IMG/VR virus record: IMGVR_UViG_2939177367_000003
Span: 1 to 41,062 of that record
Direction: 5' to 3' (one strand)
Length of the DNA: 41,062 bases
Origin: a virus
Lineage: Duplodnaviria > Heunggongvirae > Uroviricota > Caudoviricetes
Part shown: positions 1 to 41,062 of the stretch, in pieces
Layout: each line of letters starts with the position of its first letter
Numbering within the stretch: position 1 is the stretch's first letter
Notes under the pieces: generated by a model
What the model saw: the letters and a program-made list of their open reading frames with translations, nothing else
The model's database searches: none
Told to the model about the DNA's origin: nothing
Program-made: the position numbers and the translations under genes

Positions 1-1158
1 ATGCTCACCGTTAAGCAGATTGAAGCAGCAAAGCCGAAAGAAAAACCATACCGCCTTCTCGATGGTAATGGCCTGTACCTTTATGTCCCTGTGTCAGGGA
101 AAAAGGTATGGCAGCTTCGCTACAAGATTGACGGTAAGGAGAAAATCCTGACCGTCGGAAAATATCCGCTTATGACTTTGCAGGAGGCAAGGGATAAAGC
201 ATGGACCGCGAGGAAAGACATCTCGGTTGGCATCGATCCGGTAAAAGCGAAAAAGGCTTCGTCTAACAACAATTCCTTTAGCGCCATTTACAAGGAATGG
301 TACGAGCACAAGAAGCAAGTCTGGTCAGTAGGCTATGCAAATGAACTTGCAAAAATGTTTGATGACGACATTTTACCCATCATCGGCGGCCTTGAAATTC
401 AGGATATTGAGCCGATGCAACTTCTTGAAGTAATCCGCAGATTTGAAGATCGCGGTGCAATGGAGCGAGCCAACAAAGCCCGCAGAAGATGCGGCGAGGT
501 TTTCCGTTACGCTATTGTCACTGGTAGGGCTAAATATAACCCGGCACCTGACCTTGCTGACGCCATGAAGGGATACCGCAAGAAAAACTTCCCGTTTCTT
601 CCTGCAGACCAGATCCCGGCATTTAACAAAGCACTGGCAACATTTTCAGGAAGCATCGTATCGCTCATTGCGACCAAAGTTTTACGCTACACAGCCCTCA
701 GAACAAAAGAGCTTCGTTCCATGCTATGGAAGAACGTCGATTTTGAAAACAGGATTATCACCATCGACGCCAATGTGATGAAGGGACGCAAAATTCATGT
801 GGTTCCTATGTCAGACCAGGTAGTTGAACTTCTCACTACGCTAAGCTCAATCACCAAACCAGTATCAGAGTTTGTTTTTGCCGGGCGCAACGATAAGAAG
901 AAGCCAATTTGCGAGAACGCTGTACTGCTTGTGATCAAACAAATCGGCTATGAAGGTCTGGAAAGCGGTCACGGATTCAGGCATGAATTCAGCACGATTA
1001 TGAACGAGCACGAATGGCCTGCTGATGCTATTGAAGTGCAACTGGCACATGCCAACGGCGGATCTGTGCGCGGGATTTACAACCATGCTCAGTATCTCGA
1101 TAAGCGCAGAGAAATGATGCAGTGGTGGGCGGACTGGCTTGATGGGAAGGTGGGCTAA
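1..1158 (+). CDS. intS: P4-type tyrosine integrase (IntS-like), 385 aa
   Basis: N-terminal AKPKEKPYRLLDGNGLYL and C-terminal HANGGSVRGIYNHAQYLDKRREMMQWWADWLDG motifs typical of P4-family integrases; recalled as matching E. coli IntS. ORF starts at window base 1, so attL lies outside the window. Confidence 0.85.
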   Translation: MLTVKQIEAAKPKEKPYRLLDGNGLYLYVPVSGKKVWQLRYKIDGKEKILTVGKYPLMTLQEARDKAWTARKDISVGIDPVKAKKASSNNNSFSAIYKEWYEHKKQVWSVGYANELAKMFDDDILPIIGGLEIQDIEPMQLLEVIRRFEDRGAMERANKARRRCGEVFRYAIVTGRAKYNPAPDLADAMKGYRKKNFPFLPADQIPAFNKALATFSGSIVSLIATKVLRYTALRTKELRSMLWKNVDFENRIITIDANVMKGRKIHVVPMSDQVVELLTTLSSITKPVSEFVFAGRNDKKKPICENAVLLVIKQIGYEGLESGHGFRHEFSTIMNEHEWPADAIEVQLAHANGGSVRGIYNHAQYLDKRREMMQWWADWLDGKVG

Positions 1159-1300
1159 TCAACTTTGCTATATCTCGGATAGCACAAATCCTTGCAATCC
1201 AGCGCAAAGCTTTGTTTGTCTCATCAACCACAGCAAGTTATCGATCGATTAAGACTTGGATGATAGACTTCATGCCTTTGATTATTAGCTGATAGAAGAA

Positions 1301-1446
1301 ATGTTAAAGCTATTTGCAAAGTACACCTCGATTGGTGTGCTAAACACACTTATACACTGGGTGGTTTTTGGTATTTGTATCTATGCCGCGCATGCAAATC
1401 AGGCTCTGGCAAACTTCGCAGGTTTCGTTGTGGCTGTGAGCTTTAG
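1301..1446 (+). pseudogene. gtrA: gtrA (bactoprenol-linked glucose flippase) 5' fragment, interrupted by IS5 after ~48 codons
   Basis: Translation MLKLFAKYTSIGVLNTLIHWVVFGICIYAAHANQALANFAGFVVAVSF matches the GtrA N-terminus, then runs into the IS5 terminal repeat; the rest of gtrA is absent downstream of the IS. Confidence 0.75.
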
Positions 1447-2642
<1,196 letters not shown>

Positions 2643-2985
2643 CTAGTAGTCATTGAACCAAATAAAAAGCATGAATATGGCACTTAGAGTATTAATCAAT
2701 CGATTACTATACAATCACTAACTCGTTTAACCAGAATTTATTACACTGCGTTATTATTTGTTTCTGAAATTTTTATTATGAGTCCCCCCATCAATTCTCT
2801 GTAAGAGAGTATGTGTATCAAGTAGTAGAATGAATTAACAATCAGCAGGCAGATCACTAGCTAAAATTTATGCAATCAAGCGTCAAAATGTATTATATAT
2901 TTACCAGCCATCTGGTATTCTTACCAAGATCCCCTTAGAATAATCAATAAATTTAATTTTTATTTAAAATATGTAGGCACTACTT

Positions 2986-4020
2986 ATGAGAAATGAAAAA
3001 ATTGATTTTTTAAGATTTCTTGGACTATCACTTATTGTGCTGGCTCATGTTAATCCGCCGTTAATAATTTCACAACTTAGAAATTTTGATGTACCATTAA
3101 TGTTTTTAGTTATGGGAATGTCTTTTTTCATAACTGAGTCAAGGCATACATCAACCTTTAACTACATAGCATCTAGGTTTAAACGGCTTGTAATTCCAAC
3201 ATGGTTTTTTTTCTCGTGTTTTTACATTGTTAGCGAGCTAATCTGGATGTATCAGGGACATTCAGAGTTTAAATACAGTGCAGGAACAATTGCTGCAACT
3301 TTTGCTTTATCTACCGGCATAGGTTATGTATGGGTAATAAGAATTTTTTTTAGTGTATCTATTTTAGCCATACTAACACCCAAATCAATATTAAACGCTT
3401 CCATTTATAAAATAACGTTCCTATCATTCGGCTTTATTATATTAAATACGTATTTCCTATCTTCTTTTTACGAATCTTTAGATGTAAATATAAGAGCTCT
3501 TGAAATAGGAACATTTATATCAAGCACCGCGGTTTATTTATGCGTATTTCTTATTGGATATAAGATATTACAGGAAGACAGAAATTCTATAATATTTATC
3601 TTATTTATAAGCGGTGTTATTTTTACAGTTGTGATGTCGTATTTGATGACACGAGAGGGTCACTTCATTCCTACTCAAGAAGATAAATATCCACCTGGAA
3701 TTTACTATATTTCATTTGCAATATTTATGTCTTTAGCATTTTTTGTGACTTCAGAAAAACTCATAAAAGCATTAAGCTACTCAAAATTATGGGGAATAGT
3801 GATGTTCATTTCATCAAATTCAATCTGGATTTATTTATGGCATATTGCTTTCATCGTTAACATAATAAATTTAAATATTAATTTCATGTTTAAATATATA
3901 CTTGTTTACTCATTTTCTATTGCTATTGTATTTATACAGGTTAAGCTAATTAAAAGCATAACCTCCACAATCAAAGATGATAGAAAGTCAAAGATTTTGA
4001 ATCAAATTTTTACAGGTTAA
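2986..4020 (+). CDS. Integral-membrane acyltransferase (acyltransferase-3 family), putative O-antigen/LPS acetyltransferase
   Basis: N-terminal KIDFLRFLGLSLIVLAHV motif (IDxLRxxxxxxxxxH), about 10 predicted transmembrane segments, very AT-rich gene with AT-rich upstream region; position next to int/gtrA is typical for serotype-conversion genes. Confidence 0.5.
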   Translation: MRNEKIDFLRFLGLSLIVLAHVNPPLIISQLRNFDVPLMFLVMGMSFFITESRHTSTFNYIASRFKRLVIPTWFFFSCFYIVSELIWMYQGHSEFKYSAGTIAATFALSTGIGYVWVIRIFFSVSILAILTPKSILNASIYKITFLSFGFIILNTYFLSSFYESLDVNIRALEIGTFISSTAVYLCVFLIGYKILQEDRNSIIFILFISGVIFTVVMSYLMTREGHFIPTQEDKYPPGIYYISFAIFMSLAFFVTSEKLIKALSYSKLWGIVMFISSNSIWIYLWHIAFIVNIINLNINFMFKYILVYSFSIAIVFIQVKLIKSITSTIKDDRKSKILNQIFTG

Positions 4021-4027
4021 CTAATTA

Positions 4028-4058
4028 GTGATTCGGCGTGATAATTACGCCGAATCAC
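4028..4058 (+). terminator. Stem-loop immediately after the acyltransferase stop
   Basis: Perfect 12-bp inverted repeat GTGATTCGGCGT / ACGCCGAATCAC with 7-nt loop; T-tract weak. Confidence 0.45.
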
Positions 4059-4449
4059 TTCTTAAGAAATATTTGTAAGAATATATTCTCTCCACAGGAA
4101 TATTTGAATAATATGCTATCAATTAATTAAATAACTTACTTTTAGCATGAATAACCCAAGTAAAGAACATCTCCTGAGGAAGTAGCTTTTCAGAATCCCC
4201 CCTACAAGGTTGAGGAATTCCAAGAAAACAAGACAGGCATAGAGTTTTGTGATCTACTGATTGCGCTAACTAATTCAATGAGATCACCTCTATGGCTGCC
4301 CGTAAAGTATGCCAGACTTTTTTCCATAATGATTTAGCTTCCACTCATCAGTATCGACAAAATGCCATTATTGATTCCGCTGCTGCTTAAGTCGGGGCGC
4401 ATATCTTTCTCTTAGCAGCATTGGTCGGCATTTACCCGGCCCTGCTCGA

Positions 4450-4845
4450 GTGAAAGATAAAATAAAACGCGTTGACCGTCTGCTGGGTAATACGCGACTT
4501 CATAATGATATCCCTCTGATATTCAAAAATATTACCTCCATGATGATAAATAAACTGTCGTGGTGTGTTATCGCTGTTGGCGGGAGCTGTTACCCTTTTC
4601 AGGAATACCATTTCCTTCGGGCCAGCCTCCTCTGCGACGGTCGCGCTATCCCCCTGATGAGTCAGGTATTCCAGTCAAAAAATAAAATAACGAGGCGGCT
4701 GAAATCGCTTTTCTGGATGCGCTTTCCGCGACCATTTCTCCCCGGACTCGTGTTGTTATTGTTACTGTTGCCGGTTTTCAAAGTGCATGGTTCCGTAATA
4801 TCAAATAACTGGGGTGGGATTTTATTGGCCGTATCAGGGGGGTAA
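4450..4845 (+). pseudogene. IS4-family (IS10-like) transposase fragment
   Basis: Translation KIKRVDRLLGNTRLH...LRASLLCDGR parallels IS10 transposase residues ~55-180 (NIKRIDRLLGNRHLH...LRASVALHGR); N- and C-terminal parts missing or frameshifted. Confidence 0.5.
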
Positions 4846-4966
4846 TGAAGTTGAGGCTGGATAGTGACAAAGATTAATGCTGGACATAAATATGTGTAGG
4901 GGGTGTTCAGAGGCAAAATACCTGGGGATCAGAACCCTGTGTAACTTCGCATTTTTTCTGGGTTAA

Positions 4967-5100
4967 TTGGCGCGCAATTCTGGGCGGGGAGAGCGCAACC
5001 AAAAAGCCAAGAATTGGCCGCTAACTTATTAGTCTCATGCTGATGATTTGCCCTCAAAAAATCAGCTCATATCCTGCACAGTTCAACGTATTGCGTTGTA
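4967..5100 (+). pseudogene. Possible degenerate 3' remnant of a Din-family serine invertase (gin/pin-like)
   Basis: Frame-broken translation G*LARNSGRGER ... LPSKNQLISCTVQRIAL resembles invertase C-terminus GLAAARNKGRIGGR ... IPRKQVALIYDVALSTL; this is where gin/pin sits in Mu and e14. Weak, by eye only. Confidence 0.25.
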
Positions 5101-5175
5101 AATCGGTGTTCTGGTCATTTGTTGATACACGTACATAGCCAATAAGCATGGTAGATCTCCCTGACAAAAGCAGGA

Positions 5176-5697
5176 ATGATGTCATTTGCTCGTTATTTCT
5201 GCACTTTCATAAACGTTGGTTTGGGAGAAGGTTCGGCATTACCCGTTGGTGTGCCTGTTCCGTGGCCTTCCGCCACTCCGCCAACAGGCTGGCTGAAATG
5301 CAACGGTGCGGCATTTTCTGCTGAAGAATACCCGGAACTGGCAAAGGCTTACCCGACAAATAAATTGCCTGATTTACGCGGTGAGTTTATTCGTGGCTGG
5401 GATGACGGGAGAGGCATTGACCCAGGAAGGATTCTATTGGCTTCACAGGAGCATGCAATGCAAAACGTCACTGGTTCAATAGGGAAAATTCAGCTTTTTA
5501 GAGATTTAGTTATCAGTGGTCCATTTCGTCATAACGGTAATAACTATCTGACTACTGGATTAACAGCGGTTACAGGCCAAAATAGTGGAGGGAGTGGTGT
5601 CACAACATTTGATTTCGATATGTCAAGGGTGGCAAATACCGCCAATGAAACTCGCCCGGTGAACGTTGCATTTAACTACATTGTGAGGGCTGCATAA
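5176..5697 (+). CDS. Alternative tail-fibre C-terminal (receptor-binding) cassette with tail-collar motif; lacks its own N-terminal constant part
   Basis: Tail-collar-like motif WLKCNGAAFSAEEYPELAKAY...LPDLRGEFIRGWDDGRGIDPGR; reading frame passes through the left crossover site at codons GLGE; no tail-fibre N-terminus upstream. Confidence 0.6.
   Translation: MMSFARYFCTFINVGLGEGSALPVGVPVPWPSATPPTGWLKCNGAAFSAEEYPELAKAYPTNKLPDLRGEFIRGWDDGRGIDPGRILLASQEHAMQNVTGSIGKIQLFRDLVISGPFRHNGNNYLTTGLTAVTGQNSGGSGVTTFDFDMSRVANTANETRPVNVAFNYIVRAA
5204..5229. repeat. hix/gix-like recombination site, left boundary of invertible tail-fibre segment
   Basis: Reverse complement TTCTCCCAAACCAACGTTTATGAAAG shares a 15-nt core (CTTCTCCCAAACCAA) with the site at 7094-7119, in inverted orientation; resembles hixL TTCTTGAAAACCAAGGTTTTTGATAA. 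Confidence 0.6.
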
Positions 5698-6299
5698 TGG
5701 ATAACGCTGTATTAAATAGCGAGTTTATTGCTACGAAGGCAGGGGATATTACTGTTTATAACTATGATGGTGAAACTCGGGAATATATTTCCTCTTCAAA
5801 TGAATATCTTGCCATTGGTGTCGGTATCCCTGCGCATTCCTGTTTAGACGCCCCTGGTGCATATAAGGATGGTTATACAATTTGCCGCTCTGTGGATTTA
5901 AAATCATGGGAATATGTGCCAGACCATCGAGGAGAAACTGTTTACAGCACTGAAACAGGAGAATCGGAAGGAATCACAGCTCTGGGTGATTACCCTGAAA
6001 ATACAACCACTATCTCCCCGTTAACGCCATATGATAAATGGGATGGTGAGAAATGGGTGACAGATACCGAGGCACAGCATAGCGCCGCAGTAGACGCGGC
6101 AGAAGCACAGCGTCAGTCACTGATTGATGCTGCAATGGTTTCCATTAGTCTGATTCAGTTGAAATTGCAGGCCGGGCGGAAGCTGACGCAGGCAGAAACC
6201 ACCCGGCTTAACGCTGTGCTGGATTATATTGACGCGTTGACGGCAACAGATACCAGCACCGCGCCGGATGTCATCTGGCCTGAACTGCCGGAGGCGTAG
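5697..6299 (+). CDS. Tail fibre assembly protein (Tfa), partner of the + strand cassette
   Basis: Tfa-like translation (MDNAVLNSEFIATKAGDITVYNYDGETREY...); convergent with second tfa; C-terminal ...DALTATDTSTAPDVIWPELPEA. Confidence 0.75.
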   Translation: MDNAVLNSEFIATKAGDITVYNYDGETREYISSSNEYLAIGVGIPAHSCLDAPGAYKDGYTICRSVDLKSWEYVPDHRGETVYSTETGESEGITALGDYPENTTTISPLTPYDKWDGEKWVTDTEAQHSAAVDAAEAQRQSLIDAAMVSISLIQLKLQAGRKLTQAETTRLNAVLDYIDALTATDTSTAPDVIWPELPEA

Positions 6300-6669
6300 G
6301 CCATTCAATATCTGGCGTACTGGAAGTAGCGACCAGTTCCAGTGCGTCCAGATAATCCATCCACAAATTATATTGCGCCAGTTCCTCACCTTTCAGACGA
6401 CCAATAGCCGCTTTACCGGGCCACTGTTTACTGTTCATGTATTCGTTAGCCTGGTTAATTAGTAGCTGTCTTTCTGATTCAGTAATTTCAATAAGCTCTT
6501 CATGCGTGGGTGGAGGAATATCAGCCCACGCAGGCAGCGCATCATCTCCGGCAATACGGACTTTTCCTTGTGGCGGTTCAGCCATAAACTCACTGACAAT
6601 ATTTTGATTCACTTCTTTCACATCTGATAAATCCCATCCCTCTGATTTATATTTATCAATCATATCCAC
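6271..6669 (-). CDS. Tail fibre assembly protein (Tfa), partner of the expressed tail fibre
   Basis: Tfa-like C-terminal half (...LWMDYLDALELVATSSTPDIEWPTPP); immediately downstream of tail fibre gene. Confidence 0.75.
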   Translation of the reverse strand: MDMIDKYKSEGWDLSDVKEVNQNIVSEFMAEPPQGKVRIAGDDALPAWADIPPPTHEELIEITESERQLLINQANEYMNSKQWPGKAAIGRLKGEELAQYNLWMDYLDALELVATSSTPDIEWPTPPAVQAR

Positions 6670-6733
6670 AGGGAAAAAGCATTATGTCTGGCACTATAAA
6701 CATATTCGTTCATATAAATCATCCTGAATAAAA

Positions 6734-7396
6734 TTACTCGCCAACAGTCCACCAACAGTAATTCATGGTAACAGTTGGACTTGTCGAGGTTGTTCTAAAG
6801 GCAGAATAAAACCCTGTTAACCCTGGCTCTTCAGTTGTCATCATAAAACCACGACCGCTCCCGGCAGTTGAACCACCATCACCAGAATGTGAAAGCAAGA
6901 CAATATCAGCTTTTTTAGGGAAAGGTATATTAAATTCTACCCGTAGTATCTGACTCGCAAGCGTAGGAGACACACGCCCACGACCATATTGCAGGATTTT
7001 CCCGTTGGGTAATTTCATCCATCCATCACCACTGGCAAAAGAGGCCATGTCCGGTATCTGATTTTCCCCTGTTCCCACATTTCGTTTCGCCGCTTCTCCC
7101 AAACCAAGGTTTTCGAGAGCTGTTTTCACCGTGCCATCCGATTTTATATCGCCAAACGGATTCTTGCGGCTTAACAGCAGCGCACGAAGCGCGGTAAGCA
7201 GCTGGTCATGCCGCCCCTTCTCCAGGCTGGCACCGGATGCCTCCACAACGCTGCAAAGCTCCTCCTGCAACATGTCAAAGTAGTCATCATCCAGATCGGT
7301 GGCAGGCGTGCCAGTCTGGGGGTTACCACGGGTAAAACCGTTCTTACCCGCGCCGAACTTATCCTTCTGCGCGGTTTTCGTGTCTATACGATGCAT
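6734..7396 (-). CDS. Tail fibre protein (constant N-terminus plus currently expressed variable C-terminus)
   Basis: N-terminal [46 protein letters not shown] motif typical of Mu/e14-type side tail fibres; right crossover site lies inside the gene at codons [11 protein letters not shown]. Confidence 0.7.
7094..7119. repeat. hix/gix-like recombination site, right boundary of invertible segment (inside tail fibre gene)
   Basis: TTCTCCCAAACCAAGGTTTTCGAGAG; about 20/26 identity to Hin hixL; inverted partner at 5204-5229. Confidence 0.6.
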
Positions 7397-7399
7397 GGA

Positions 7400-7984
7400 T
7401 TACTCCGGATATTTAAAAATTACGTAGGTATGCGACGGGCAGAGTTTGTTAAGCACACATTCGACAACGGTGTCGCCCCAGATACGCAGTGCGGAATCAC
7501 AGGGATCGCCACATGTCATCCAGGTGGTGTTGGTGGCGGCTGGCATGTTGACCTGCCAGTAATACCGCCATTCAGGCGCGTTCACCGCGTCAGTACAGGT
7601 CGATGAGCAGGTGAACGTGCTTTTGTCGTATCGCGTGATGGTGGCATCCGGTCTGCCCAGGGCAGCAAGCTGTGCAAGATAAAAATCCTCGTTGATGCCG
7701 CCCGCCAGGTTAACCTTCGCATCCAGCCGTTGCTGACGCTGGCGAAGGGTCTGTGTCCCTGCGGGAATACATTCATCCGGCAGACCGCACAGACGCTCCC
7801 AGCGGTTTATCAGTTCATTGGTGGTGCGCGGATCCAGCTCCCGCATCAGGGCATCCGCACGCTGATGAACGCGGGTTAATGACGGTGCCGCACCGGCAAT
7901 CGCCGGATCGCTGGCTGACCACGCCGGACCGGGGGGCAACAGTGCCGACAACAGACGGATGTAATCATCGTTTGTCACGTCCAT
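7400..7984 (-). CDS. Phage tail protein (Mu gp48 / e14 YmfQ-like)
   Basis: 194 aa; directly upstream of tail fibre in Mu-like gene order. Confidence 0.55.
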
Positions 7985-9033
7985 GAAATCGTCCCCAGTA
8001 CCGCCAGTTCATTTTTTGCAATGGAGATATTGTCTGCCGGTGCAAGCAACTGATGGCTGTATTCCCCGTTCGCACCGGAAATCGCCTCACTGATACGCGA
8101 TACCTTCAGTTCTCCCTGCGGATAACCATCACGCAGCAGGAACGAACGCAACTCCGCGGTAATGGCAGCCCGTATTTCCGGTGTGTCCGGCGTCACACGG
8201 ATATGAAAATCCACCGTATGTGCCACCGGCCTGAACACATACAAATCAGAGCCTGCCACCGGGGCCAGTGGCCCGATATGTTGTCTTGCCGCCGTTTCCG
8301 TTGATTCTTCCGGAATGGGATTAATCAGGTCACTGCCGGCAATCATCACACCGACAGTCCCCGTTCCCATCCAGTGTCGGTATGTCCATGCGCGGGTAAT
8401 GCCGGGCACTTCTTTAGCCCAGACAACATAGTCCCCGTCAGCCCCGCCCTGAGGCGTCCAGTAATATCGCTCAATGACGCGGGCGCGCCACGTTTCCAGA
8501 TCTTCAGTATCGAATCCGCCAGTCAGGGTATCTGCCACACCGGAAGACGGCAGACCATTCACCGGCGTGACCAGGATTAATGACGTACCGTCGTCAGCGT
8601 TACCGACCGCACCTGCACTTGAGCAGGCGATCGGCACGCGCAGGACACCACCGGAGCTGGTTGCATCGGCAGTTGCCGTGTACTGAACCAGGTCATCGCG
8701 CTGAATAACACTCCCGGCGGTCACCTTCAGCCCATCGCTGACACCTTCCCAGCGCATATACCCGCTGGCAGCAGTGGCCCCCTTGCGCGGACACCGTTTC
8801 ATCGCAGCATGTCGCGCCAGCCAGGACTCATCGCACAGGTCAGGCAGCATGTTCATTGCCAGATAATCGATGTAACCGTAAACCGTATGTAGCGCCGCCG
8901 CATACACCTTTGCCCGCACGTCTTCATCCATGCGCCGGAGCGTGTCGCTGACGTCCAGCCTGGCGAATAAATCGTTACGGAGCATACTGATATTTTCTGC
9001 CAGCGTCGGGCGCTGAAATTCACTGTCCGCCAT
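7975..9033 (-). CDS. Baseplate J-like protein (Mu gp47-like)
   Basis: 352 aa; position and size in Mu-like baseplate cluster. Confidence 0.6.
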
Positions 9034-9448
9034 GCGTTATCGCACTCCACAGATCATCAAAAGAAATCATTACCGGTCCGTCACGACGCCAGAGAGTGAT
9101 ACTGTTACCCAGTTCATTAATCCCGGTGCGGCGGATATCCAGATCAATACGGGACACCACGCCGTCATCAGTCATCCATTGCAGGCATTCGCGGATATAT
9201 CCCCTTACCGTCTGCACCAGCTGATTGGTCAGTTTGCTGCGCTGAAGCAGCCACAGCCGGGAGCCGTAACGGTCATTCTGTACCGCAGGCCAGGTATCCC
9301 CCCACCATCCCATCGGGACGTCGGCGTTGTCATCAGGCTCCGCCCGCCGCCAGGTAAACAGGGAAATCACCACGGCGCGGGTCAGCGGATCCAGCGGTGC
9401 GCTGGCGCAGGTGCGTTTACCGTTCACCGTCAGCCACAGTTCCATCAT
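9020..9448 (-). CDS. Baseplate protein (Mu gp46 / GPW-like)
   Basis: 142 aa; synteny within Mu-like baseplate cluster. Confidence 0.5.
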   Translation of the reverse strand: MMELWLTVNGKRTCASAPLDPLTRAVVISLFTWRRAEPDDNADVPMGWWGDTWPAVQNDRYGSRLWLLQRSKLTNQLVQTVRGYIRECLQWMTDDGVVSRIDLDIRRTGINELGNSITLWRRDGPVMISFDDLWSAITHGGQ

Positions 9449-9993
9449 GCCTCCATCGCTTTATCAGGTTTGTCGGTGTTACTGCCCTGACCGTTCTCTC
9501 TGTGACGATGCCCGTTATAGGCAAGCCGCATCGCTGACATGGTGGTGCCGCCGGAGTCGCACAGGTCTTTCACCTGTCCGGTCACTTCCAGGTCCATTTC
9601 AAAACGTGCTCTGGGTGCATTGCGAAACGTGATCGTTTTACCTGCACCGTCCACCACGATCCCCTCCCGGGTCAGCGTCACGGACTGCCCCTGATCGTCA
9701 TAGACAGCCACCTCACCCGTCTGCAGCCCTTTCAGGCGGTAGCGCCGGTCCGACACCGTAACAACCACCGCATGAGAACGGTCGCCATCCGGAAACAACA
9801 CCACCGCTTCCGCACCGCTGTTTGCCCTTGCGGTAAAACCGTAGGGTTCAAGATGTTCAACCCCTGCTTTGGGTTCACCGGCAATCAGGGACACATCCAC
9901 GGTCTGACATTTCGTGGCGGCACTGATGCTTTTCACCACGGCCCGCCCAATCAGGCCGAGGAGTTGTCGCTGCATGGCTTCAATCGTCCTCAT
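9445..9993 (-). CDS. Baseplate assembly protein V / spike (Mu gp45-like)
   Basis: 182 aa; synteny. Confidence 0.55.
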   Translation of the reverse strand: MRTIEAMQRQLLGLIGRAVVKSISAATKCQTVDVSLIAGEPKAGVEHLEPYGFTARANSGAEAVVLFPDGDRSHAVVVTVSDRRYRLKGLQTGEVAVYDDQGQSVTLTREGIVVDGAGKTITFRNAPRARFEMDLEVTGQVKDLCDSGGTTMSAMRLAYNGHRHRENGQGSNTDKPDKAMEA

Positions 9994-11072
9994 CAGAACG
10001 GGTCCTCCTGTACTCTGGCTTTTTTCTTTTTCCGCGCGCCGGGGGCTTCGGGTTCAGGCAGATAAGCATCAGGTGGGCCGACACGGATTTCCGTCAGGGT
10101 GCCGTTCTGGTCCTGAGTAAACGTGACTTCCGAAACAAGCAGTTCGGTATTGTCGAAACCACAGACCGGATCGAAGACAATCACCCGCTGGTTGGGCTGC
10201 CACAACGTGCCGTTACCCTGTCGCCAGCCCTGCACCACATAGGTGGTTTCATCCGTCCGCGCCGCCCGTTGTCGGGCTTCAAAGTCCGCACGGGCAATAC
10301 AGCCTGCCCCCGTGGCCTGCCCTGTCTGCCTGATATACATCGGACGGTAACGGGCAATAAATGCGTCCTCTGTGCGGGCTCGCAGCGCGGTGGTGGTGGC
10401 CTCACCGAAATCATCGTCGTTTCCGGCACGCTGCCCCGCCACCTGGTAAACTGAAAACCGCTCCCGGATACTCTTCTCCGTATCGCAGGAAAGGATGTTT
10501 TCCCCAAGTACCAGCGCGGTATGTGCCCGCGTTGAGCCAATACCGCCAATCACCAGCCTGCCGTGCGGGTCGTCGTAAGCCAGTGCCTGCTGCTGACCGA
10601 GTATTTTGTTGATCACCTCAATCACCGTTTCGCCGTGATCAGGCTGGACGTCAGGAATAACACCCGACGGCGCACCGTTGTTCACCACCTCAATGCCGAA
10701 AGGCGCAGCAAGCACCTGCGCAATCTGTACCAGCGATCGCCCGTTAAACTGTGTCGGTTCGGCTGCACAGTCAATCAGGTCAGCGGTCAGACTGCGTCCG
10801 GCAATACCGGTGCTGACCGAACGGGCATCGTAACGAACGGGCGTCGCCTCCACCCAGCCGGTGATCACCAGCTCATCACCAATCAGCACCTCCACTTTTG
10901 AACCGTTTTTAATGCGCGGCTGAAGCGTGGTAATACCCTCATCTCCCGGCCACTGGCGGGTGATCTCCACACTGAAATCCCGCGCCAGCCGTTCAATACC
11001 GGCACCGATGCGCACCGATGTCCAGCCATTCCACTCCCGGCCATTTACCCGTAGCGTGACATTGTCGTTCAT
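9993..11072 (-). CDS. Baseplate hub / tail protein (Mu gp44, P2 gpD-like)
   Basis: 359 aa; synteny between gp43-like and gp45-like genes. Confidence 0.55.
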   Translation of the reverse strand: MNDNVTLRVNGREWNGWTSVRIGAGIERLARDFSVEITRQWPGDEGITTLQPRIKNGSKVEVLIGDELVITGWVEATPVRYDARSVSTGIAGRSLTADLIDCAAEPTQFNGRSLVQIAQVLAAPFGIEVVNNGAPSGVIPDVQPDHGETVIEVINKILGQQQALAYDDPHGRLVIGGIGSTRAHTALVLGENILSCDTEKSIRERFSVYQVAGQRAGNDDDFGEATTTALRARTEDAFIARYRPMYIRQTGQATGAGCIARADFEARQRAARTDETTYVVQGWRQGNGTLWQPNQRVIVFDPVCGFDNTELLVSEVTFTQDQNGTLTEIRVGPPDAYLPEPEAPGARKKKKARVQEDPF

Positions 11073-12439
11073 TGCACTGGCACCTTCAGAGGGATCACCG
11101 GCACAAAGCCGGGATGCGTAATGGCATTACGCCGGATAATGTCCCCGTCACGCGCCGCGTTATCAAACCAGGTCGCCGCCAGCACCAGCGCGGGTAAAAC
11201 CTCATCCGGCGTGCGCTGAATGATCCGTGCAGACTGTTCAAGGCGCGTGTTGATATCCGCATTCAGATCTGCTTTCACCCGGCGCAGCGCCAGAAACAGC
11301 GCATCACTGGTTGTACGGGACAACTCCTTATCAATTGCCGTATTCAGTGTGTCGCGAATGTCAGTCAGTTCTTCCCACGTTGGCAGGTCAACCGTGCTTT
11401 TCACCGCCGGTGCATTGTTCAGTGCCGGATGCGTGACGGAAGGCCAGCCAGTGCTCTGCGCGGGTGTTGTTGCCTGCCCCACTGCGGCATTCTTCATCAC
11501 CGCGGAAGTTGTTGGCGCAGGCAATCGGGTGACGGCATACGCCGCTTCGCTGATTGCGGTCGTACGAAGGATGCTGGCAACCACGTTACGCTGCTGTGTC
11601 GCCGTGGCGGTGGTTTTACTGTCCGTTTTCCAGACGCCGCGCGGTTGCAGATCGCTGCCAAGGCTGACACCGGAAAGCGTTTTGATCATGGTGACCAGGT
11701 CGCTGGCGTTACCATAAAGGCGTTTCCCGGTACGCCACATTTTCTGCACCTGCTCAACGAAATTTTTGCCTGACGATGGCGGCGGCAGAAGTACCGAGAT
11801 ATCCCCCTGCAACAGCCTGGCGGCATCCGATACGGCAGAATCCACCACTTTCATCGCATCAGAAACATACCCCAGCATTGTGCTGGCATTACCGACGACG
11901 TCGTTCTGCACAAAATCCGCCACGCCATCGATACTGAAACCTCTGAAACTGTCACTGATGCAGTCATCCAGTGCAGAACAGGATGACATCAGCGTCTGCG
12001 CCGTCGCCGCACCTGATGTGGGGTAAGAGAGCTCTCCTGCTTCGACAAACTTCAGGTCAAAGCGGACAATACGTCCTTCACTTTTCGATGTGCTGACCCG
12101 AACTTCCCCGTCAACACAGACTTTCAACTCACCGTATGTCGGATGGACAAGCGTGCCGGGACCGGGTTTATTCAGCGCGTCAATCAGGCGATCGCGCTGG
12201 TCAAAGCAGTCATCTCCCACCACATAAGCCGTGATGGACGGGCGGAAAGTGATTTTCCCCAGGTCTTCGGTATAGGGTTTGTCGCGGTTCGGGTATTCGT
12301 GCGTTTCCACACGACGGCCAGTTCCCGCACTTTCTTCTTCAACCTTAAACGGCACACCGCGAAATGACGCGTCCTGAAGTCTGTCTTTCCACGTCATATA
12401 AACTCCGTACATAAAAAATCCCACCGGAGTGGGACTCAT
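11069..12439 (-). CDS. DNA circularisation protein N-like (Mu gp43-like)
   Basis: 456 aa; directly downstream of tape measure gene. Confidence 0.5.
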   Translation of the reverse strand: MSPTPVGFFMYGVYMTWKDRLQDASFRGVPFKVEEESAGTGRRVETHEYPNRDKPYTEDLGKITFRPSITAYVVGDDCFDQRDRLIDALNKPGPGTLVHPTYGELKVCVDGEVRVSTSKSEGRIVRFDLKFVEAGELSYPTSGAATAQTLMSSCSALDDCISDSFRGFSIDGVADFVQNDVVGNASTMLGYVSDAMKVVDSAVSDAARLLQGDISVLLPPPSSGKNFVEQVQKMWRTGKRLYGNASDLVTMIKTLSGVSLGSDLQPRGVWKTDSKTTATATQQRNVVASILRTTAISEAAYAVTRLPAPTTSAVMKNAAVGQATTPAQSTGWPSVTHPALNNAPAVKSTVDLPTWEELTDIRDTLNTAIDKELSRTTSDALFLALRRVKADLNADINTRLEQSARIIQRTPDEVLPALVLAATWFDNAARDGDIIRRNAITHPGFVPVIPLKVPVQ

Positions 12440-12457
12440 TAACAGATTAATTTTTCA

Positions 12458-14293
12458 TTACCTGCCAAAGCGCGTATAGCCAACATCATGGCTGACATCA
12501 AAACCGCTGGATCGCGTTTCCATAACCCGCATACCCGGAGGCGAATTCACAAAAGAGACCTTGATCTCACCATCAACTTTTGGCGCAGAAGCTTTGTTAA
12601 TCATGAAGGGATTCGGGCCTGTGGCATCGGAGGCGTTGTTTGACTGAGCCAGATCTACCGCCGGATAAGGTGTGTATCCCCGCGCCGGTATTCCCGTCCC
12701 ATAAGCATCATAAGCACCCGCGCCCCACTGCGCAGAGTTAATGGCATCGACCGTGTCACCGGAACTGTCGGTAAACCACTCAATAATTGGCTTCAGCTTG
12801 TCCCACATATCCTGAAACCACTTAACAACCGGCCCCCAGTTATTGATCACCATCCCCAGCGGCGACCAGGCAAAAACTTTCTTAAGGAGTTCCCAGCCAG
12901 CCTCAAAATAAGGACCAATGGTTTCCCAGAGTTTCTTAAAATAAGGTCCGACAACATCCCAGTTAGTGATAATTAATCCCGCAGCCAGGGCTATCGCCGT
13001 CGCAATCATGCCAATCGGCGTCATCGACATGATCCTGCTGACAATACTGATGGCACCGCCAACGCCCATCAATCCCAGTTTCAGAATCGCAAGACCGGCA
13101 GCAAGCCCGACGACGCCGCGAATAACCCGGGGATTTTCATCCGCAAACTTCGTGAATTTCTCCCCCAACTCCCCCAGCCATTGCGTGATATTTTTAGCGT
13201 CACCAGAAAATGCACCGCCAATAGCCGCAAGGCCGTTAGTTGCGGTCCCTGTCATTGCCTCCCACAGGTTGGACAGCGTACCAAGCTGTGCCTGAACACG
13301 TTTATTCAGGCTGGCCTGTTTATTCATCTTCTGCTGGATCTGATCGTAACCATCCTTTCCTTTATCAATCAGAGCATTGACCACCTGAAGGGTTTCAGCA
13401 TCATCACCAAATATTGCCTTAAGTACACCAGTTCGTTTAACGTCGGTCAGTTTTCGCAGCTTTGCCAGTTGCCTGAACATGTTATCAAGACCGCCAAAAC
13501 TCCCTTTGCCGTCAGTAAAATCGAGCTGTACCCCGAGTTTCTGGCGGGCCATGACTTTATTGACGTCCCTGATTTTCTTAACGCTTAATCCGGACTGGAT
13601 AACTTTTCGCAGGGCGTTACCTGCCGACTCCCCGTTCATCCCCATCTGATCCATCATGACGCTGATGGGGGCAAGGCTCTGTGCAGCCTGAAGACCGTCC
13701 TTGTTCACCATCTTCAGAACAGAACTGGTTTTAGTGAAGAAGGACAACATGTTGGTATCGTCAACGCCCAGATAAAACGCCTTCTGGATAGTATCGAACA
13801 GCCCCATCATGTCTTCTGACGCCGTTCCGGTAGCATCCTGCATCTTTGCAGCAAACTCAGCAGCCGCTTCCGGTGTTTTTTTCAGTTGTACCGCAAGATA
13901 AGCTGTCGCTTTACCCACACCACCCAGAATGTTTTCTGCCGGGATCCCCTGACGCACCAGCATCTGCATCATGTTCTGGAAATCAGCCGTTGTACCGGGT
14001 AGCTGGTTACCCAGGCCAATAGCCAGTTTATTGATGTCCTGAAAGCTCTTTCCAACCTCGCCGTTCGCATCCATCATGGCGACTTTCAGCCCGGTGGCGG
14101 CGTTTTCCTGATCGGCATAAGATTTCAGGGAAAGCGTCAGACCCGCTGCCAGTCCGCCACCAAGCGCCAGCCCACCCTGTGACGCTTCTTCCGCCTGGCG
14201 TTTAAATCCCCGGATTTTCTTTTGCATTTTCGACAGCGCGGGAGAAAGCCTGTCGACACCGGTGATCAACGCCTTAAGCTCAAATTCAGCCAT
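12458..14293 (-). CDS. Tail tape measure protein
   Basis: 611 aa, Ala/Gly-rich with hydrophobic C-terminal region; located after tube and chaperone genes. Confidence 0.75.
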   Translation of the reverse strand: MAEFELKALITGVDRLSPALSKMQKKIRGFKRQAEEASQGGLALGGGLAAGLTLSLKSYADQENAATGLKVAMMDANGEVGKSFQDINKLAIGLGNQLPGTTADFQNMMQMLVRQGIPAENILGGVGKATAYLAVQLKKTPEAAAEFAAKMQDATGTASEDMMGLFDTIQKAFYLGVDDTNMLSFFTKTSSVLKMVNKDGLQAAQSLAPISVMMDQMGMNGESAGNALRKVIQSGLSVKKIRDVNKVMARQKLGVQLDFTDGKGSFGGLDNMFRQLAKLRKLTDVKRTGVLKAIFGDDAETLQVVNALIDKGKDGYDQIQQKMNKQASLNKRVQAQLGTLSNLWEAMTGTATNGLAAIGGAFSGDAKNITQWLGELGEKFTKFADENPRVIRGVVGLAAGLAILKLGLMGVGGAISIVSRIMSMTPIGMIATAIALAAGLIITNWDVVGPYFKKLWETIGPYFEAGWELLKKVFAWSPLGMVINNWGPVVKWFQDMWDKLKPIIEWFTDSSGDTVDAINSAQWGAGAYDAYGTGIPARGYTPYPAVDLAQSNNASDATGPNPFMINKASAPKVDGEIKVSFVNSPPGMRVMETRSSGFDVSHDVGYTRFGR

Positions 14294-14468
14294 GTGTGCG
14301 TTTCTCCTGCTCTATCCTGTTTGCCTGACTGACCAGTAAGGGAATTTCACTGATCGGCATATTCAGCAATTCGAAAGGATTAATGCGCCAGTAGCTGGCG
14401 CAGTCAAAGAAGCGATCAGTGAGGTATTCAGCCGTCAGGCCTGGAGGAAAAAACCAGCCACAAGCCAC
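14286..14468 (-). CDS. Tail assembly chaperone -1 frameshift extension (P2 E'-like)
   Basis: Overlaps the 3' end of the chaperone ORF in the -1 frame; slippery T_TTT_TTC at 14447-14453 (minus strand); translation DRFFDCASYWRINPFELLNMPISEIPLLVSQANRIEQE. Confidence 0.55.
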   Translation of the reverse strand: MACGWFFPPGLTAEYLTDRFFDCASYWRINPFELLNMPISEIPLLVSQANRIEQEKRTHG

Positions 14469-14704
14469 GCCGCTGCATTCAGGTCTGCCGGAGACATCTG
14501 GTCGACAGAGCTTTGCGGCACTTTCGCCAGCCGCACAATGTATTTCGACACCACATGCGCCAGAAGTCTGACGGACTCATCCTGATTCATCTGGTAGGGA
14601 TACCCAAGCTCGCGGACATCCTTCCCGGTGGGTTCATCAAACTCCAGTACGGAGAGTGTCTCGCCATGAGCGATAATCGGTTTCTTTAACTCAAGCTCTT
14701 TCAT
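14435..14704 (-). CDS. Tail assembly chaperone (Mu gp41 / P2 gpE-like)
   Basis: 89 aa between tube and tape measure genes; ends ...AGFFLQA across the slippery run. Confidence 0.6.
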   Translation of the reverse strand: MKELELKKPIIAHGETLSVLEFDEPTGKDVRELGYPYQMNQDESVRLLAHVVSKYIVRLAKVPQSSVDQMSPADLNAAAWLVAGFFLQA

Positions 14705-15060
14705 TACTGGTAATCCCCTTCTTCACCGTGGAACTCAAGATCAACCGTGCCTTCTTCGGCATTATGGTTCGCTTCGCCGTGCAGCCAGGCAGACGACAGT
14801 ACATAGACCTGACCGTTCGCCAGCTCGGCAGTGATGGTCATCTCATCAGACGAGGTGATTTTGCTCACCGGAAAATTCTTCGGCACCTTGAAGGTCCCTT
14901 TGACATAAGGCGCACGGTGAGTTTCCTTGCGGTCCACTGAACCGTCCAGGCCGATGATGTCATCATTGACCGTCCTGTTCATGGGCACCTCAATGCCGCC
15001 GGTCAGCGATAGCTGCTGACCGTCAATTTTGAAATAACAGGTTCCCCCGATACGGGCCAT
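14704..15060 (-). CDS. Tail tube protein (Mu gp40-like)
   Basis: 118 aa immediately downstream of sheath gene. Confidence 0.6.
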   Translation of the reverse strand: MARIGGTCYFKIDGQQLSLTGGIEVPMNRTVNDDIIGLDGSVDRKETHRAPYVKGTFKVPKNFPVSKITSSDEMTITAELANGQVYVLSSAWLHGEANHNAEEGTVDLEFHGEEGDYQ

Positions 15061-16556
15061 TATGCAGACTCCTCTGAATACTGAAGACGGAACTGGTTAA
15101 CCACGGCAAAAACACGCAACTGGTTAACATAGTCAGGCGGGAACAGCGTGTTCAGGCGGTTCGGATCGCTGGCATCACGCTCAACAACCAGGTACTGCTT
15201 AAACAGTTCGTAGTTTTCCACGATCCCCGCACGCTCAAGCTGACGGTAGGTTGCCAGCAGTTCCCCTTTGATTACCGCCGGGGTGACAATCGCCTGACCG
15301 GGACCAAAGCGGGTACCGTCGCTGGCAAGCTTGTGACGCCCGTACTTACTGGTAATGACGGATTTCAGTTTGCGCAGTACATACGCACTGGTATGCAGCG
15401 TCTCGCTGTCGAGGTAGCTGTTATCCGCAACCCCGTAAGCATTTTTCCTGTACGTGGTGACATCACGCTGAATGCGCAGCCCCCCGCTTTCGACATACGC
15501 CGTTGCCACGCCATGAGACAGCAGGGTCTGCTGCTCGGTCATCGTGAACCGTTTCCCCTTCGGCGCAGGCAGCATACCCACCAGCTCACCGGTCTGCGTG
15601 GGACGTGCCGGATCGTTGCGGATAAACACCGCTGCGCGGGCGGTACGGCTTGCCGCCAGCTCGTCGGCAGGCGTCTGGGTCTCTTTTTCGTACCCCGCCA
15701 GGGTGATGTGCTGCTGGTTAAACTGGTCACCTGCGTTCACCAGTTCTGACAGTGTGCCGGTCTTTGCCGTATACACATGACCATACAGCTGACGCGCATA
15801 GCTCCAGCGACCGCTGGTATCGTTCATCTCGGTCACCAGCGTGTTAACGGAGGCCGTGTCGTTGAACGGCAGGCCGATATAATCAAACGGCTCATCCGCC
15901 ATTGCAGCCACCGCGCCGGTGAGAACAGGAGAGCCCGTTCCGGCGGTCCCCGTCGCCACGGCAATCTGTACGCCCGCAGGCAGCACTTCGCCCCCACCAA
16001 AGCCGTAGTAATTGAGGCTGACAGGAATTTCATTCCCGCAAAGCCCCTTATGACGCGCGGTCAGTGTGACCACGCCTGCCGAAGATGAAGCCGTAAACGG
16101 CAGGGCCGGAACGGCATTGATGGCATCTTTGATACTGCTGGCAATCGTCGTGACGTTATCGCCGTTGGTCACCGGAGCCTGCACGCGGGTACGTCCCACA
16201 TAGACATTCACCGTGCCGGTTTCGGTTGCCTCCCCGGTCACCGTCAGCGTAACCGTTGCCGCCGCGCCTGTGGATTCAGGAACGGCAATCACATACAGCT
16301 CGCCAAACGGGTCGGTCTGGCGATAAGCCTCGACCATACGCGCCAGCTGACTTCCCGCACCACAAATCTGGCGTGCATAGTCTGCCGACGGCATCAGTAC
16401 CAGACTGTTGGCAACAATCTCTGCACCGTTATTGGCATGACCAATCAGCAGCGATGCTCCGCTGTCCTGTGCAGTATTCGCCGCCTGGTTATCCATTTCC
16501 GCATAAAACAGCGGAACCAGCGTATTCGACGGAATGGTGTTAAAGCTTATCGTCAT
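15060..16556 (-). CDS. Contractile tail sheath protein (Mu gp39-like)
   Basis: 498 aa; position upstream of tube gene. Confidence 0.7.
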   Translation of the reverse strand: MTISFNTIPSNTLVPLFYAEMDNQAANTAQDSGASLLIGHANNGAEIVANSLVLMPSADYARQICGAGSQLARMVEAYRQTDPFGELYVIAVPESTGAAATVTLTVTGEATETGTVNVYVGRTRVQAPVTNGDNVTTIASSIKDAINAVPALPFTASSSAGVVTLTARHKGLCGNEIPVSLNYYGFGGGEVLPAGVQIAVATGTAGTGSPVLTGAVAAMADEPFDYIGLPFNDTASVNTLVTEMNDTSGRWSYARQLYGHVYTAKTGTLSELVNAGDQFNQQHITLAGYEKETQTPADELAASRTARAAVFIRNDPARPTQTGELVGMLPAPKGKRFTMTEQQTLLSHGVATAYVESGGLRIQRDVTTYRKNAYGVADNSYLDSETLHTSAYVLRKLKSVITSKYGRHKLASDGTRFGPGQAIVTPAVIKGELLATYRQLERAGIVENYELFKQYLVVERDASDPNRLNTLFPPDYVNQLRVFAVVNQFRLQYSEESA

Positions 16557-16710
16557 CGGTGTTCACCTTTTTATTCACGCGCCGGATATCACCCGCTGCT
16601 TCACGGCGCAGCCAGTAGTTGTTCTCGTCAACATTTCGCCCTTCGGCGGGCAAAAGGTCGCCGCGGGCAGGGTCAGGAACTGACCGCCCTTTAACAGGTT
16701 TGACAAACAT
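16540..16710 (-). CDS. Small protein preceding sheath gene (Mu gp38-like), 56 aa
   Basis: Short ORF MFVKPVKGRSVPDPARGDLLPAEGRNVDENNYW... overlapping the sheath start; not in the supplied ORF track (below length cutoff). Confidence 0.3.
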   Translation of the reverse strand: MFVKPVKGRSVPDPARGDLLPAEGRNVDENNYWLRREAAGDIRRVNKKVNTDDDKL

Positions 16711-16718
16711 GAAGATTC

Positions 16719-17279
16719 TCAGGTAGGAAGGGTTATTTCGGTGTGATGTTCGATATCGCCGTCAGGCCCGTTACCGGGATCGAGATAATCAACATCAATC
16801 GCCAGCGTTCGCAGTTCATCCAGACTGTTCAGGTCATCCTGCTGGCGGGTATCGTCTTCGGTCAGCTCGCTGATGACCGAAAAATCGAACTGATAAATCA
16901 GCTCATGACGATTCAGATCCAGCAGCGTGCCGCCGTCATAGGTAATCGGGTTACCGCACGCCTCCGGGTTCCAGCCCAGCAGAGCCTTAAAGAGCATCTG
17001 CCGGACATCGTCCACCACATCATACGAGGCAAACTGACCGCGCTCATCACGCCCGTTACTCAGTATGACAACCACGGAGAAACCCTCTTTCAGCTCCTGC
17101 CAGTAGTCGGTCTGGCTTTTGTTTTCTCCCGGAGAATCATCACCCGGTACCACATACGCCGCCGGGAGTCTCAGCTTTCCGACCTCCGGCAGATTTTTGA
17201 ACTGTGCCGCGCCTGCCACCCGGTTTTCAAAATACGGACAGCGGGCACGCAGTGCAGCAATAACGGGCGTCAGTTTCAT
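16719..17279 (-). CDS. Tail completion / neck protein (Mu gp37-like)
   Basis: 186 aa; synteny only. Confidence 0.35.
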   Translation of the reverse strand: MKLTPVIAALRARCPYFENRVAGAAQFKNLPEVGKLRLPAAYVVPGDDSPGENKSQTDYWQELKEGFSVVVILSNGRDERGQFASYDVVDDVRQMLFKALLGWNPEACGNPITYDGGTLLDLNRHELIYQFDFSVISELTEDDTRQQDDLNSLDELRTLAIDVDYLDPGNGPDGDIEHHTEITLPT

Positions 17280-17782
17280 CTGTGTCGTCGCTCCGGCTTC
17301 AGTGATTTACGCAATTCCCGCGCCAGAAAATAGCGTGTCCAGCTGCGGTTCTTTTCAAGAGTTTCCACCATGAAGTTATTACGTGGAGCCAGTCGCCAGC
17401 CGCTGCCACCGGATGCACCACGATGATGGCCGCGACGACGCTTTGCCCCTCGCCTCACGCCATAGAACAAAAAAGCCGGATAAAAATCACCGGTGATACG
17501 GCGGTTTCCCTCTCCATTACGCTGGTTAGGGGCTATACGTGCCATAAAACCAGGGCGATGTTTACTGGCTCTGGGTACCATGTAACCAATTGAACGAGCC
17601 AGGCGTCCGGTCTGATAACCGGGGTTTTCACCCGGTGCCGACCGCGCACGGCGCATCACCAGCCGACGGGCATCACGCATATGACGCTGACCAATCGTGA
17701 CAAACGCCCGCCGGACACGGGCGCGGTTAAAGCGCATCTCCGCGGGCTGCTGAAAATCAACGTGCAAAAAGGAAGTCGTCAT
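17276..17782 (-). CDS. Head-tail joining / virion morphogenesis protein
   Basis: 168 aa, Arg-rich; synteny only. Confidence 0.35.
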   Translation of the reverse strand: MTTSFLHVDFQQPAEMRFNRARVRRAFVTIGQRHMRDARRLVMRRARSAPGENPGYQTGRLARSIGYMVPRASKHRPGFMARIAPNQRNGEGNRRITGDFYPAFLFYGVRRGAKRRRGHHRGASGGSGWRLAPRNNFMVETLEKNRSWTRYFLARELRKSLKPERRHR

Positions 17783-18167
17783 TGTTGCCTCCGTGACTCT
17801 GCCTACATTCGCCCAGCTCCGTACACTCCAGCAGCAGAAAGCGCCGCGCCCCGTTCAGATCGCGCTGACGTTTCACCCGGTACACACTGTCACCGCAGAC
17901 CACCTCATAATCAGCGGTGATCCCCCGGCGGTAACGAATGGTGATGTAATGGGTGATGGCGTCCCCGGTCTGCGCGGTTTCCTGCCAGGTGGTGGCACTG
18001 GTCTGGATAACCTTCGCCCATGTCCGGAACGTAACCGGGTATTGAGGCTCCACGCCAAAGTTATCCGCGGGCATATCCACCCGCTGGCGGATCAGGACGC
18101 GTTTATTCAGTTCACCGGGGTCCGGCAGAATGTAGGTTGCGCTGGTCTGCGCCTGACGAATTTTCAT
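17757..18167 (-). CDS. Head-tail adaptor protein
   Basis: 136 aa; synteny only. Confidence 0.4.
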   Translation of the reverse strand: MKIRQAQTSATYILPDPGELNKRVLIRQRVDMPADNFGVEPQYPVTFRTWAKVIQTSATTWQETAQTGDAITHYITIRYRRGITADYEVVCGDSVYRVKRQRDLNGARRFLLLECTELGECRQSHGGNNDDFLFAR

Positions 18168-18487
18168 TGCGGGAAATACCTGTACGGGCCGACAAGCCAG
18201 TTAAAGCTCATTGGCAACTCCATTTTCTCAACGTCTGTAACCGACGAGCGATTTTCGTAAAAATGGCTGATAAGCATCAGCATCCCCAGACGAATATCAT
18301 CCGGCAGGTGCAGCCCGTCCGGATCGCTGTCCGGAATGGTTTCATCCGGAGCATAGAGCTTCCGGTTCAGATACGTTTCCGTCCGCTTTTGCGCCGCACA
18401 GGCCAGCAGTTGCAGATGGCGGTCATCAGCATCGAAATCCTCATCCAGCCGGAGTTGGGCTTTAATCTCTTCCATTGTCAGAAGCAT
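18164..18487 (-). CDS. Head-tail connector protein (gp6-like)
   Basis: 107 aa acidic protein downstream of major capsid gene. Confidence 0.45.
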   Translation of the reverse strand: MLLTMEEIKAQLRLDEDFDADDRHLQLLACAAQKRTETYLNRKLYAPDETIPDSDPDGLHLPDDIRLGMLMLISHFYENRSSVTDVEKMELPMSFNWLVGPYRYFPQ

Positions 18488-18489
18488 AC

Positions 18490-18690
18490 TCAGCCCTCTT
18501 TACTGGTCGTGGCTTTTTTCTCTTTTGTCGCTTTACTGCTTTTTGCACTGGTTCCGCGCTCTGCTAACCCGGCCTGAAGTGCAATCTCCTGCACCCGGGC
18601 AGGAAGCGCCCCGTCGTCATACTCACCGGCCCGAATGACCTCAACACGCATACCGTCCGGTGACCATTTCAGATCTTGTTTCAGGATCAT
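18490..18690 (-). CDS. Small head-associated protein, unknown function
   Basis: 66 aa ORF between capsid and connector genes; Lys/Ser-rich C-terminus. Confidence 0.3.
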   Translation of the reverse strand: MILKQDLKWSPDGMRVEVIRAGEYDDGALPARVQEIALQAGLAERGTSAKSSKATKEKKATTSKEG

Positions 18691-18739
18691 GATTCTTCAC
18701 CCGTCAGAACAGGGGGCGCGGTTCCGCGCCCCTGAGTGA

Positions 18740-19945
18740 TTACGCCGCTGCAATCTTCAGCAGTTTGATGGCCTGCGAATCGACCAGCATGCCGCCGGTG
18801 CGCTTGGTGGTATAAAAACCGACAAACGGTTTATTGGTGTACGGATCGCGAAGAATGCGGGTACCGATACGGTCAACGATGGTGTAACCCCGTTTGAAGT
18901 TACCAAATGCAATGGCTTTCGCATCCGCGGCAATATCCGGCATCTGCTCGTTTTCAGCGATACCGTAACCCGCCAGAGAGGATGGCTGCCCCAGTTCCAG
19001 CCCAGGACGCCACAGATAGTTACCCTCGGTGTCTTTCAGCAGACGGATGGCAAACAGGCTGTTGTTGTTCATCATGAACTTCGCGCCAGTGCGGTGTGCC
19101 TTACGCAGCGTGTAAATCAGTTTGATAATGGCGTCTGCGGTCACCGCGGTCGCTTCGCCGGATACAATATGCTGAAGTTTGCCGAACGCCCGGACCTTGT
19201 CGGTTTCATCAGTGGATTCATACGCCAGGAACCCTTTCGGCTTCTTGGTGCCATCGCCTGAGGTAAAGGCAATTTCTTCCTGTTCGGCAAATTCGGTTGC
19301 CAGCTCGCTGTTGATCCAAGCCTCCACGTTGAAGAAGGCATCGTCCAGCATTTTCTGGGTAGCCTGCGGGTTGCCGTAAATTTCCCCCATGAGAGGTTCA
19401 ATCAGCTCCAGTCTGGAGGTGGCAGTCTGGGATCGCGTATCCGTTTCCCCCACCCATCCGGAAGCCGTACCGCCCAGATTCACCAGTTTTTTGTAGTCGG
19501 AACCGCCAACGGTGATCACCGTGGCTTCCTGACGCATCACCACTTCATCTTTCAGCAGGTTAAGAATGTTGCGATCCAGTTCTTCCGGCACGGCGTAGCC
19601 ACCGTCTTCATCGGTACCCACCTGCAATGCCTTACGCTCCAGATCGCGCAGACCGTCTTCACGGCCTTTACGCAGGAAGCCCACAAACGCCTCTTTATGC
19701 TCGGTGGCCAGTTTATTTTGCGCACCACCTGCCGGACGTTTCAGCTCAAGCAGCTCTTTTTCAAGGTCGCTTTTGAGATTTTCCAGCTCGCTGAGTTTCC
19801 CGTTCAGGGTTTCCACCTGCCCGGCAAGCTTGCCTTTTTCCTGCTCAATCGCATCCACGCGCTTGTCGTTCTTTGCTTTGAAGTCGTCAAACTTCTGCTG
19901 CAGCTCCTGCGCGACCTGTTCGACATCTTTAATATCAACCGCCAT
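18740..19945 (-). CDS. Major capsid protein (HK97-fold)
   Basis: 401 aa with N-terminal coiled-coil scaffolding-like segment; directly after prohead protease. Confidence 0.75.
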   Translation of the reverse strand: MAVDIKDVEQVAQELQQKFDDFKAKNDKRVDAIEQEKGKLAGQVETLNGKLSELENLKSDLEKELLELKRPAGGAQNKLATEHKEAFVGFLRKGREDGLRDLERKALQVGTDEDGGYAVPEELDRNILNLLKDEVVMRQEATVITVGGSDYKKLVNLGGTASGWVGETDTRSQTATSRLELIEPLMGEIYGNPQATQKMLDDAFFNVEAWINSELATEFAEQEEIAFTSGDGTKKPKGFLAYESTDETDKVRAFGKLQHIVSGEATAVTADAIIKLIYTLRKAHRTGAKFMMNNNSLFAIRLLKDTEGNYLWRPGLELGQPSSLAGYGIAENEQMPDIAADAKAIAFGNFKRGYTIVDRIGTRILRDPYTNKPFVGFYTTKRTGGMLVDSQAIKLLKIAAA

Positions 19946-19959
19946 CGTATTTCTCCTGA

Positions 19960-20646
19960 TTAGAAGTTCAGATTTTTCAGTGCATTCAGTGCAGAGCCCA
20001 CATCCTCAGCGTCGCGCAGGGACAGTGCGCCATAGCCCCCGGCCATGAATGCTTTGGCCTGGGTACGGGAGAGTCCGACATCACGCAGGACTCTTTCGAT
20101 TTTTTTCTGTTCGGGGATTTCCCCGCGGGCCAGTGCGTTCTTGACGTCGCTGATCCGCGCCTCGTCGTTAGACGGGAACGTCACCAGGCTGACTTCCCAG
20201 AGGTCGATTTCTTTCAGCAGAAAGGCTTCTTTGCTCCGGTCGTATTCCCAGTCTTTCAGGACGTACCCAATAGAAAGGCCGGTTAACGAACCGGCCTTCA
20301 TGTGTGCATGTGCGCGTTTTGCGAGGGGATCATCATCAATAAGCAACCGTCCCCTGACGTAAAGCCCGACATCGTCTTCCTTCATTTCGGTGTAAACACC
20401 GATGGGTTCATCCATGCGGTGCTGCCAGAGCAGCGCAGGTAACGCTTTTCTGTCACTCCACGCCCGCAGGGAAGCAGCAAATGCCCCGGACATCACCACA
20501 TCATCGTGGCTGTCCTTTACACCAAAGACGGAGCCATACCCTTCAAACTCACCGGAGTCACTGACAGATTTCAGACTCAGCGGTACATCAAGACGTTGTT
20601 TCGTCTGCATTGGCGTTATCCTTCTGCTTACCGGCTTTACTGCCAT
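19960..20646 (-). CDS. Prohead maturation protease (HK97 family)
   Basis: 228 aa; GYGSVFGVKDSHDDVV...VSLVTFPSNDEARI pattern; between portal and capsid. Confidence 0.75.
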   Translation of the reverse strand: MAVKPVSRRITPMQTKQRLDVPLSLKSVSDSGEFEGYGSVFGVKDSHDDVVMSGAFAASLRAWSDRKALPALLWQHRMDEPIGVYTEMKEDDVGLYVRGRLLIDDDPLAKRAHAHMKAGSLTGLSIGYVLKDWEYDRSKEAFLLKEIDLWEVSLVTFPSNDEARISDVKNALARGEIPEQKKIERVLRDVGLSRTQAKAFMAGGYGALSLRDAEDVGSALNALKNLNF

Positions 20647-21829
20647 CGGAGGGTTTCGTGGTCATGTTCATCGGTGTGAGATAGACATCACCACCGGGTC
20701 GTGGATTCATATCTTCCAGGTCGCGGCAGTCATTGGGAGAGTAAATTCCCCAGTTGATCCCGGTGGCGTAGGCTTCAAAACGGGACTTCATATCCCCGCG
20801 CAGTAACGCCCCGGCGTTAAATTTGGCGTAATAAACGCCCTGCTTACTTTTTCGTACCAGTCCGGTGTTGATCCGCTGTTCGATGCGGGTCAGATACGGC
20901 ACCAGTGAATAGTTGATAAATCCCAGCCCCAGCTCTTCGATATTGTTGAAGGTGGCGCGATCGGTGTTCTGCACCATGTGCAACGGCACCCGGAACAGAC
21001 GACAGATTTCTTCAAGCTGAAACTTGCGGGTTTCCAGGAACTGGCTGTCCTCGGCGTTCAGCGCCATCGACTTCCAGTCCAGCCCCATCTCAAGGATCAT
21101 CGGGCGGTGAGCATTGCCAAGCCCGGTGTGACGCTCCTCAAAATCTTTCTTCAGGCGCTCATAAGCCTGATCTGACAGCGTCTGCTCTGTACGCAACACA
21201 CCCGACGTCACCGCGCCATTGCTGAACAGTCTGGCCCCGTGCTCTTCGGTCGCTGCCGCCAGCGATATTGCCTCGCGGGCATAGGCGATGGGATTCAGCC
21301 CCACCAGTCCGTCCAGCGTCAGCGTGCGCACATGCCAGATATCCTCCTGGCTCAGTACATCCGCGGAGCCATCCGGGAATGTGACCTGATAGATCGGCTC
21401 CCAGCTACTGTTAAGCTTCGGTACCACACAGCCGGGATCGACGGGCAGCAGTTCAGCCACTTCGCCAAATGCTTTCACTTTGTAGGCGTAAAAGTTTCCC
21501 CGCAGGCACAGACAGGTGACCACCAGCTCCCAGAACTCCTGCGGCGTCATATAGCCATTGGGATGCGTGGAGATCAGTTTATGCAGACGTTCGCCGGTGG
21601 CTCTCTGCTTCAGGCTGCCGTTCAGGTGATACAGATTGCAGGGCAACATCCCGACCGACTCTGCCAGCACTCTGACGCAGGAAAAAACCGCCGTCAGTCG
21701 CATGGCCCGCTGACTGCTGATCTGCTTTCCGGTATAGGTGTCGTAGGACAACCCGATGGCATCCGCCAGCTCTGCTGGCGTGGTCACCGGTGCGTCACTT
21801 TTTCGTTGAAATAATCCCGAAAAGAACAC
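20588..21829 (-). CDS. Portal protein (HK97 family)
   Basis: 413 aa; downstream of terminase large subunit. Confidence 0.75.
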   Translation of the reverse strand: MFFSGLFQRKSDAPVTTPAELADAIGLSYDTYTGKQISSQRAMRLTAVFSCVRVLAESVGMLPCNLYHLNGSLKQRATGERLHKLISTHPNGYMTPQEFWELVVTCLCLRGNFYAYKVKAFGEVAELLPVDPGCVVPKLNSSWEPIYQVTFPDGSADVLSQEDIWHVRTLTLDGLVGLNPIAYAREAISLAAATEEHGARLFSNGAVTSGVLRTEQTLSDQAYERLKKDFEERHTGLGNAHRPMILEMGLDWKSMALNAEDSQFLETRKFQLEEICRLFRVPLHMVQNTDRATFNNIEELGLGFINYSLVPYLTRIEQRINTGLVRKSKQGVYYAKFNAGALLRGDMKSRFEAYATGINWGIYSPNDCRDLEDMNPRPGGDVYLTPMNMTTKPSDGSKAGKQKDNANADETTS

Positions 21830-22011
21830 TATTTACCTCCACCAACAGACAGCTGTGTACGGTCGAGATATCGCGCTACCAGCCACGACCAGAACAGGCA
21901 CAACGCCCCGGCAACAACAAACCCCGCCGGGGGATAAATCAGCCAGGCACCATACGCCAGCAAAAGCGCCCCCAGCACGCCCACCAGAGGCGCGAGAATC
22001 AGCATGATCAT
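21829..22011 (-). CDS. Small hydrophobic membrane protein, unknown function
   Basis: 60 aa with two predicted TM helices, tightly packed between terminase large subunit and portal. Confidence 0.3.
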
Positions 22012-22022
22012 AATTACCTCAG

Positions 22023-23756
22023 TTAAAGCGAGCGGATCCCATAGGACTCAATGTGGTCAGACAGCGTGTCTTCTTTCTCGTACAGCATGGCTCTGCCAAC
22101 CGCCATAATCAGCGCAACTGCACCGTCAATTTTGTTTTCCGCCTGCTCTTTGACGGGTTTCACCACATCATCGTTACCCGGAATGGTTTTGCCGACCACA
22201 TTGCCGATACACCAGGTCATGATGGGATTGCCATCATGATGAAAGCGCCCCGATTCAATTGCCGCTTCCAGCTCTTTCATCGGGTCGGACATGTTGGTGT
22301 AGTTCTGAATGATAGTGACGGGATTCAGGTCTTCATCAGCAAGGTCATGTGACAACCCGGTCGCCCCGAAGGGGTCGATGGGTGACTCACTGACCGGGCT
22401 GATTTTGTTCGCCGCTTTGGCCTCCTCGAGGATGTAGCGATAATCCACCTCCGCACCATCGGTAACGGTCAGAACGCCCATTTCCACCCATTTCTGAAAG
22501 CGTTCGGCTGTCCGGCGATCTTCATTTTTCTCGACGCTGTACACCGTGTCATACGGTACCCAGAAGCGCGGAGCCACACTGTAGTAATGCGTTTTACCGT
22601 CAATCTCGCGGGTATAAAGTCGCGCCATGCTGTTCATATCCAGCTTACGCGCCAGGTCAAAGGCCAGAATGCACGGTTGCCCCTCGAACTGCTCAAGGGT
22701 CAGTGATTTATCCTCGCAGCTCTGCCAGCTCACCAGGTTGAAATACGCCGAACGCGCCGACACCCAGATATTGAGGTGTTTTGTTTTAAAGACGTTTGCC
22801 AGACGGGCGTTATTTTTCGCACGCTGCTGCTGACTTAACAAAAATTCGCGATAAACCGACACGCCAATATTCGGGTTAGCTTTTTCCAGCACCTGCGGGT
22901 CGGTCCAGTCATCACCTTCATCAACGGTATAGATGATCCCGAACAGTTCATCGTTGGGCACCGAGCCGTTGAGCATCTCGATGACTTCCCGCCGCTTGTC
23001 GTAGCACGGCCCCTCAATGTTGTACCCGGCAGTAGTAATGGCCCACATCAGTGGCTGACGTCGCGCCCCCATCCCGGTAAGCATCGTGGTGTAAAGCGCA
23101 TCGGTGGCGTGCTCGTGATATTCATCCACCACCGCACAGTGGGGTGATGATCCATCACCGGGGTTACCGATCAGCGGTTCAAACCGCGCGCCATCCTCCG
23201 GACGGTTCATGTTTGAGGCGTTAACCTCAATCCCGAACGCTTCCGTCAGCATGGGTGTGCGTTTACACATCAGTCGCGCCGGGCGAAAGACTTCCCACGC
23301 CTGTTTCTCTGTCGTGGCACCGGAATACACTTCCGCGCCAAACTCGTTATCACAGGCAAAACAATACAGGGCGACACCGGCAGAGATTGCCGATTTGCCG
23401 TTCTTACGGGGGATTTCGGTATACACCTCACGGAAGCGGCGCAGCCGGGAGCCTTTATTGACCCAGCCAAACGCGCAGCAGATCACAAAGAGCTGCCACG
23501 GCTCCAGCGTGATGGGCATCCTCTTAAATGCCCACTCACCCTTGGTGTGCGGCAACAGCTGAATAAATTTGGCGGCCCGTTCAGCCAGGTCCTTGTCGAA
23601 GCGGTAACGAAACGACTTACTTTTTTCCGCCATCAGGTCATCAAGATGGCGCTGGCAGGCCTGAATCACAAACTGGCAGGCCACAATCTTTCCGCGCACG
23701 ACATCACGGGCATACTGATTGGCAGCATTTACGTTGGGGTAAGATTTCCGGCTCAT
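22023..23756 (-). CDS. Terminase large subunit
   Basis: 577 aa; ATPase and nuclease region patterns; position ahead of portal. Confidence 0.85.
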
Positions 23757-24256
23757 GACTCGATGATTTTCAGAAACGGGTTAGTTGCTTTTTTCTGCCC
23801 CGCCAGGCCAATCAGACGCTGGCGGCTGCTGGGGTCGAGTCCGAGCATTGCCCCCGTGCTGCTCATTTCGGACTCCTGTTCTTTTTTGGCGGTCAGCTCC
23901 GGATTTTTGACCATGCCGCCCATTGCACCGGTGATGGTGTTGCCATGTCTGGCAATATTTTTCACGGCACGTCGCCAGAACTCATAGGCCACGCACCACC
24001 GCTCAAGTACCGCCAGGTCAGTCACGCACAGCAGGCCCTGACCGCAGAGTTCTTTGGTTGTCAGTTGCCACATGATCGTGGCGAGAGGGAGATCTTCTTC
24101 TGCGAACCACTCCGGTGGCTCAACACCTTTGATGGGCGTAAAAACAGGTTCATCTTTGTTCAGGGCTCGCTTGCCGGGGTTTCCGGCCAGCGCCTTGCGC
24201 GCCGTTGGCTTGGGGCGACGCCCGGAACGCCCCGCCGTTCCAGCCATATGCGGCAC
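23753..24256 (-). CDS. Terminase small subunit (P27-family-like)
   Basis: 167 aa; overlaps terminase large start; C-terminal [14 protein letters not shown] motif. Confidence 0.65.
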
Positions 24257-24372
24257 TCCTGGTTAAATTTCATTTTTCGCGGGTATAAAAAAACGATGGG
24301 GCGGGCAGTCCGGAAGACGTCAGGTCACAGGGATTTGACCCGCCCCTCCCCTCTGGCAGTGGGAACTAGTTC

Positions 24373-24723
24373 TTACTTCAACCGTTCACGGGCCGTCTTC
24401 GCCTTATGACACGGCCAGCACAGACTCTGCAAATTACTGTCGGCATCAGTGCCGCCATGTGCTTTAGGGATGATGTGGTCAACGGTTTTCGCCTCGCGCA
24501 CCACACCGGCACGCAAACACAACTGACACAGGCCTTTGTCACGCTTCAGCACACGCGCGCGGATAACGTCCCACTTCGAACCATAACCGCGCTGGTGACG
24601 GGACTGACCTGGCTTGTATTGCCTCCAGCCTTCGCTTTTGTGGCTTTCACAATAGCCTGACGGATCTGTGGTGGTATGGCGGCAACCGCGAACACGGCAG
24701 GCTTTTGGGATTCGTGGCGGCAT
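24373..24723 (-). CDS. HNH endonuclease (terminase-associated)
   Basis: Cys/His motif ...HIIPKAHGGTDADSNLQSLCWPCHKAKT; just upstream of the terminase genes. Confidence 0.8.
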   Translation of the reverse strand: MPPRIPKACRVRGCRHTTTDPSGYCESHKSEGWRQYKPGQSRHQRGYGSKWDVIRARVLKRDKGLCQLCLRAGVVREAKTVDHIIPKAHGGTDADSNLQSLCWPCHKAKTARERLK

Positions 24724-24949
24724 ATGTACTAATCTCCGATTTATCCAAATTTCACTGCCATAATGCCGACATTCTCTGCCATTATTGGCTCCGTTTATCC
24801 GTTAAAAGGGATATCAGTTAAGTTATCCCGTGCAGGGTATAAGCCATTGTCGAGACCACTCATTGAATGGCCTCTGCAATAACCGATGTCTTTCCATCAG
24901 TCCGCCACCACAAAGAATCTTTTTTGCCATCAGGCAGGAGGTTCATCTT

Positions 24950-25213
24950 TCAGTGGCTGCCAGTGTTATTTCCCCACTTTCTGGCTTGGGTTGTTTCGAA
25001 GTACTGCCGTAATGCAAAAAAACTGGCTTGGGCGCCGCGCTCAGTAAAAACCACAGATTCGTGGTTTTTCTCCAGCTCGGCTAAGAACTCTTTGGTCTGC
25101 TCATCGATATAATAAGCCGACGCAAAATTGCGTTGGCTAAACTCACGCGAGCAATCATCCTTAACCTGCTCGATTTTTCTGAGAACATCACCGTTGGGCT
25201 TTGGAATGGTCAC
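24950..25213 (-). CDS. Hypothetical protein
   Basis: 87 aa ORF translationally coupled to the Rha-family gene; no recognisable motif. Confidence 0.3.
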   Translation of the reverse strand: MTIPKPNGDVLRKIEQVKDDCSREFSQRNFASAYYIDEQTKEFLAELEKNHESVVFTERGAQASFFALRQYFETTQARKWGNNTGSH

Positions 25214-25728
25214 TTTGGCAGTCCGGGGATCGATATTTGCGCCTGCTGCTCAAGCCTTTCGATTCTTGCTATGAGTTGCGGTTTTTTGATCCTGCCCCAG
25301 CGGTTCAGCAAGCGTCCTGACATACTGGCAACATCCTTTTCCTTCATGAACTCCAGCATTAACTCGTTGTGCTCTCTTTGGTATGAGTGAGCCATCTCCA
25401 TCAGCCTGTCACGCATCCAATTAAATGCTTTGATAAACGCCTCTTTGATGGCGGCAGCTTTTTTGCCGGTAAACGACATGATGATGTACATCGCACCGTC
25501 TTTGGAAATTTCATATTCAACATACTGATTACCCTTGTGTTCATAGGTAACCCGCGAAAAGTTGCTGGTTAGAAATTCATCCGAACAGTCTAGCTTTTCG
25601 ATTTTCTGAATGATGTGGTGATGCTGCTTGTCGAAGTAAGCTGCTACCTTGCGGGAGGTTGTGATCACGCGATCACCAGAAACAACCACCATGTCCCGGA
25701 AATCGAGATTAGCCAATTGATGATTCAT
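25210..25728 (-). CDS. Rha-family phage regulatory protein
   Basis: N-terminal MNHQLANLDFRDMVVVSGDRVITTSRKVAAYFDKQHHHIIQKIEKL is the Rha signature; start set at the internal Met. Confidence 0.6.
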   Translation of the reverse strand: MNHQLANLDFRDMVVVSGDRVITTSRKVAAYFDKQHHHIIQKIEKLDCSDEFLTSNFSRVTYEHKGNQYVEYEISKDGAMYIIMSFTGKKAAAIKEAFIKAFNWMRDRLMEMAHSYQREHNELMLEFMKEKDVASMSGRLLNRWGRIKKPQLIARIERLEQQAQISIPGLPK

Positions 25729-25875
25729 TGCGTCTTTACCTTTTAGAAAGTGAGCCTGTCTCACAGAAAAGCCGCCCCGAGATGGTCGCCACCATATACG
25801 GCAGTTCTCAGGCTCAACTTTCTGAAAGGCTCGGGTGATGTAATATGCGCGTGAGATGCGCTGTGAAATTCAGAT

Positions 25876-25901
25876 GTAAAAAAGCCCCGCATCGCGAGGC
25901 T
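25876..25901 (-). terminator. Rho-independent terminator after the lysis cassette
   Basis: GC-rich hairpin (AGCCCCGC / GCGAGGCT, 3-nt loop) followed on the minus strand by a run of six U. Confidence 0.5.
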
Positions 25902-25932
25902 CATTAAATTGACTTTGTGATTTGCAAAAAAA

Positions 25933-26370
25933 TTATTTCAGGCATTGCGTCCTGATGTACTCCTGCAGGTAGTTAACCTGCGCGGTTATCTTGTCGATTC
26001 CACTTCGGAGACGGTAATAATTGAGTTCAGCATCTGCTGTAAGTCTTGGGCTTTCTCCATCGCCCATGCTGCTGGCTCCGGTCGTTGACTTTGCACAGGT
26101 GGCGGCGACTTGCAGGCGCTTACGACCAGCAGAAACATCAGCACGGAGACTTTCGATAGTCGCGTTAGCATCAGCAAGCTCCTTTGTGTATCTGGCGTCG
26201 AGTTCTGCTACATCACGTTGACGCTTCTGCATATCAGCGATGATGGATGCGGCTTTATCGCGCTGCTCTTTGTAGGCGATGGCATTATCACGGTAATGAT
26301 TAACAGCCCATGACAGGCAGACGATGATGCAGATAACCAGAGCGGAAATAATCGCGGTGACTCTGCTCAT
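25933..26370 (-). CDS. Rz-like i-spanin
   Basis: N-terminal TM helix, then coiled-coil periplasmic domain; follows endolysin. Confidence 0.75.
25986..26177 (-). CDS. Rz1-like o-spanin lipoprotein, embedded in Rz in the +1 frame
   Basis: Signal peptide with lipobox VSAC and Pro-rich mature region ([16 protein letters not shown]). Confidence 0.55.
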
Positions 26371-26843
26371 ACCTCAATCTCTCTGACCGTTCCGCCCGCT
26401 TCTTTAAATTTTGTAATCAGGCTGTCAGCCTTATGCTCGAACTGACCATAACCAGCGCCCGGCAGTGAAGCCCAGATATTGCTGCAACGGTCGATTGCCT
26501 GACGGATATCACCGCGATCGATCATGGGTAAAGCGCCACGCTCTTTAATCTGCTGCAGTGCAACAGCGTCCTGGCTTTTCGGAGAGAAGTCTTTCAGGCC
26601 AAGCTGCTTGCGGTAGGCATCCCACCAACGGGAAAGAAGCTGGTAACGTCCGGCGGCTGTTGATTTGAGTTTTGGGTTTAGCGTGACAAGTTTGCGAGGG
26701 TGATCTGAGTAATCAGTGAATAGCTCTCCGCCAACAATGACGTCATAACCATGATTTCTGGTTTTCTGTCGTCCGTTATCAGTCCCCTCTGACCACGCCA
26801 GCATATCGAGGAACGCCTTACGTTGATTATTGATTTCCACCAT
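26367..26843 (-). CDS. R: Endolysin, lambda R-type lytic transglycosylase
   Basis: Translation [51 protein letters not shown]... essentially identical to lambda R as recalled. Confidence 0.9.
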
Positions 26844-27150
26844 CTTCTACTCCGGCTTTTTTAGCAGCGAAGCGTTTGATAAGCGAACCAATCGAGTCAG
26901 TACCGATGTAGCCGATGAACACGCTCATTATATAAGCGAGATTGCTACTTAGTCCGGCGAAGTCGAGAAGGTCACGAATGAACCAGGCGATAATGGCGCA
27001 CATCGTTGCGTCGATTACTGTTTTTGTAAACGCACCGCCATTATATCTGCCGCGAAGGTACGCCATTGCAAACGCAAGGATTGCCCCGATGCCTTGTTCC
27101 TTTGCCGCGAGAATGGCGGCTAACAGGTCATGTTTTTCTGGCATCTTCAT
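26827..27150 (-). CDS. S: Holin, lambda S-type (dual start MKMPEK)
   Basis: Translation [62 protein letters not shown]... matches lambda S. Confidence 0.9.
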
Positions 27151-27439
27151 GTCTTACCCCCAATAAGGGGATTTGCTCTATTTAATTAGGAATAAGGTCG
27201 ATTACTGATAGAACAAATCCAGGCTACTGTGTTTAGTAATCAGATTTGTTCGTGACCGATATGCACGGGCAAAACGGCAGGAGGTTGTTAGCGCAGCCTC
27301 TTGCCACCCGCCTTCACGAAGCCAGCCATTGCGCTGGTTTTCTTTTATGCAAAGCACACCGCACCGTAGCCACAGCGGATAAGGTGATTATTTTTGTCTG
27401 TCTGGTATTTGGTTTGATGTGCTTTCAGAAAGGCCGTGC

Positions 27440-27477
27440 TTAAAACGCAAAAAGCCCCGAGCTATTAACTCAGGGCT
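27440..27477 (-). terminator. tR'-like terminator of the short pR' leader transcript
   Basis: Hairpin AGCCCCGAG / CTCAGGGCT followed on the minus strand by UUUUUGCGUUUU. Confidence 0.5.
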
Positions 27478-27512
27478 TTATTTAACGAGTGCATTTATCC
27501 ATCGTTAGGTCA

Positions 27513-27541
27513 AATTTACCCAACTTTATTCAAAAAGTCAA
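27513..27541 (-). promoter_or_regulatory. Late promoter pR' (-35 TTGACT, 17-bp spacer, -10 TAAATT)
   Basis: Minus-strand sequence ATATTGACTTTTTGAATAAAGTTGGGTAAATTTGAC matches the lambda pR' region as recalled; lies between Q and S. Confidence 0.6.
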
Positions 27542-27583
27542 TATTATGCCGTTAATATGTTGCCATCCGTGGCAATCATGCTG

Positions 27584-28207
27584 CTAACGTGTGACCGCGT
27601 TCAAAATGTTGTCTGCAATTGACTCTTCCTTGTGGCATTGCACCACCAGAGCGTCATACAGCGGCTTAACAGTGCGTGACCAGGTGGGTTGAGTAAGGTT
27701 TGGGATTAGCATCGTTACAGCGCGATATGCGGCGCTTGCTGGCATTCTTGAATAGCCGACACCTTTGCATCTTCCGCACTCTTTCTCGACAACTCTCCCC
27801 CACTGCTCTGTTTTGGCAATATCAACCGCCCGACCTGTACCGTGGCAATCCCTGCATCTTGCGCCCGGCGTCGCGGCACTACGGCAATAATCCGCATAAG
27901 CGAATGTTGCGAGCACTTGCAGTACCTTTGCCTTAGTATTTCCTTCAAGCTTTGCCACACCACGGTATTTCCCCGATACCTTGTGTGCAAATTGCATCAG
28001 ATAGTTGATAGCCTTTTGTTTGTCGTTCTGGCTGAGTTCATGCTTACCGCAGAATGCAGCCATCCCGAATCCGGCCTGTGATTGTGCCATCCCCATAGCA
28101 GCCATCACATCAGTACCGGAAAGAGAGTCAGAAGCCGTAGCCCGTGGTGAGTCGCTCATCATCGGGCTTTTTGGCGAATGAAATTTAGCTACGCTTTCGA
28201 GTCTCAT
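27584..28207 (-). CDS. Q: Late-gene antiterminator Q (lambda Q-type)
   Basis: Translation MRLESVAKFHSPKSPMMSDSPRATASDSLSGTDVMAAMGMAQSQAGFGMAAFCGKHE... matches lambda Q, including zinc-binding Cys cluster. Confidence 0.9.
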   Translation of the reverse strand: MRLESVAKFHSPKSPMMSDSPRATASDSLSGTDVMAAMGMAQSQAGFGMAAFCGKHELSQNDKQKAINYLMQFAHKVSGKYRGVAKLEGNTKAKVLQVLATFAYADYCRSAATPGARCRDCHGTGRAVDIAKTEQWGRVVEKECGRCKGVGYSRMPASAAYRAVTMLIPNLTQPTWSRTVKPLYDALVVQCHKEESIADNILNAVTR

Positions 28208-28392
28208 GGCCTTCCCCTTTTGCCCTGTTTGACCATCAGGACGCCGTTAACTATTACGTGACGCTCGCCTTTGCTGTCTCGGTTGTACTTGAGCACTGTT
28301 CCTCTTGCGCAGGAAAGCATCCTCGCCACTTCGGTCTGATTGCCTCGTGTCTGGATAAGAAGCTCTGGTATCGTTTGAATTGTGGCGTTCAT
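28204..28392 (-). CDS. ninH: NinH-like small DNA-binding protein
   Basis: Motif GNQTEVARMLSCARGTVLKYNRD resembles lambda NinH (GNQTEVARRLKCSRGTVRKY). Confidence 0.55.
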   Translation of the reverse strand: MNATIQTIPELLIQTRGNQTEVARMLSCARGTVLKYNRDSKGERHVIVNGVLMVKQGKRGRP

Positions 28393-28751
28393 GCGTTCTC
28401 CAGTTCGGTGATTTTTATTCCAAGCCTTCCGCCTGGTACTTTCACACCACGAATTACGCGAATGTCATCGAATTGCTCGTCGTCTTCCGCAAATCCGGCG
28501 TGGATAAGGGAGTCGAGTAAACCCTTCAGGATGTTATCGAGGTCGCGGCGGCGGGAGTCTGGAACGTCTGCGATGACTTTGATGCGGAGTCTTGATTTGG
28601 TGAAAATGTCTAACTTGAGTTGGCGGATGATTTGCTGAACGTCTTTTCGGTATTTCTGGCCTTTATCGCTGATGTAGTATTGGCTTCCCCGTCTTCGCCA
28701 GTAGGTGTTCACAGACGGCGGGTACGGAAGCACAAACTGATATTCGTTCAT
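28389..28751 (-). CDS. rusA: Holliday-junction resolvase RusA
   Basis: PDSRRRDLDNILKGLLDSL...DDIRVIRGVK motifs match RusA. Confidence 0.8.
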   Translation of the reverse strand: MNEYQFVLPYPPSVNTYWRRRGSQYYISDKGQKYRKDVQQIIRQLKLDIFTKSRLRIKVIADVPDSRRRDLDNILKGLLDSLIHAGFAEDDEQFDDIRVIRGVKVPGGRLGIKITELENA

Positions 28752-29038
28752 GGTTTAATCTTCCCCTCCTTCAGCAGTATCGCCTGCGTCCTGATCACGC
28801 CTTCGAGGTGGTAAAGTCTGGCGTCTTTGTTGTCGAGGTTATGGGTGCGTCGGTCGATCTCCGCGTGGCAGTCGCTACAAGCCCATGCGCCGATCAGGTC
28901 GTCAGGCTTCATCCCCGTTCCGCAAATTCCAGCCATCCGGTAATGTGCCAGAACTGTAGTTTCAGGATTGCCATTGCATACGCCGTAAATACGTACCTGG
29001 CATTCTCTGCCGCGCGCTTCTTTGCGTAGGTTAGCCAT
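28748..29038 (-). CDS. DUF1364 / YbcO-like nin-region protein
   Basis: 96 aa Cys/His-rich protein in the expected nin position. Confidence 0.5.
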   Translation of the reverse strand: MANLRKEARGRECQVRIYGVCNGNPETTVLAHYRMAGICGTGMKPDDLIGAWACSDCHAEIDRRTHNLDNKDARLYHLEGVIRTQAILLKEGKIKP

Positions 29039-29760
29039 TAAGCAGCCTCCCCTGTTACTTTCAGCATTCCGTTATCGAGCAGCTTTCTGGTCAGCCACTG
29101 TTGACCACGCCCGGTGATTTTTGTGGTGAACGATATCTGTATTCCGTGATTTGTATTGACCGCTGTTTCTTTCACTGTGAAATAGCCGCGATCCATATAT
29201 TCCTGCATTGGCACATTGCGCCGGGAACCTGAAGCAATAAGGATTTTGTGATCGCGCATCCACGCAAACAGTTTGTTTGGACCAATACCAACAACCTTTG
29301 CAAAGTTTCCAATCAAAATTCCGCTGGCCTCGCCAACGCGATCGGCAAACTCAACTTTAGGTGCGGCAATTGCGAGCTGGTTTTCCAGTTGCATTTTCTG
29401 CTCAGCAAGATCAGCAGCAAGGCGCAACGCTTCCGGTAACGTTTTTGGGATATTAACCGCAGTTTCTTCAAGCTCTCGCCAACGGTCAACAAGACGAGCG
29501 GTGAACTCTGGCGACAACTGGGCAACAACGACAATACTGTCTCGCTTACCTTGTTCGCCCTCGAAGACGTAATGCTCGTACTGAACACTGAACCCTAAGT
29601 TATTGATTCTTTCGGAAACCTCAATTTGAGGAAGCCGGATAACACCATTTTTAGCCAGCGTTTCGATGGTACGTTTCACATTGTCATGACGCTTACCCAC
29701 CAACTCAGCGATTTCAATGCTTGTCATTTTGATGGCATTGCCATTTATTAACTCATTCAT
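29038..29760 (-). CDS. Antirepressor (N-terminal Rha-like plus C-terminal KilAC/ANT domain)
   Basis: N-terminal MTSIEIAELVGKRHDNVKRTIETL; C-terminal FADRVGEASGILIGNFAKVVGIGPNKLFAWMRDHKIL typical of ANT domain. Confidence 0.65.
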   Translation of the reverse strand: MNELINGNAIKMTSIEIAELVGKRHDNVKRTIETLAKNGVIRLPQIEVSERINNLGFSVQYEHYVFEGEQGKRDSIVVVAQLSPEFTARLVDRWRELEETAVNIPKTLPEALRLAADLAEQKMQLENQLAIAAPKVEFADRVGEASGILIGNFAKVVGIGPNKLFAWMRDHKILIASGSRRNVPMQEYMDRGYFTVKETAVNTNHGIQISFTTKITGRGQQWLTRKLLDNGMLKVTGEAA

Positions 29761-29965
29761 CGTCTTCTTCCTCGTACATTGAGCTATTCGGATCGCTCAT
29801 CAGTTCTGCGCAGCAGTGCTCACACACGTGAACTTCCAGCACATGCAGCTTCTGACCGCAGTTAGCGCACGTTAAAGCCCGATCGACGCTTTCTTGTTCG
29901 TAACTTCGATTTGGGTCAATCACCTTGTATTCCTCGCACGATTTCTTAGCCACCGGATATCCCAC
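29753..29965 (-). CDS. Small Cys-rich (zinc-ribbon-like) protein, possibly NinF-like
   Basis: CANCGQ...CEHCC motif; acidic C-terminus. Confidence 0.3.
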
Positions 29966-30102
29966 AGGTGAGCCGTGTAGTTGAAGGTTTTTACGTCAGA
30001 TTCTTTTGGGATTGACTTGCGTTTATTTCTGGAGCGTTTCGTTGGAAGGTATTTGCAGTTTTCACAGATTATGTCGGTGATACTTCGTCGCTGTCTCGCC
30101 AC
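29920..30102 (-). CDS. ninE: NinE-like protein (probable GTG start)
   Basis: [51 protein letters not shown] matches lambda NinE as recalled; GGAGG RBS before GTG. Confidence 0.55.
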
Positions 30103-30242
30103 ACGTCCTCCTTTTCCTGCGGTAGTGGCAACACCCATGTTGGTGTTCTTTCACACCGGAGACACCATCGATTCCAGTAAGGTTGATTTGGTCGGAAGCG
30201 GTTATCTTCTTTGCATTCACCGCACCGATAACATCGCATCAT
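30069..30242 (-). CDS. NinD-like zinc-ribbon protein
   Basis: [36 protein letters not shown]; start taken at the internal Met pair. Confidence 0.4.
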
Positions 30243-30679
30243 GCTGCCCGATCTCCCCATCGCGCTTTCCATTCGAGAGCCAGTCGCGCTTCGTCTGACC
30301 ACTTAACGCCACGCTCTGTACCGAATGCCTGTATAAGCTCTAATAGCTCCGCAAATTCGCCTACACGCATCCTGCTGGTTGACTGGCCTATTACCACAAA
30401 GCCATTCCCGGCAAGGTTAGGAACAACATCCTGCTGCTTTAATGCTGCGGTAAACACACACTTCCAGCTTTCTGCATCCAGCCAGCGACCATGCCATTCA
30501 ACCTGACGAGAGACGTCACCTAAGCAGGCCCATAGCTTCCTGTTTTGGTCTAAGCTGCGGTTGCGTTCCTGAATGGTTACTACGATTGGTTTGGTTGGGT
30601 CTGGAAGAATTTGCTGTACTGCGTGAATAGCGTTTTGCTGATGTGCTGGAGATCGAATTTCAAAGGTTAGTTTTTTCAT
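30239..30679 (-). CDS. ninB: NinB (Orf-family recombination mediator)
   Basis: [59 protein letters not shown]... matches lambda NinB. Confidence 0.85.
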
Positions 30680-30688
30680 GACTTCCCT

Positions 30689-30722
30689 CTCCCCCAAATA
30701 AAAAGGCCTGCGATTACCAGCA
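30689..30722 (-). terminator. tR2-like rho-independent terminator between replication and nin genes
   Basis: Minus-strand hairpin CAGGCCTGC-TGGTAATC-GCAGGCCT followed by UUUUUAUUU. Confidence 0.6.
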
Positions 30723-30756
30723 GGCCTGTTATTAGCTCAGTGATGTAGATGGTCAT

Positions 30757-32637
30757 TTAATACTCCGTCACGTTTTCCTGTCGCCACGCCTCGTCATATT
30801 CCGATTTCGGCATATTGGCGATGTAGCTATATGGCGATCCTGATTCAAGTTGCAGGAACTGGTGCGATTGCTCGTCAAGGAACAACGGGACACCACCCTC
30901 CCAACCTTCGCCGTTACGTTGTTTTTCAAGCATCAAAACAGATGCCGGAGATGCCAGTAGCTGTTCGTCCTTCTCTGACATCTTTTCACCACTCTGAACT
31001 CTCTGTAACGCTCTCTCGCGAGCCTTGTTACGCCAGATGATGAAAAGGTTGTCTGTCAGGTCTGTTATCGCTCCAGAGCCTTTTACGTCCATTTTCCCGG
31101 TTGGTTTTTCTTCGCTGTCTCCTTTTCTGGAGTGAGTAACGAGAATGACGTGGGAGTTTGTTTTGTTTTTGAAGTCACAAATCGAGTCAACAAATGCTTT
31201 CTGCCCGTTATAGTCATCGTCACCTATGCCGCATTTCATCAGGCTGTCGATGATGAATAACTGGATGCCGTATCGGCGGCGAGCGTAGTCGAATATTTCG
31301 ATCAGCCTGTCGGCTTTCGCCGTTCCGGTCAGGCCAAACACCCAAAGTCTTTCGTCATAAAATTTAAATGCAGAGTCAATTTCCAGCACTGGCGGCATCT
31401 TGCAGCACGTCGCCTGACGGGTAAGGCGCTTAAGGAGAATACCAGGCTTCAGCTCAAGTGACGCGATGCACGTCTTCACACCCTGACGCATTGCCTCAAG
31501 AGCCATATGCCCGACAACCTCCGTTTTTCCGTGACCGTTCACACCATTGACCAGCGTCAACTCGGCCTCACGGAACTGGAATTTATCTGCCAGAGATTCC
31601 CACGGTGGATTAAACAGATACTGCTGCTTGCCGTAGAAAGCGTTGATAGTGTCCTGGTAAAACTCTCGCGCGCTGTAGAGTTCTTCAGGATCGAAGTAGG
31701 ATGCCGTGCCGATGTACTGCCAGATTTCATCCTCGGTAACACCGTTCATCAGGCATTCGTTGATGTCTTTGTACGGCAGAGTAACAAGACGGCAACGATG
31801 TTCACCGAGTCGGCTTGCGATTTCCCTTGCGGCTTCACGACCAACATCATCAACGTCCATCGAGATGAATATTTCCTCAAACCTGTCGAGGTTGTGATAC
31901 TCAAACTCAATCCACTGCTGTTTAGCGCCTTTCCCGCCACCAAACGGCACGGATAACGCCGAGATGCCATATTGCGCATAGCTCATACAATCAATTTCGC
32001 CTTCGCAAAGTACAACCGCCCTCACGCCAGCGTCCAGAGCCTGCCATCCGAACAGACAAGGTTCGCAATCACCTTCTGCCATAATGACTTTCTTCCCGTC
32101 CGGGCGCTCAGTGCTGATTCGCTTGACCTGCAACAACTCACCATCGCGTTTGTACGGAATCACCAGAGCATCCAGTTCCAGCTCTCCATTCCACACCTTG
32201 CCGCTGACAACCTCGTAGCGCTTTACGATTTCTGGCGATATGCCACGCGATTGCAGGTACTCAAGATGGGATTCTGTTCTGGTAACGTAGCGGGCGATTT
32301 TCTTGCGATCAGGTCTGGAGAATTTCTTCTCACGTTTGGCATCGAAATGGTGATCGTCATCCTTGATACCGAGAAAGGCTTTCGCTTCCTGCATAGCCTG
32401 ATGCAGGTTAATTCCACGACATGCCATCCACAAATCAAGCATGTCACCGCCGTCTCCCTCAGCGAAATCAGCCCATTTTTTCTTGCCGCTAAGGTTGACC
32501 TTAAGGCTGTTTCCCTTGTCACCGTTGACGTTACCGGCAACCCACTCATGCCCCTCTTTCTTGCCGTTTGGCAACAGGTGCGGAGCCACCCTGTCAACCT
32601 GCGCCCAAAGCAGGTCGCTAAGTTCACTTGGTGTCAT
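30757..32637 (-). CDS. Bifunctional DNA primase / DnaB-like helicase
   Basis: 626 aa; N-terminal primase-like region and C-terminal P-loop RecA/DnaB-like segment (NGVNGHGKTEVVGHMALEAMRQG). Confidence 0.7.
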   Translation of the reverse strand: MTPSELSDLLWAQVDRVAPHLLPNGKKEGHEWVAGNVNGDKGNSLKVNLSGKKKWADFAEGDGGDMLDLWMACRGINLHQAMQEAKAFLGIKDDDHHFDAKREKKFSRPDRKKIARYVTRTESHLEYLQSRGISPEIVKRYEVVSGKVWNGELELDALVIPYKRDGELLQVKRISTERPDGKKVIMAEGDCEPCLFGWQALDAGVRAVVLCEGEIDCMSYAQYGISALSVPFGGGKGAKQQWIEFEYHNLDRFEEIFISMDVDDVGREAAREIASRLGEHRCRLVTLPYKDINECLMNGVTEDEIWQYIGTASYFDPEELYSAREFYQDTINAFYGKQQYLFNPPWESLADKFQFREAELTLVNGVNGHGKTEVVGHMALEAMRQGVKTCIASLELKPGILLKRLTRQATCCKMPPVLEIDSAFKFYDERLWVFGLTGTAKADRLIEIFDYARRRYGIQLFIIDSLMKCGIGDDDYNGQKAFVDSICDFKNKTNSHVILVTHSRKGDSEEKPTGKMDVKGSGAITDLTDNLFIIWRNKARERALQRVQSGEKMSEKDEQLLASPASVLMLEKQRNGEGWEGGVPLFLDEQSHQFLQLESGSPYSYIANMPKSEYDEAWRQENVTEY

Positions 32638-32744
32638 GATTCCCTCAGATTGAGATTTTTAAACCAGAAATCGACAAACGAAATACTTAACCAGCCGTGG
32701 TTATAACCAGCGACCAGTAGCGATTTGATTTTTGATTTCATGGT

Positions 32745-33605
32745 TCACCTGTCGAAAAACACGTAGCCAGTTTTCGATACGGTGATTGCGGATGATGGTT
32801 TGGATTGTGGTTGAATAGTTTCTGGCTTCTCGTCGTTCCAGCGTTGACCGTTCAGGTAGCTCGATGGTAACAACCTGTCGAATCCGAACTGCTTACCATT
32901 CCTGCATGCGATGTCTTCTGCCAGCATCGTGGCAAACTCGCTTGCCGTACCCCTGGTAGTTTTACGCCATTCCCTGAACTGTGTTCTGAATGCTGAAGCT
33001 GCGTTTTTCTTCCCGGCTTTCCGCATGCCTGCACACCAGAATATTTCCTCGAATGCCTTGTCGGTTTCTTCGTGACGGTCAGATGATTTTTCACACTCCG
33101 TCCGAACACTTTCGGACATAGTGTTTTTATTATTTCTTTTTTCTTTTGTAATAGTTTCTTTTGTGTGTCCCTGTTTTGGTGACAGCGCTGTCACCGTTTT
33201 GGTGACACTTTTTGTCACCAATGTAGTGACATTATCACCAGAGTAGTGACACCCTTCGATTTGCCATTCCTCGATGTTCTTGTTAGGCCCGATTTGCTGG
33301 CCTTCGCGAAGGATAACCTTCATCGCGATAAGCTCATTCTTGGCCTTGTTTACCTTCTGTCTTGGCAGCCTGGTAATTTGAGCTAACTGACTATCAGAGA
33401 TGCGATCCATCTTTTTACCGTAGCCGTATGTTTTACGGCATATGGCGTGGGCAACCTTGCTCTGATTTTTCGTTAAATCTGCGCCGATAAGCTCTTCATA
33501 CAGGGCATTTGCAAGACGGGTATAACCATCTTCAACTTCTGCCACACGACGCTCCACAGGCCGTTGTGAAGGCCTTAAATGTGTTACGGTTGCAAGATTA
33601 CTCAT
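32745..33605 (-). CDS. Replication initiator protein, lambda O-like N-terminal domain
   Basis: [49 protein letters not shown] matches the replication protein O N-terminal family; iterons inside the gene. Confidence 0.7.
33116..33255. repeat. Candidate origin of replication: AT-rich tract plus iterons inside the O-like gene
   Basis: AT-rich 33116-33170; perfect 18-bp palindrome GGTGACAGCGCTGTCACC (33178-33195); four or more further GTGACA/TGTCAC repeats at ~10-13 bp spacing. Confidence 0.5.
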
Positions 33606-33744
33606 GACCTTTCTCCTTCTGCATCAGCTTCACCTTTTCCAACTCAGCCCGGAATCGACCAGGCTGCTTGAAGCTGGACAGGAAGCGATCACGTAGTATG
33701 TGTTTGTGAATTTTGTCCTGGTAAGGACTGAGTTGTTTTGTCAT
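33598..33744 (-). CDS. Small ORF (48 aa) between cII and the O-like gene
   Basis: ATG preceded by AGGAG RBS; stop overlaps the O-like start; not in the supplied ORF track (below length cutoff). Confidence 0.3.
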
Positions 33745-33776
33745 AATTACTCCTGTGGATTGATCCAGTAATTCCC

Positions 33777-34073
33777 TCAGAATTGCATATCAATTTGCTT
33801 AAAATCCTCGGTGGCGGCCGGGGATTTTTTCTTTGTGATTTCATCAAGCGCATACTTAAAAGCCCTGCTAATCGGACTGATGTCTGATGCCATTCCGAAA
33901 GCACACAAGACCGAAGCAATAAATCTCCAGTCCGTTCTGCTTATCTTCGATTCATGACAGCCAATCATCTTTGCCAGACCGCGCTGGGTAAGCGTTGACA
34001 GGTTGATGAGTAAATCAGTTTCAGCGCGATCAATTTCTCGCTGTGTTGGCTTGCTGTAGCTTGCTTGTGCCAT
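33777..34073 (-). CDS. cII: CII-like transcriptional activator
   Basis: C-terminus [19 protein letters not shown] parallels lambda CII TNKKRPAATERSEQIQMEF; central SKISRTDW vs SQISRWKRDW. Confidence 0.7.
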
Positions 34074-34141
34074 TTGTTAATTTTCCTATATTGATATTGA
34101 GTTATAGCGGCACACCCAATGGATTTGCCGCTGATGTTTGC

Positions 34142-34182
34142 TCACCCGGTTAGAGGTGAAAGGCCAGAACTGTTAAAGAGCA
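34142..34182 (-). promoter_or_regulatory. nutR-like site (boxA plus boxB hairpin) downstream of cro
   Basis: Minus-strand boxA TGCTCTTTAACAG (34170-34182), then hairpin UCACC-UCUAACCG-GGUGA (34142-34159). Confidence 0.5.
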
Positions 34183-34188
34183 ATTTGC

Positions 34189-34374
34189 TTATGCCGCTTG
34201 GCGGTAAGCACTTTCTTGATACTTCAGGGCGCCAGCTGTAACGATTTCCAATCGATAGGCGTCTTTCTCTGGGATAACTTCTTTCCACTGAGAGACTGCT
34301 GCATCGCTAATGCCTAGTGCTTTAGCAACAGCACGCTGGGTTCCGAAGTGGTCAATAACATCTTTTTTGTACAT
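34189..34374 (-). CDS. cro: Cro repressor (HTH)
   Basis: 61 aa; HTH QRAVAKALGISDAAVSQW; divergent from the repressor gene. Confidence 0.75.
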   Translation of the reverse strand: MYKKDVIDHFGTQRAVAKALGISDAAVSQWKEVIPEKDAYRLEIVTAGALKYQESAYRQAA

Positions 34375-34388
34375 AGACTCGCTCCGAA

Positions 34389-34454
34389 ATTAAAGAACAC
34401 TTAAATTATCCACCAAAGGAATCTTAAGTCAAGTTTATTTAAGATGTCTTAACT
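34389..34454. promoter_or_regulatory. OR operator region with PR promoter (P22-type 18-bp operators)
   Basis: Sites ATTAAAGAACACTTAAAT (34389-34406) and ATTTAAGATGTCTTAACT (34437-34454) fit ANTNAAG-N4-CTTNANT; PR on minus strand: -35 TTGACT (34427-34432), 16-bp spacer, -10 GATAAT (34405-34410). Confidence 0.6.
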
Positions 34455-35105
34455 ATGAATACACAACTGATGGGTGAGCGTATTCGCGCTCGCAGAAAAG
34501 AACTCAAGATTAGGCAGGCTGCCCTTGGCAAGATGGTTGGCGTGTCTAATGTTGCTATTTCCCAATGGGAGCGATCTGAAACTGAGCCCAATGGCGAAAA
34601 CCTATTGGCCTTAGCCAAGGCTTTGCAGTGCTCCCCTGATTACCTGTTGAAAGGAGAGGATAGTCTTTCAAACATTGCCTATCACAGCAGGCATGATCCA
34701 AGAGGTTCGTATCCTCTAATTAGTTGGGTAAGCGCAGGATGTTGGATGGAAGCTGTAGAGCCATATCATAGGCGTGCAATAGATAACTGGTACGACACAA
34801 CGGTAGATTGTTCTGAAGACTCTTTTTGGCTCGACGTTAAAGGCGATTCAATGACTGCCCCGGCAGGACTGAGTATTCCTGAGGGGATGATTATTCTCGT
34901 CGACCCAGAAGTCGAACCACGTAATGGAAAGCTGGTAGTCGCCAAACTTGAAGGGGAAAACGAGGCGACATTCAAAAAGTTAGTTATTGATGCCGGTAGA
35001 AAATTCCTGAAACCACTCAATCCACAATACCCAATGATTGAAATCAATGGGAACTGTAAAATCATTGGCGTTGTCGTTGATGCCAAGCTAGCAAACCTTC
35101 CTTAA
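34455..35105 (+). CDS. c2: Prophage repressor, P22 C2-type (HTH plus LexA-like S24 autopeptidase domain)
   Basis: Translation MNTQLMGERIRARRKELKIRQAALGKMVGVSNVAISQWERSETEPNGENLLALAKALQCSPDYLL... matches P22 C2 as recalled. Confidence 0.9.
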   Translation: MNTQLMGERIRARRKELKIRQAALGKMVGVSNVAISQWERSETEPNGENLLALAKALQCSPDYLLKGEDSLSNIAYHSRHDPRGSYPLISWVSAGCWMEAVEPYHRRAIDNWYDTTVDCSEDSFWLDVKGDSMTAPAGLSIPEGMIILVDPEVEPRNGKLVVAKLEGENEATFKKLVIDAGRKFLKPLNPQYPMIEINGNCKIIGVVVDAKLANLP

Positions 35106-35129
35106 GGGGCTTTCGCCCCTTTTTTATTT
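35104..35129 (+). terminator. Rho-independent terminator after repressor gene
   Basis: AGGGGC-TTTC-GCCCCT hairpin followed by TTTTTTATTT, starting at the stop codon. Confidence 0.65.
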
Positions 35130-35168
35130 CCCGTTAAAAATCAAAGACAAACTAAATTCACGCCCATA

Positions 35169-35224
35169 AAATTAAGTTTTCTTCAAAAATGCACTTGACC
35201 AATAAATTAAGAAGTCTTAAATTT
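35169..35224 (+). promoter_or_regulatory. OL operators with PL promoter
   Basis: Operator-consensus sites AATTAAGTTTTCTTCAAA (35169-35186) and AATTAAGAAGTCTTAAAT (35205-35222); -35 TTGACC (35195-35200), 17-bp spacer, -10 TAAATT. Confidence 0.5.
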
Positions 35225-35268
35225 AAGCCATCAGCAGGACGCTGGAAGCCAAACGGAACAGATTGGCA

Positions 35269-35309
35269 GGCTCTTTAACATCGACGGACTCTCAACCTAA
35301 CCGTTGAGA
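35269..35309 (+). promoter_or_regulatory. nutL-like site (boxA plus boxB hairpin)
   Basis: boxA GCTCTTTAACA (35270-35280) close to rrn/lambda boxA; 9 nt later hairpin UCUCAAC-CUAACC-GUUGAGA (35290-35309); loop motif CUAACC shared with nutR. Confidence 0.5.
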
Positions 35310-35419
35310 CCAGAACTTGAGTGGTTTTGGGGATGGCGCGAATTGCAGCTGCAAGACAGCGATCGAGAGGATAAGCACCTTGACGCGTCATGCGCCAAAG
35401 CCACTTAAAGGAGACCATC

Positions 35420-35725
35420 ATGGTAACCATTGTCTGGAAAGAATCCAAAGGTACGGCAAAAAGCCGCTACAAAGCTCGCAGAGCAGAACTTATTGCCGAG
35501 CGACGCAGTAATGAAGCACTGGCGCGAAAAATTGCGCTAAAGCTCTCTGGTTGCGTCAAAGCAGACAAAGCAGCATCACTAGGAATCCTTTGCTGCAAGA
35601 AGAAAGAAGAAGTCGTTCGAAAAAATAGAAGTATTTATTACAAAGATTCAACCCCATTAGGAAACAAAATACATGCAGTCCAAAAAATAAAATTGTACAG
35701 TAAACTACCGTACGGTGCTTATTGA
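35420..35725 (+). CDS. N-like transcription antiterminator (arginine-rich motif)
   Basis: N-terminal ARM KSRYKARRAELIAERR resembles lambda N (RRRERRAEKQAQW) and P22 gp24 (KTRRHERRRKLAIER); AGGAG RBS; first gene after PL/nutL. Confidence 0.6.
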   Translation: MVTIVWKESKGTAKSRYKARRAELIAERRSNEALARKIALKLSGCVKADKAASLGILCCKKKEEVVRKNRSIYYKDSTPLGNKIHAVQKIKLYSKLPYGAY

Positions 35726-36066
35726 GTATGCTTATGGTGAAAAAGACTATTTATGTTAATCCTGACCGCGGACAAAACAGAAAAGTATCTGATAGAGGTC
35801 TTACATCTCGAGACAGGAGGAGAATAGCGAGATGGGAAAAGAGGATAGCATATGCATTAAAAAACGGTGTAACACCTGGATTTAATGCTATAGATGACGG
35901 TCCTGAATATAAGATTAATGAAGACCCAATGGATAAAGTTGACAAAGCATTAGCAACACCATTTCCTCGCGATGCCGAAAAAATTGAAGATGAAAAATAT
36001 GAGGATGTAATGCACAGAGTTGTTAATCACGCTCACCAACGAAATCCAAATAAAAAATGGTCATAG
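35722..36066 (+). CDS. Hypothetical protein (basic N-terminus, acidic C-terminus)
   Basis: 114 aa ORF translationally coupled to the N-like gene; no recognisable motif. Confidence 0.3.
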   Translation: MSMLMVKKTIYVNPDRGQNRKVSDRGLTSRDRRRIARWEKRIAYALKNGVTPGFNAIDDGPEYKINEDPMDKVDKALATPFPRDAEKIEDEKYEDVMHRVVNHAHQRNPNKKWS

Positions 36067-36089
36067 CCCACTTCGGTGGGTTTTTTATT
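36066..36089 (+). terminator. Rho-independent terminator
   Basis: CCCAC-TTCG-GTGGG hairpin followed by TTTTTTATT. Confidence 0.6.
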
Positions 36090-36200
36090 GTCTGAACAAA
36101 CCTAATTTACTACCGCAAGCCACGCAGTGAAATGGGTGTGACTTGTGTTGGTCGCCAGAAAATGAAATTAGGCAGCAAACCACTGTATGAGGGGTGATCT

Positions 36201-36452
36201 ATGGAATTTCATGAAAGTGCGATTTATGATTTCCGCGCTAACGCAAATTCAGTAAAACCACAGCCAATTGCAGTTCTTTTTAAAACAATGGGAGCGTGGG
36301 CTGTTTTATGCTTCGCCGCTGATGACACTGACGCAAGAATGGCAATAGGCCAAGAGATGGAGATGGACCCGACAAACGATGAATTCATAATTTATGGCGC
36401 TCCATCTAATTACTTACTTGATACCTGCAACATTTACAACAAGGCTTCCTGA
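36201..36452 (+). CDS. Hypothetical small protein (83 aa)
   Basis: ORF with GAGGGG RBS; no recognisable motif. Confidence 0.35.
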   Translation: MEFHESAIYDFRANANSVKPQPIAVLFKTMGAWAVLCFAADDTDARMAIGQEMEMDPTNDEFIIYGAPSNYLLDTCNIYNKAS

Positions 36453-36491
36453 CGGTGGCCTTTATTTTTGGCATAAACAACAGAGGCTAAC

Positions 36492-36788
36492 ATGGAATTT
36501 AAAGGTACTGAAGGTAAGTGGAAAATAATGATGGATGGCGATGAGATTAAAATCATCCAGGCAGACTCACTTGAAAATGGCGCAGGCTGGCGTTCGTATA
36601 TTGCAATCTGTGAGGAAGTTCAATGCATTGAAGATGCCAATCTAATAGCGGCAGCACCTGACCTTCTCGAAGCACTTCAGTTATTACTTAAGCAAACCAA
36701 AAATAGAACAACGACAACATATCCAGAATGGTATGGAGCTGTTAATAAAGGTCTTGCAGCAATCAGAAAAGCTCTTGGGGAAGAATGA
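36492..36788 (+). CDS. Hypothetical small acidic protein (98 aa)
   Basis: ORF with AGAGG RBS; no recognisable motif. Confidence 0.35.
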   Translation: MEFKGTEGKWKIMMDGDEIKIIQADSLENGAGWRSYIAICEEVQCIEDANLIAAAPDLLEALQLLLKQTKNRTTTTYPEWYGAVNKGLAAIRKALGEE

Positions 36789-36947
36789 TGAATAAGAAAT
36801 ACATTGTTGAAGTTATAGAGCGAGGAACAAAAGAAGTAATTAAACATTTCGAATTTGATAATTATAGAAAAGCTGACCGCGTAGAAGAAGGATTGTTGCG
36901 ACAAAGTAATCTCGAAAAATTTGATGTTGTCATGCGATGCGAATAAG
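36786..36947 (+). CDS. Hypothetical small protein (~52 aa)
   Basis: ATGA-overlapped with preceding ORF; not in the supplied ORF track. Confidence 0.25.
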
Positions 36948-37039
36948 CGCCTATAGCAGATTTACGAGTCTGCTATGTGAGCAATGTCGCTCGTAACTAA
37001 ACAGGAGCCGACTTGTTCTGATTATTGGAAATCTTCTTT

Positions 37040-37064
37040 GCCCTCCAATGTGAGGGCCTTTTTA
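37040..37064 (+). terminator. Rho-independent terminator
   Basis: GCCCTC-CAATGT-GAGGGC hairpin followed by CTTTTTA. Confidence 0.5.
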
Positions 37065-37128
37065 TATGCATACCAATAACGCTTCACTCGAGGCGTTTTC
37101 GTTATGCAATCAAACAGAAGGAGCATCC

Positions 37129-37300
37129 TATGCAACAGTTCGCTATTGCAGGGGCGGCATCGGTTCGCCCTTTCAACCCGATTTTATCGGTACAGCATTC
37201 ACGAAAAAACATTTTAACCGGAGCAGACTTTAAACAACCAAGAATGAAAAGTTTGCTCGAAAAGCTTTGGGATATTTTGAAACAACAAGGCCGTCCATGA
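37129..37300 (+). CDS. cIII: CIII-like FtsH inhibitor
   Basis: MQQFAIAGAASVRPFNP...LLEKLWDILKQQGRP parallels lambda CIII (MQYAIAGWPVAGCPSES...LLERITRKLRDGWKRLIDILNQPG); AGGAG RBS at correct spacing. Confidence 0.6.
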
Positions 37301-37467
37301 GCTTTACAGATAACTGGTCAGACGAAGAATTCATTCGTCAGATGAAAGATTTAATCGGTAACGAAGGAGATATGCATGTCACTTGCAACCACAGTGAAGG
37401 AGAGCAAGTTACAGAGACGCATGTACACGCAGCAGGCGTTAATGTATCGCCAGAAGGGAGATCGTGA
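37297..37467 (+). CDS. Small ORF overlapping cIII stop (Kil-like by position only)
   Basis: ATGA overlap with cIII; 56 aa; overlaps the next ORF in another frame. Confidence 0.25.
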   Translation: MSFTDNWSDEEFIRQMKDLIGNEGDMHVTCNHSEGEQVTETHVHAAGVNVSPEGRS

Positions 37468-37546
37468 AGGTGTTCGCGTATTTTTAAATGCGGCAAAGAC
37501 TGAAGTATTAAATCAGCGTTATTTCCTTGGGCCGTGTCCATTCTGA
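37376..37546 (+). CDS. Small ORF immediately upstream of erf (Arf-like by position only)
   Basis: Strong AGGAG RBS 7 nt upstream; 56 aa MSLATTVKESKLQRRMYTQQALMYRQKGDREGVRVFLNAAK... Confidence 0.35.
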   Translation: MSLATTVKESKLQRRMYTQQALMYRQKGDREGVRVFLNAAKTEVLNQRYFLGPCPF

Positions 37547-37556
37547 GATCAAACAT

Positions 37557-38162
37557 ATGAGCAAAGAATTTTATGCAAGGCTGGCAGCCATTCAGGAGAA
37601 TCTGAACGCGCCAAAGAATCAGTACAACTCATTCGGTAAATATAAATACAGAAGCTGCGAAGACATTCTTGAAGGCGTTAAGCCGTTACTGAATGGCCTG
37701 TTTTTATCAATCAGCGATGAAGTTGTGTTGATTGGTGATCGGTATTACGTGAAAGCAACGGCAACTATTACTGATGGCGAAAACAGTCATACAGCAACCG
37801 CTCTTGCACGAGAGGAAGAAAGCAAGAAAGGAATGGATTCTGCACAAGTTACGGGAGCTACAAGCTCTTATGCACGCAAGTATTGCCTCAATGGTTTGTT
37901 CGGCATTGATGATGCGAAAGATGCAGATACCGACGAGCATAAACATCAGCAGAACGCAGCAGCAAAGCAATCAAAACCATCACCTACACCTGAACAGGTT
38001 CTAAAAGCATTCACTGACGCAGCATTGCAGAAAAACACCGTGGAAGAGCTTAAACAGGCGTTCGCCAAAGCGTGGAAGATGCTCGAAGGCACACCGGAGC
38101 AGCACAAAGCGCAGGACGTTTACAACATCAGACGAGACGAATTAGAAGGAGCGGCTGCTTAA
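37557..38162 (+). CDS. erf: Erf-family single-strand annealing recombinase
   Basis: MSKEFYARLAAIQENLNAPKNQYNSFGKYKYRSCEDILEGVKPLL... matches P22 Erf as recalled; start set at internal Met. Confidence 0.8.
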   Translation: MSKEFYARLAAIQENLNAPKNQYNSFGKYKYRSCEDILEGVKPLLNGLFLSISDEVVLIGDRYYVKATATITDGENSHTATALAREEESKKGMDSAQVTGATSSYARKYCLNGLFGIDDAKDADTDEHKHQQNAAAKQSKPSPTPEQVLKAFTDAALQKNTVEELKQAFAKAWKMLEGTPEQHKAQDVYNIRRDELEGAAA

Positions 38163-38545
38163 TGGCACATTCGATTACTGTAAGACTAAACAAACCCGCA
38201 AGAGAGTTTCAGGCCGGGGAAAATATCGGATTCAACATCCGTGCTGGCGTTCAGTATTACGATCGCCAGACAAAAAAGAAAGAATGGACAAACTACAGCG
38301 CCGTTGTATTTGCCAAGCCGGGAGCGCAAGCGGATTACTACCGTAGTGTTCTTGTTGAAGGTGGCATTGTGGAAATTACCGGAGAAAACATCAGGGTTGA
38401 TGTTTATCAGGGGCAAAATGGTCAATCAATCACTCTTGAATTACTGAATGCAAAGATTGGATTTGCAGCTTCAGGAAATGGCCCGCAGCAGCAAAGTAGT
38501 AACCAGCAGAACACTCCTGTATACGACGATTCCATCCCATTCTGA
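38162..38545 (+). CDS. ssb: Single-stranded DNA-binding protein (short phage SSB)
   Basis: OB-fold-like core and SSB hallmark C-terminal acidic tail ...YDDSIPF; AGGAG RBS; TAATG overlap with erf. Confidence 0.7.
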   Translation: MAHSITVRLNKPAREFQAGENIGFNIRAGVQYYDRQTKKKEWTNYSAVVFAKPGAQADYYRSVLVEGGIVEITGENIRVDVYQGQNGQSITLELLNAKIGFAASGNGPQQQSSNQQNTPVYDDSIPF

Positions 38546-38568
38546 TTTAGAAAAATAAGGATTTAATT

Positions 38569-38862
38569 ATGCCAGCGCCTCTGTATGGTGCGGACGACGC
38601 GCGCCGCTGTTCCGGCAATTCCGTATCGGAGGTGCTGGATAAATTCAGAAAAAACTACGATCGAATAATGTCTCTACCGCAGGAAACGAAAGAGGAAAAG
38701 GAATTTCGCCACTGTATATGGCTTGCAGAGAAAGAAGAACGCGAGCGAATTTACCAGACATCAATCCGACCATTCCGCAAAGCTACATATACCCACTTCC
38801 ATGAAATTGACCCGCGCCTGCGTAATTACCGCTCACGCTATGGCGCTATCAGTAATGACTGA
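38569..38862 (+). CDS. Hypothetical protein (97 aa)
   Basis: ORF with TAAGGA RBS; no recognisable motif. Confidence 0.3.
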
Positions 38863-38872
38863 GGAATTTACC

Positions 38873-39037
38873 ATGAGAGGTCTTGCATACAATCCCGGCA
38901 TTCTTCCGGCAGAAATGATTATTCGCCAACGCGTAAAGCCAATGCCATCGAGAGAGGAATTGCTTAAGAGAAATTCTTTTCCGTCAGTAAATCAAAACAA
39001 ATATCTGAATGCGATGTGGCGGAGTGGGAAGAAATGA
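38873..39037 (+). CDS. Hypothetical small protein (54 aa)
   Basis: Start set at first Met after the upstream gene's stop; ATGA overlap with the next gene. Confidence 0.25.
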
Positions 39038-39540
39038 AACAAATGTCACTAATTGAGATGGATGGATTTCTGAAAGGTAAATGCATCCCACGAGATTTAA
39101 AGGTTAACGAAACAAACGCTGAATATCTGGTGCGTAAATTTGCTGAGTTTGAATCAAAACTGGAAACGGCGTTGCGGGAGTGTCGTTCCGCTGGAATCAC
39201 GATTGATAACCTTGAAGCCAAGTGTGCGGCGCTGGCAGCAGAGAATGCGGGGATGAAGAAGTTCTGCAAAGACGCTGCATTCGATGCCGATTACGAAGCA
39301 GAGCTAGGTATGGAGCGTGGTGGATTCAGTGATGCGCTTAACGAAATCAAAACCCCAGCCACCGATGCTTTCCTGGCTGAAGTACGGGCGCGGGGGGTAG
39401 AGATGTACGCAGATAACCTCGACAACGGAGCAGACGACGCAGAACGAGGTGGTTTTGATTATGCCGTTAAGTTTCTACGCAGTGAAGCGTCTAGTGTACG
39501 TTTGTTCGCCGACCTACTTCGCAAAGTAGGCAAGCAGTGA
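39034..39540 (+). CDS. Hypothetical acidic protein (~168 aa)
   Basis: ORF with GGAG RBS; coiled-coil-like central region; no recognisable catalytic motif. Confidence 0.3.
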
Positions 39541-39737
39541 ACAAGATTGACTATCAGGCACTGCGTGAGATAGCAAAGCACCAGAGACTTACAGAAGAAT
39601 CAGCGAGCTACGCAAGGACTAACGCCTCACACTCGATGAGGCATTTTCATTTATCAAGATATCTAGACCTACCATCGCCGCATCAATGCGGTTTTTTATT
39701 GCCTGATTTGCAGGTTCGATTCCCTATTCGGAGATAG
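39537..39737 (+). CDS. Hypothetical small protein (66 aa, GTG start)
   Basis: GTGA-coupled to upstream ORF; its 3' end overlaps the tRNA-derived fragment at 39706-39723. Confidence 0.2.
   Translation: MNKIDYQALREIAKHQRLTEESASYARTNASHSMRHFHLSRYLDLPSPHQCGFLLPDLQVRFPIRR
39706..39723 (+). repeat. tRNA-derived fragment (T-arm-like ATTTGCAGGTTCGATTCC)
   Basis: GCAGG-TTCGATT-CC has the form of a tRNA T-stem/T-loop; it is the 5' neighbour expected for the attR core at 40017-40031. Confidence 0.4.
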
Positions 39738-39742
39738 CACTC

Positions 39743-39943
39743 ATGCAACACGAACTACAACCTGATTCACTGGTTGATTTGAAATTCATCATGGCCGATA
39801 CTGGCTTCGGTAAAACCTTCATTTATGACCGGATTAAGTCCGGCGACCTGCCTAAAGCCAAAGTTATCCACGGGCGAGCAAGATGGTTATATCGTGACCA
39901 TTGTGAATTCAAAAATAAGCTCTTAAGCCGCGCCAATGGGTAA
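39743..39943 (+). CDS. torI: TorI-type excisionase / recombination directionality factor
   Basis: 66-aa translation MQHELQPDSLVDLKFIMADTGFGKTFIYDRIKSGDLPKAKVIHGRARWLYRDHCEFKNKLLSRANG matches E. coli TorI as recalled. Confidence 0.85.
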   Translation: MQHELQPDSLVDLKFIMADTGFGKTFIYDRIKSGDLPKAKVIHGRARWLYRDHCEFKNKLLSRANG

Positions 39944-40016
39944 AATAGCGGGTAAAATATTTCTCACATCTAAAAAACACCATTCCAATCAATCCCCTGC
40001 CGCTTCAAGTAGATGT

Positions 40017-40031
40017 CTGCAGGGGACACCA
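40017..40031 (+). repeat. attR core: 3' end of a tRNA-Arg-like gene (CTGCAGGGGACACCA)
   Basis: Reads as T-stem 3' strand, acceptor 3' strand, discriminator and CCA; lies between torI and dsdC; embedded in dyad CCCCTGC...GCAGGGG. Confidence 0.6.
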
Positions 40032-40126
40032 TCCTTGTGTTTATCCCTAAAACCACATAAAAACCGTAAATTAAATTCGAACTAGCAGGCCGAATAAGGC
40101 ACACCAGGAACTCGTGGTTTTATTCA

Positions 40127-41062
40127 TTATGAAGTGGTTTTTACCTGTTCTCTTAGCCAGGTAATAAACGCTTCAATTTTTGGCCACTGCCTGCCCGGTA
40201 ATGTGGTGATGTAATAATGCTGATGGCATTTCACCGTCATATCGCCAAACGGCGCGACGAGCTCACCACTGGCAAGCCTTTTTTGTACCAGGCGTTTTCT
40301 TCCCATCGCCACCCCAATATGATTCATCGCGGCAATAACAGCTAAATCAGAACGATCAAAGCCAATTCCAGAAGATGTCGGCAAATTAACCGCATAATGT
40401 TGCGCCCAACTATGCCATTCATCCGTACCGGAGTCGTTGCTCCATGCCTGTCTGTCATGGAGCAACGTACAGTGACACAGGTTAATTACCGTGTTGGTTA
40501 AAGCATGTCTTTGAGCGTATTCCGGGCTACATACTGGCAGGATTTCTTCATCCATCAGAAAGTGATGAGTGAGTTGCGCTGACGGCGCATCATCAAAGTA
40601 GATCGCCAAATCGATTCCGGCACGTTGCAGATTGACGTTGTCATTACCAGTGAGCACGGTGAGCGAAATAGACGGATACCGGCGTGTAAAGTCACCTAAT
40701 GCGGGCACCAACCAGCATTGGGCGATAGAGGGCCGGGAATACAGAGTTAACGTTCCCGATAACTCCTGATTTTTGATATCAAGAATTTCCTGGTTCAGGG
40801 TATCCAGCGACGATTTTAGCGCCCAATAAACACGTTTCCCCTCGTGCGTTAATTCCACTTTGCGATGGGAACGAACAAACAACTGAATGCCCAATTCTTC
40901 TTCCAGCTGATTGATACGGTGACTTACCGCACTGGGGCTCAGCGACAATTCCTCTGCCGCCAGGGCGAAGGACTGATGCCTGGCAGCCACTTCAAAAGTA
41001 TGCATTTTTGATAATTGCCAGCCGTTAAGCAGCCGATTTCTTATTTCACGAAGGGGTTCCAT
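40127..41062 (-). CDS. dsdC: LysR-family transcriptional regulator DsdC (D-serine deaminase activator); chromosomal flank
   Basis: Full 311-aa translation MEPLREIRNRLLNGWQLSKMHTFEVAARHQSFALAAEELSLSPSAVSHRINQLEEELGIQLF... recognised as DsdC; start codon is the last three bases of the window. Confidence 0.85.
   Translation of the reverse strand: MEPLREIRNRLLNGWQLSKMHTFEVAARHQSFALAAEELSLSPSAVSHRINQLEEELGIQLFVRSHRKVELTHEGKRVYWALKSSLDTLNQEILDIKNQELSGTLTLYSRPSIAQCWLVPALGDFTRRYPSISLTVLTGNDNVNLQRAGIDLAIYFDDAPSAQLTHHFLMDEEILPVCSPEYAQRHALTNTVINLCHCTLLHDRQAWSNDSGTDEWHSWAQHYAVNLPTSSGIGFDRSDLAVIAAMNHIGVAMGRKRLVQKRLASGELVAPFGDMTVKCHQHYYITTLPGRQWPKIEAFITWLREQVKTTS

Follow-up and report, generated by a model that had tools for sequence, protein, structure and literature searches.

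Accessory genes in the early-left operon of lambdoid phages

In lambdoid phages, the stretch of the early-left (pL) operon between the antiterminator gene N and cIII is a variable slot that accommodates accessory genes, such as ral, sieB and ea10 in lambda, and ral, orf78 and gene 17 in P22 and ST104. These genes are small, non-essential, dependent on pL and N, and swapped as modules at short conserved junctions. The slot is known for unrelated passengers, and position within it is only a weak guide to function. In HK022, N itself is replaced by the nun moron, which is transcribed from a constitutive promoter, PNun. Nun is a transcription-arrest and lambda-exclusion factor, and the PNun transcripts reportedly stop after nun.

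We analyzed this region in a 41,062-nucleotide record of a member of the Caudoviricetes (IMG/VR record IMGVR_UViG_2939177367_000003, positions 1 to 41,062; hereinafter, the window), where three small open reading frames, ORF1, ORF2 and ORF3, are located in the same position and on the same strand as the slot genes of lambda, P22 and ST104. Like those genes, ORF1-3 are small, probably non-essential and swapped as modules at short conserved junctions, and, by homology, they appear to share the dependence on pL and N. A first-pass annotation had placed the three frames in this accessory slot, and indeed, ral, sieB, gene 17 and ea10 are found there in relatives. The frames themselves, of 83, 98 and 53 amino acids, are all present where they had been called, and the good ribosome-binding sites attributed to them correspond to purine-rich, Shine-Dalgarno-like stretches 5–9 nt upstream of each. 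However, the same annotation considered the three genes to be a moron-like cassette and the best candidates for an undescribed host-takeover or defense function, and on both counts our results differ. “Undescribed” was too strong because near-identical hypothetical proteins are already annotated in mEp043, APC_JM3.2, HK633, HK106 and VT2-Sakai, and near-identical copies of the genes are annotated as hypothetical in hundreds of E. coli prophages as well. ORF1-3 are real, conserved, ordinary catalogued “hypothetical” passengers of the lambda-like early-left variable slot; the sole moron-like unit at this locus is nun, directly upstream of them. As it stands, the stretch matters little and represents routine lambdoid mosaicism, with the three genes known from databases as conserved hypotheticals and both flanking terminators already described. 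What changes is the anatomy of the locus, in which the moron is nun rather than ORF1-3.

The nun unit and the tL2 block that flank the three genes

The prophage is a mosaic imm21 lambdoid. Positions 35103–35440 of the window are 99% identical to phage 21, and the coordinates of pL, boxA-L and nutL, which are annotated in the phage 21 record, were transferred to the window by offset. The pL start accordingly falls at about 35230, and the imm21-type nutL at 35270–35309 (plus strand, as are all the features described below), with boxA-L at 35270–35277 and the boxB stem-loop at 35290–35309. The antiterminator gene N (35420–35725) matches PHROG 271 (E = 2.3e-30) and, weakly, the Pfam N_peptide family; its product has a phage-21-type N-terminus, with the start codon aligned to that of phage 21 N, and the 3' third of the gene is the nun-linked allele.

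All three parts of the HK022 nun unit are retained downstream of the phage-21-type portion of N. The constitutive promoter PNun (35673–35701; −35 hexamer at 35673–35678, −10 hexamer at 35696–35701) lies within the 3' end of N, and both hexamers are the same as those annotated in phage O276, which carries the HK022 immunity region. The nun gene itself (35728–36066; 112 aa) was identified through PHROG 5632 (E = 1.8e-70) and alignment to O276, and is 96% identical to HK022 nun at the nucleotide level. It is followed by its intrinsic terminator (36065–36089), a 7-bp GC-rich hairpin with a U6 tract (about −10.3 kcal/mol) within the segment homologous to HK022; the stem differs from that of HK022 by a compensatory change (CCCAC/GTGGG versus CCCGC/GCGGG in HK022). 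Whereas nun replaces N in HK022, in the window it is located behind a functional N21 gene, the arrangement that is also found, with nun behind N, in mEpX1, mEp235 and PA28. The placement of ORF1-3 between N and cIII in the first-pass annotation thus holds as far as the slot is concerned but overlooked this 112-aa HK022-type gene with its own promoter. The nun unit is separate from the three-ORF stretch.

On the other side, ORF1-3 are followed by the tL2 block (36979–37067), a segment of about 90 bp that is common to lambda, phage 21, HK620, 933W-type Stx phages and others. The block is 100% identical over 92 bp to HK620, whose record contains the tL2A and tL2B annotations, and shows 95.5% identity to lambda; the phage 21 record contains an unnamed terminator at the position homologous to tL2A. 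Two predicted terminators, each a hairpin, are present: tL2A (37040–37064; assigned by homology to HK620 and annotated as tL2a in O276), with a 6-bp GC hairpin and a U5 tract (−10.7 kcal/mol), and tL2B (37078–37099; transferred by offset from the HK620 annotation), a second hairpin, spanning 37078–37097, just upstream of cIII (−9.9 kcal/mol, z = −2.75). We found no difference between the right terminator of the window and tL2A-tL2B of lambda and HK620, and consider it to be the same element. Next in the pL operon is cIII (37130–37300; PHROG 550, E = 1e-22), which encodes the FtsH inhibitor. About 370 phage records, both with and without ORF1-3, contain the tL2 block, which is covered to at least 80% in 322 of them, and in a blastn block map of relatives, it behaves as an independent block at differing positions relative to cIII: in some relatives, it precedes ea10, gene 17 or a homolog of Sf6 gene 33 rather than cIII directly. 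Across positions 33000–41062, terminator-like sites are enriched (20 versus 8.6 ± 3.5 in shuffled sequences).

The two hairpins with U-tracts on which the cassette was originally based are therefore homologous to annotated phage terminators, but the left one is part of the nun unit and the right one of the common tL2 block. Given that both are parts of neighboring, independently distributed and previously described elements, ORF1-3 do not form a self-contained cassette, and the single terminator-flanked unit that had been proposed dissolves. This affects the possibility that ORF1-3 comprise a moron-like, terminator-insulated cassette that is expressed from the prophage for superinfection exclusion or anti-phage defense, as might be suggested by the presence of sieB and gene 17 in the slot of relatives, the hairpin terminators on both sides, and a weak promoter-like site within ORF1 (36364–36391). 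We regard this scenario as quite unlikely. The terminators travel with nun or as tL2, not with the three genes; a scan for consensus-type sigma-70 promoters detected none on the plus strand at 36083–36200, that is, in the interval from the nun terminator to ORF1; the ORF1 genes of relatives adjoin N, at a distance of 9–58 nt and with no intervening terminator; and sieB and hkaP, the exclusion genes of the slot, are encoded on the opposite strand in relatives.

Coding status and modular exchange

Could the three frames be open by chance, with the region being a non-coding spacer or an RNA? The small size of the frames, along with the lack of matches in Pfam-A (local copy) and Rfam, would be compatible with this interpretation, but it is effectively refuted, with a negligible probability left to it. 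Among homologs with 70–87% amino acid identity from different genera, dN/dS of ORF1-3 ranges from 0.02 to 0.21 with saturated dS, which indicates purifying selection and hence real genes; lengths and Shine-Dalgarno sites are conserved in the homologs; and all three proteins have full-length matches among the PHROGs. An antisense frame of 70–90 codons opposite ORF2 and ORF3 is also kept in relatives, but given the saturated dS and low dN/dS of the sense frames, it was dismissed as a shadow ORF.

The stretch consists of two modules that are exchanged separately, [N 3' end + ORF1] and [ORF2 + ORF3]. In the blastn block map, the module junctions are short and conserved, and are located at 36102–36206, 36457–36484 and 36979–37067. 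The middle one is a 28-bp junction between ORF1 and ORF2; mEpX1 and HK633 each contain it as a block on its own, and in APC_JM3.2, it borders a gene insertion of 624 bp. Additional breakpoints, at about codons 52–58 and 89–97 of ORF2, are seen in E. coli genomes that match the stretch only in part.

ORF1 and its linkage to N

ORF1 (36201–36452; 83 aa) belongs, like VT2-Sakai orf20, to PHROG 2471, with residues 1–82 aligned to positions 1–82 of the 83-position profile (E = 2e-60). The protein is acidic (pI 4.2), with no predicted hydrophobic span, and dN/dS of the gene is about 0.1. It is encoded in 402 of the 5426 E. coli genomes, that is, 7% of the complete genomes of this species, including the Stx2 phages of O157:H7, an observation of some value. 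When 1.84 billion representative proteins were searched exhaustively with the ORF1 profile in HMMER, only about five true clusters were found; P0154 and P0155, which also scored high, are unrelated repeat proteins and were discarded as homologs. The structure model of ORF1 is unreliable (pLDDT 58).

The closest described counterparts of ORF1 are HK633_045 and VT2-Sakai orf20 (VT2-Sap20), the latter 97.6% identical to it, and both orf20 and ORF1 are first after N. In VT2-Sakai, orf20 follows N directly, whereas in the window, the nun unit separates ORF1 from the functional N gene. N and ORF1 are likewise adjacent, without an intervening terminator, in E. coli no107, HK633, and Citrobacter and Klebsiella prophages. 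In the window, ORF1 is immediately preceded by the relic of the 3' end of a second, lambda-type N gene (36102–36197), which translates to a segment ending in YYRKPRSEMGVTCVGRQKMKLGSKPLYEG followed by a stop. This sequence forms the terminal part of an intact N gene in E. coli no107, where ORF1 begins 9 nt later, and in the blastn map, the relic is a discrete block. The relic acts as the recombination junction with which ORF1 travels.

This observation bears on another potential role of the three genes, namely, tuning the early program of the phage itself, through N, CIII, Kil, Erf/SSB recombination or the lysis-lysogeny decision. In most of the examined lambdoid prophages, which span four genera and three N families, the gene that comes first after N is ORF1, and the neighbors of ORF1-3 are regulators and recombination proteins. 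However, recombination at the conserved N 3' end, which serves as a junction, accounts for the linkage to N; ORF1 is missing from the majority of lambdoid phages, among them lambda, phage 21, HK620 and P22; in Citrobacter L019, ORF1 is found behind unrelated genes; and relatives of ORF2 are encoded by unrelated virulent phages that have no N, cIII or Erf. A role in the phage's own program is accordingly rather unlikely.

ORF2 and ORF3

ORF2 (36492–36788; 98 aa) is a full-length member of PHROG 1273/PF27050 (E = 1.5e-32; residues 1–98 on positions 4–101 of the 103-position profile), the family that includes P22 orf78 and ST104 ORF18, the latter annotated as similar to P22 orf78. Almost all of the 120 listed ORF2 homologs carry a precomputed PF27050 assignment, and in P22-like phages, the PF27050 gene occupies the same slot as ORF2. 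Some RefSeq records name the PF27050 protein “XkdD/Y8K6 family phage-associated protein”, a name for which PF27050 is the apparent source. ORF2 is acidic (pI 4.75) and has no predicted hydrophobic span; dN/dS is 0.14–0.21, and the gene is present in 178 of the 5426 E. coli genomes. No copies were found on true plasmids. The label “nucleotide pyrophosphohydrolase” over an ORF2-like gene in OY979426 was dismissed as an annotation artifact because the annotated frame contains 7 stop codons.

The architecture of the family is unusual. ORF2 and the other PF27050 members share the N-terminal domain, the AAAPxLLEAL motif and the AISKALGEE tail, and between these invariant flanks, at about residues 63–88 of ORF2, lies a hypervariable middle cassette, such that the 120 listed homologs contain 89 distinct tails and at least 15 unrelated types. 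ORF2 of the window carries one particular cassette, LLLKQTKNRTTTTYPEWYGAVNKG. In the AF2 model of ORF2 (mean pLDDT 72.8), the N-terminal half is weak, whereas the C-terminal helical hairpin, which bears the hypervariable cassette at its tip, is confident. A conserved scaffold with a hypervariable hairpin tip fits fast-changing binding specificity, and the tail of the protein doubles as a coupling signal for the next gene. This combination makes the ORF2 family a reasonable candidate for anti-defense screens. The family is present also in virulent Mydovirus/Vequintavirinae phages (for example, kps8_030 of KpS8), which argues against an exclusion role specific to lysogens and, together with the lack of copies on true plasmids, speaks for a role in lytic growth.

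ORF3 (36785–36946; 53 aa) matches PHROG 6949 over its length (E = 6.4e-40; residues 2–53 on positions 1–52 of 52), with dN/dS of 0.02–0.11. Its start overlaps the ORF2 stop by 4 nt (ATGA), which implies translational coupling, and in the relatives examined, ORF3 is always located behind a gene with the same tail end. Two small genes with a 4-nt overlap, an acidic upstream product and a small, near-neutral downstream product, the second gene being faithful to one tail, could also be construed as a toxin-antitoxin or abortive infection-like pair. We consider such a pair very improbable: no toxin or antitoxin domain was found in Pfam, NCBIfam or PADLOC, no autoregulated promoter is visible upstream, and the pairing is not obligate in that, elsewhere, genes of the ORF2 family lack ORF3 or are followed by unrelated genes. 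Compared to type II toxin-antitoxin modules, the 4-nt overlap is the only shared trait.

Function searches and predicted expression

The first-pass annotation recognized none of the three proteins, which stands with respect to function but not to family, given the PHROG matches of all three. The profile and structure-prediction searches that it had proposed yielded no function. Scans against Pfam-A (a local copy without PF27050) and NCBIfam gave no match, PADLOC-DB 2.0 contained no defense family matching at E ≤ 1, and sequence and profile searches of the PDB returned chance matches only (E > 0.09). No PDB structure matched the AF2 model of ORF2 with E < 0.5, and in BFVD, the model matched only uncharacterized viral proteins. 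No likeness to two slot proteins was detected with hhalign: the probabilities were 0.2–0.5% for the profiles of ORF1 and ORF3 compared with phage 21 Ral, and at most 0.6% for those of ORF1 and ORF2 compared with ST104 gp17 (PF17420, the P22 superinfection-exclusion escape family). In the literature, we found no functional study of ORF1-3 or their families, and the three proteins are absent from the accessory-gene screen of Silas et al. 2025. A small RNA in the spacer between ORF3 and cIII was considered and dropped: Rfam detects nothing across 33000–39000, and the known prophage sRNAs of EHEC map elsewhere, to the PR' moron site (Tree et al. 2014).

By homology to characterized phages, a scheme for the expression of the locus can be proposed. 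In the lysogen, pL would be repressed, and the PNun transcript, the only constitutive one nearby, should end at the nun terminator, so that ORF1-3 are expected to be silent. Upon induction or infection, N would modify RNA polymerase at nutL, and the modified polymerase would proceed through the nun terminator, ORF1, ORF2, ORF3 and tL2A/B to cIII, kil and erf. ORF3 would be translated by coupling, given that the last codons of ORF2, GGG GAA GAA TGA, combine a Shine-Dalgarno sequence with the ATGA overlap. The products, which are small, soluble and mostly acidic, with no enzymatic or DNA-binding signature, would bind or modulate a host or competitor protein stoichiometrically during early lytic growth, and by analogy, ORF1-3 are most likely to be stoichiometric protein binders like Ral, CIII, Kil, Gam, Abc and gp17. 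On balance, we lean towards the view that ORF1-3 are N-dependent, delayed-early, lytic, protein-binding, non-essential accessory genes that lie in line in the pL operon as two modules, with no autonomous cassette.

A bolder proposal, to which we assign a low likelihood, is that PF27050 is a modular counter-defense scaffold in which the swappable cassette at the hairpin tip would set the host-immunity or competitor protein that is bound, whereas the coupled partner, such as ORF3, would be exchanged together with the tail. Retargeting of an inhibitor by cassette exchange would then be common to lambdoid and virulent enterobacterial phages.

Finally, promoter-like sites are fewer in this region than in shuffled sequences (8 versus 13.9). 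The site within ORF1, with 9/12 matches, could give some expression of ORF2 and ORF3 in the lysogen.

Organization of the early-left region

We established the anatomy of the ORF1-3 region, the ownership of its terminators and its modular structure, along with the coding status, family membership and distribution of its genes; the first-pass annotation is partly confirmed as an observation and partly supported as an interpretation. The window has the early region of a lambdoid phage, in which the pL operon runs on the plus strand. The genes for Cro (34189-34374, minus strand) and a cI-like repressor (34455-35105) are followed by N (35420-35725, plus), a 112-aa ORF identified as nun (35728-36066, plus), a hairpin with a U6 run (36065-36089), ORF1 (36201-36452, 83 aa), ORF2 (36492-36788, 98 aa), ORF3 (36785-36946, 53 aa, with an ATGA overlap with ORF2), a hairpin with a U5 run (37040-37064), a second hairpin (37078-37097), cIII (37130-37300), and then kil-like, Erf and SSB-like genes. 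Immunity is of the imm21 type: positions 35103-35440 are 99% identical to phage 21, whose record marks where pL and N start as well as boxA-L and nutL. All the ORFs and hairpins listed previously are present where they had been placed, each of ORF1, ORF2 and ORF3 is preceded by a purine-rich Shine-Dalgarno-like stretch, and the slot, in the pL operon between N and cIII, was correctly identified.

N is separated from the first hairpin by an ORF for a termination factor that resembles Nun (PHROG 5632, E = 1.8e-70; C-terminus ...NPNKKWS), and positions 35700-36083 show 96% nucleotide identity to HK022 nun. Both hexamers of the nun promoter, PNun (35673-35678 and 35696-35701), are identical to those annotated in the record of phage O276, which has the HK022 immunity region. 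The hairpin 3' of nun lies inside the HK022-homologous block, and its stem carries a compensatory change (CCCAC/GTGGG in the window vs CCCGC/GCGGG in HK022). Given the conserved hexamers and this stem change within the homologous block, the promoter, nun and the terminator form one unit, so that the window carries a complete unit of the HK022 type (35673-36089) between N and ORF1-3. This unit was absent from the first-pass list. King, Madsen and Weisberg (2000) reportedly found that PNun is active constitutively in a lysogen, with transcription from it expected to stop downstream of nun. Because the nun unit lies behind N in an imm21 phage, the lambda-excluding factor Nun accompanies imm21 and N21 in the window phage, a combination with the same placement of the unit as in mEpX1, mEp235 and PA28.

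On the right, positions 36979-37070 are 100% identical to HK620, the record of which places the terminators tL2A and tL2B exactly at the two right-hand hairpins. A total of 370 phage records contain this tL2 block, those of lambda, phage 21 and Stx phages among them, and the O276 annotation names the lambda copy tL2a. The gene after the block varies among the relatives (ea10 in VT2-Sakai, gene 17 in PA28 and a homologue of Sf6 gene 33 in HK633), so that the block is an independent shared element rather than the close of a cassette of three ORFs. The reading of ORF1-3 as a terminator-flanked cassette (36066-37064) thus fails on both sides, the left one belonging to the nun unit and the right one being tL2A/tL2B. 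The spacer between ORF3 and tL2 (36947-37075) is strongly structured (-40.7 kcal/mol, z = -3.4), contains an 11-bp hairpin (approximately 36952-36978) outside the shared block, and has no match in Rfam.

Two modules in a single operon

Module boundaries were derived from a blastn block map of the window against eight relatives. N, nun and the terminator travel as one block (35101/35228-36160), followed by a shared junction (36111-36206) that reads, when translated, as a lambda-type N C-terminus (...KPRSEMGVTCVGRQKMKLGSKPLYEG*). Directly upstream of ORF1, positions 36102-36197 are a relic of the 3' end of this second, lambda-type N gene (...YYRKPRSEMGVTCVGRQKMKLGSKPLYEG*), which marks the joint at which recombination introduced ORF1. 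In E. coli no107, an intact N gene ends in the junction sequence, with its stop codon 9 nt before ORF1 and no terminator between them. The ORF1 module (36168-36484) moves alone in HK633 and VT2-Sakai, and the ORF2+ORF3 module (36457-37063) moves as a pair in mEp043 and APC_JM3.2. The 28-bp junction between the modules (36457-36484) stands alone in mEpX1 and HK633; in APC_JM3.2 (locus L001, 2786-2797 and 3444-3455), it flanks a 207-aa gene, annotated 'Smchd1', that is inserted exactly between ORF1 and ORF2.

ORF1-3 are, then, in-line operon genes built of two modules. We found no promoter-like site between the nun terminator and ORF1, and the terminators are owned by the neighbors, so that the description of the genes as moron-like is not sustained. 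We infer that they are transcribed from pL only once N-modified polymerase passes the nun terminator. By homology to characterised phages, ORF1-3 would be delayed-early genes with N-dependent expression in the lytic phase, rather than prophage-expressed morons, and would be silent in the lysogen. The region keeps to the known lambdoid organization throughout.

The closest relative, from E. coli YZ3-11 (locus L004, 3461-3801), has about 340 bp without an annotated gene between the nun block and ORF1; mEp213 (locus L011, 1647-1979 and 3132-3404) has two different N genes in tandem in the pL operon, with an ORF2-like/ORF3 pair between them.

Coding status, families and distribution

All three ORFs are real genes under purifying selection against divergent homologues, with dN/dS of about 0.10 for ORF1 (~70% amino acid identity to Citrobacter and Klebsiella homologues), 0.14 for ORF2 (71%, Salmonella SI8) and 0.02 for ORF3 (87%, Atlantibacter), synonymous sites being saturated in these comparisons. 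Opposite ORF2-ORF3 (36677-36946, minus strand), an antisense frame stays open for 70-90 codons even in divergent relatives (L011, L015 and L017); it is probably a shadow frame because the sense frames combine saturated dS with low dN/dS.

The genes had been considered undescribed, which does not hold: ORF1 is orf20 of VT2-Sakai, and all three belong to PHROG families of unknown function (ORF1, PHROG 2471, E = 2e-60; ORF2, PHROG 1273, E = 1.5e-32; ORF3, PHROG 6949, E = 6.4e-40) and are common in E. coli genomes. Among 5426 complete E. coli genomes, 402 have ORF1 and 178 match the ORF2-3 stretch, with 63 of the latter matches covering 80% or more of it. The range of ORF1 is very narrow, with about 5 true clusters in 1.84 billion representative proteins. 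Two further matches to the ORF1 profile, P0154 and P0155 (E = 1e-34 and 3e-13), are long tandem-repeat proteins with many weak repeated stretches and were rejected as false positives due to these repeats. N is followed by ORF1 as the next gene in the examined prophages, which come from four genera, with a single exception, a Citrobacter locus (L019) where ORF1 follows unrelated genes.

ORF2 belongs to Pfam PF27050, which is precomputed for its homologues. ORF2 is related to ST104 ORF18, itself annotated "similar to P22 orf78", and one RefSeq copy of the family bears the name "XkdD/Y8K6 family phage-associated protein". Virulent Mydovirus phages carry relatives too, such as kps8_030 in KpS8; none was found on true plasmids. 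A 'nucleotide pyrophosphohydrolase' CDS over an ORF2-like gene (OY979426.1, 1833-2504 of locus L024) contains 7 in-frame stops; the real gene there is an 85-aa ORF2-family member, so that the label is an annotation artefact.

Search for a function

Searches of ORF1, ORF2 and ORF3 against Pfam-A, NCBIfam and PADLOC gave no match. Neither sequence nor profile searches of PDB yielded a significant hit, the profiles of ORF1 and ORF3 showed no relation to Ral, nor did those of ORF1 and ORF2 to gp17, and the papers searched make no mention of the three genes. The AF2 model of ORF2 has no fold match in PDB, and its BFVD matches are uncharacterised viral proteins only. These searches gave no function, in agreement with the first-pass annotation.

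With pI values of 4.2 and 4.75, respectively, ORF1 and ORF2 are acidic proteins; ORF3 is near neutral, and no hydrophobic span was found in any of the three. By analogy only, modelled on Ral, CIII, Kil, Gam, Abc and gp17 of the pL operon, such small acidic proteins might bind and modulate host or competitor proteins; the tip of ORF2, being hypervariable, would fit a changing target specificity. That virulent phages also carry members of the ORF2 family favors a role in the lytic cycle over prophage-mediated exclusion.

The mosaic ORF2 family and its downstream partners

The only mildly unusual point is the architecture of the ORF2 family, which belongs to the family and not to this window. Within its 98 aa, ORF2 (36492-36788; alignment A1 of family proteins) is a three-part mosaic. 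The N-domain, of at least 2 types, closes in the invariant motif E-D-x-x-L-I-A-A-A-P-x-L-L-E-A-L, the middle segment is swapped for unrelated sequences that vary in length (roughly 10-45 residues; 120 homologues show at least 15 unrelated types and 89 different tails), and the end of the protein, the tail A-I-S/R-K-A-L-G-E-E, is conserved. Recombination breakpoints in E. coli genomes coincide with the two conserved motifs (AAAPxLLEAL and AISKALGEE). In the AF2 model (mean pLDDT 72.8), the N-terminal beta-hairpin is weak and the C-terminal helical hairpin confident, with the variable segment at the modelled tip of the latter.

The tail codons vary at synonymous sites, indicating that the tail is conserved as protein, and always supply a small downstream gene with a purine-rich Shine-Dalgarno and a stop/start overlap, as in …GCT CTT GGG GAA GAA TGA TG, which combines the Shine-Dalgarno with the ATGA overlap (window 36761-36790; L011 2460-2504; L015 2955-3003; L017 2955-3003). 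In mEp213, Cronobacter and Atlantibacter, the ORF3 homologues each have a different upstream gene, all with the ORF2-type tail, which is shared in the Cronobacter and Atlantibacter prophages by otherwise unrelated genes just upstream of the ORF3 homologue. Genes of the ORF2 family also occur with other downstream partners or none. In E. coli YZ3-11 (L004 4413-4616), an unrelated 67-aa gene (…LRDYFAAKAMQAM…) takes the place of ORF3, with the same coupling to ORF2.

Follow-up and report, generated by a model that had tools for sequence, protein, structure and literature searches.

Organization of the locus

The region described here belongs to a Caudoviricetes virus, of which a stretch of 41,062 nt was analysed (the window, at its full length). 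On the + strand, as confirmed from the sequence and the list of open reading frames, a cIII-like gene is followed by two overlapping small open reading frames, here called ORF2 and ORF3, and by erf. The features and the basis of each assignment are as follows.

37040-37057, + strand: intrinsic-terminator-like hairpin (tL-type) upstream of cIII, from a terminator scan
37078-37097, + strand: second terminator-like hairpin upstream of cIII, from a terminator scan
37130-37300, + strand: cIII-like gene, 56 aa, ATG to TGA (phrog_550)
37297-37467, + strand: ORF2, 56 aa, its start ATG overlapping the cIII stop as ATGA (phrog_2123)
37363-37369, + strand: Shine-Dalgarno sequence GAAGGAG of ORF3, within ORF2 codons 23-25 (from the sequence)
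37376-37546, + strand: ORF3, 56 aa, in the +1 frame relative to ORF2 (phrog_1723)
37376-37467, + strand: 92-nt overlap between the ORF2 tail and the first helix and turn of ORF3
37557-38162, + strand: erf, encoding an Erf-family single-strand annealing protein (Pfam PF04404, E=2e-44; phrog_155, E=1.6e-57)
38162-38545, + strand: SSB-like gene of the HK97 gp40 type, its product ending in DDSIPF (phrog_44, E=2.9e-27)
38569-38862, + strand: abc2, anti-RecBCD (Pfam PF11043, E=3e-63)

The + strand corresponds to the PL direction, since cI, cro, cII and O are located upstream of the small open reading frames. In the HK97 and HK620 records terminators are annotated at the same position upstream of cIII. 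The genes from cIII to the SSB-like one form a tightly packed chain: the ATG of ORF2 at 37297 overlaps the TGA that ends cIII at 37300, the ribosome-binding site of ORF3 is internal to ORF2, the erf ATG at 37557 is found 10 nt past the ORF3 stop codon, and the start of the SSB-like gene overlaps the erf stop codon as TAATG. The Shine-Dalgarno sequence of ORF2 is weak (AAGG only); that of ORF3 lies 6 nt 5' of the ATG at 37376, itself at +79 nt from the ORF2 ATG, and is invariant in the alignment with relatives. A previous sequence-only reading of this DNA had described a CIII homologue, an ATGA-coupled 56-aa open reading frame and, overlapping it in another frame, a second one of 56 aa with a strong ribosome-binding site just before erf. 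All these elements are indeed present, and the coordinates given for them are exact except for the start, 37129, which is one base before the actual ATG at 37130.

The cIII-like gene and the absence of kil

The product of the cIII-like gene matches phrog_550 ('CIII') with E=1e-22, but not the Pfam Lambda_CIII model (PF02061) at E<=1. It keeps the MQxxAIAG N-terminus and the LxxILxQxGxP C-terminus of lambda and P22 CIII, with a different central helix. In HK022, HK97, mEp234 and Sf6 the gene order is cIII, kil, ORF2, ORF3 and erf, with kil coupled to ORF2 through ATGA. HK542 and the window have a different, longer cIII-type gene, which stands in for cIII and kil together, right up to the ATGA junction, and the alignment shows that up to this junction the DNA of the window gene is unrelated to the cIII-kil segment of HK022.

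No kil was found in the whole window by tblastn with the Kil proteins of lambda, HK97 and P22, KilR and Erwinia Kil, and the same kil-less form is present in 18 of the 80 viral loci anchored on ORF3. Neither ORF2 nor ORF3 matches any Kil PHROG or Pfam Lambda_Kil (PF06301). What the lambda/HK97-type Kil (PF06301; phrog_2055/3924) and the P22 Kil (phrog_2394) share with the two open reading frames is only that of being small proteins encoded after cIII in the PL operon, whereas the genuine kil of the relatives sits upstream of ORF2 and is the gene missing from the window.

ORF3 and the HkaM/gp42 family

ORF3 matches phrog_1723 with E=4.5e-34, residues 1-56 being aligned with positions 3-58 of the 58 of the profile, and all of the 10 aligned members of its family also match this profile. 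Since ORF2 and ORF3 each align along their whole length with a phage protein family, the two are not a chance pair of open reading frames. The ORF3 product is 100% identical to HK022_42 and to the mEp234_030 product and 82% identical to Sf6 gp29, while HkaM of HK620 is recovered by hhalign with the ORF3-family profile with 92% probability (E=7e-7). The family is small, with about 21 representatives at 50% identity in a profile search of 1.8 billion proteins. Its members, of 56-62 aa, conserve the motifs LAxTxxES, ALxYRxxG[DN]R and LNL[AS]RxE, and the alignments show an invariant C-terminus, [YFH]FLGxxPF-COOH, in which the codons for L, G and P of FLGxxPF vary synonymously and the residues are fixed. 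Values of dN/dS for ORF3 are 0.12-0.26 wherever dS is unsaturated.

The protein is basic (pI 10.1) and is predicted by AlphaFold2 to form a helical hairpin (mean pLDDT 86.8) made of helices 7-26 and 30-51 and followed by a tail of five free residues. A fold search of the PDB with this model returned generic helical hairpins only (best E=2.2), and sequence and profile searches with the small open reading frames found no PDB relative, with nothing below E=0.058. HkaM, HK97 gp42, the Sf6 gene 29 product and HK022_42 share with ORF3 the size, the predicted hairpin, the C-terminal PF and the slot before the annealing gene. The differences, namely that in the window ORF2 overlaps ORF3 and that the gene upstream is cIII instead of kil, are not substantive. 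On the basis of its position HkaM of HK620 was first named 'arf', and it was subsequently described as an orphan (PMC5928155). In that phage sak4 and ssb gave the full oligonucleotide recombineering activity of the whole module, with hkaM being dispensable (PMC5928155); apart from this work, nothing of relevance on hkaM, gp42.1 and related names emerged from the literature. On these comparisons ORF3 can be assigned as a real gene of the HkaM/gp42 family, distinct from both Arf and Kil.

The possibility that P22 Arf is a condensed ORF2-ORF3 fusion, ORF3 thus corresponding to its C-terminal half, was also considered and discarded, the hhalign P value of 0.3 being the same as that of the reversed control.

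Genes adjacent to ORF3

In all contexts examined the ORF3-family gene is directly upstream of a single-strand annealing gene, the one exception being a Salmonella phage with an HNH endonuclease inserted between the two. The annealing gene is not always the same: it is erf in the window and in loci L014, L100, L102, L105 and L106, a Rad52_Rad22-type gene in L098, L103 and L104, and a Sak4/AAA_24 gene in HK620, in L101 and in the Pseudocitrobacter prophage L013. Even in E. coli loci whose ORF3 is 100% identical, the gene that follows encodes either a 201-aa Erf or a 235-aa Rad52-type protein. The gap between ORF3 and the annealing gene is 10 nt in the window and 7-9 nt in L098, L100, L102, L103, L105 and L106, and the two genes overlap in L013 and L014. 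After the ORF3 stop codon there is typically GGTGA, and the resulting TGAGGTGA is the Shine-Dalgarno sequence of the annealing gene.

Many of these loci carry ORF3 without ORF2, namely L014, L100, L102, L105 and L106 (with Erf), L098 and L103 (with the Rad52-type protein), and L101 and HK620 (with Sak4), so that ORF3 is independent of ORF2. As ORF3 is associated with annealing cores of three unrelated kinds, DNA, SSB or a host factor is the more likely partner, and we infer that ORF3 probably acts on DNA, or on a partner from the host or the SSB pathway, rather than on one particular annealing protein.

A domain of about 55 aa is common to the C-termini of Erf, of the Rad52-type proteins and of the L013 Sak4, and was considered as the partner of ORF3. 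No specific correlation emerged: the HK620 Sak4 is without this domain yet is accompanied by HkaM, and the P22 Erf has it yet P22 is without ORF3. As a separate observation, the adjacency of ORF3 and the annealing gene could stem from operon order combined with a mosaic joint rather than from function.

That the window is without kil leaves room for ORF3 to be a diverged Kil paralogue, i.e. an inhibitor of host cell division supplying the missing function. ORF3 encodes a small helical protein of the PL operon, a turn of the form A-[LV]-[IMA]-x-R-x-x-G-[DN] that can be seen by eye is common to lambda/HK97 Kil, and hhalign picks exactly that turn (P=0.024, versus 0.66 for the reversed control). 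However, hhalign assigns this match a probability of only 2%, none of the family members matches any Kil PHROG even at E<=10, and there is no Kil among the 21 matches of the profile search of 1.8 billion proteins. Furthermore, most phages carry both kil and ORF3, which argues against the two being redundant, and it is the annealing gene, not cIII or kil, that ORF3 tracks. A Kil-like function of ORF3 is, thus, very unlikely; for ORF2 the hhalign probability versus Kil is 0.1%. The equivalence with the P22 order c3-kil-arf-erf, proposed from gene position by the sequence-only reading, breaks down at this point: kil is absent, neither open reading frame is Kil, and ORF3, which occupies the arf slot, is not Arf.

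ORF2 and its likeness to P22 Arf

ORF2 gives a full-length match to phrog_2123 (E=1.7e-39) and also matches phrog_17766. The families are those of Sf6 gene 30, of HK022_42.1 and of the N-terminus of HK97 gp42.1, which share with ORF2 the ATGA coupling and the overlap with a gp42-type gene; in the allele of the Sf6/HK97 type the ORF2 tail ends at 52 aa, compared with 56 aa in the window. ATGA couples the ORF2 start to cIII and to kil alike, depending on which of these precedes it. In Pseudocitrobacter a homologue with 52% identity is stop-start coupled as GTGA. ORF2-family proteins measure 53 aa in Pseudocitrobacter and, depending on which of its two alleles is present, 52 or 56 aa in E. coli, and a short form of 31-35 aa, ending acidic, also exists; in locus L097 this short form (35 aa) follows the same type of cIII and precedes a RecT module, ORF3 being absent. 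The database relatives have MSFTDNWSDEEFIRQMKE in common and diverge thereafter, only the first approximately 25 residues being conserved. The AlphaFold2 model of ORF2 contains a single helix (residues 9-20, pLDDT 73-84), with a pLDDT below 60 for the remainder. ORF2 is probably a real gene of which only the N-terminus matters.

It is this N-terminus that bears a weak resemblance to P22 Arf. The Arf family phrog_2445 is matched by the window ORF2 with E=0.009, by its L013 homologue with E=8e-4 and by a third ORF2-family member with E=0.046, and residues approximately 4-27 of the ORF2 family are always paired with Arf residues 2-25. By hhalign, the profile of the ORF2 N-terminus aligns with the Arf alignment over 19 columns with P=1.3e-4, 54% probability and 42% identity, the reversed control giving P=0.08. 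The common element is the motif (F/W)SDEEFI, i.e. an F-[SD]-D-[ED]-E-F-I helix, which is present in ORF2. Both proteins are acidic (pI 4.55 for ORF2, 4.05 for P22 Arf) and small, and ORF2 occupies the same operon slot, between cIII or kil and the annealing gene. On the other hand, ORF2 gives no Pfam match at E<=1, the Arf model PF17585 included, which all true Arf homologues carry. The conserved C-terminal half of Arf (EQQINLAAERQNP..W.EFAGYYS; EQQINLAAERQNPxIxWDEFAGYYS) is also absent from ORF2, the tail of which is unrelated. Further differences are that ORF2 is separated from erf by ORF3 and that P22 has no ORF3 homologue. The Arf-like element therefore appears to be limited to a predicted N-terminal helix of about 20 residues. 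Alignment with P22 Kil and Arf had been suggested as a check on the two open reading frames; a resemblance to Arf is borne out for ORF2 over 18-19 N-terminal residues, and no similarity to Kil emerges for either.

P22 Arf aids recombination and is not essential (PMC12315714, PMC9836394). One speculation is that it mimics DNA (PMC12315714; PMC9836394); according to the account given in PMC12315714 of the work of Poteete et al. 1991, it stimulates Erf-dependent recombination in vivo.

Constraint on the two frames in the overlap

The offset between the ORF2 and ORF3 start codons is 79 nt in every relative of the E. coli type examined, and 76 nt in the Pseudocitrobacter prophage; the ORF3 proteins of this prophage and of the window share 68% identity. 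A scan of viral contigs with the ORF3 profile gave only 100%-identical copies, and was biased for an analysis of the reading frames; it was replaced by a sample anchored on Erf, thus unselected for either open reading frame, of 75 loci covering the region (54 distinct sequences). No insertion or deletion is found in 73 of the 75 loci, and both open reading frames are intact in all 54 distinct sequences. The polymorphic columns are distributed as follows.

ORF2-only segment (79 nt): 21 polymorphic columns, 13 at ORF2 third positions (p=0.007), 4 at ORF3 third positions
Overlap segment: 18 polymorphic columns, 3 at ORF2 third positions, 11 at ORF3 third positions (p=0.014)
ORF3-only segment: 31 polymorphic columns, 6 at ORF2 third positions, 16 at ORF3 third positions

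The dN/dS value for the N-terminal, non-overlapping part of ORF2 is 0.17. Comparison of the overlap of the window with that of the Pseudocitrobacter prophage gives 22 of 29 identical residues in the ORF3 frame, with dS saturated, and 8 of 28 in the ORF2 frame, for which dN is 0.585 versus a dS of 0.154 (dN/dS about 3.8). Constraint in the overlap is thus confined to the ORF3 frame, and the ORF2 tail can be regarded as an unconstrained, disordered run-on. In ORF3 genes that are found without ORF2 the equivalent frame stays open for 2-56 codons after the start, so that a tail of 30 codons needs no selection. The distribution of substitutions therefore points to two genes, but the overlap encodes only one constrained protein, with the last approximately 30 residues of ORF2 as a by-product. 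Conservation of only one frame across related phages had been put forward by the sequence-only reading as an observation that would refute it: this applies to the overlap, where the ORF3 frame alone is conserved, but not to the non-overlapping N-terminal part of ORF2, which is conserved as well.

The lack of constraint on the tail, which is predicted to be disordered, may also be taken to indicate that ORF3 is the sole gene, and ORF2 a chance open frame, the 79-nt unique part of which serves as the conserved leader and ribosome-binding site of ORF3. PGAP and the mEp234 record annotate ORF3 alone, ORF3 frequently occurs without ORF2, and the latter has no Pfam family. The substitution pattern and dN/dS value of the 79-nt segment, however, are those of a coding sequence in the ORF2 frame, and a GTGA-coupled homologue is retained in Pseudocitrobacter at 52% identity. 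Furthermore, the ORF2 N-terminus heads a free-standing 35-aa open reading frame before RecT, the match to the Arf N-terminus is reproducible, and the start codon is always coupled through ATGA, to cIII or to kil. That ORF3 is the only gene is, on balance, unlikely.

In-frame fusions and previous annotations

A 700-nt segment of the region shares 98% identity with phage HK542 and with the PhiR12 phages. The available annotations of the region differ: HK542 is annotated with cIII and ORF2 only, mEp234 and the E. coli genomes in RefSeq/PGAP with ORF3 only, and HK022 (42.1 and 42) and Sf6 (genes 30 and 29) with both, while in HK97 an 83-aa gp42.1 is annotated with an internal start for gp42. In the latter phage the ORF2 N-terminus and the ORF3 C-terminus share one reading frame, owing to two single-base insertions within a divergent patch. 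Because the HK022, Sf6 and HK97 annotations cover it, the overlapping pair has figured in the records since 2000-2004, in each case as hypothetical proteins. Both open reading frames bear the label 'recombinase' in RefSeq and in PHROGs, with neither peptide (approximately 6 kDa) being similar to any recombinase or assigned to any Pfam family; the label appears to be unfounded, and we suspect that it was assigned from gene position.

The HK97 gp42.1 directly encodes a fusion, and independent in-frame fusions are found in databases (including P0010, P0013, P0016, P0041, P0048, P0049, P0056 and P0057). These, the +1 position of ORF3 with respect to ORF2 and the Shine-Dalgarno-like AAGGGAG that in the window allele is found just 5' of the ORF2 stop codon would fit with programmed +1 frameshifting, by which the two frames are joined into one Arf-HkaM fusion of approximately 82 aa as the functional product. 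But ORF3 has a strong Shine-Dalgarno sequence and an ATG of its own and is alone in many phages, the fusion junction is different in every variant, and fusions are rare, with one among the 75 loci of the Erf-anchored sample, which is HK97 itself. No conserved shift site exists, as ORF2 has 52 aa in one of the two main alleles and 56 aa in the other, with a stop codon that differs in its context, and the RNA shows no significant structure (z=-0.46). A frameshifted product is, thus, extremely unlikely.

The cassette is present in HK022, HK97, Sf6, HK620 and Stx phages, and in 1105 of 5426 complete E. coli genomes (about 20%). It is a feature that is already annotated and ordinary for a lambdoid PL operon.

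Proposed mechanism and significance

From the data at hand the region probably represents the entry of the recombination module of a lambdoid PL operon, in a kil-less variant, with two separate translated small genes. ORF2 would be translated by ATGA coupling to the upstream gene (kil in HK022, cIII in the window). The N-terminal amphipathic helix WSDEEFIRQMKDLI, resembling the N-terminus of P22 Arf, may be the functional part of ORF2. Ribosomes translating ORF2 would then pass over the initiation site of ORF3 and continue until the first in-frame stop codon, adding a disordered tail of 26-30 residues, the sequence of which would be dictated by ORF3. The latter would initiate independently at its own strong Shine-Dalgarno sequence inside ORF2, and end 7-10 nt before the annealing gene. 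An RNA structure hiding the ORF3 Shine-Dalgarno sequence and opened by translation of ORF2 was also considered, and rejected, the sequence being unpaired in a fold with z=-0.46. We infer that the most likely role of ORF2 and ORF3 is that of accessory factors in phage recombination, neither of them being essential.

The C-terminal tail of ORF3, F-x4-P-F-COOH, is spaced like the tip of E. coli SSB, DFDDDIPF, but is without the acidic residues. A more specific scheme can be drawn from it, in which the accessory function of Erf-type modules is split between ORF2, as an Arf-like acidic helix, and ORF3, as a basic hairpin whose tail docks into the pocket for the SSB tail of a host or phage DNA-processing protein. 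The scheme is speculative and quite unlikely to be correct in this form. If true, docking of the tail would explain how ORF3 travels with any annealing core (Erf, Rad52-type or Sak4), and the sporadic ORF2-ORF3 fusions, such as HK97 gp42.1, would be Rosetta-stone evidence of joint action.

The cassette is very common and heads the phage recombination module, and the pair offers a small and defined target for work on the accessory factors of Erf, Sak or Sak4.

cIII type, terminators and the antisense frame

The following elements surround and overlap the two small ORFs, namely ORF2 (the acidic Arf-like peptide) and ORF3 (the basic HkaM/gp42-family protein):

36785-36946: 53-aa ORF, phrog_6949
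37040-37057 and 37078-37097: two terminator-like hairpins between the 53-aa ORF and cIII
37130-37300: cIII of a divergent type, 56 aa
37338-37556, minus strand: antisense ORF, 72 aa, covering all of ORF3
37463-37478: terminator-like hairpin with T-run, CGTGAAGGTGTTCGCG TATTTTT
37980-38159: shared C-terminal region, the last ~55 residues of Erf (alignment A5, of annealing-protein C-termini)

The cIII product has only N- and C-terminal motifs in common with the CIII proteins of lambda and P22, and Pfam Lambda_CIII gives no match to it. In lambda CIII, the FtsH-inhibiting activity is carried by the central helix, and it is the central segment of the window protein that is unlike this helix. Homologues of the divergent type were found in a Pseudocitrobacter prophage (L013) and in a second related locus (L103). 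Compared with HK022 and HK97, the entire cIII and kil segment has the window's divergent cIII in its place; no kil of any known type was detectable by tblastn or Pfam in the whole window, including the PL operon (35390-38862), and the kil-less arrangement is common to 18 of 80 related viral loci.

The two hairpins preceding cIII have their counterparts in the annotated tL terminators of HK97 and HK620. The third lies inside ORF3, exactly at the stop codon of ORF2, a position comparable to that of terminator tL2D, annotated inside hkaM in the HK620 record; it is not kept in the HK97-type allele. The antisense ORF probably arises as a side effect of the constraint on the sense frame.

The annealing-gene neighbourhood

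In loci L017-L096, a 100%-identical ORF3 is followed on its 3' side by either the 201-aa Erf or a 235-aa Rad52-type annealing protein, and a mosaic joint therefore lies exactly at the ORF3 stop/annealing-gene SD. The sole observed case of an ORF3 homologue not adjoining an annealing gene is that of Salmonella phage vB_SalP_ABTNLsp11242 (L191), where an HNH endonuclease gene (1379-1849 of that locus) stands between it and erf. The shared C-terminal region of Erf has homologues at the C-terminal ends of Rad52-type (L098, L103) and Sak4-type (L013) annealing proteins and, with weaker homology, of a RecT (L097); the Sak4 of HK620 is without it. Such sharing is the known 'Erf domain swap' (PMC2629481); no specific correlation was found between this region and the presence of ORF3.

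Product names, variants and fusions of the small ORFs

In RefSeq phage records (HK542, HK97, Sf6, HK620), the products of the two small ORFs and of hkaM are named 'recombinase', a name apparently inherited from the labels that PHROG gives to phrog_1723 and phrog_2123; neither sequence nor predicted fold lends it any support.

In some ORF2 variants (P0029, P0036) the 7-residue unit EFIRQMK is duplicated in tandem, once or twice, within the conserved helix and with the frame kept intact; an 18-nt insertion in locus L146 may be a duplication of this type.

Many independent in-frame ORF2-ORF3 fusions of ~82 aa were found among database relatives (P0010, P0013, P0016, P0041, P0048, P0049, P0056, with 36 contigs, and P0057), the junction lying inside the overlap and differing from fusion to fusion. 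Gp42.1 of HK97 (L002, 1899-2150) originated by two 1-nt insertions, and HK97 itself is the sole fused case among 75 loci of the unbiased Erf-anchored sample. The fusions may represent tolerated frameshifts or sequencing errors, or they may hint at a joint action of both peptides.

Follow-up and report, generated by a model that had tools for sequence, protein, structure and literature searches.

The four small open reading frames (ORFs) between an ssb-like gene and torI in the window, a 41,062-nt stretch of viral DNA (IMG/VR record IMGVR_UViG_2939177367_000003), very probably constitute a standard HK97/P22-type distal PL segment, in which ORF1 is abc2, ORF2 and ORF3 are accessory genes and ORF4 is a deletion scar. 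The content of this region is already known: a near-copy of the well-studied P22 gene abc2, which serves to hijack RecBCD, two genes widespread amongst lambdoid phages and the leftover of a deletion. The identities of the genes, their synteny, the scar and the conservation of two hairpins are demonstrated here. The original prediction had described four unknown genes with no recognisable motifs. However, ORF1 specifies a characterised protein with a solved structure, ORF2 belongs to the Pfam family DUF2737, ORF3 belongs to phrog_614 and ORF4 is a scar; the absence of motifs was wrongly stated for ORF1 and ORF2, both of which score far above the Pfam gathering threshold. NCBIfam and PADLOC searches gave no match for any of the four ORFs.

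Gene order and operon context

The ORF list of the window confirmed the positions, the lengths (97, 54, ~168 and 66 aa) and the tight packing of the four plus-strand ORFs, as first described. ORF1 starts 23 nt behind the ssb-like gene and ORF2 follows ORF1 after 10 nt; ORF2 and ORF3 overlap by ATGA, ORF3 and ORF4 by GTGA, and torI begins 5 nt past the end of ORF4. Further upstream, erf (37557..38162, plus strand) encodes the Erf-type single-strand annealing protein of the Rec module (Pfam PF04404, E 2e-44; phrog_155), at the position that erf takes in HK97 and P22. It is followed by a gene for an SSB-type protein (38162..38545, plus strand), which matches phrog_44 (single-strand DNA-binding protein; E 3e-27) and had no match in the Pfam search. 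This gene sits at the position of HK97 gp40, the product of which was named “SSB-1b” from its predicted fold (PMC12315714).

The gene order in the window is that of HK97: erf, gp40 (ssb-like), abc2, gp38, gp37, terminator, xis. In the close relative mEp043, the region is preceded on the same strand by cI, PL, N, cIII, kil, erf and the gp40-like gene. Both observations support the earlier placement at the distal end of the PL operon, and, as judged from gene content and order, we assign the region to the distal part of an HK97/P22-type lambdoid early-left (PL) operon. The prophage is integrated at argW, with dsdC (40127-41062, minus strand) adjoining after the attR core, CTGCAGGGGACACCAT (40017..40032, plus strand), which was read directly from the sequence; the 16-nt att core is as given for KplE1 (PMC2951348). 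Rfam returned nothing at E <= 1 across 36000-41062.

ORF1, ORF2 and ORF3 are conserved in the isolated phages P22, HK97, HK620 and mEpX2, as well as in thousands of E. coli genomes. Because of this conservation, and of the purifying selection on ORF1 and ORF2 (dN/dS values below), these three are more than chance ORFs. The original prediction had itself considered that the ORFs could be non-conserved noise, which is what was found for ORF4.

ORF1 is abc2

ORF1 (38569..38862, plus strand; 97 aa, ATG start) matches Anti-RecBCD_p2 (PF11043) over positions 1-97 of 97 (E 3.2e-63; 210.4 bits versus a cut-off of 25), phrog_656 (E 7e-54) and PDB entries 8b1t/8b1u, “Anti-RecBCD protein 2” (E 3e-57). 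Its product is identical to P22 Abc2 at 90 of 97 residues (93%) in a gap-free alignment, with a dN/dS of 0.11 between the two genes (purifying selection). The structure of the P22 Abc2-RecBCD complex has been solved (8b1t, 8b1u), and residues 6-52 (N-terminal helices) are the part of Abc2 modelled on RecC (PMC9836394); across these residues, the window protein carries only 2 substitutions compared to P22 Abc2, and P68 is also kept. The 97-aa protein had been called Abc-like from its position, rightly so, and homology, not just position, now assigns it as Abc2 (anti-RecBCD protein 2).

Erf (PF04404) is encoded two genes upstream of abc2. The window ORF list includes no other plus-strand ORF of more than 114 aa between 36000 and erf, and therefore there is no room for an exonuclease gene there. 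The window Abc2 thus occurs in a module with a single-strand annealing protein and without a phage exonuclease, and the HK97 synteny is the same. Abc1 is not present in the window and was found in only two related IMG/VR loci.

Abc2 makes RecBCD unresponsive to Chi without blocking the enzyme (PMC9836394, PMC12315714), and it is thought to pass the single-stranded DNA product of RecBCD to the annealing protein of the phage instead of RecA. In the window, the receiving protein would be Erf, with the SSB-like protein encoded next to it as a probable helper. PpiB, a prolyl isomerase of the host, engages Abc2 at Pro68 (PMC9836394), a residue conserved in the window copy. For the window protein, we infer this mechanism from the literature on Abc2 (PMC9836394, PMC12315714), and the exact recombination phenotype may differ from that of P22 because the window is without Abc1.

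The prophage has a complete HK97-type recombination module of Erf, SSB-like protein and Abc2. From this, phage recombination upon induction is predicted to be Chi-independent and RecBCD-dependent, and the prophage would probably be sensitive to defence systems that detect interference with RecBCD.

ORF2 and ORF3 are conserved accessory genes

ORF2 (38873..39037, plus strand; 54 aa, ATG start) encodes a DUF2737 protein, homologous to P22 orf56, HK97 gp38 and HK620 HkaI. It matches PF10930 over positions 1-52 of 53 (E 2.6e-31; 107.7 bits versus a cut-off of 25) and phrog_1117 (E 4e-38), is 75% identical to P22 orf56 and evolves under purifying selection (dN/dS of 0.28 versus HK97 gp38). We compared 156 IMG/VR loci, which are the closest relatives: Abc2 is encoded upstream of DUF2737 in 149 of them, and in 143 the two genes are separated by exactly 10 nt, across Abc2 identities of about 60% to 100%. 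The literature yielded one paper that mentions DUF2737, as an annotation label only, and no publication on the function of HK97 gp37 or gp38.

ORF3 (39034..39540, plus strand; 168 aa, ATG start) specifies a helical mosaic protein resembling HK97 gp37 and HK620 HkaH, which are encoded at the same position behind DUF2737. It matches phrog_614 (E 3.3e-58), gave no match in Pfam, NCBIfam or PADLOC, and is 98% identical to mEpX2_029. It has at least 7802 relatives, every one of them named hypothetical, and is very common in E. coli prophages; the relatives form 1106 clusters at 50% identity and match different segments of the query. An AlphaFold2 (AF2) model built from a shallow alignment of 13 sequences was unusable (pLDDT 43), and an alignment of 26 cluster representatives yielded an all-helical model with a pLDDT of 84. 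Using the latter, Foldseek searches against PDB and BFVD gave no fold match at E <= 1e-3 and returned generic helical hairpins only (EsxB, ROP, rubrerythrin). A distant relationship of ORF3 with Ead/Ea22 was considered and rejected: there was no PF13935 hit, and hhalign against the Ead alignment gave a probability of 0.3%.

ORF2 and ORF3 are real, conserved and co-transcribed accessory genes, located where the recombination module meets the variable “ea” region. As to their roles, we can only speculate that they may be non-essential host-interaction proteins working via protein binding, the ORF2 product being a small and basic peptide and that of ORF3 a long coiled coil combined with a helical hairpin.

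More specific roles can be weighed against the distribution and the architecture of the two families. It appears quite unlikely that DUF2737, and possibly ORF3, are unrecognised cofactors of the Abc2/Erf recombination module that aid the re-programming of RecBCD, like Abc1/Arf in P22. The adjacency of abc2 and DUF2737 in P22, HK97, HK620, mEpX2 and the window despite differing flanking genes, the 10-nt gap kept in 143 of the 156 loci over the whole range of Abc2 identities, and the ATGA overlap between ORF2 and ORF3 would all be consistent with such a partnership. However, DUF2737 and an ORF3-like gene also occur behind RecT/Mu-Gam-like modules without abc2, in CB7286 and in six of the seven IMG/VR loci devoid of abc2, which weakens the case for DUF2737 as an obligate partner of Abc2. 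Moreover, the sampled loci being the closest relatives, the adjacency may only mean that a single block of DNA was inherited from a common ancestor; one prophage keeps abc2 with an internal stop in DUF2737, and DUF2737 is not amongst the Rec genes listed by a 2025 survey of lambdoid Rec modules.

An anti-defence (counter-immunity) role of ORF2 and ORF3, with the gp37-like scaffold carrying an enzymatic anti-defence domain in some phages, is doubtful, albeit the neighbouring anti-RecBCD gene would fit. In the gp37-like representative P0267, the ORF3 N-module and the C-terminal ...FAxQLRKG module enclose an Acb1 (anti-CBASS) domain (Pfam E 1e-7; 32 bits versus a cut-off of 27) with two HxT motifs (HLT and HVT), and further representatives include HNH_3, DUF551 or dATP/dGTP pyrophosphohydrolase domains. 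Nevertheless, any Pfam domain is present in only nine of 150 gp37-like representatives, and ORF3 of the window has only about 30 variable residues at the would-be cargo site. Neither ORF2 nor ORF3 has a PADLOC match, the only Pfam match for ORF2 is DUF2737 and ORF3 has none. Mosaic recombination at gene borders would, furthermore, be expected to produce common end modules, which need not imply a shared function. A broader version is, in our opinion, unlikely: the gp37-like family would be a modular helical scaffold (conserved N-module, coiled coil, C-terminal helical hairpin), the variable centre of which is loaded with differing host-interaction or anti-defence cargo, such as the Acb1-like 2H phosphoesterase of one representative and the HNH or DUF551 domains of others, and ORF3, perhaps also DUF2737, would be counter-defence or host-takeover factors travelling with the anti-RecBCD gene.

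Beyond their standing as accessory genes, the window adds nothing specific on the function of DUF2737 and the gp37-like protein; its value lies mainly in the correct annotation. Amongst the uncharacterised genes of lambdoid prophages in E. coli, these two rank with the commonest, which would make a functional assignment useful.

ORF4 is a deletion scar

ORF4 (39537..39737, plus strand; 66 aa, GTG start) is an open frame over a deletion scar and a terminator region and not a gene. Its first 11 codons (39537..39569, plus strand) are the remnant start of an ead/Ea22-like gene, near-identical to the start of the full gene in strain 01_3327 (MSKIDYQALRE) in 30 of 33 nt and 10 of 11 residues. In a frame different from that of ORF4, the sequence 39574..39622 (plus strand) constitutes the last 15 codons and the TAA (39620-39622) of a gene for a 114-aa protein (phrog_1229; E 3e-51): the frame-2 translation, KAPETYRRISELRKD*, and the C-terminal end of the 114-aa proteins from ETEC1720 and O157 are identical. 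IMG/VR relatives are homologous to the window up to 39567-39569 and again from 39574 onwards, with 1161-2378 bp (1.2-2.4 kb) between the positions that correspond to 39569 and 39574.

The ORF4 reading frame is not conserved amongst relatives that share the sequence: all 66 codons are open in the window, LR-64-1 and CB7286, but in HK97, which shares the junction, a 2-nt insertion ends the frame at 34 aa, and the internal spacer differs by +2, +4 and +14 nt amongst relatives. ORF4 is a chimera of two unrelated gene fragments in different frames. Its only Pfam match, Ead_Ea22 (PF13935; residues 3-28), scores 18.2 bits, below the cut-off of 27, and beyond the first 28 residues there was no family match in Pfam, PHROG, NCBIfam or PADLOC. 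Neither HK97 nor the PGAP-annotated genomes LR-64-1 and CB7286, all with the same junction, list it as a CDS, and the mEpX2 records include three CDS only under the matching stretch.

It is extremely unlikely that ORF4 is a genuine 66-aa protein gene, the last of the operon before torI, even though its start overlaps the ORF3 stop, 66 codons are open (also in LR-64-1 and CB7286) and K-12 has a comparably placed annotated ORF, ypdJ. The fusion of an 11-codon gene start with an out-of-frame gene end speaks against a gene, as do the frame that stops after 34 codons behind the junction shared with HK97, the lack of annotation in HK97 and the PGAP genomes, the lack of a family match past residue 28 and the variable spacer; moreover, ORF4 spans two terminator-like hairpins and the torI leader. 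In our reading, a deletion of 1.2-2.4 kb removed the ead/Ea22-like gene, the other ea genes and most of the gene for the 114-aa protein. The scar kept the stop codon of the latter, the conserved hairpin and the intrinsic-terminator-like hairpin ahead of the torI leader. ORF4 yields no functional protein, but a junk peptide could be translated, since the native ead start context (GTGA overlap) is retained and the 66-codon frame is open. The case of ORF4 calls for caution: small, tightly “coupled” ORFs at the borders of modules can turn out to be the scars of deletions.

Hairpins, torI leader and att region

A terminator scan identified two hairpins on the plus strand. Hairpin 1 (GCCTCA-CACTCGA-TGAGGC; 39624..39642) is a highly conserved non-coding element, the stem of which is invariant in K-12, HK97, LR-64-1, CB7286, ETEC1720, O157 and the IMG/VR loci, where it occurs behind different genes; the spacer from the TAA to hairpin 1 is 1, 3, 5 or 15 nt in relatives. 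Hairpin 2 with its T-run (39677..39698) is intrinsic-terminator-like, located just upstream of the torI leader and labelled “terminator, putative” in HK97. It exists in two alleles, GCCGCAT-CA-ATGCGG and GCCGCC-TGAT-GGCGG, each with a G+C-rich stem and a T-run. Both hairpins are predicted terminators; the fold z-score across 39610-39745 is only -1.2.

The torI leader (39698..39736, plus strand) includes TTGC-N5-TTGC at 39699-39711; on the identical sequence of HK620, the depositors predicted a “promoter, phage integration” and a cII-binding site. torI itself (39743..39943, plus strand), annotated as such in relatives, encodes the excisionase and TorR inhibitor and is 100% identical to K-12 TorI. 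Within the leader, 16 nt (39708..39723, plus strand; TTGCAGGTTCGATTCC) match exactly a fragment of the T-arm of the argW tRNA, one that directly precedes the att core in argW. All torI loci examined keep this fragment upstream of the gene. A tRNA or known RNA in the 3′ half of ORF4 (GGTTCGATTCC) was rejected, as ARAGORN found no tRNA and Rfam nothing at E <= 1.

Frame 2 of 39623-39703 (RLTLDEAFSFIKISRPTI...) specifies a 27-aa translation in the window that does not match the excisionase profiles (TIGR01764/HTH_17). The K-12 frame-2 translation, with its stop replaced by hand, scores 17.8 bits against the excisionase cut-off of 28.8 (E 0.003); ypdJ has been described as an excisionase remnant. 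Because the sole support is a sub-threshold score on a hand-edited K-12 sequence, there is only a hint that 39623-39703 is an excisionase remnant.

Comparison with known systems

Compared to Ead/Ea22-like proteins (PF13935), ORF4 has the start of such a gene in its first 11 codons, the remainder being deleted. The comparison with K-12 CPS-53 suggested earlier yielded little: yfdP, yfdQ, yfdR and yfdT are unrelated to the four ORFs, and likeness is restricted to the N-module of ORF3, shared with YfdS (N-terminal 65 aa, 55% identity), and to a 3′ non-coding block at ypdJ. The block from hairpin 1 to torI (39624-39742 in the window) is shared with CPS-53/KplE1, where the 3′ end of ypdJ overlies hairpin 1; ypdJ begins inside yfdT, in a frame unlike that of ORF4, and hairpin 2 is degenerate in K-12.

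The phrog_614 members HK97 gp37, HK620 HkaH and mEpX2_029 are mosaic proteins with a variable central segment; HK97 gp37 has its N-terminal 75 aa and C-terminal 60 aa in common with ORF3. P22 orf56, HK97 gp38 and HK620 HkaI are of the same size as ORF2 and, like it, located 10 nt downstream of abc2, and nothing notable sets the window ORF2 apart from them. P22 Abc2 has 97 aa, as in the window, and also belongs to a Rec module with Erf and without exonuclease; it differs by seven substitutions (P11A, L32R, A65S, K76H, I78H, D86N and N97D). In P22, abc1 is located directly upstream of abc2, whereas the window has the HK97 gp40-type SSB-like gene in that place.

Prophage setting and layout of the reading frames

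The window is a lambdoid prophage of about 40 kb at the argW/dsdC (KplE1/CPS-53) site, since its first base is that of the intS ATG, it ends in dsdC (40127-41062, − strand), and the 16-nt KplE1 att core (sequence from PMC2951348) can be read as attR at 40017-40032 (CTGCAGGGGACACCAT). Between the ssb-like gene and torI, the ORF list and the sequence give four reading frames on the + strand: ORF1 (38569-38862; 97 aa), ORF2 (38873-39037; 54 aa), ORF3 (39034-39540; 168 aa) and ORF4 (39537-39737; 66 aa, with a GTG start). ORF1 and ORF2 are separated by 10 nt, ORF2 and ORF3 overlap by ATGA and ORF3 and ORF4 by GTGA, and torI starts 5 nt after the end of ORF4. This geometry agrees with the original prediction of four tightly packed ORFs, which had also placed them correctly in the distal PL operon: the region upstream of them aligns with that of the relative mEp043, where cI, PL, N, cIII, kil and erf are joined by a gp40-like gene, all on the same strand. 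What had been described as four unknown genes is, however, part of a well-known, already annotated lambdoid module; the ORFs are real, but one corresponds to a characterised protein (Abc2), two fall into catalogued families and one is spurious.

The gene at 38162-38545, originally named ssb, has no Pfam match, and PHROG 44 and its synteny with HK97 gp40 are all that identifies it; HK97 gp40 was named “SSB-1b” on predicted-fold grounds in a 2025 survey (PMC12315714). A 56-aa ORF at 37376-37546, ending 10 nt before erf, occupies the position of HK97 gp42 and P22 arf and equals mEp043 gp41 in length and spacing.

ORF1 and ORF2: Abc2 and a DUF2737 protein

ORF1 encodes, by homology, Abc2. Pfam PF11043 (Anti-RecBCD_p2) is matched at full length, 97/97 positions (E 3e-63); the protein also matches phrog_656 (“abc2 anti-RecBCD”) and the chain “Anti-RecBCD protein 2” in PDB entries 8b1t and 8b1u, and is identical to P22 Abc2 at 90 of the 97 residues without gaps (dN/dS = 0.11). 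The Abc-like assignment, made from position, was thus right and has homology behind it. Abc2 is proposed to hijack RecBCD so that its single-stranded DNA product goes to the phage Erf instead of RecA, and the host PpiB engages Abc2 at P68 (PMC9836394). ORF1 retains P68 and lies two genes downstream of erf; of its differences from P22 Abc2, only two fall within residues 6-52, the stretch modelled on RecC. Between 36000 and erf, the ORF list shows no further + strand ORF of more than 114 aa, which fits the Abc2 phages, described as lacking an exonuclease of their own (PMC9836394).

ORF2 is identified by homology as a DUF2737 family protein (PF10930, E 3e-31; also phrog_1117); it is 75% identical to P22 orf56, and its counterparts are HK97 gp38 (dN/dS = 0.28) and HK620 HkaI. 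With the ORF2 protein and P22 orf56 as queries, we collected 160 IMG/VR loci, a biased sample because these are the closest relatives. Among the 156 with enough upstream sequence, abc2 precedes DUF2737 in 149, at a distance of exactly 10 nt in 143. DUF2737 follows RecT/Mu-Gam-like modules in six of the seven abc2-less IMG/VR loci and in E. coli CB7286, also without abc2, while one prophage carries an internal stop in DUF2737 and retains abc2. The one paper found to name DUF2737 does so as an annotation label.

ORF3: a mosaic family

ORF3 is assigned, on sequence grounds, to the HK97 gp37/HK620 HkaH family. Of the profile and structure searches advised in the original prediction, the profile searches placed ORF1 and ORF2 in Pfam families and ORF3 in phrog_614 (E 3e-58); ORF3 had no Pfam, NCBIfam or PADLOC match, and its AF2 model gave nothing at E ≤ 1e-3 with Foldseek against PDB and BFVD. 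That model (pLDDT 84, from a 26-sequence alignment) contains helices only: residues 28-83 form one long helix, and residues 108-167 a helical hairpin. At least 7802 relatives, including mEpX2_029 (98% identity), are all named “hypothetical”. An exhaustive HMMER search yielded 1106 clusters at 50% identity, which match separate query segments (1-42, 1-80, 60-130 and 104-168); the family is therefore mosaic. The alignments run from a conserved N-module through a variable-length coiled-coil segment, a variable centre and a 17-residue motif to a C-terminal FAxQLRKG helix.

The suggested comparison with K-12 yfdP-yfdT held in part: the N-terminal 65 residues of ORF3 (39034-39230) are 55% identical to the N-terminus of YfdS (L003:5512-5874, the K-12 locus), but the two proteins are unrelated beyond, so that a mosaic joint lies inside a gene, and yfdP, yfdQ, yfdR and yfdT are unrelated to the four ORFs. 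Kinship of ORF3 with Ead/Ea22 was considered and rejected, as hhalign shows no relation.

Pfam domains occur in 9 of 150 family representatives: Ead_Ea22 in three, DUF551 in two, and HNH_3, dATP/dGTP pyrophosphohydrolase, Acb1 and DivIC in one each. In the cluster representative P0267, an Acb1-like (anti-CBASS) domain of the 2H-phosphoesterase type, bearing two HxT motifs, lies between ORF3-type N- and C-modules, which hints that the gp37-like slot can carry counter-defence cargo, saying nothing direct on ORF3 itself.

ORF4: a deletion scar

ORF4, originally counted as a fourth gene, is a deletion scar: a chimera of an ead start and the out-of-frame end of a 114-aa gene. Over the first 33 nt it matches the start of the full-length ead/Ea22-like gene of strain 01_3327 (beginning MSKIDYQALRE) at 30/33 nt and 10/11 residues, which explains the below-threshold Ead_Ea22 match of residues 3-28. 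From 39574 follows the 3′ end of the 114-aa gene (phrog_1229), present in ETEC1720, O157:H7 and others; it reads KAPETYRRISELRKD* in another frame than ORF4, with its native TAA at 39620-39622. In IMG/VR relatives (L012, L015, L053, L054 and L088), homology to the window ends at 39569 and restarts at 39574 after 1161-2378 bp. The identical junction occurs in HK97, mEpX2 and the E. coli genomes LR-64-1 and CB7286; no CDS is annotated for it in HK97, LR-64-1 or CB7286, and in HK97 a 2-nt insertion closes the frame at 34 aa. The spacer from the TAA to the next hairpin is 1, 3, 5 or 15 nt across relatives, as expected of non-coding DNA.

Two terminator-like hairpins lie in ORF4. Hairpin 1 (39624-39642) keeps an invariant stem behind three or more different genes. 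Hairpin 2 (39677-39692), the same element as the “putative terminator” annotated in HK97, exists as GCCGCAT-CA-ATGCGG or GCCGCC-TGAT-GGCGG, with a T-run behind either allele. Beyond the TAA that closes the truncated 114-aa gene, frame 2 at 39623-39703 reads RLTLDEAFSFIKISRPTIAAS... and corresponds to the C-terminus of K-12 ypdJ (SLTLDEACQFLKIS*); the predicted peptide resembles the N-terminus of HTH-type excisionases, with a sub-threshold profile score obtained on a hand-edited K-12 sequence. Hairpin 1, invariant across relatives, sits within this stretch.

The final ~40 nt of ORF4 form the torI leader (39698-39736). In HK620, the identical sequence before the torI homologue is annotated as a predicted cII-activated “phage integration” promoter, in which TTGCCTGATTTGC (TTGC-N5-TTGC; 39699-39711) is the predicted cII-binding site. 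Lambda-type cII sites have an N6 spacer, so the function of this N5 site is uncertain.

An argW fragment upstream of torI

The 16 nt at 39708-39723 (TTGCAGGTTCGATTCC), just upstream of torI, repeat the argW T-arm exactly; the calculated chance expectation for such a match in the window is ~1e-3. In argW these bases stand immediately 5′ of the 16-nt KplE1 att core, whereas here the core follows 293 nt downstream, past torI, so that the torI cassette appears to split the 3′ third of argW. The fragment is kept upstream of torI in K-12, HK620 and every torI locus examined; HK97 lacks it, and HK97 homology stops just before it. Possibly, an ancestral, longer argW identity block was later split by the torI cassette.

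In E. coli 01_3327 (L008) and ETEC1720 (L009), another tyrosine integrase gene is found ~270 bp after torI in place of dsdC, which suggests that a second element integrated in tandem, using the same att core.

Proposed working of the module

Upon induction or infection, N-antiterminated transcription from PL would express erf, the SSB-like gene, abc2, ORF2 and ORF3. Under Abc2, host RecBCD would become blind to Chi and carry out resection for Erf-mediated recombination, and ORF2 and ORF3 may act as co-translated accessory proteins. Without N, transcription probably ends at the hairpins; with N, it would continue into torI. The local order of erf, gp40-like gene, abc2, gp38-like gene, gp37-like gene, terminator and xis is exactly that of HK97.

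Follow-up and report, generated by a model that had tools for sequence, protein, structure and literature searches.

Two exact matches to the tRNA gene argW flank the excisionase gene torI at the right end of the prophage analysed here. The downstream match, at positions 40017-40032 of the window (the whole stretch of DNA that was analysed, 41,062 nucleotides), is the usual attR core found at a prophage of the KplE1/HK620/Sf6 type in argW. The upstream match, at 39708-39723, belongs to the phage genome and is not a product of integration in this chromosome. The best explanation of the pair, to which we assign a probability of roughly 0.55, is that the core is attR and that the upstream piece is a phage-borne, conserved T-loop box in the torI leader, derived from argW or mimicking it, and pinned by the integration target. 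Judged from sequence comparisons, this box looks like a selected cis element of tRNA-derived or tRNA-mimicking character.

The window comprises a complete prophage without its left junction. It opens with the start codon of intS, at position 1, and closes with that of the host gene dsdC, which lies on the minus strand and has its ATG at 41062. The attL site and argW lie immediately to the left of the window, outside it. The int gene of Sf6 (L001, 2017-3167) was 97% identical to positions 1-1151 by blastn, and the end of intS was set at 1158 based on the 1158-nt length of the Sf6 gene. At the right end, the order is two terminator-like hairpins, the upstream box, GGAG, torI, a 73-nt spacer, the core, host DNA and dsdC (Table 1). 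Thus arranged, the RDF gene torI adjoins attR and the integrase gene intS lies at the other end of the prophage. TorI, HkaC and P18 are identical proteins (PMC3509656).

Table 1. Features of the prophage and its right end (positions in the window)
Feature	Positions	Strand	Basis
intS integrase gene, starting at its own ATG	1-1158	+	blastn match to Sf6 int
Intrinsic-terminator-like hairpin 1 with T-run, 5′ of the box	39624-39651	+	terminator scan
Intrinsic-terminator-like hairpin 2 with T-run	39677-39701	+	terminator scan
TTGC-N5-TTGC, annotated in HK620 as cII binding site of a putative integration promoter	39699-39711	+	HK620 annotation
T-loop box TTGCAGGTTCGATTCC, identical to argW 46-61; invariant core GTTCGATTCC at 39714-39723	39708-39723	+	comparison with argW
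GGAG ribosome-binding site of torI, within the conserved (C)GGAGAT(A/G) block	39730-39733	+	sequence and relatives
torI excisionase (RDF) gene	39743-39943	+	protein 100% identical to HK620 HkaC and Sf6 gp18
135-bp attR fragment, enough for in vitro excision	39920-40054		primers of PMC3509656 mapped on the sequence
Two GGGTAAAAT repeats, putative IntS arm-type sites	39938-39958	+	sequence similarity
Dyad left arm TCCCCTGC	39993-40000	+	sequence
Degenerate T-loop copy abutting the core (AGTAGATGT here, TTCGATGT in most relatives)	40008-40016	+	alignment
attR core CTGCAGGGGACACCAT, argW 61-75 plus T; holds dyad right arm 40019-40026	40017-40032	+	homology boundaries
dsdC, host gene flanking attR	40127-41062	-	gene identity

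The argW reference was the unoccupied argW-dsdC site of E. coli BLR(DE3) (L004, 541-615; GTCCTCTTAGTTAAATGGATATAACGAGCCCCTCCTAAGGGCTAATTGCAGGTTCGATTCCTGCAGGGGACACCA). Window positions 39708-39723, TTGCAGGTTCGATTCC, were identical to argW 46-61, covering the variable loop, the 5′ T-stem, the T-loop and CC. Positions 40017-40032, CTGCAGGGGACACCAT, were identical to argW 61-75 and the next host base. Both pieces lie on the plus strand, and they overlap by 1 nt in tRNA coordinates. A first-pass annotation of this DNA had noted tRNA homology on both sides of torI, which these exact matches confirm. The upstream 18-mer that it read as a T-stem and T-loop (39706-39723) matched argW at 17 of 18 positions: the part at 39708-39723 is exact, and the full 18-mer is not. 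Its statement that the joined pieces rebuild a tRNA 3′ half is literally correct, the result being argW 46-76. Likewise, the 7-bp dyad that it described at the downstream piece is present, with arms CCCCTGC (39994-40000) and GCAGGGG (40019-40025) separated by 18 nt.

These two pieces are the only argW matches of at least 14 nt in the 41-kb window, and the pattern of each occurs there once, even when up to 2 mismatches are allowed. A chance match was rejected: of 200 Markov shuffles, 198 had a longest argW match of 9-13 nt and the other 2 one of 15 nt. ARAGORN predicted no tRNA gene in the window, and an Rfam search of 39500-40130 at E ≤ 10 returned no tRNA match.

Homology to free phages (Sf6, HK620, IME10 and others) stops at 40032, and homology to empty chromosomal sites starts at 40017. 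The 16-nt sequence so delimited, CTGCAGGGGACACCAT, was published as the duplicated core of KplE1 (PMC2951348) and is annotated as the attP core in the HK620 and Sf6 records. Based on the phage and host homology boundaries and on the identity to the published KplE1 core, the downstream piece was assigned as the attR core. In a related lysogen whose attR region was 98% identical to the window, attL consists of intact argW with the same core, followed by a P′ arm with TorI sites and by intS. Arm-type sites share a TAAA motif (PMC2951348); by sequence, this hallmark of P-arm IntS sites is present in the two copies of GGGTAAAAT at 39938-39958. The 'attP' repeat annotation in the HK620 record spans the position of these two repeats.

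The upstream piece is a property of the phage. Specifically, the stretch from about 39677-39688 to 40032 shared 97-99% identity with both virion genomes, Sf6 and HK620, and 95% with K-12 KplE1; the 16-mer TTGCAGGTTCGATTCC was identical in all three. Since it is unchanged in Sf6, HK620 and K-12, the box was not created by integration here. A second att junction would be absent from the free phage; the box is present in the Sf6 and HK620 virion records. The first-pass annotation had proposed K-12 as a comparison, asking whether the segment occurs there as ordinary torI promoter sequence free of tRNA homology; K-12 carries the segment and has the tRNA homology. The box falls outside the 135-bp attR (39920-40054), a fragment delimited by primers attR-IHF2 and attR-XbaI that supports excision in vitro (PMC3509656). 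It ends after the T-loop, with CC or, in two lineages, CCTG, and has neither an acceptor 3′ strand nor CCA. The HK620 record annotates the box region as a putative cII-dependent integration promoter, and in the Sf6 record this region is the start of 'boundary sequence' bsq2 (1524-1764 of L001).

To describe the leader across lineages, TorI/Xis relatives were drawn from one-genome-per-species contigs, IMG/VR contigs and GenBank phages. Upstream of xis, the leader motif reads C(A)(G)GTTCGATTCC(C), a variable spacer, and (C)GGAGAT(A/G). The spacer between box and GGAG is 4-7 nt in most lineages and 12 nt in Serratia; overall, the box lies 4-14 nt upstream of GGAG. The box precedes xis in E. coli phages, in the Erwinia phages Midgardsormr38 (two tandem copies) and phiEt88, in prophages of Serratia, Citrobacter, Pantoea and Edwardsiella, in Salmonella phage g341c and in many uncultivated contigs. 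Among representative lineages from E. coli, Erwinia, Serratia, Citrobacter, Pantoea, Edwardsiella and Salmonella, GTTCGATTCC was invariant in 13 of 13. In the same lineages, Xis identity was 36-88% (down to 36% to TorI) and third-codon identity was 0.51-0.70. The bases 5′ and 3′ of the box differ among lineages, and the 5-7 nt after it vary freely. One lineage has GATTTCC, which was taken to be a C-to-T change.

Variation at closer range followed the same pattern. In 52 E. coli-type haplotypes, 1 of the 16 box columns was variable, as were 13 of 25 columns upstream, 3 of 6 in the box-to-GGAG spacer and 17 of 66 torI third positions. Changes to the box within E. coli phages were singletons. The box was also unchanged where the P′-arm repeats were of the GTTCG, CATTACC, GATGTAAC or CAGAAC type. 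Arm-type sites drift between phages (GGGTAAAA versus GGGCATAA), and the excisionase repeats drift too. The leaders of phages with a clade-2 Xis (e.g., L134, 36% identical to TorI) are near-identical to clade-1 leaders. Because leaders are mosaic in this way, part of the deep conservation may reflect recent exchange and not long purifying selection.

A minority of relatives lack the box, among them Klebsiella phage Chronis, Erwinia phage 49 and Dryocola. In about half of the sampled box-less leaders, xis lies close behind the upstream gene. Box-less relatives with a readable attP integrate in the same tRNA, which indicates that the box is dispensable for recombination. More distant Xis relatives with a recognisable attP have the same tRNA target as well. 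Among IntS relatives, there was no xis-attP-int module aimed at another tRNA that could serve as a control: all those with at least 60% identity use argW, and the next ones, at ≤38% identity (Pseudomonas VW-6S and Yersinia YeP6), have a different layout. The possibility that the box tracks the host T-stem (ACAGG versus GCAGG) was rejected, as ACAGG boxes occur together with cores that imply GCAGG and also as E. coli-type polymorphisms. A second copy of the box marking a cassette boundary was found neither in the window nor in the Sf6, HK620, Erwinia, Klebsiella or Salmonella phage loci.

The relation of the box to TorI sites was considered separately. The TorI pentamers are GTTCG, GATCG or GTCCG, the sites are I1-I5 of attL, and the published footprints concern attL (PMC2951348). 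The box holds the pentamer GTTCG at 39714-39718 and resembles site I4 in 9-10 of 11 positions, GGTTCG(C/A)TTC; K-12-type arms have GGTTCGCTTCA at I4, and one lysogen has GGTTCGATTCA. In all 43 sampled TorI-type sites, the pentamer was followed by C or T; in the box and in one natural I4 variant, A follows. Nor does the box co-vary with RDF specificity: it is unchanged in phiEt88, L253/L255 and L280/L284, whose P′-arm repeats are not of the GTTCG type, these repeats being called excisionase sites by their position only. Based on the base after the pentamer and on the constancy of the box where the P′-arm repeats have switched, the box is probably not an ordinary TorI site.

The phage side of the attachment site was examined by aligning the 14 nt to the left of TGCAGGG with the tRNA, using 41 distinct sequences from many genera. 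At the T-loop positions (TTCGAT), tRNA identity was 80, 80, 37, 95, 83 and 85%, respectively; at the 5′ T-stem positions, it was no better than chance. Next to the crossover, attP has a constant GT(A/C), in contrast to TCC in the tRNA and the box. The phage-arm consensus left of the core is TTCGATGT(A/C), directly followed by TGCAGGG. Examples are GAGTTCGATGTA followed by TGCAGGGG in Serratia and AATTCGATGTA followed by TGCAGGGG in Citrobacter and Pantoea; the E. coli phage arm, AGTAGATGTC, is more eroded. The box is identical to argW over the 13-16 nt that precede TGCAGGG; the C side of attP differs from both at the 2-3 bases nearest the presumed overlap. The att-derived block is a contiguous T-loop and 3′ end, which makes the upstream box an additional T-loop copy, separate from it. 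Lineages L015 and L018 have an upstream box that runs on as CCTG, and the two tRNA copies therefore overlap and are not complementary.

A genuine torI-only remnant of tandem integration and deletion does exist, in E. coli 2015C-4498 (L006), and its junction is unlike that of the window. There, TTCGATTCCTGCAGGGGA is fused to GATAGCACTCATG before torI. The upstream part is the right end of a different argW island, one that carries a SIR2 gene along with a serine recombinase; its end in strain 600468 is TTTATTTT, TCGATTCCTGCAGGGGACACCA and GATACCC, in that order. In L006, the island end and the torI leader meet at the microhomology GGA, and such a fusion was found in 2 of the 41 genomes that carry this end. 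The L006 variant was rejected as the ancestral state, since a deletion at GGA brought the attR end of the L111 island up against the leader. The L111 island terminates in TTCGATTCCTGCAGGGGACACCA. An ancestral phage of the split type would carry the contiguous TTGCAGGTTCGATTCCTGCAGGGGACACCA as its attP sequence.

We propose that the box descends from, or mimics, the part of the argW T-loop that lies directly left of the crossover region in attB/attL. The host tRNA target is what all box-bearing phages share, which suggests that the box is pinned by something tied to the target. The shared target is the T-loop/acceptor region of tRNA-Arg(CCU). The box may serve as an operator on the DNA for a recombination protein, one that would also have to read the T-loop side of attB/attL; the first candidate for this role would be the core-binding domain of the integrase, and the second TorI. 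Protein bound at the box could then exert feedback control on torI, the step that decides excision. We regard this putative binder and operator step as tentative, with the odds against it. Still more doubtful is a stricter version, in which the box would be a regulatory mimic of attB, that is, a free-standing half-site between the terminators and the torI ribosome-binding site whose occupancy would gate excisionase expression. If this were true, the invariant host tRNA would freeze the operator across genera while phage-specific sites drift.

RDF expression is regarded as the main control of excision, the integrase being made constantly at a low level (PMC2951348), and an operator at torI would fit this published view of the controlling step. 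Several observations count against the preferred explanation as a whole: attP has the constant GT(A/C) at the bases where the tRNA and box have TCC, the pentamer in the box is followed by A, box-less relatives use the same tRNA, and the leaders are mosaic. If the integrase reads the GT(A/C)/TCC bases, the box and the C site would not be equivalent sites.

The first-pass annotation had suggested that an argW 3′ half was split in this chromosome by the torI segment of about 290 bp, or that the arrangement was a scar of tandem or nested integration or an excisionase-only satellite remnant. Indeed, the pieces abut in tRNA coordinates (argW 46-61 and 61-76), and L006 demonstrates that tandem occupancy with deletion happens at the argW locus. 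We nevertheless consider these readings extremely improbable. The identical arrangement in the free phages Sf6 and HK620, as well as in K-12, argues against tandem or nested integration in this genome and against a satellite remnant, and the junction of the true remnant, TTCGATTCCTGCAGGGGA followed by GATAGC, differs and is confined to the two genomes described above. Insertion of torI within a single tRNA copy fails because the core in attP already has its own degenerate T-loop directly to its left. The segment of about 290 bp is not an insert, since it carries the arm-type repeats at 39938-39958 and overlaps the functional 135-bp attR. An exact complementary split is likewise contradicted by L015 and L018, in which the box reads on into sequence that the core copy also contains. 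Thus, the abutment in tRNA coordinates is not a sign of one copy split by torI. Of the options that had been listed, an 'unusually structured attP' comes closest, in that the upstream piece is part of the phage genome in Sf6 and HK620. Another reading is a functionless fossil, in which the box would be the relic of an old tRNA/att junction that persists in exchanged phage 'boundary sequence'. This reading, which we rate as rather unlikely, draws on the bsq2 boundary sequence of the Sf6 annotators, on the many different upstream sequences that are joined exactly at the 5′ edge of CAGG/GTTCG, on the near-identical leaders of clade-1 and clade-2 xis genes, and on the dispensability of the box, which is missing in some relatives. 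However, a neutral relic should decay like its neighbours, and the 10-mer is intact in 13 lineages. The attP-side T-loop copy, itself a relic, has decayed, whereas box changes within E. coli phages are limited to singletons.

The remaining explanations assign the box to transcription or to the torI leader RNA. According to the HK620 GenBank record, it would be part of a cII-activated integration promoter (pI): the record has features for a 'promoter, phage integration' and for a bound 'cII protein' that cover TTGCCTGATTTGC and the next 26 nt, and a weak TATTCG lies at a distance from the second TTGC that presumably equals that in lambda pRE. However, lambda-type cII repeats are TTGC-N6-TTGC, and the spacing here is N5. 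In a large proportion of natural copies, K-12 included, TTAC replaces the first TTGC, and the TTGC repeats are absent from the Edwardsiella, Pantoea, Erwinia and Salmonella leaders that keep the box. A scan for sigma-70-like promoters gave no match near the box, on which ground a sigma-70 promoter was rejected there, and inspection by eye near the box revealed no convincing sigma-54, sigma-E or sigma-32 promoter. A cII promoter at this place would, moreover, co-express the excisionase during integration. Taken with the annotation, these points leave a cII promoter very unlikely. A leader peptide running through the box was rejected, as reading frames and starts vary among lineages. An RNA-level element in the torI leader could be an anti-Shine-Dalgarno sequence (UUCC/UUCGA with GGAG), a mimic of the T-arm for tRNA enzymes or a portion of a Rho-loading site. 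On the sense strand, GGAG always follows the box at a distance of 4-14 nt, the minimum-energy fold pairs UUCGA with UCGGA and so masks the ribosome-binding site, and the Edwardsiella and Pantoea versions make a T-arm-like hairpin, GACAGG..CCTGTC. We also counted in favour of this reading that the box fits what we take to be the TruB-type motif, GUUCNANNC, and that Rho reportedly controls RDF transcripts in KplE1, a result ascribed to Menouni in 2013. Against it, the fold is no better than that of shuffles (z = -1.76), and a conserved stem is lacking: the 5′ T-stem bases vary (CAG, CAA, TCA, CCT) and the 3′ partner is mostly absent. A conserved RNA hairpin is thus not supported. Because the box sequence is invariant, there is no covariation to support any structure, and Rho-loading sites lack conservation at the level of single bases. 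An RNA-level role for the box therefore seems unlikely, and we prefer a conserved, target-pinned T-loop box in the torI leader.

Overall, the prophage region is a standard KplE1/HK620/Sf6 recombination module, of which the core, torI and the arm sites were already known. It shares with the KplE1 (CPS-53), HK620 and Sf6 modules the core CTGCAGGGGACACCAT, the position of torI by attR with intS opposite, the argW-dsdC locus and a TorI protein of 100% identity. The box-to-core stretch is 95-99% identical among them, with no difference in the att region. The prophage differs from K-12 KplE1 in being full length (about 41 kb), KplE1 being a 10-kb remnant. The identity of the box to the tRNA and its constancy across genera were not described in the papers examined. 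They form a small and apparently unreported feature of an otherwise mostly ordinary finding. Placed immediately upstream of torI, fixed across genera and identical to the T-loop of the target tRNA, the 10-nt box is a candidate control site for torI. For annotation, this case shows that nested integration need not be the cause when a second tRNA-like fragment lies near an att site.

Three known arrangements come close to the box. The HK620 'pI' and Sf6 'bsq2' annotations cover the same nucleotides as the upstream piece and were made by inspection of the sequence only; the cII-site features are not conserved, whereas the conserved GTTCGATTCC is not what the annotation emphasises. The tRNA 3′-fragment repeats of tandem islands, such as L111, likewise place a partial tRNA 3′ segment beside mobile-element DNA. 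However, those fragments run from the crossover point to the tRNA 3′ end and occur in chromosomes only, whereas the box stops at the T-loop and is carried in virion genomes. Finally, the box has GTTCG, one of the pentamers of TorI sites I1-I5 of attL (GTTCG/GATCG/GTCCG), and resembles I4, but it is a single site and not a phased array.

The right arm of a dyad lies inside the attR core. The dyad is retained across genera with compensatory changes, reading CCCCTAC/GTAGGGG in two Rouxiella loci (L020 and L289) and TCCCTGC/GCAGGGA in Edwardsiella-type phages. In a set of 28 sequences, 94.6% of the dyad cells were paired and two pairs were altered on both sides, although these counts are biased towards pairing because the set had been pre-filtered for partial complementarity. 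All nine of the one-sided changes listed yielded G-U, eight of them at the seven inner pairs. These G-U outcomes fit pairing in the torI-sense RNA. The fold z-scores were approximately -2.4 for RNA and DNA alike.

Coordinates of features at the right end of the prophage and in a comparison locus
Feature	Location	Strand	Description
66-codon ORF	39537-39737		Start overlaps the gene before it by GTGA; stop, TAG within GGAGATAG
Small ORF across the att core	39936-40085		Homologue of HK620 hkaB and Sf6 gene 17
Dyad	39993-40000 (left arm), 40019-40026 (right arm)		Left arm TCCCCTGC, right arm GCAGGGGA; 18-nt spacer
I4-type site	L341 (attL of NZ_CP066366.1), 160-175	minus	GGTTCGATTCA

In the prophage, host sequence replaces the 3′ end of the ORF across the att core after position 40032, making it a phage/host hybrid. 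The 66-codon ORF spans both terminator hairpins and the T-loop box; its 3′ part is probably non-coding, as the box is intergenic in Sf6 and K-12.

A torI-only remnant was found in E. coli 2015C-4498 and 2013C-3342. At its junction, the attR end of a different argW island is fused to the torI leader at GGA (L006, 1486-1513), and the rest of the KplE1-type prophage is deleted. The donor island contains a SIR2 gene and a serine recombinase, and terminates in TTCGATTCCTGCAGGGGACACCA (L111, 2636-2660).

On the attL side, the I4 binding site of TorI resembles the tRNA T-loop: the site is GGTTCGATTCA in the lysogen of L341 and GGTTCGCTTCA in K-12-type P′ arms versus GGTTCGATTCC in the T-loop. Moreover, in attL the GTTCG of the T-loop and that of site I1 are 31 nt apart, approximately three helical turns. 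Based on this likeness and spacing, contacts of TorI might extend to the tRNA side of attL. In other P′ arms (L233, 2330-2420; L253/L255; L280/L284), phased repeats adjoin the integrase promoter and were assigned by position as putative excisionase sites. Their sequence varies by lineage, being GTTCG(C/T), C(G/A)TTACC, CGATGTAAC/GCGTTAC, or CAGAAC/CGAAC, which suggests that RDF specificity was switched several times within one module family.

The box occurs twice in tandem in Erwinia phage Midgardsormr38, as CAGGTTCGATTCCC GT CAGGTTCGATTCCC with a period of 16 (L007, 1485-1514), whereas L326, a near relative, has a single copy. Finally, the phage arm immediately left of the presumed overlap, TGCAGGG, is always GT(A/C/T) in the window (40008-40016) and the compared loci; the T-loop bases TTCGAT, farther left in this arm, are retained. 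The corresponding tRNA bases are TCC, such that attP and attB differ constantly beside the crossover region.
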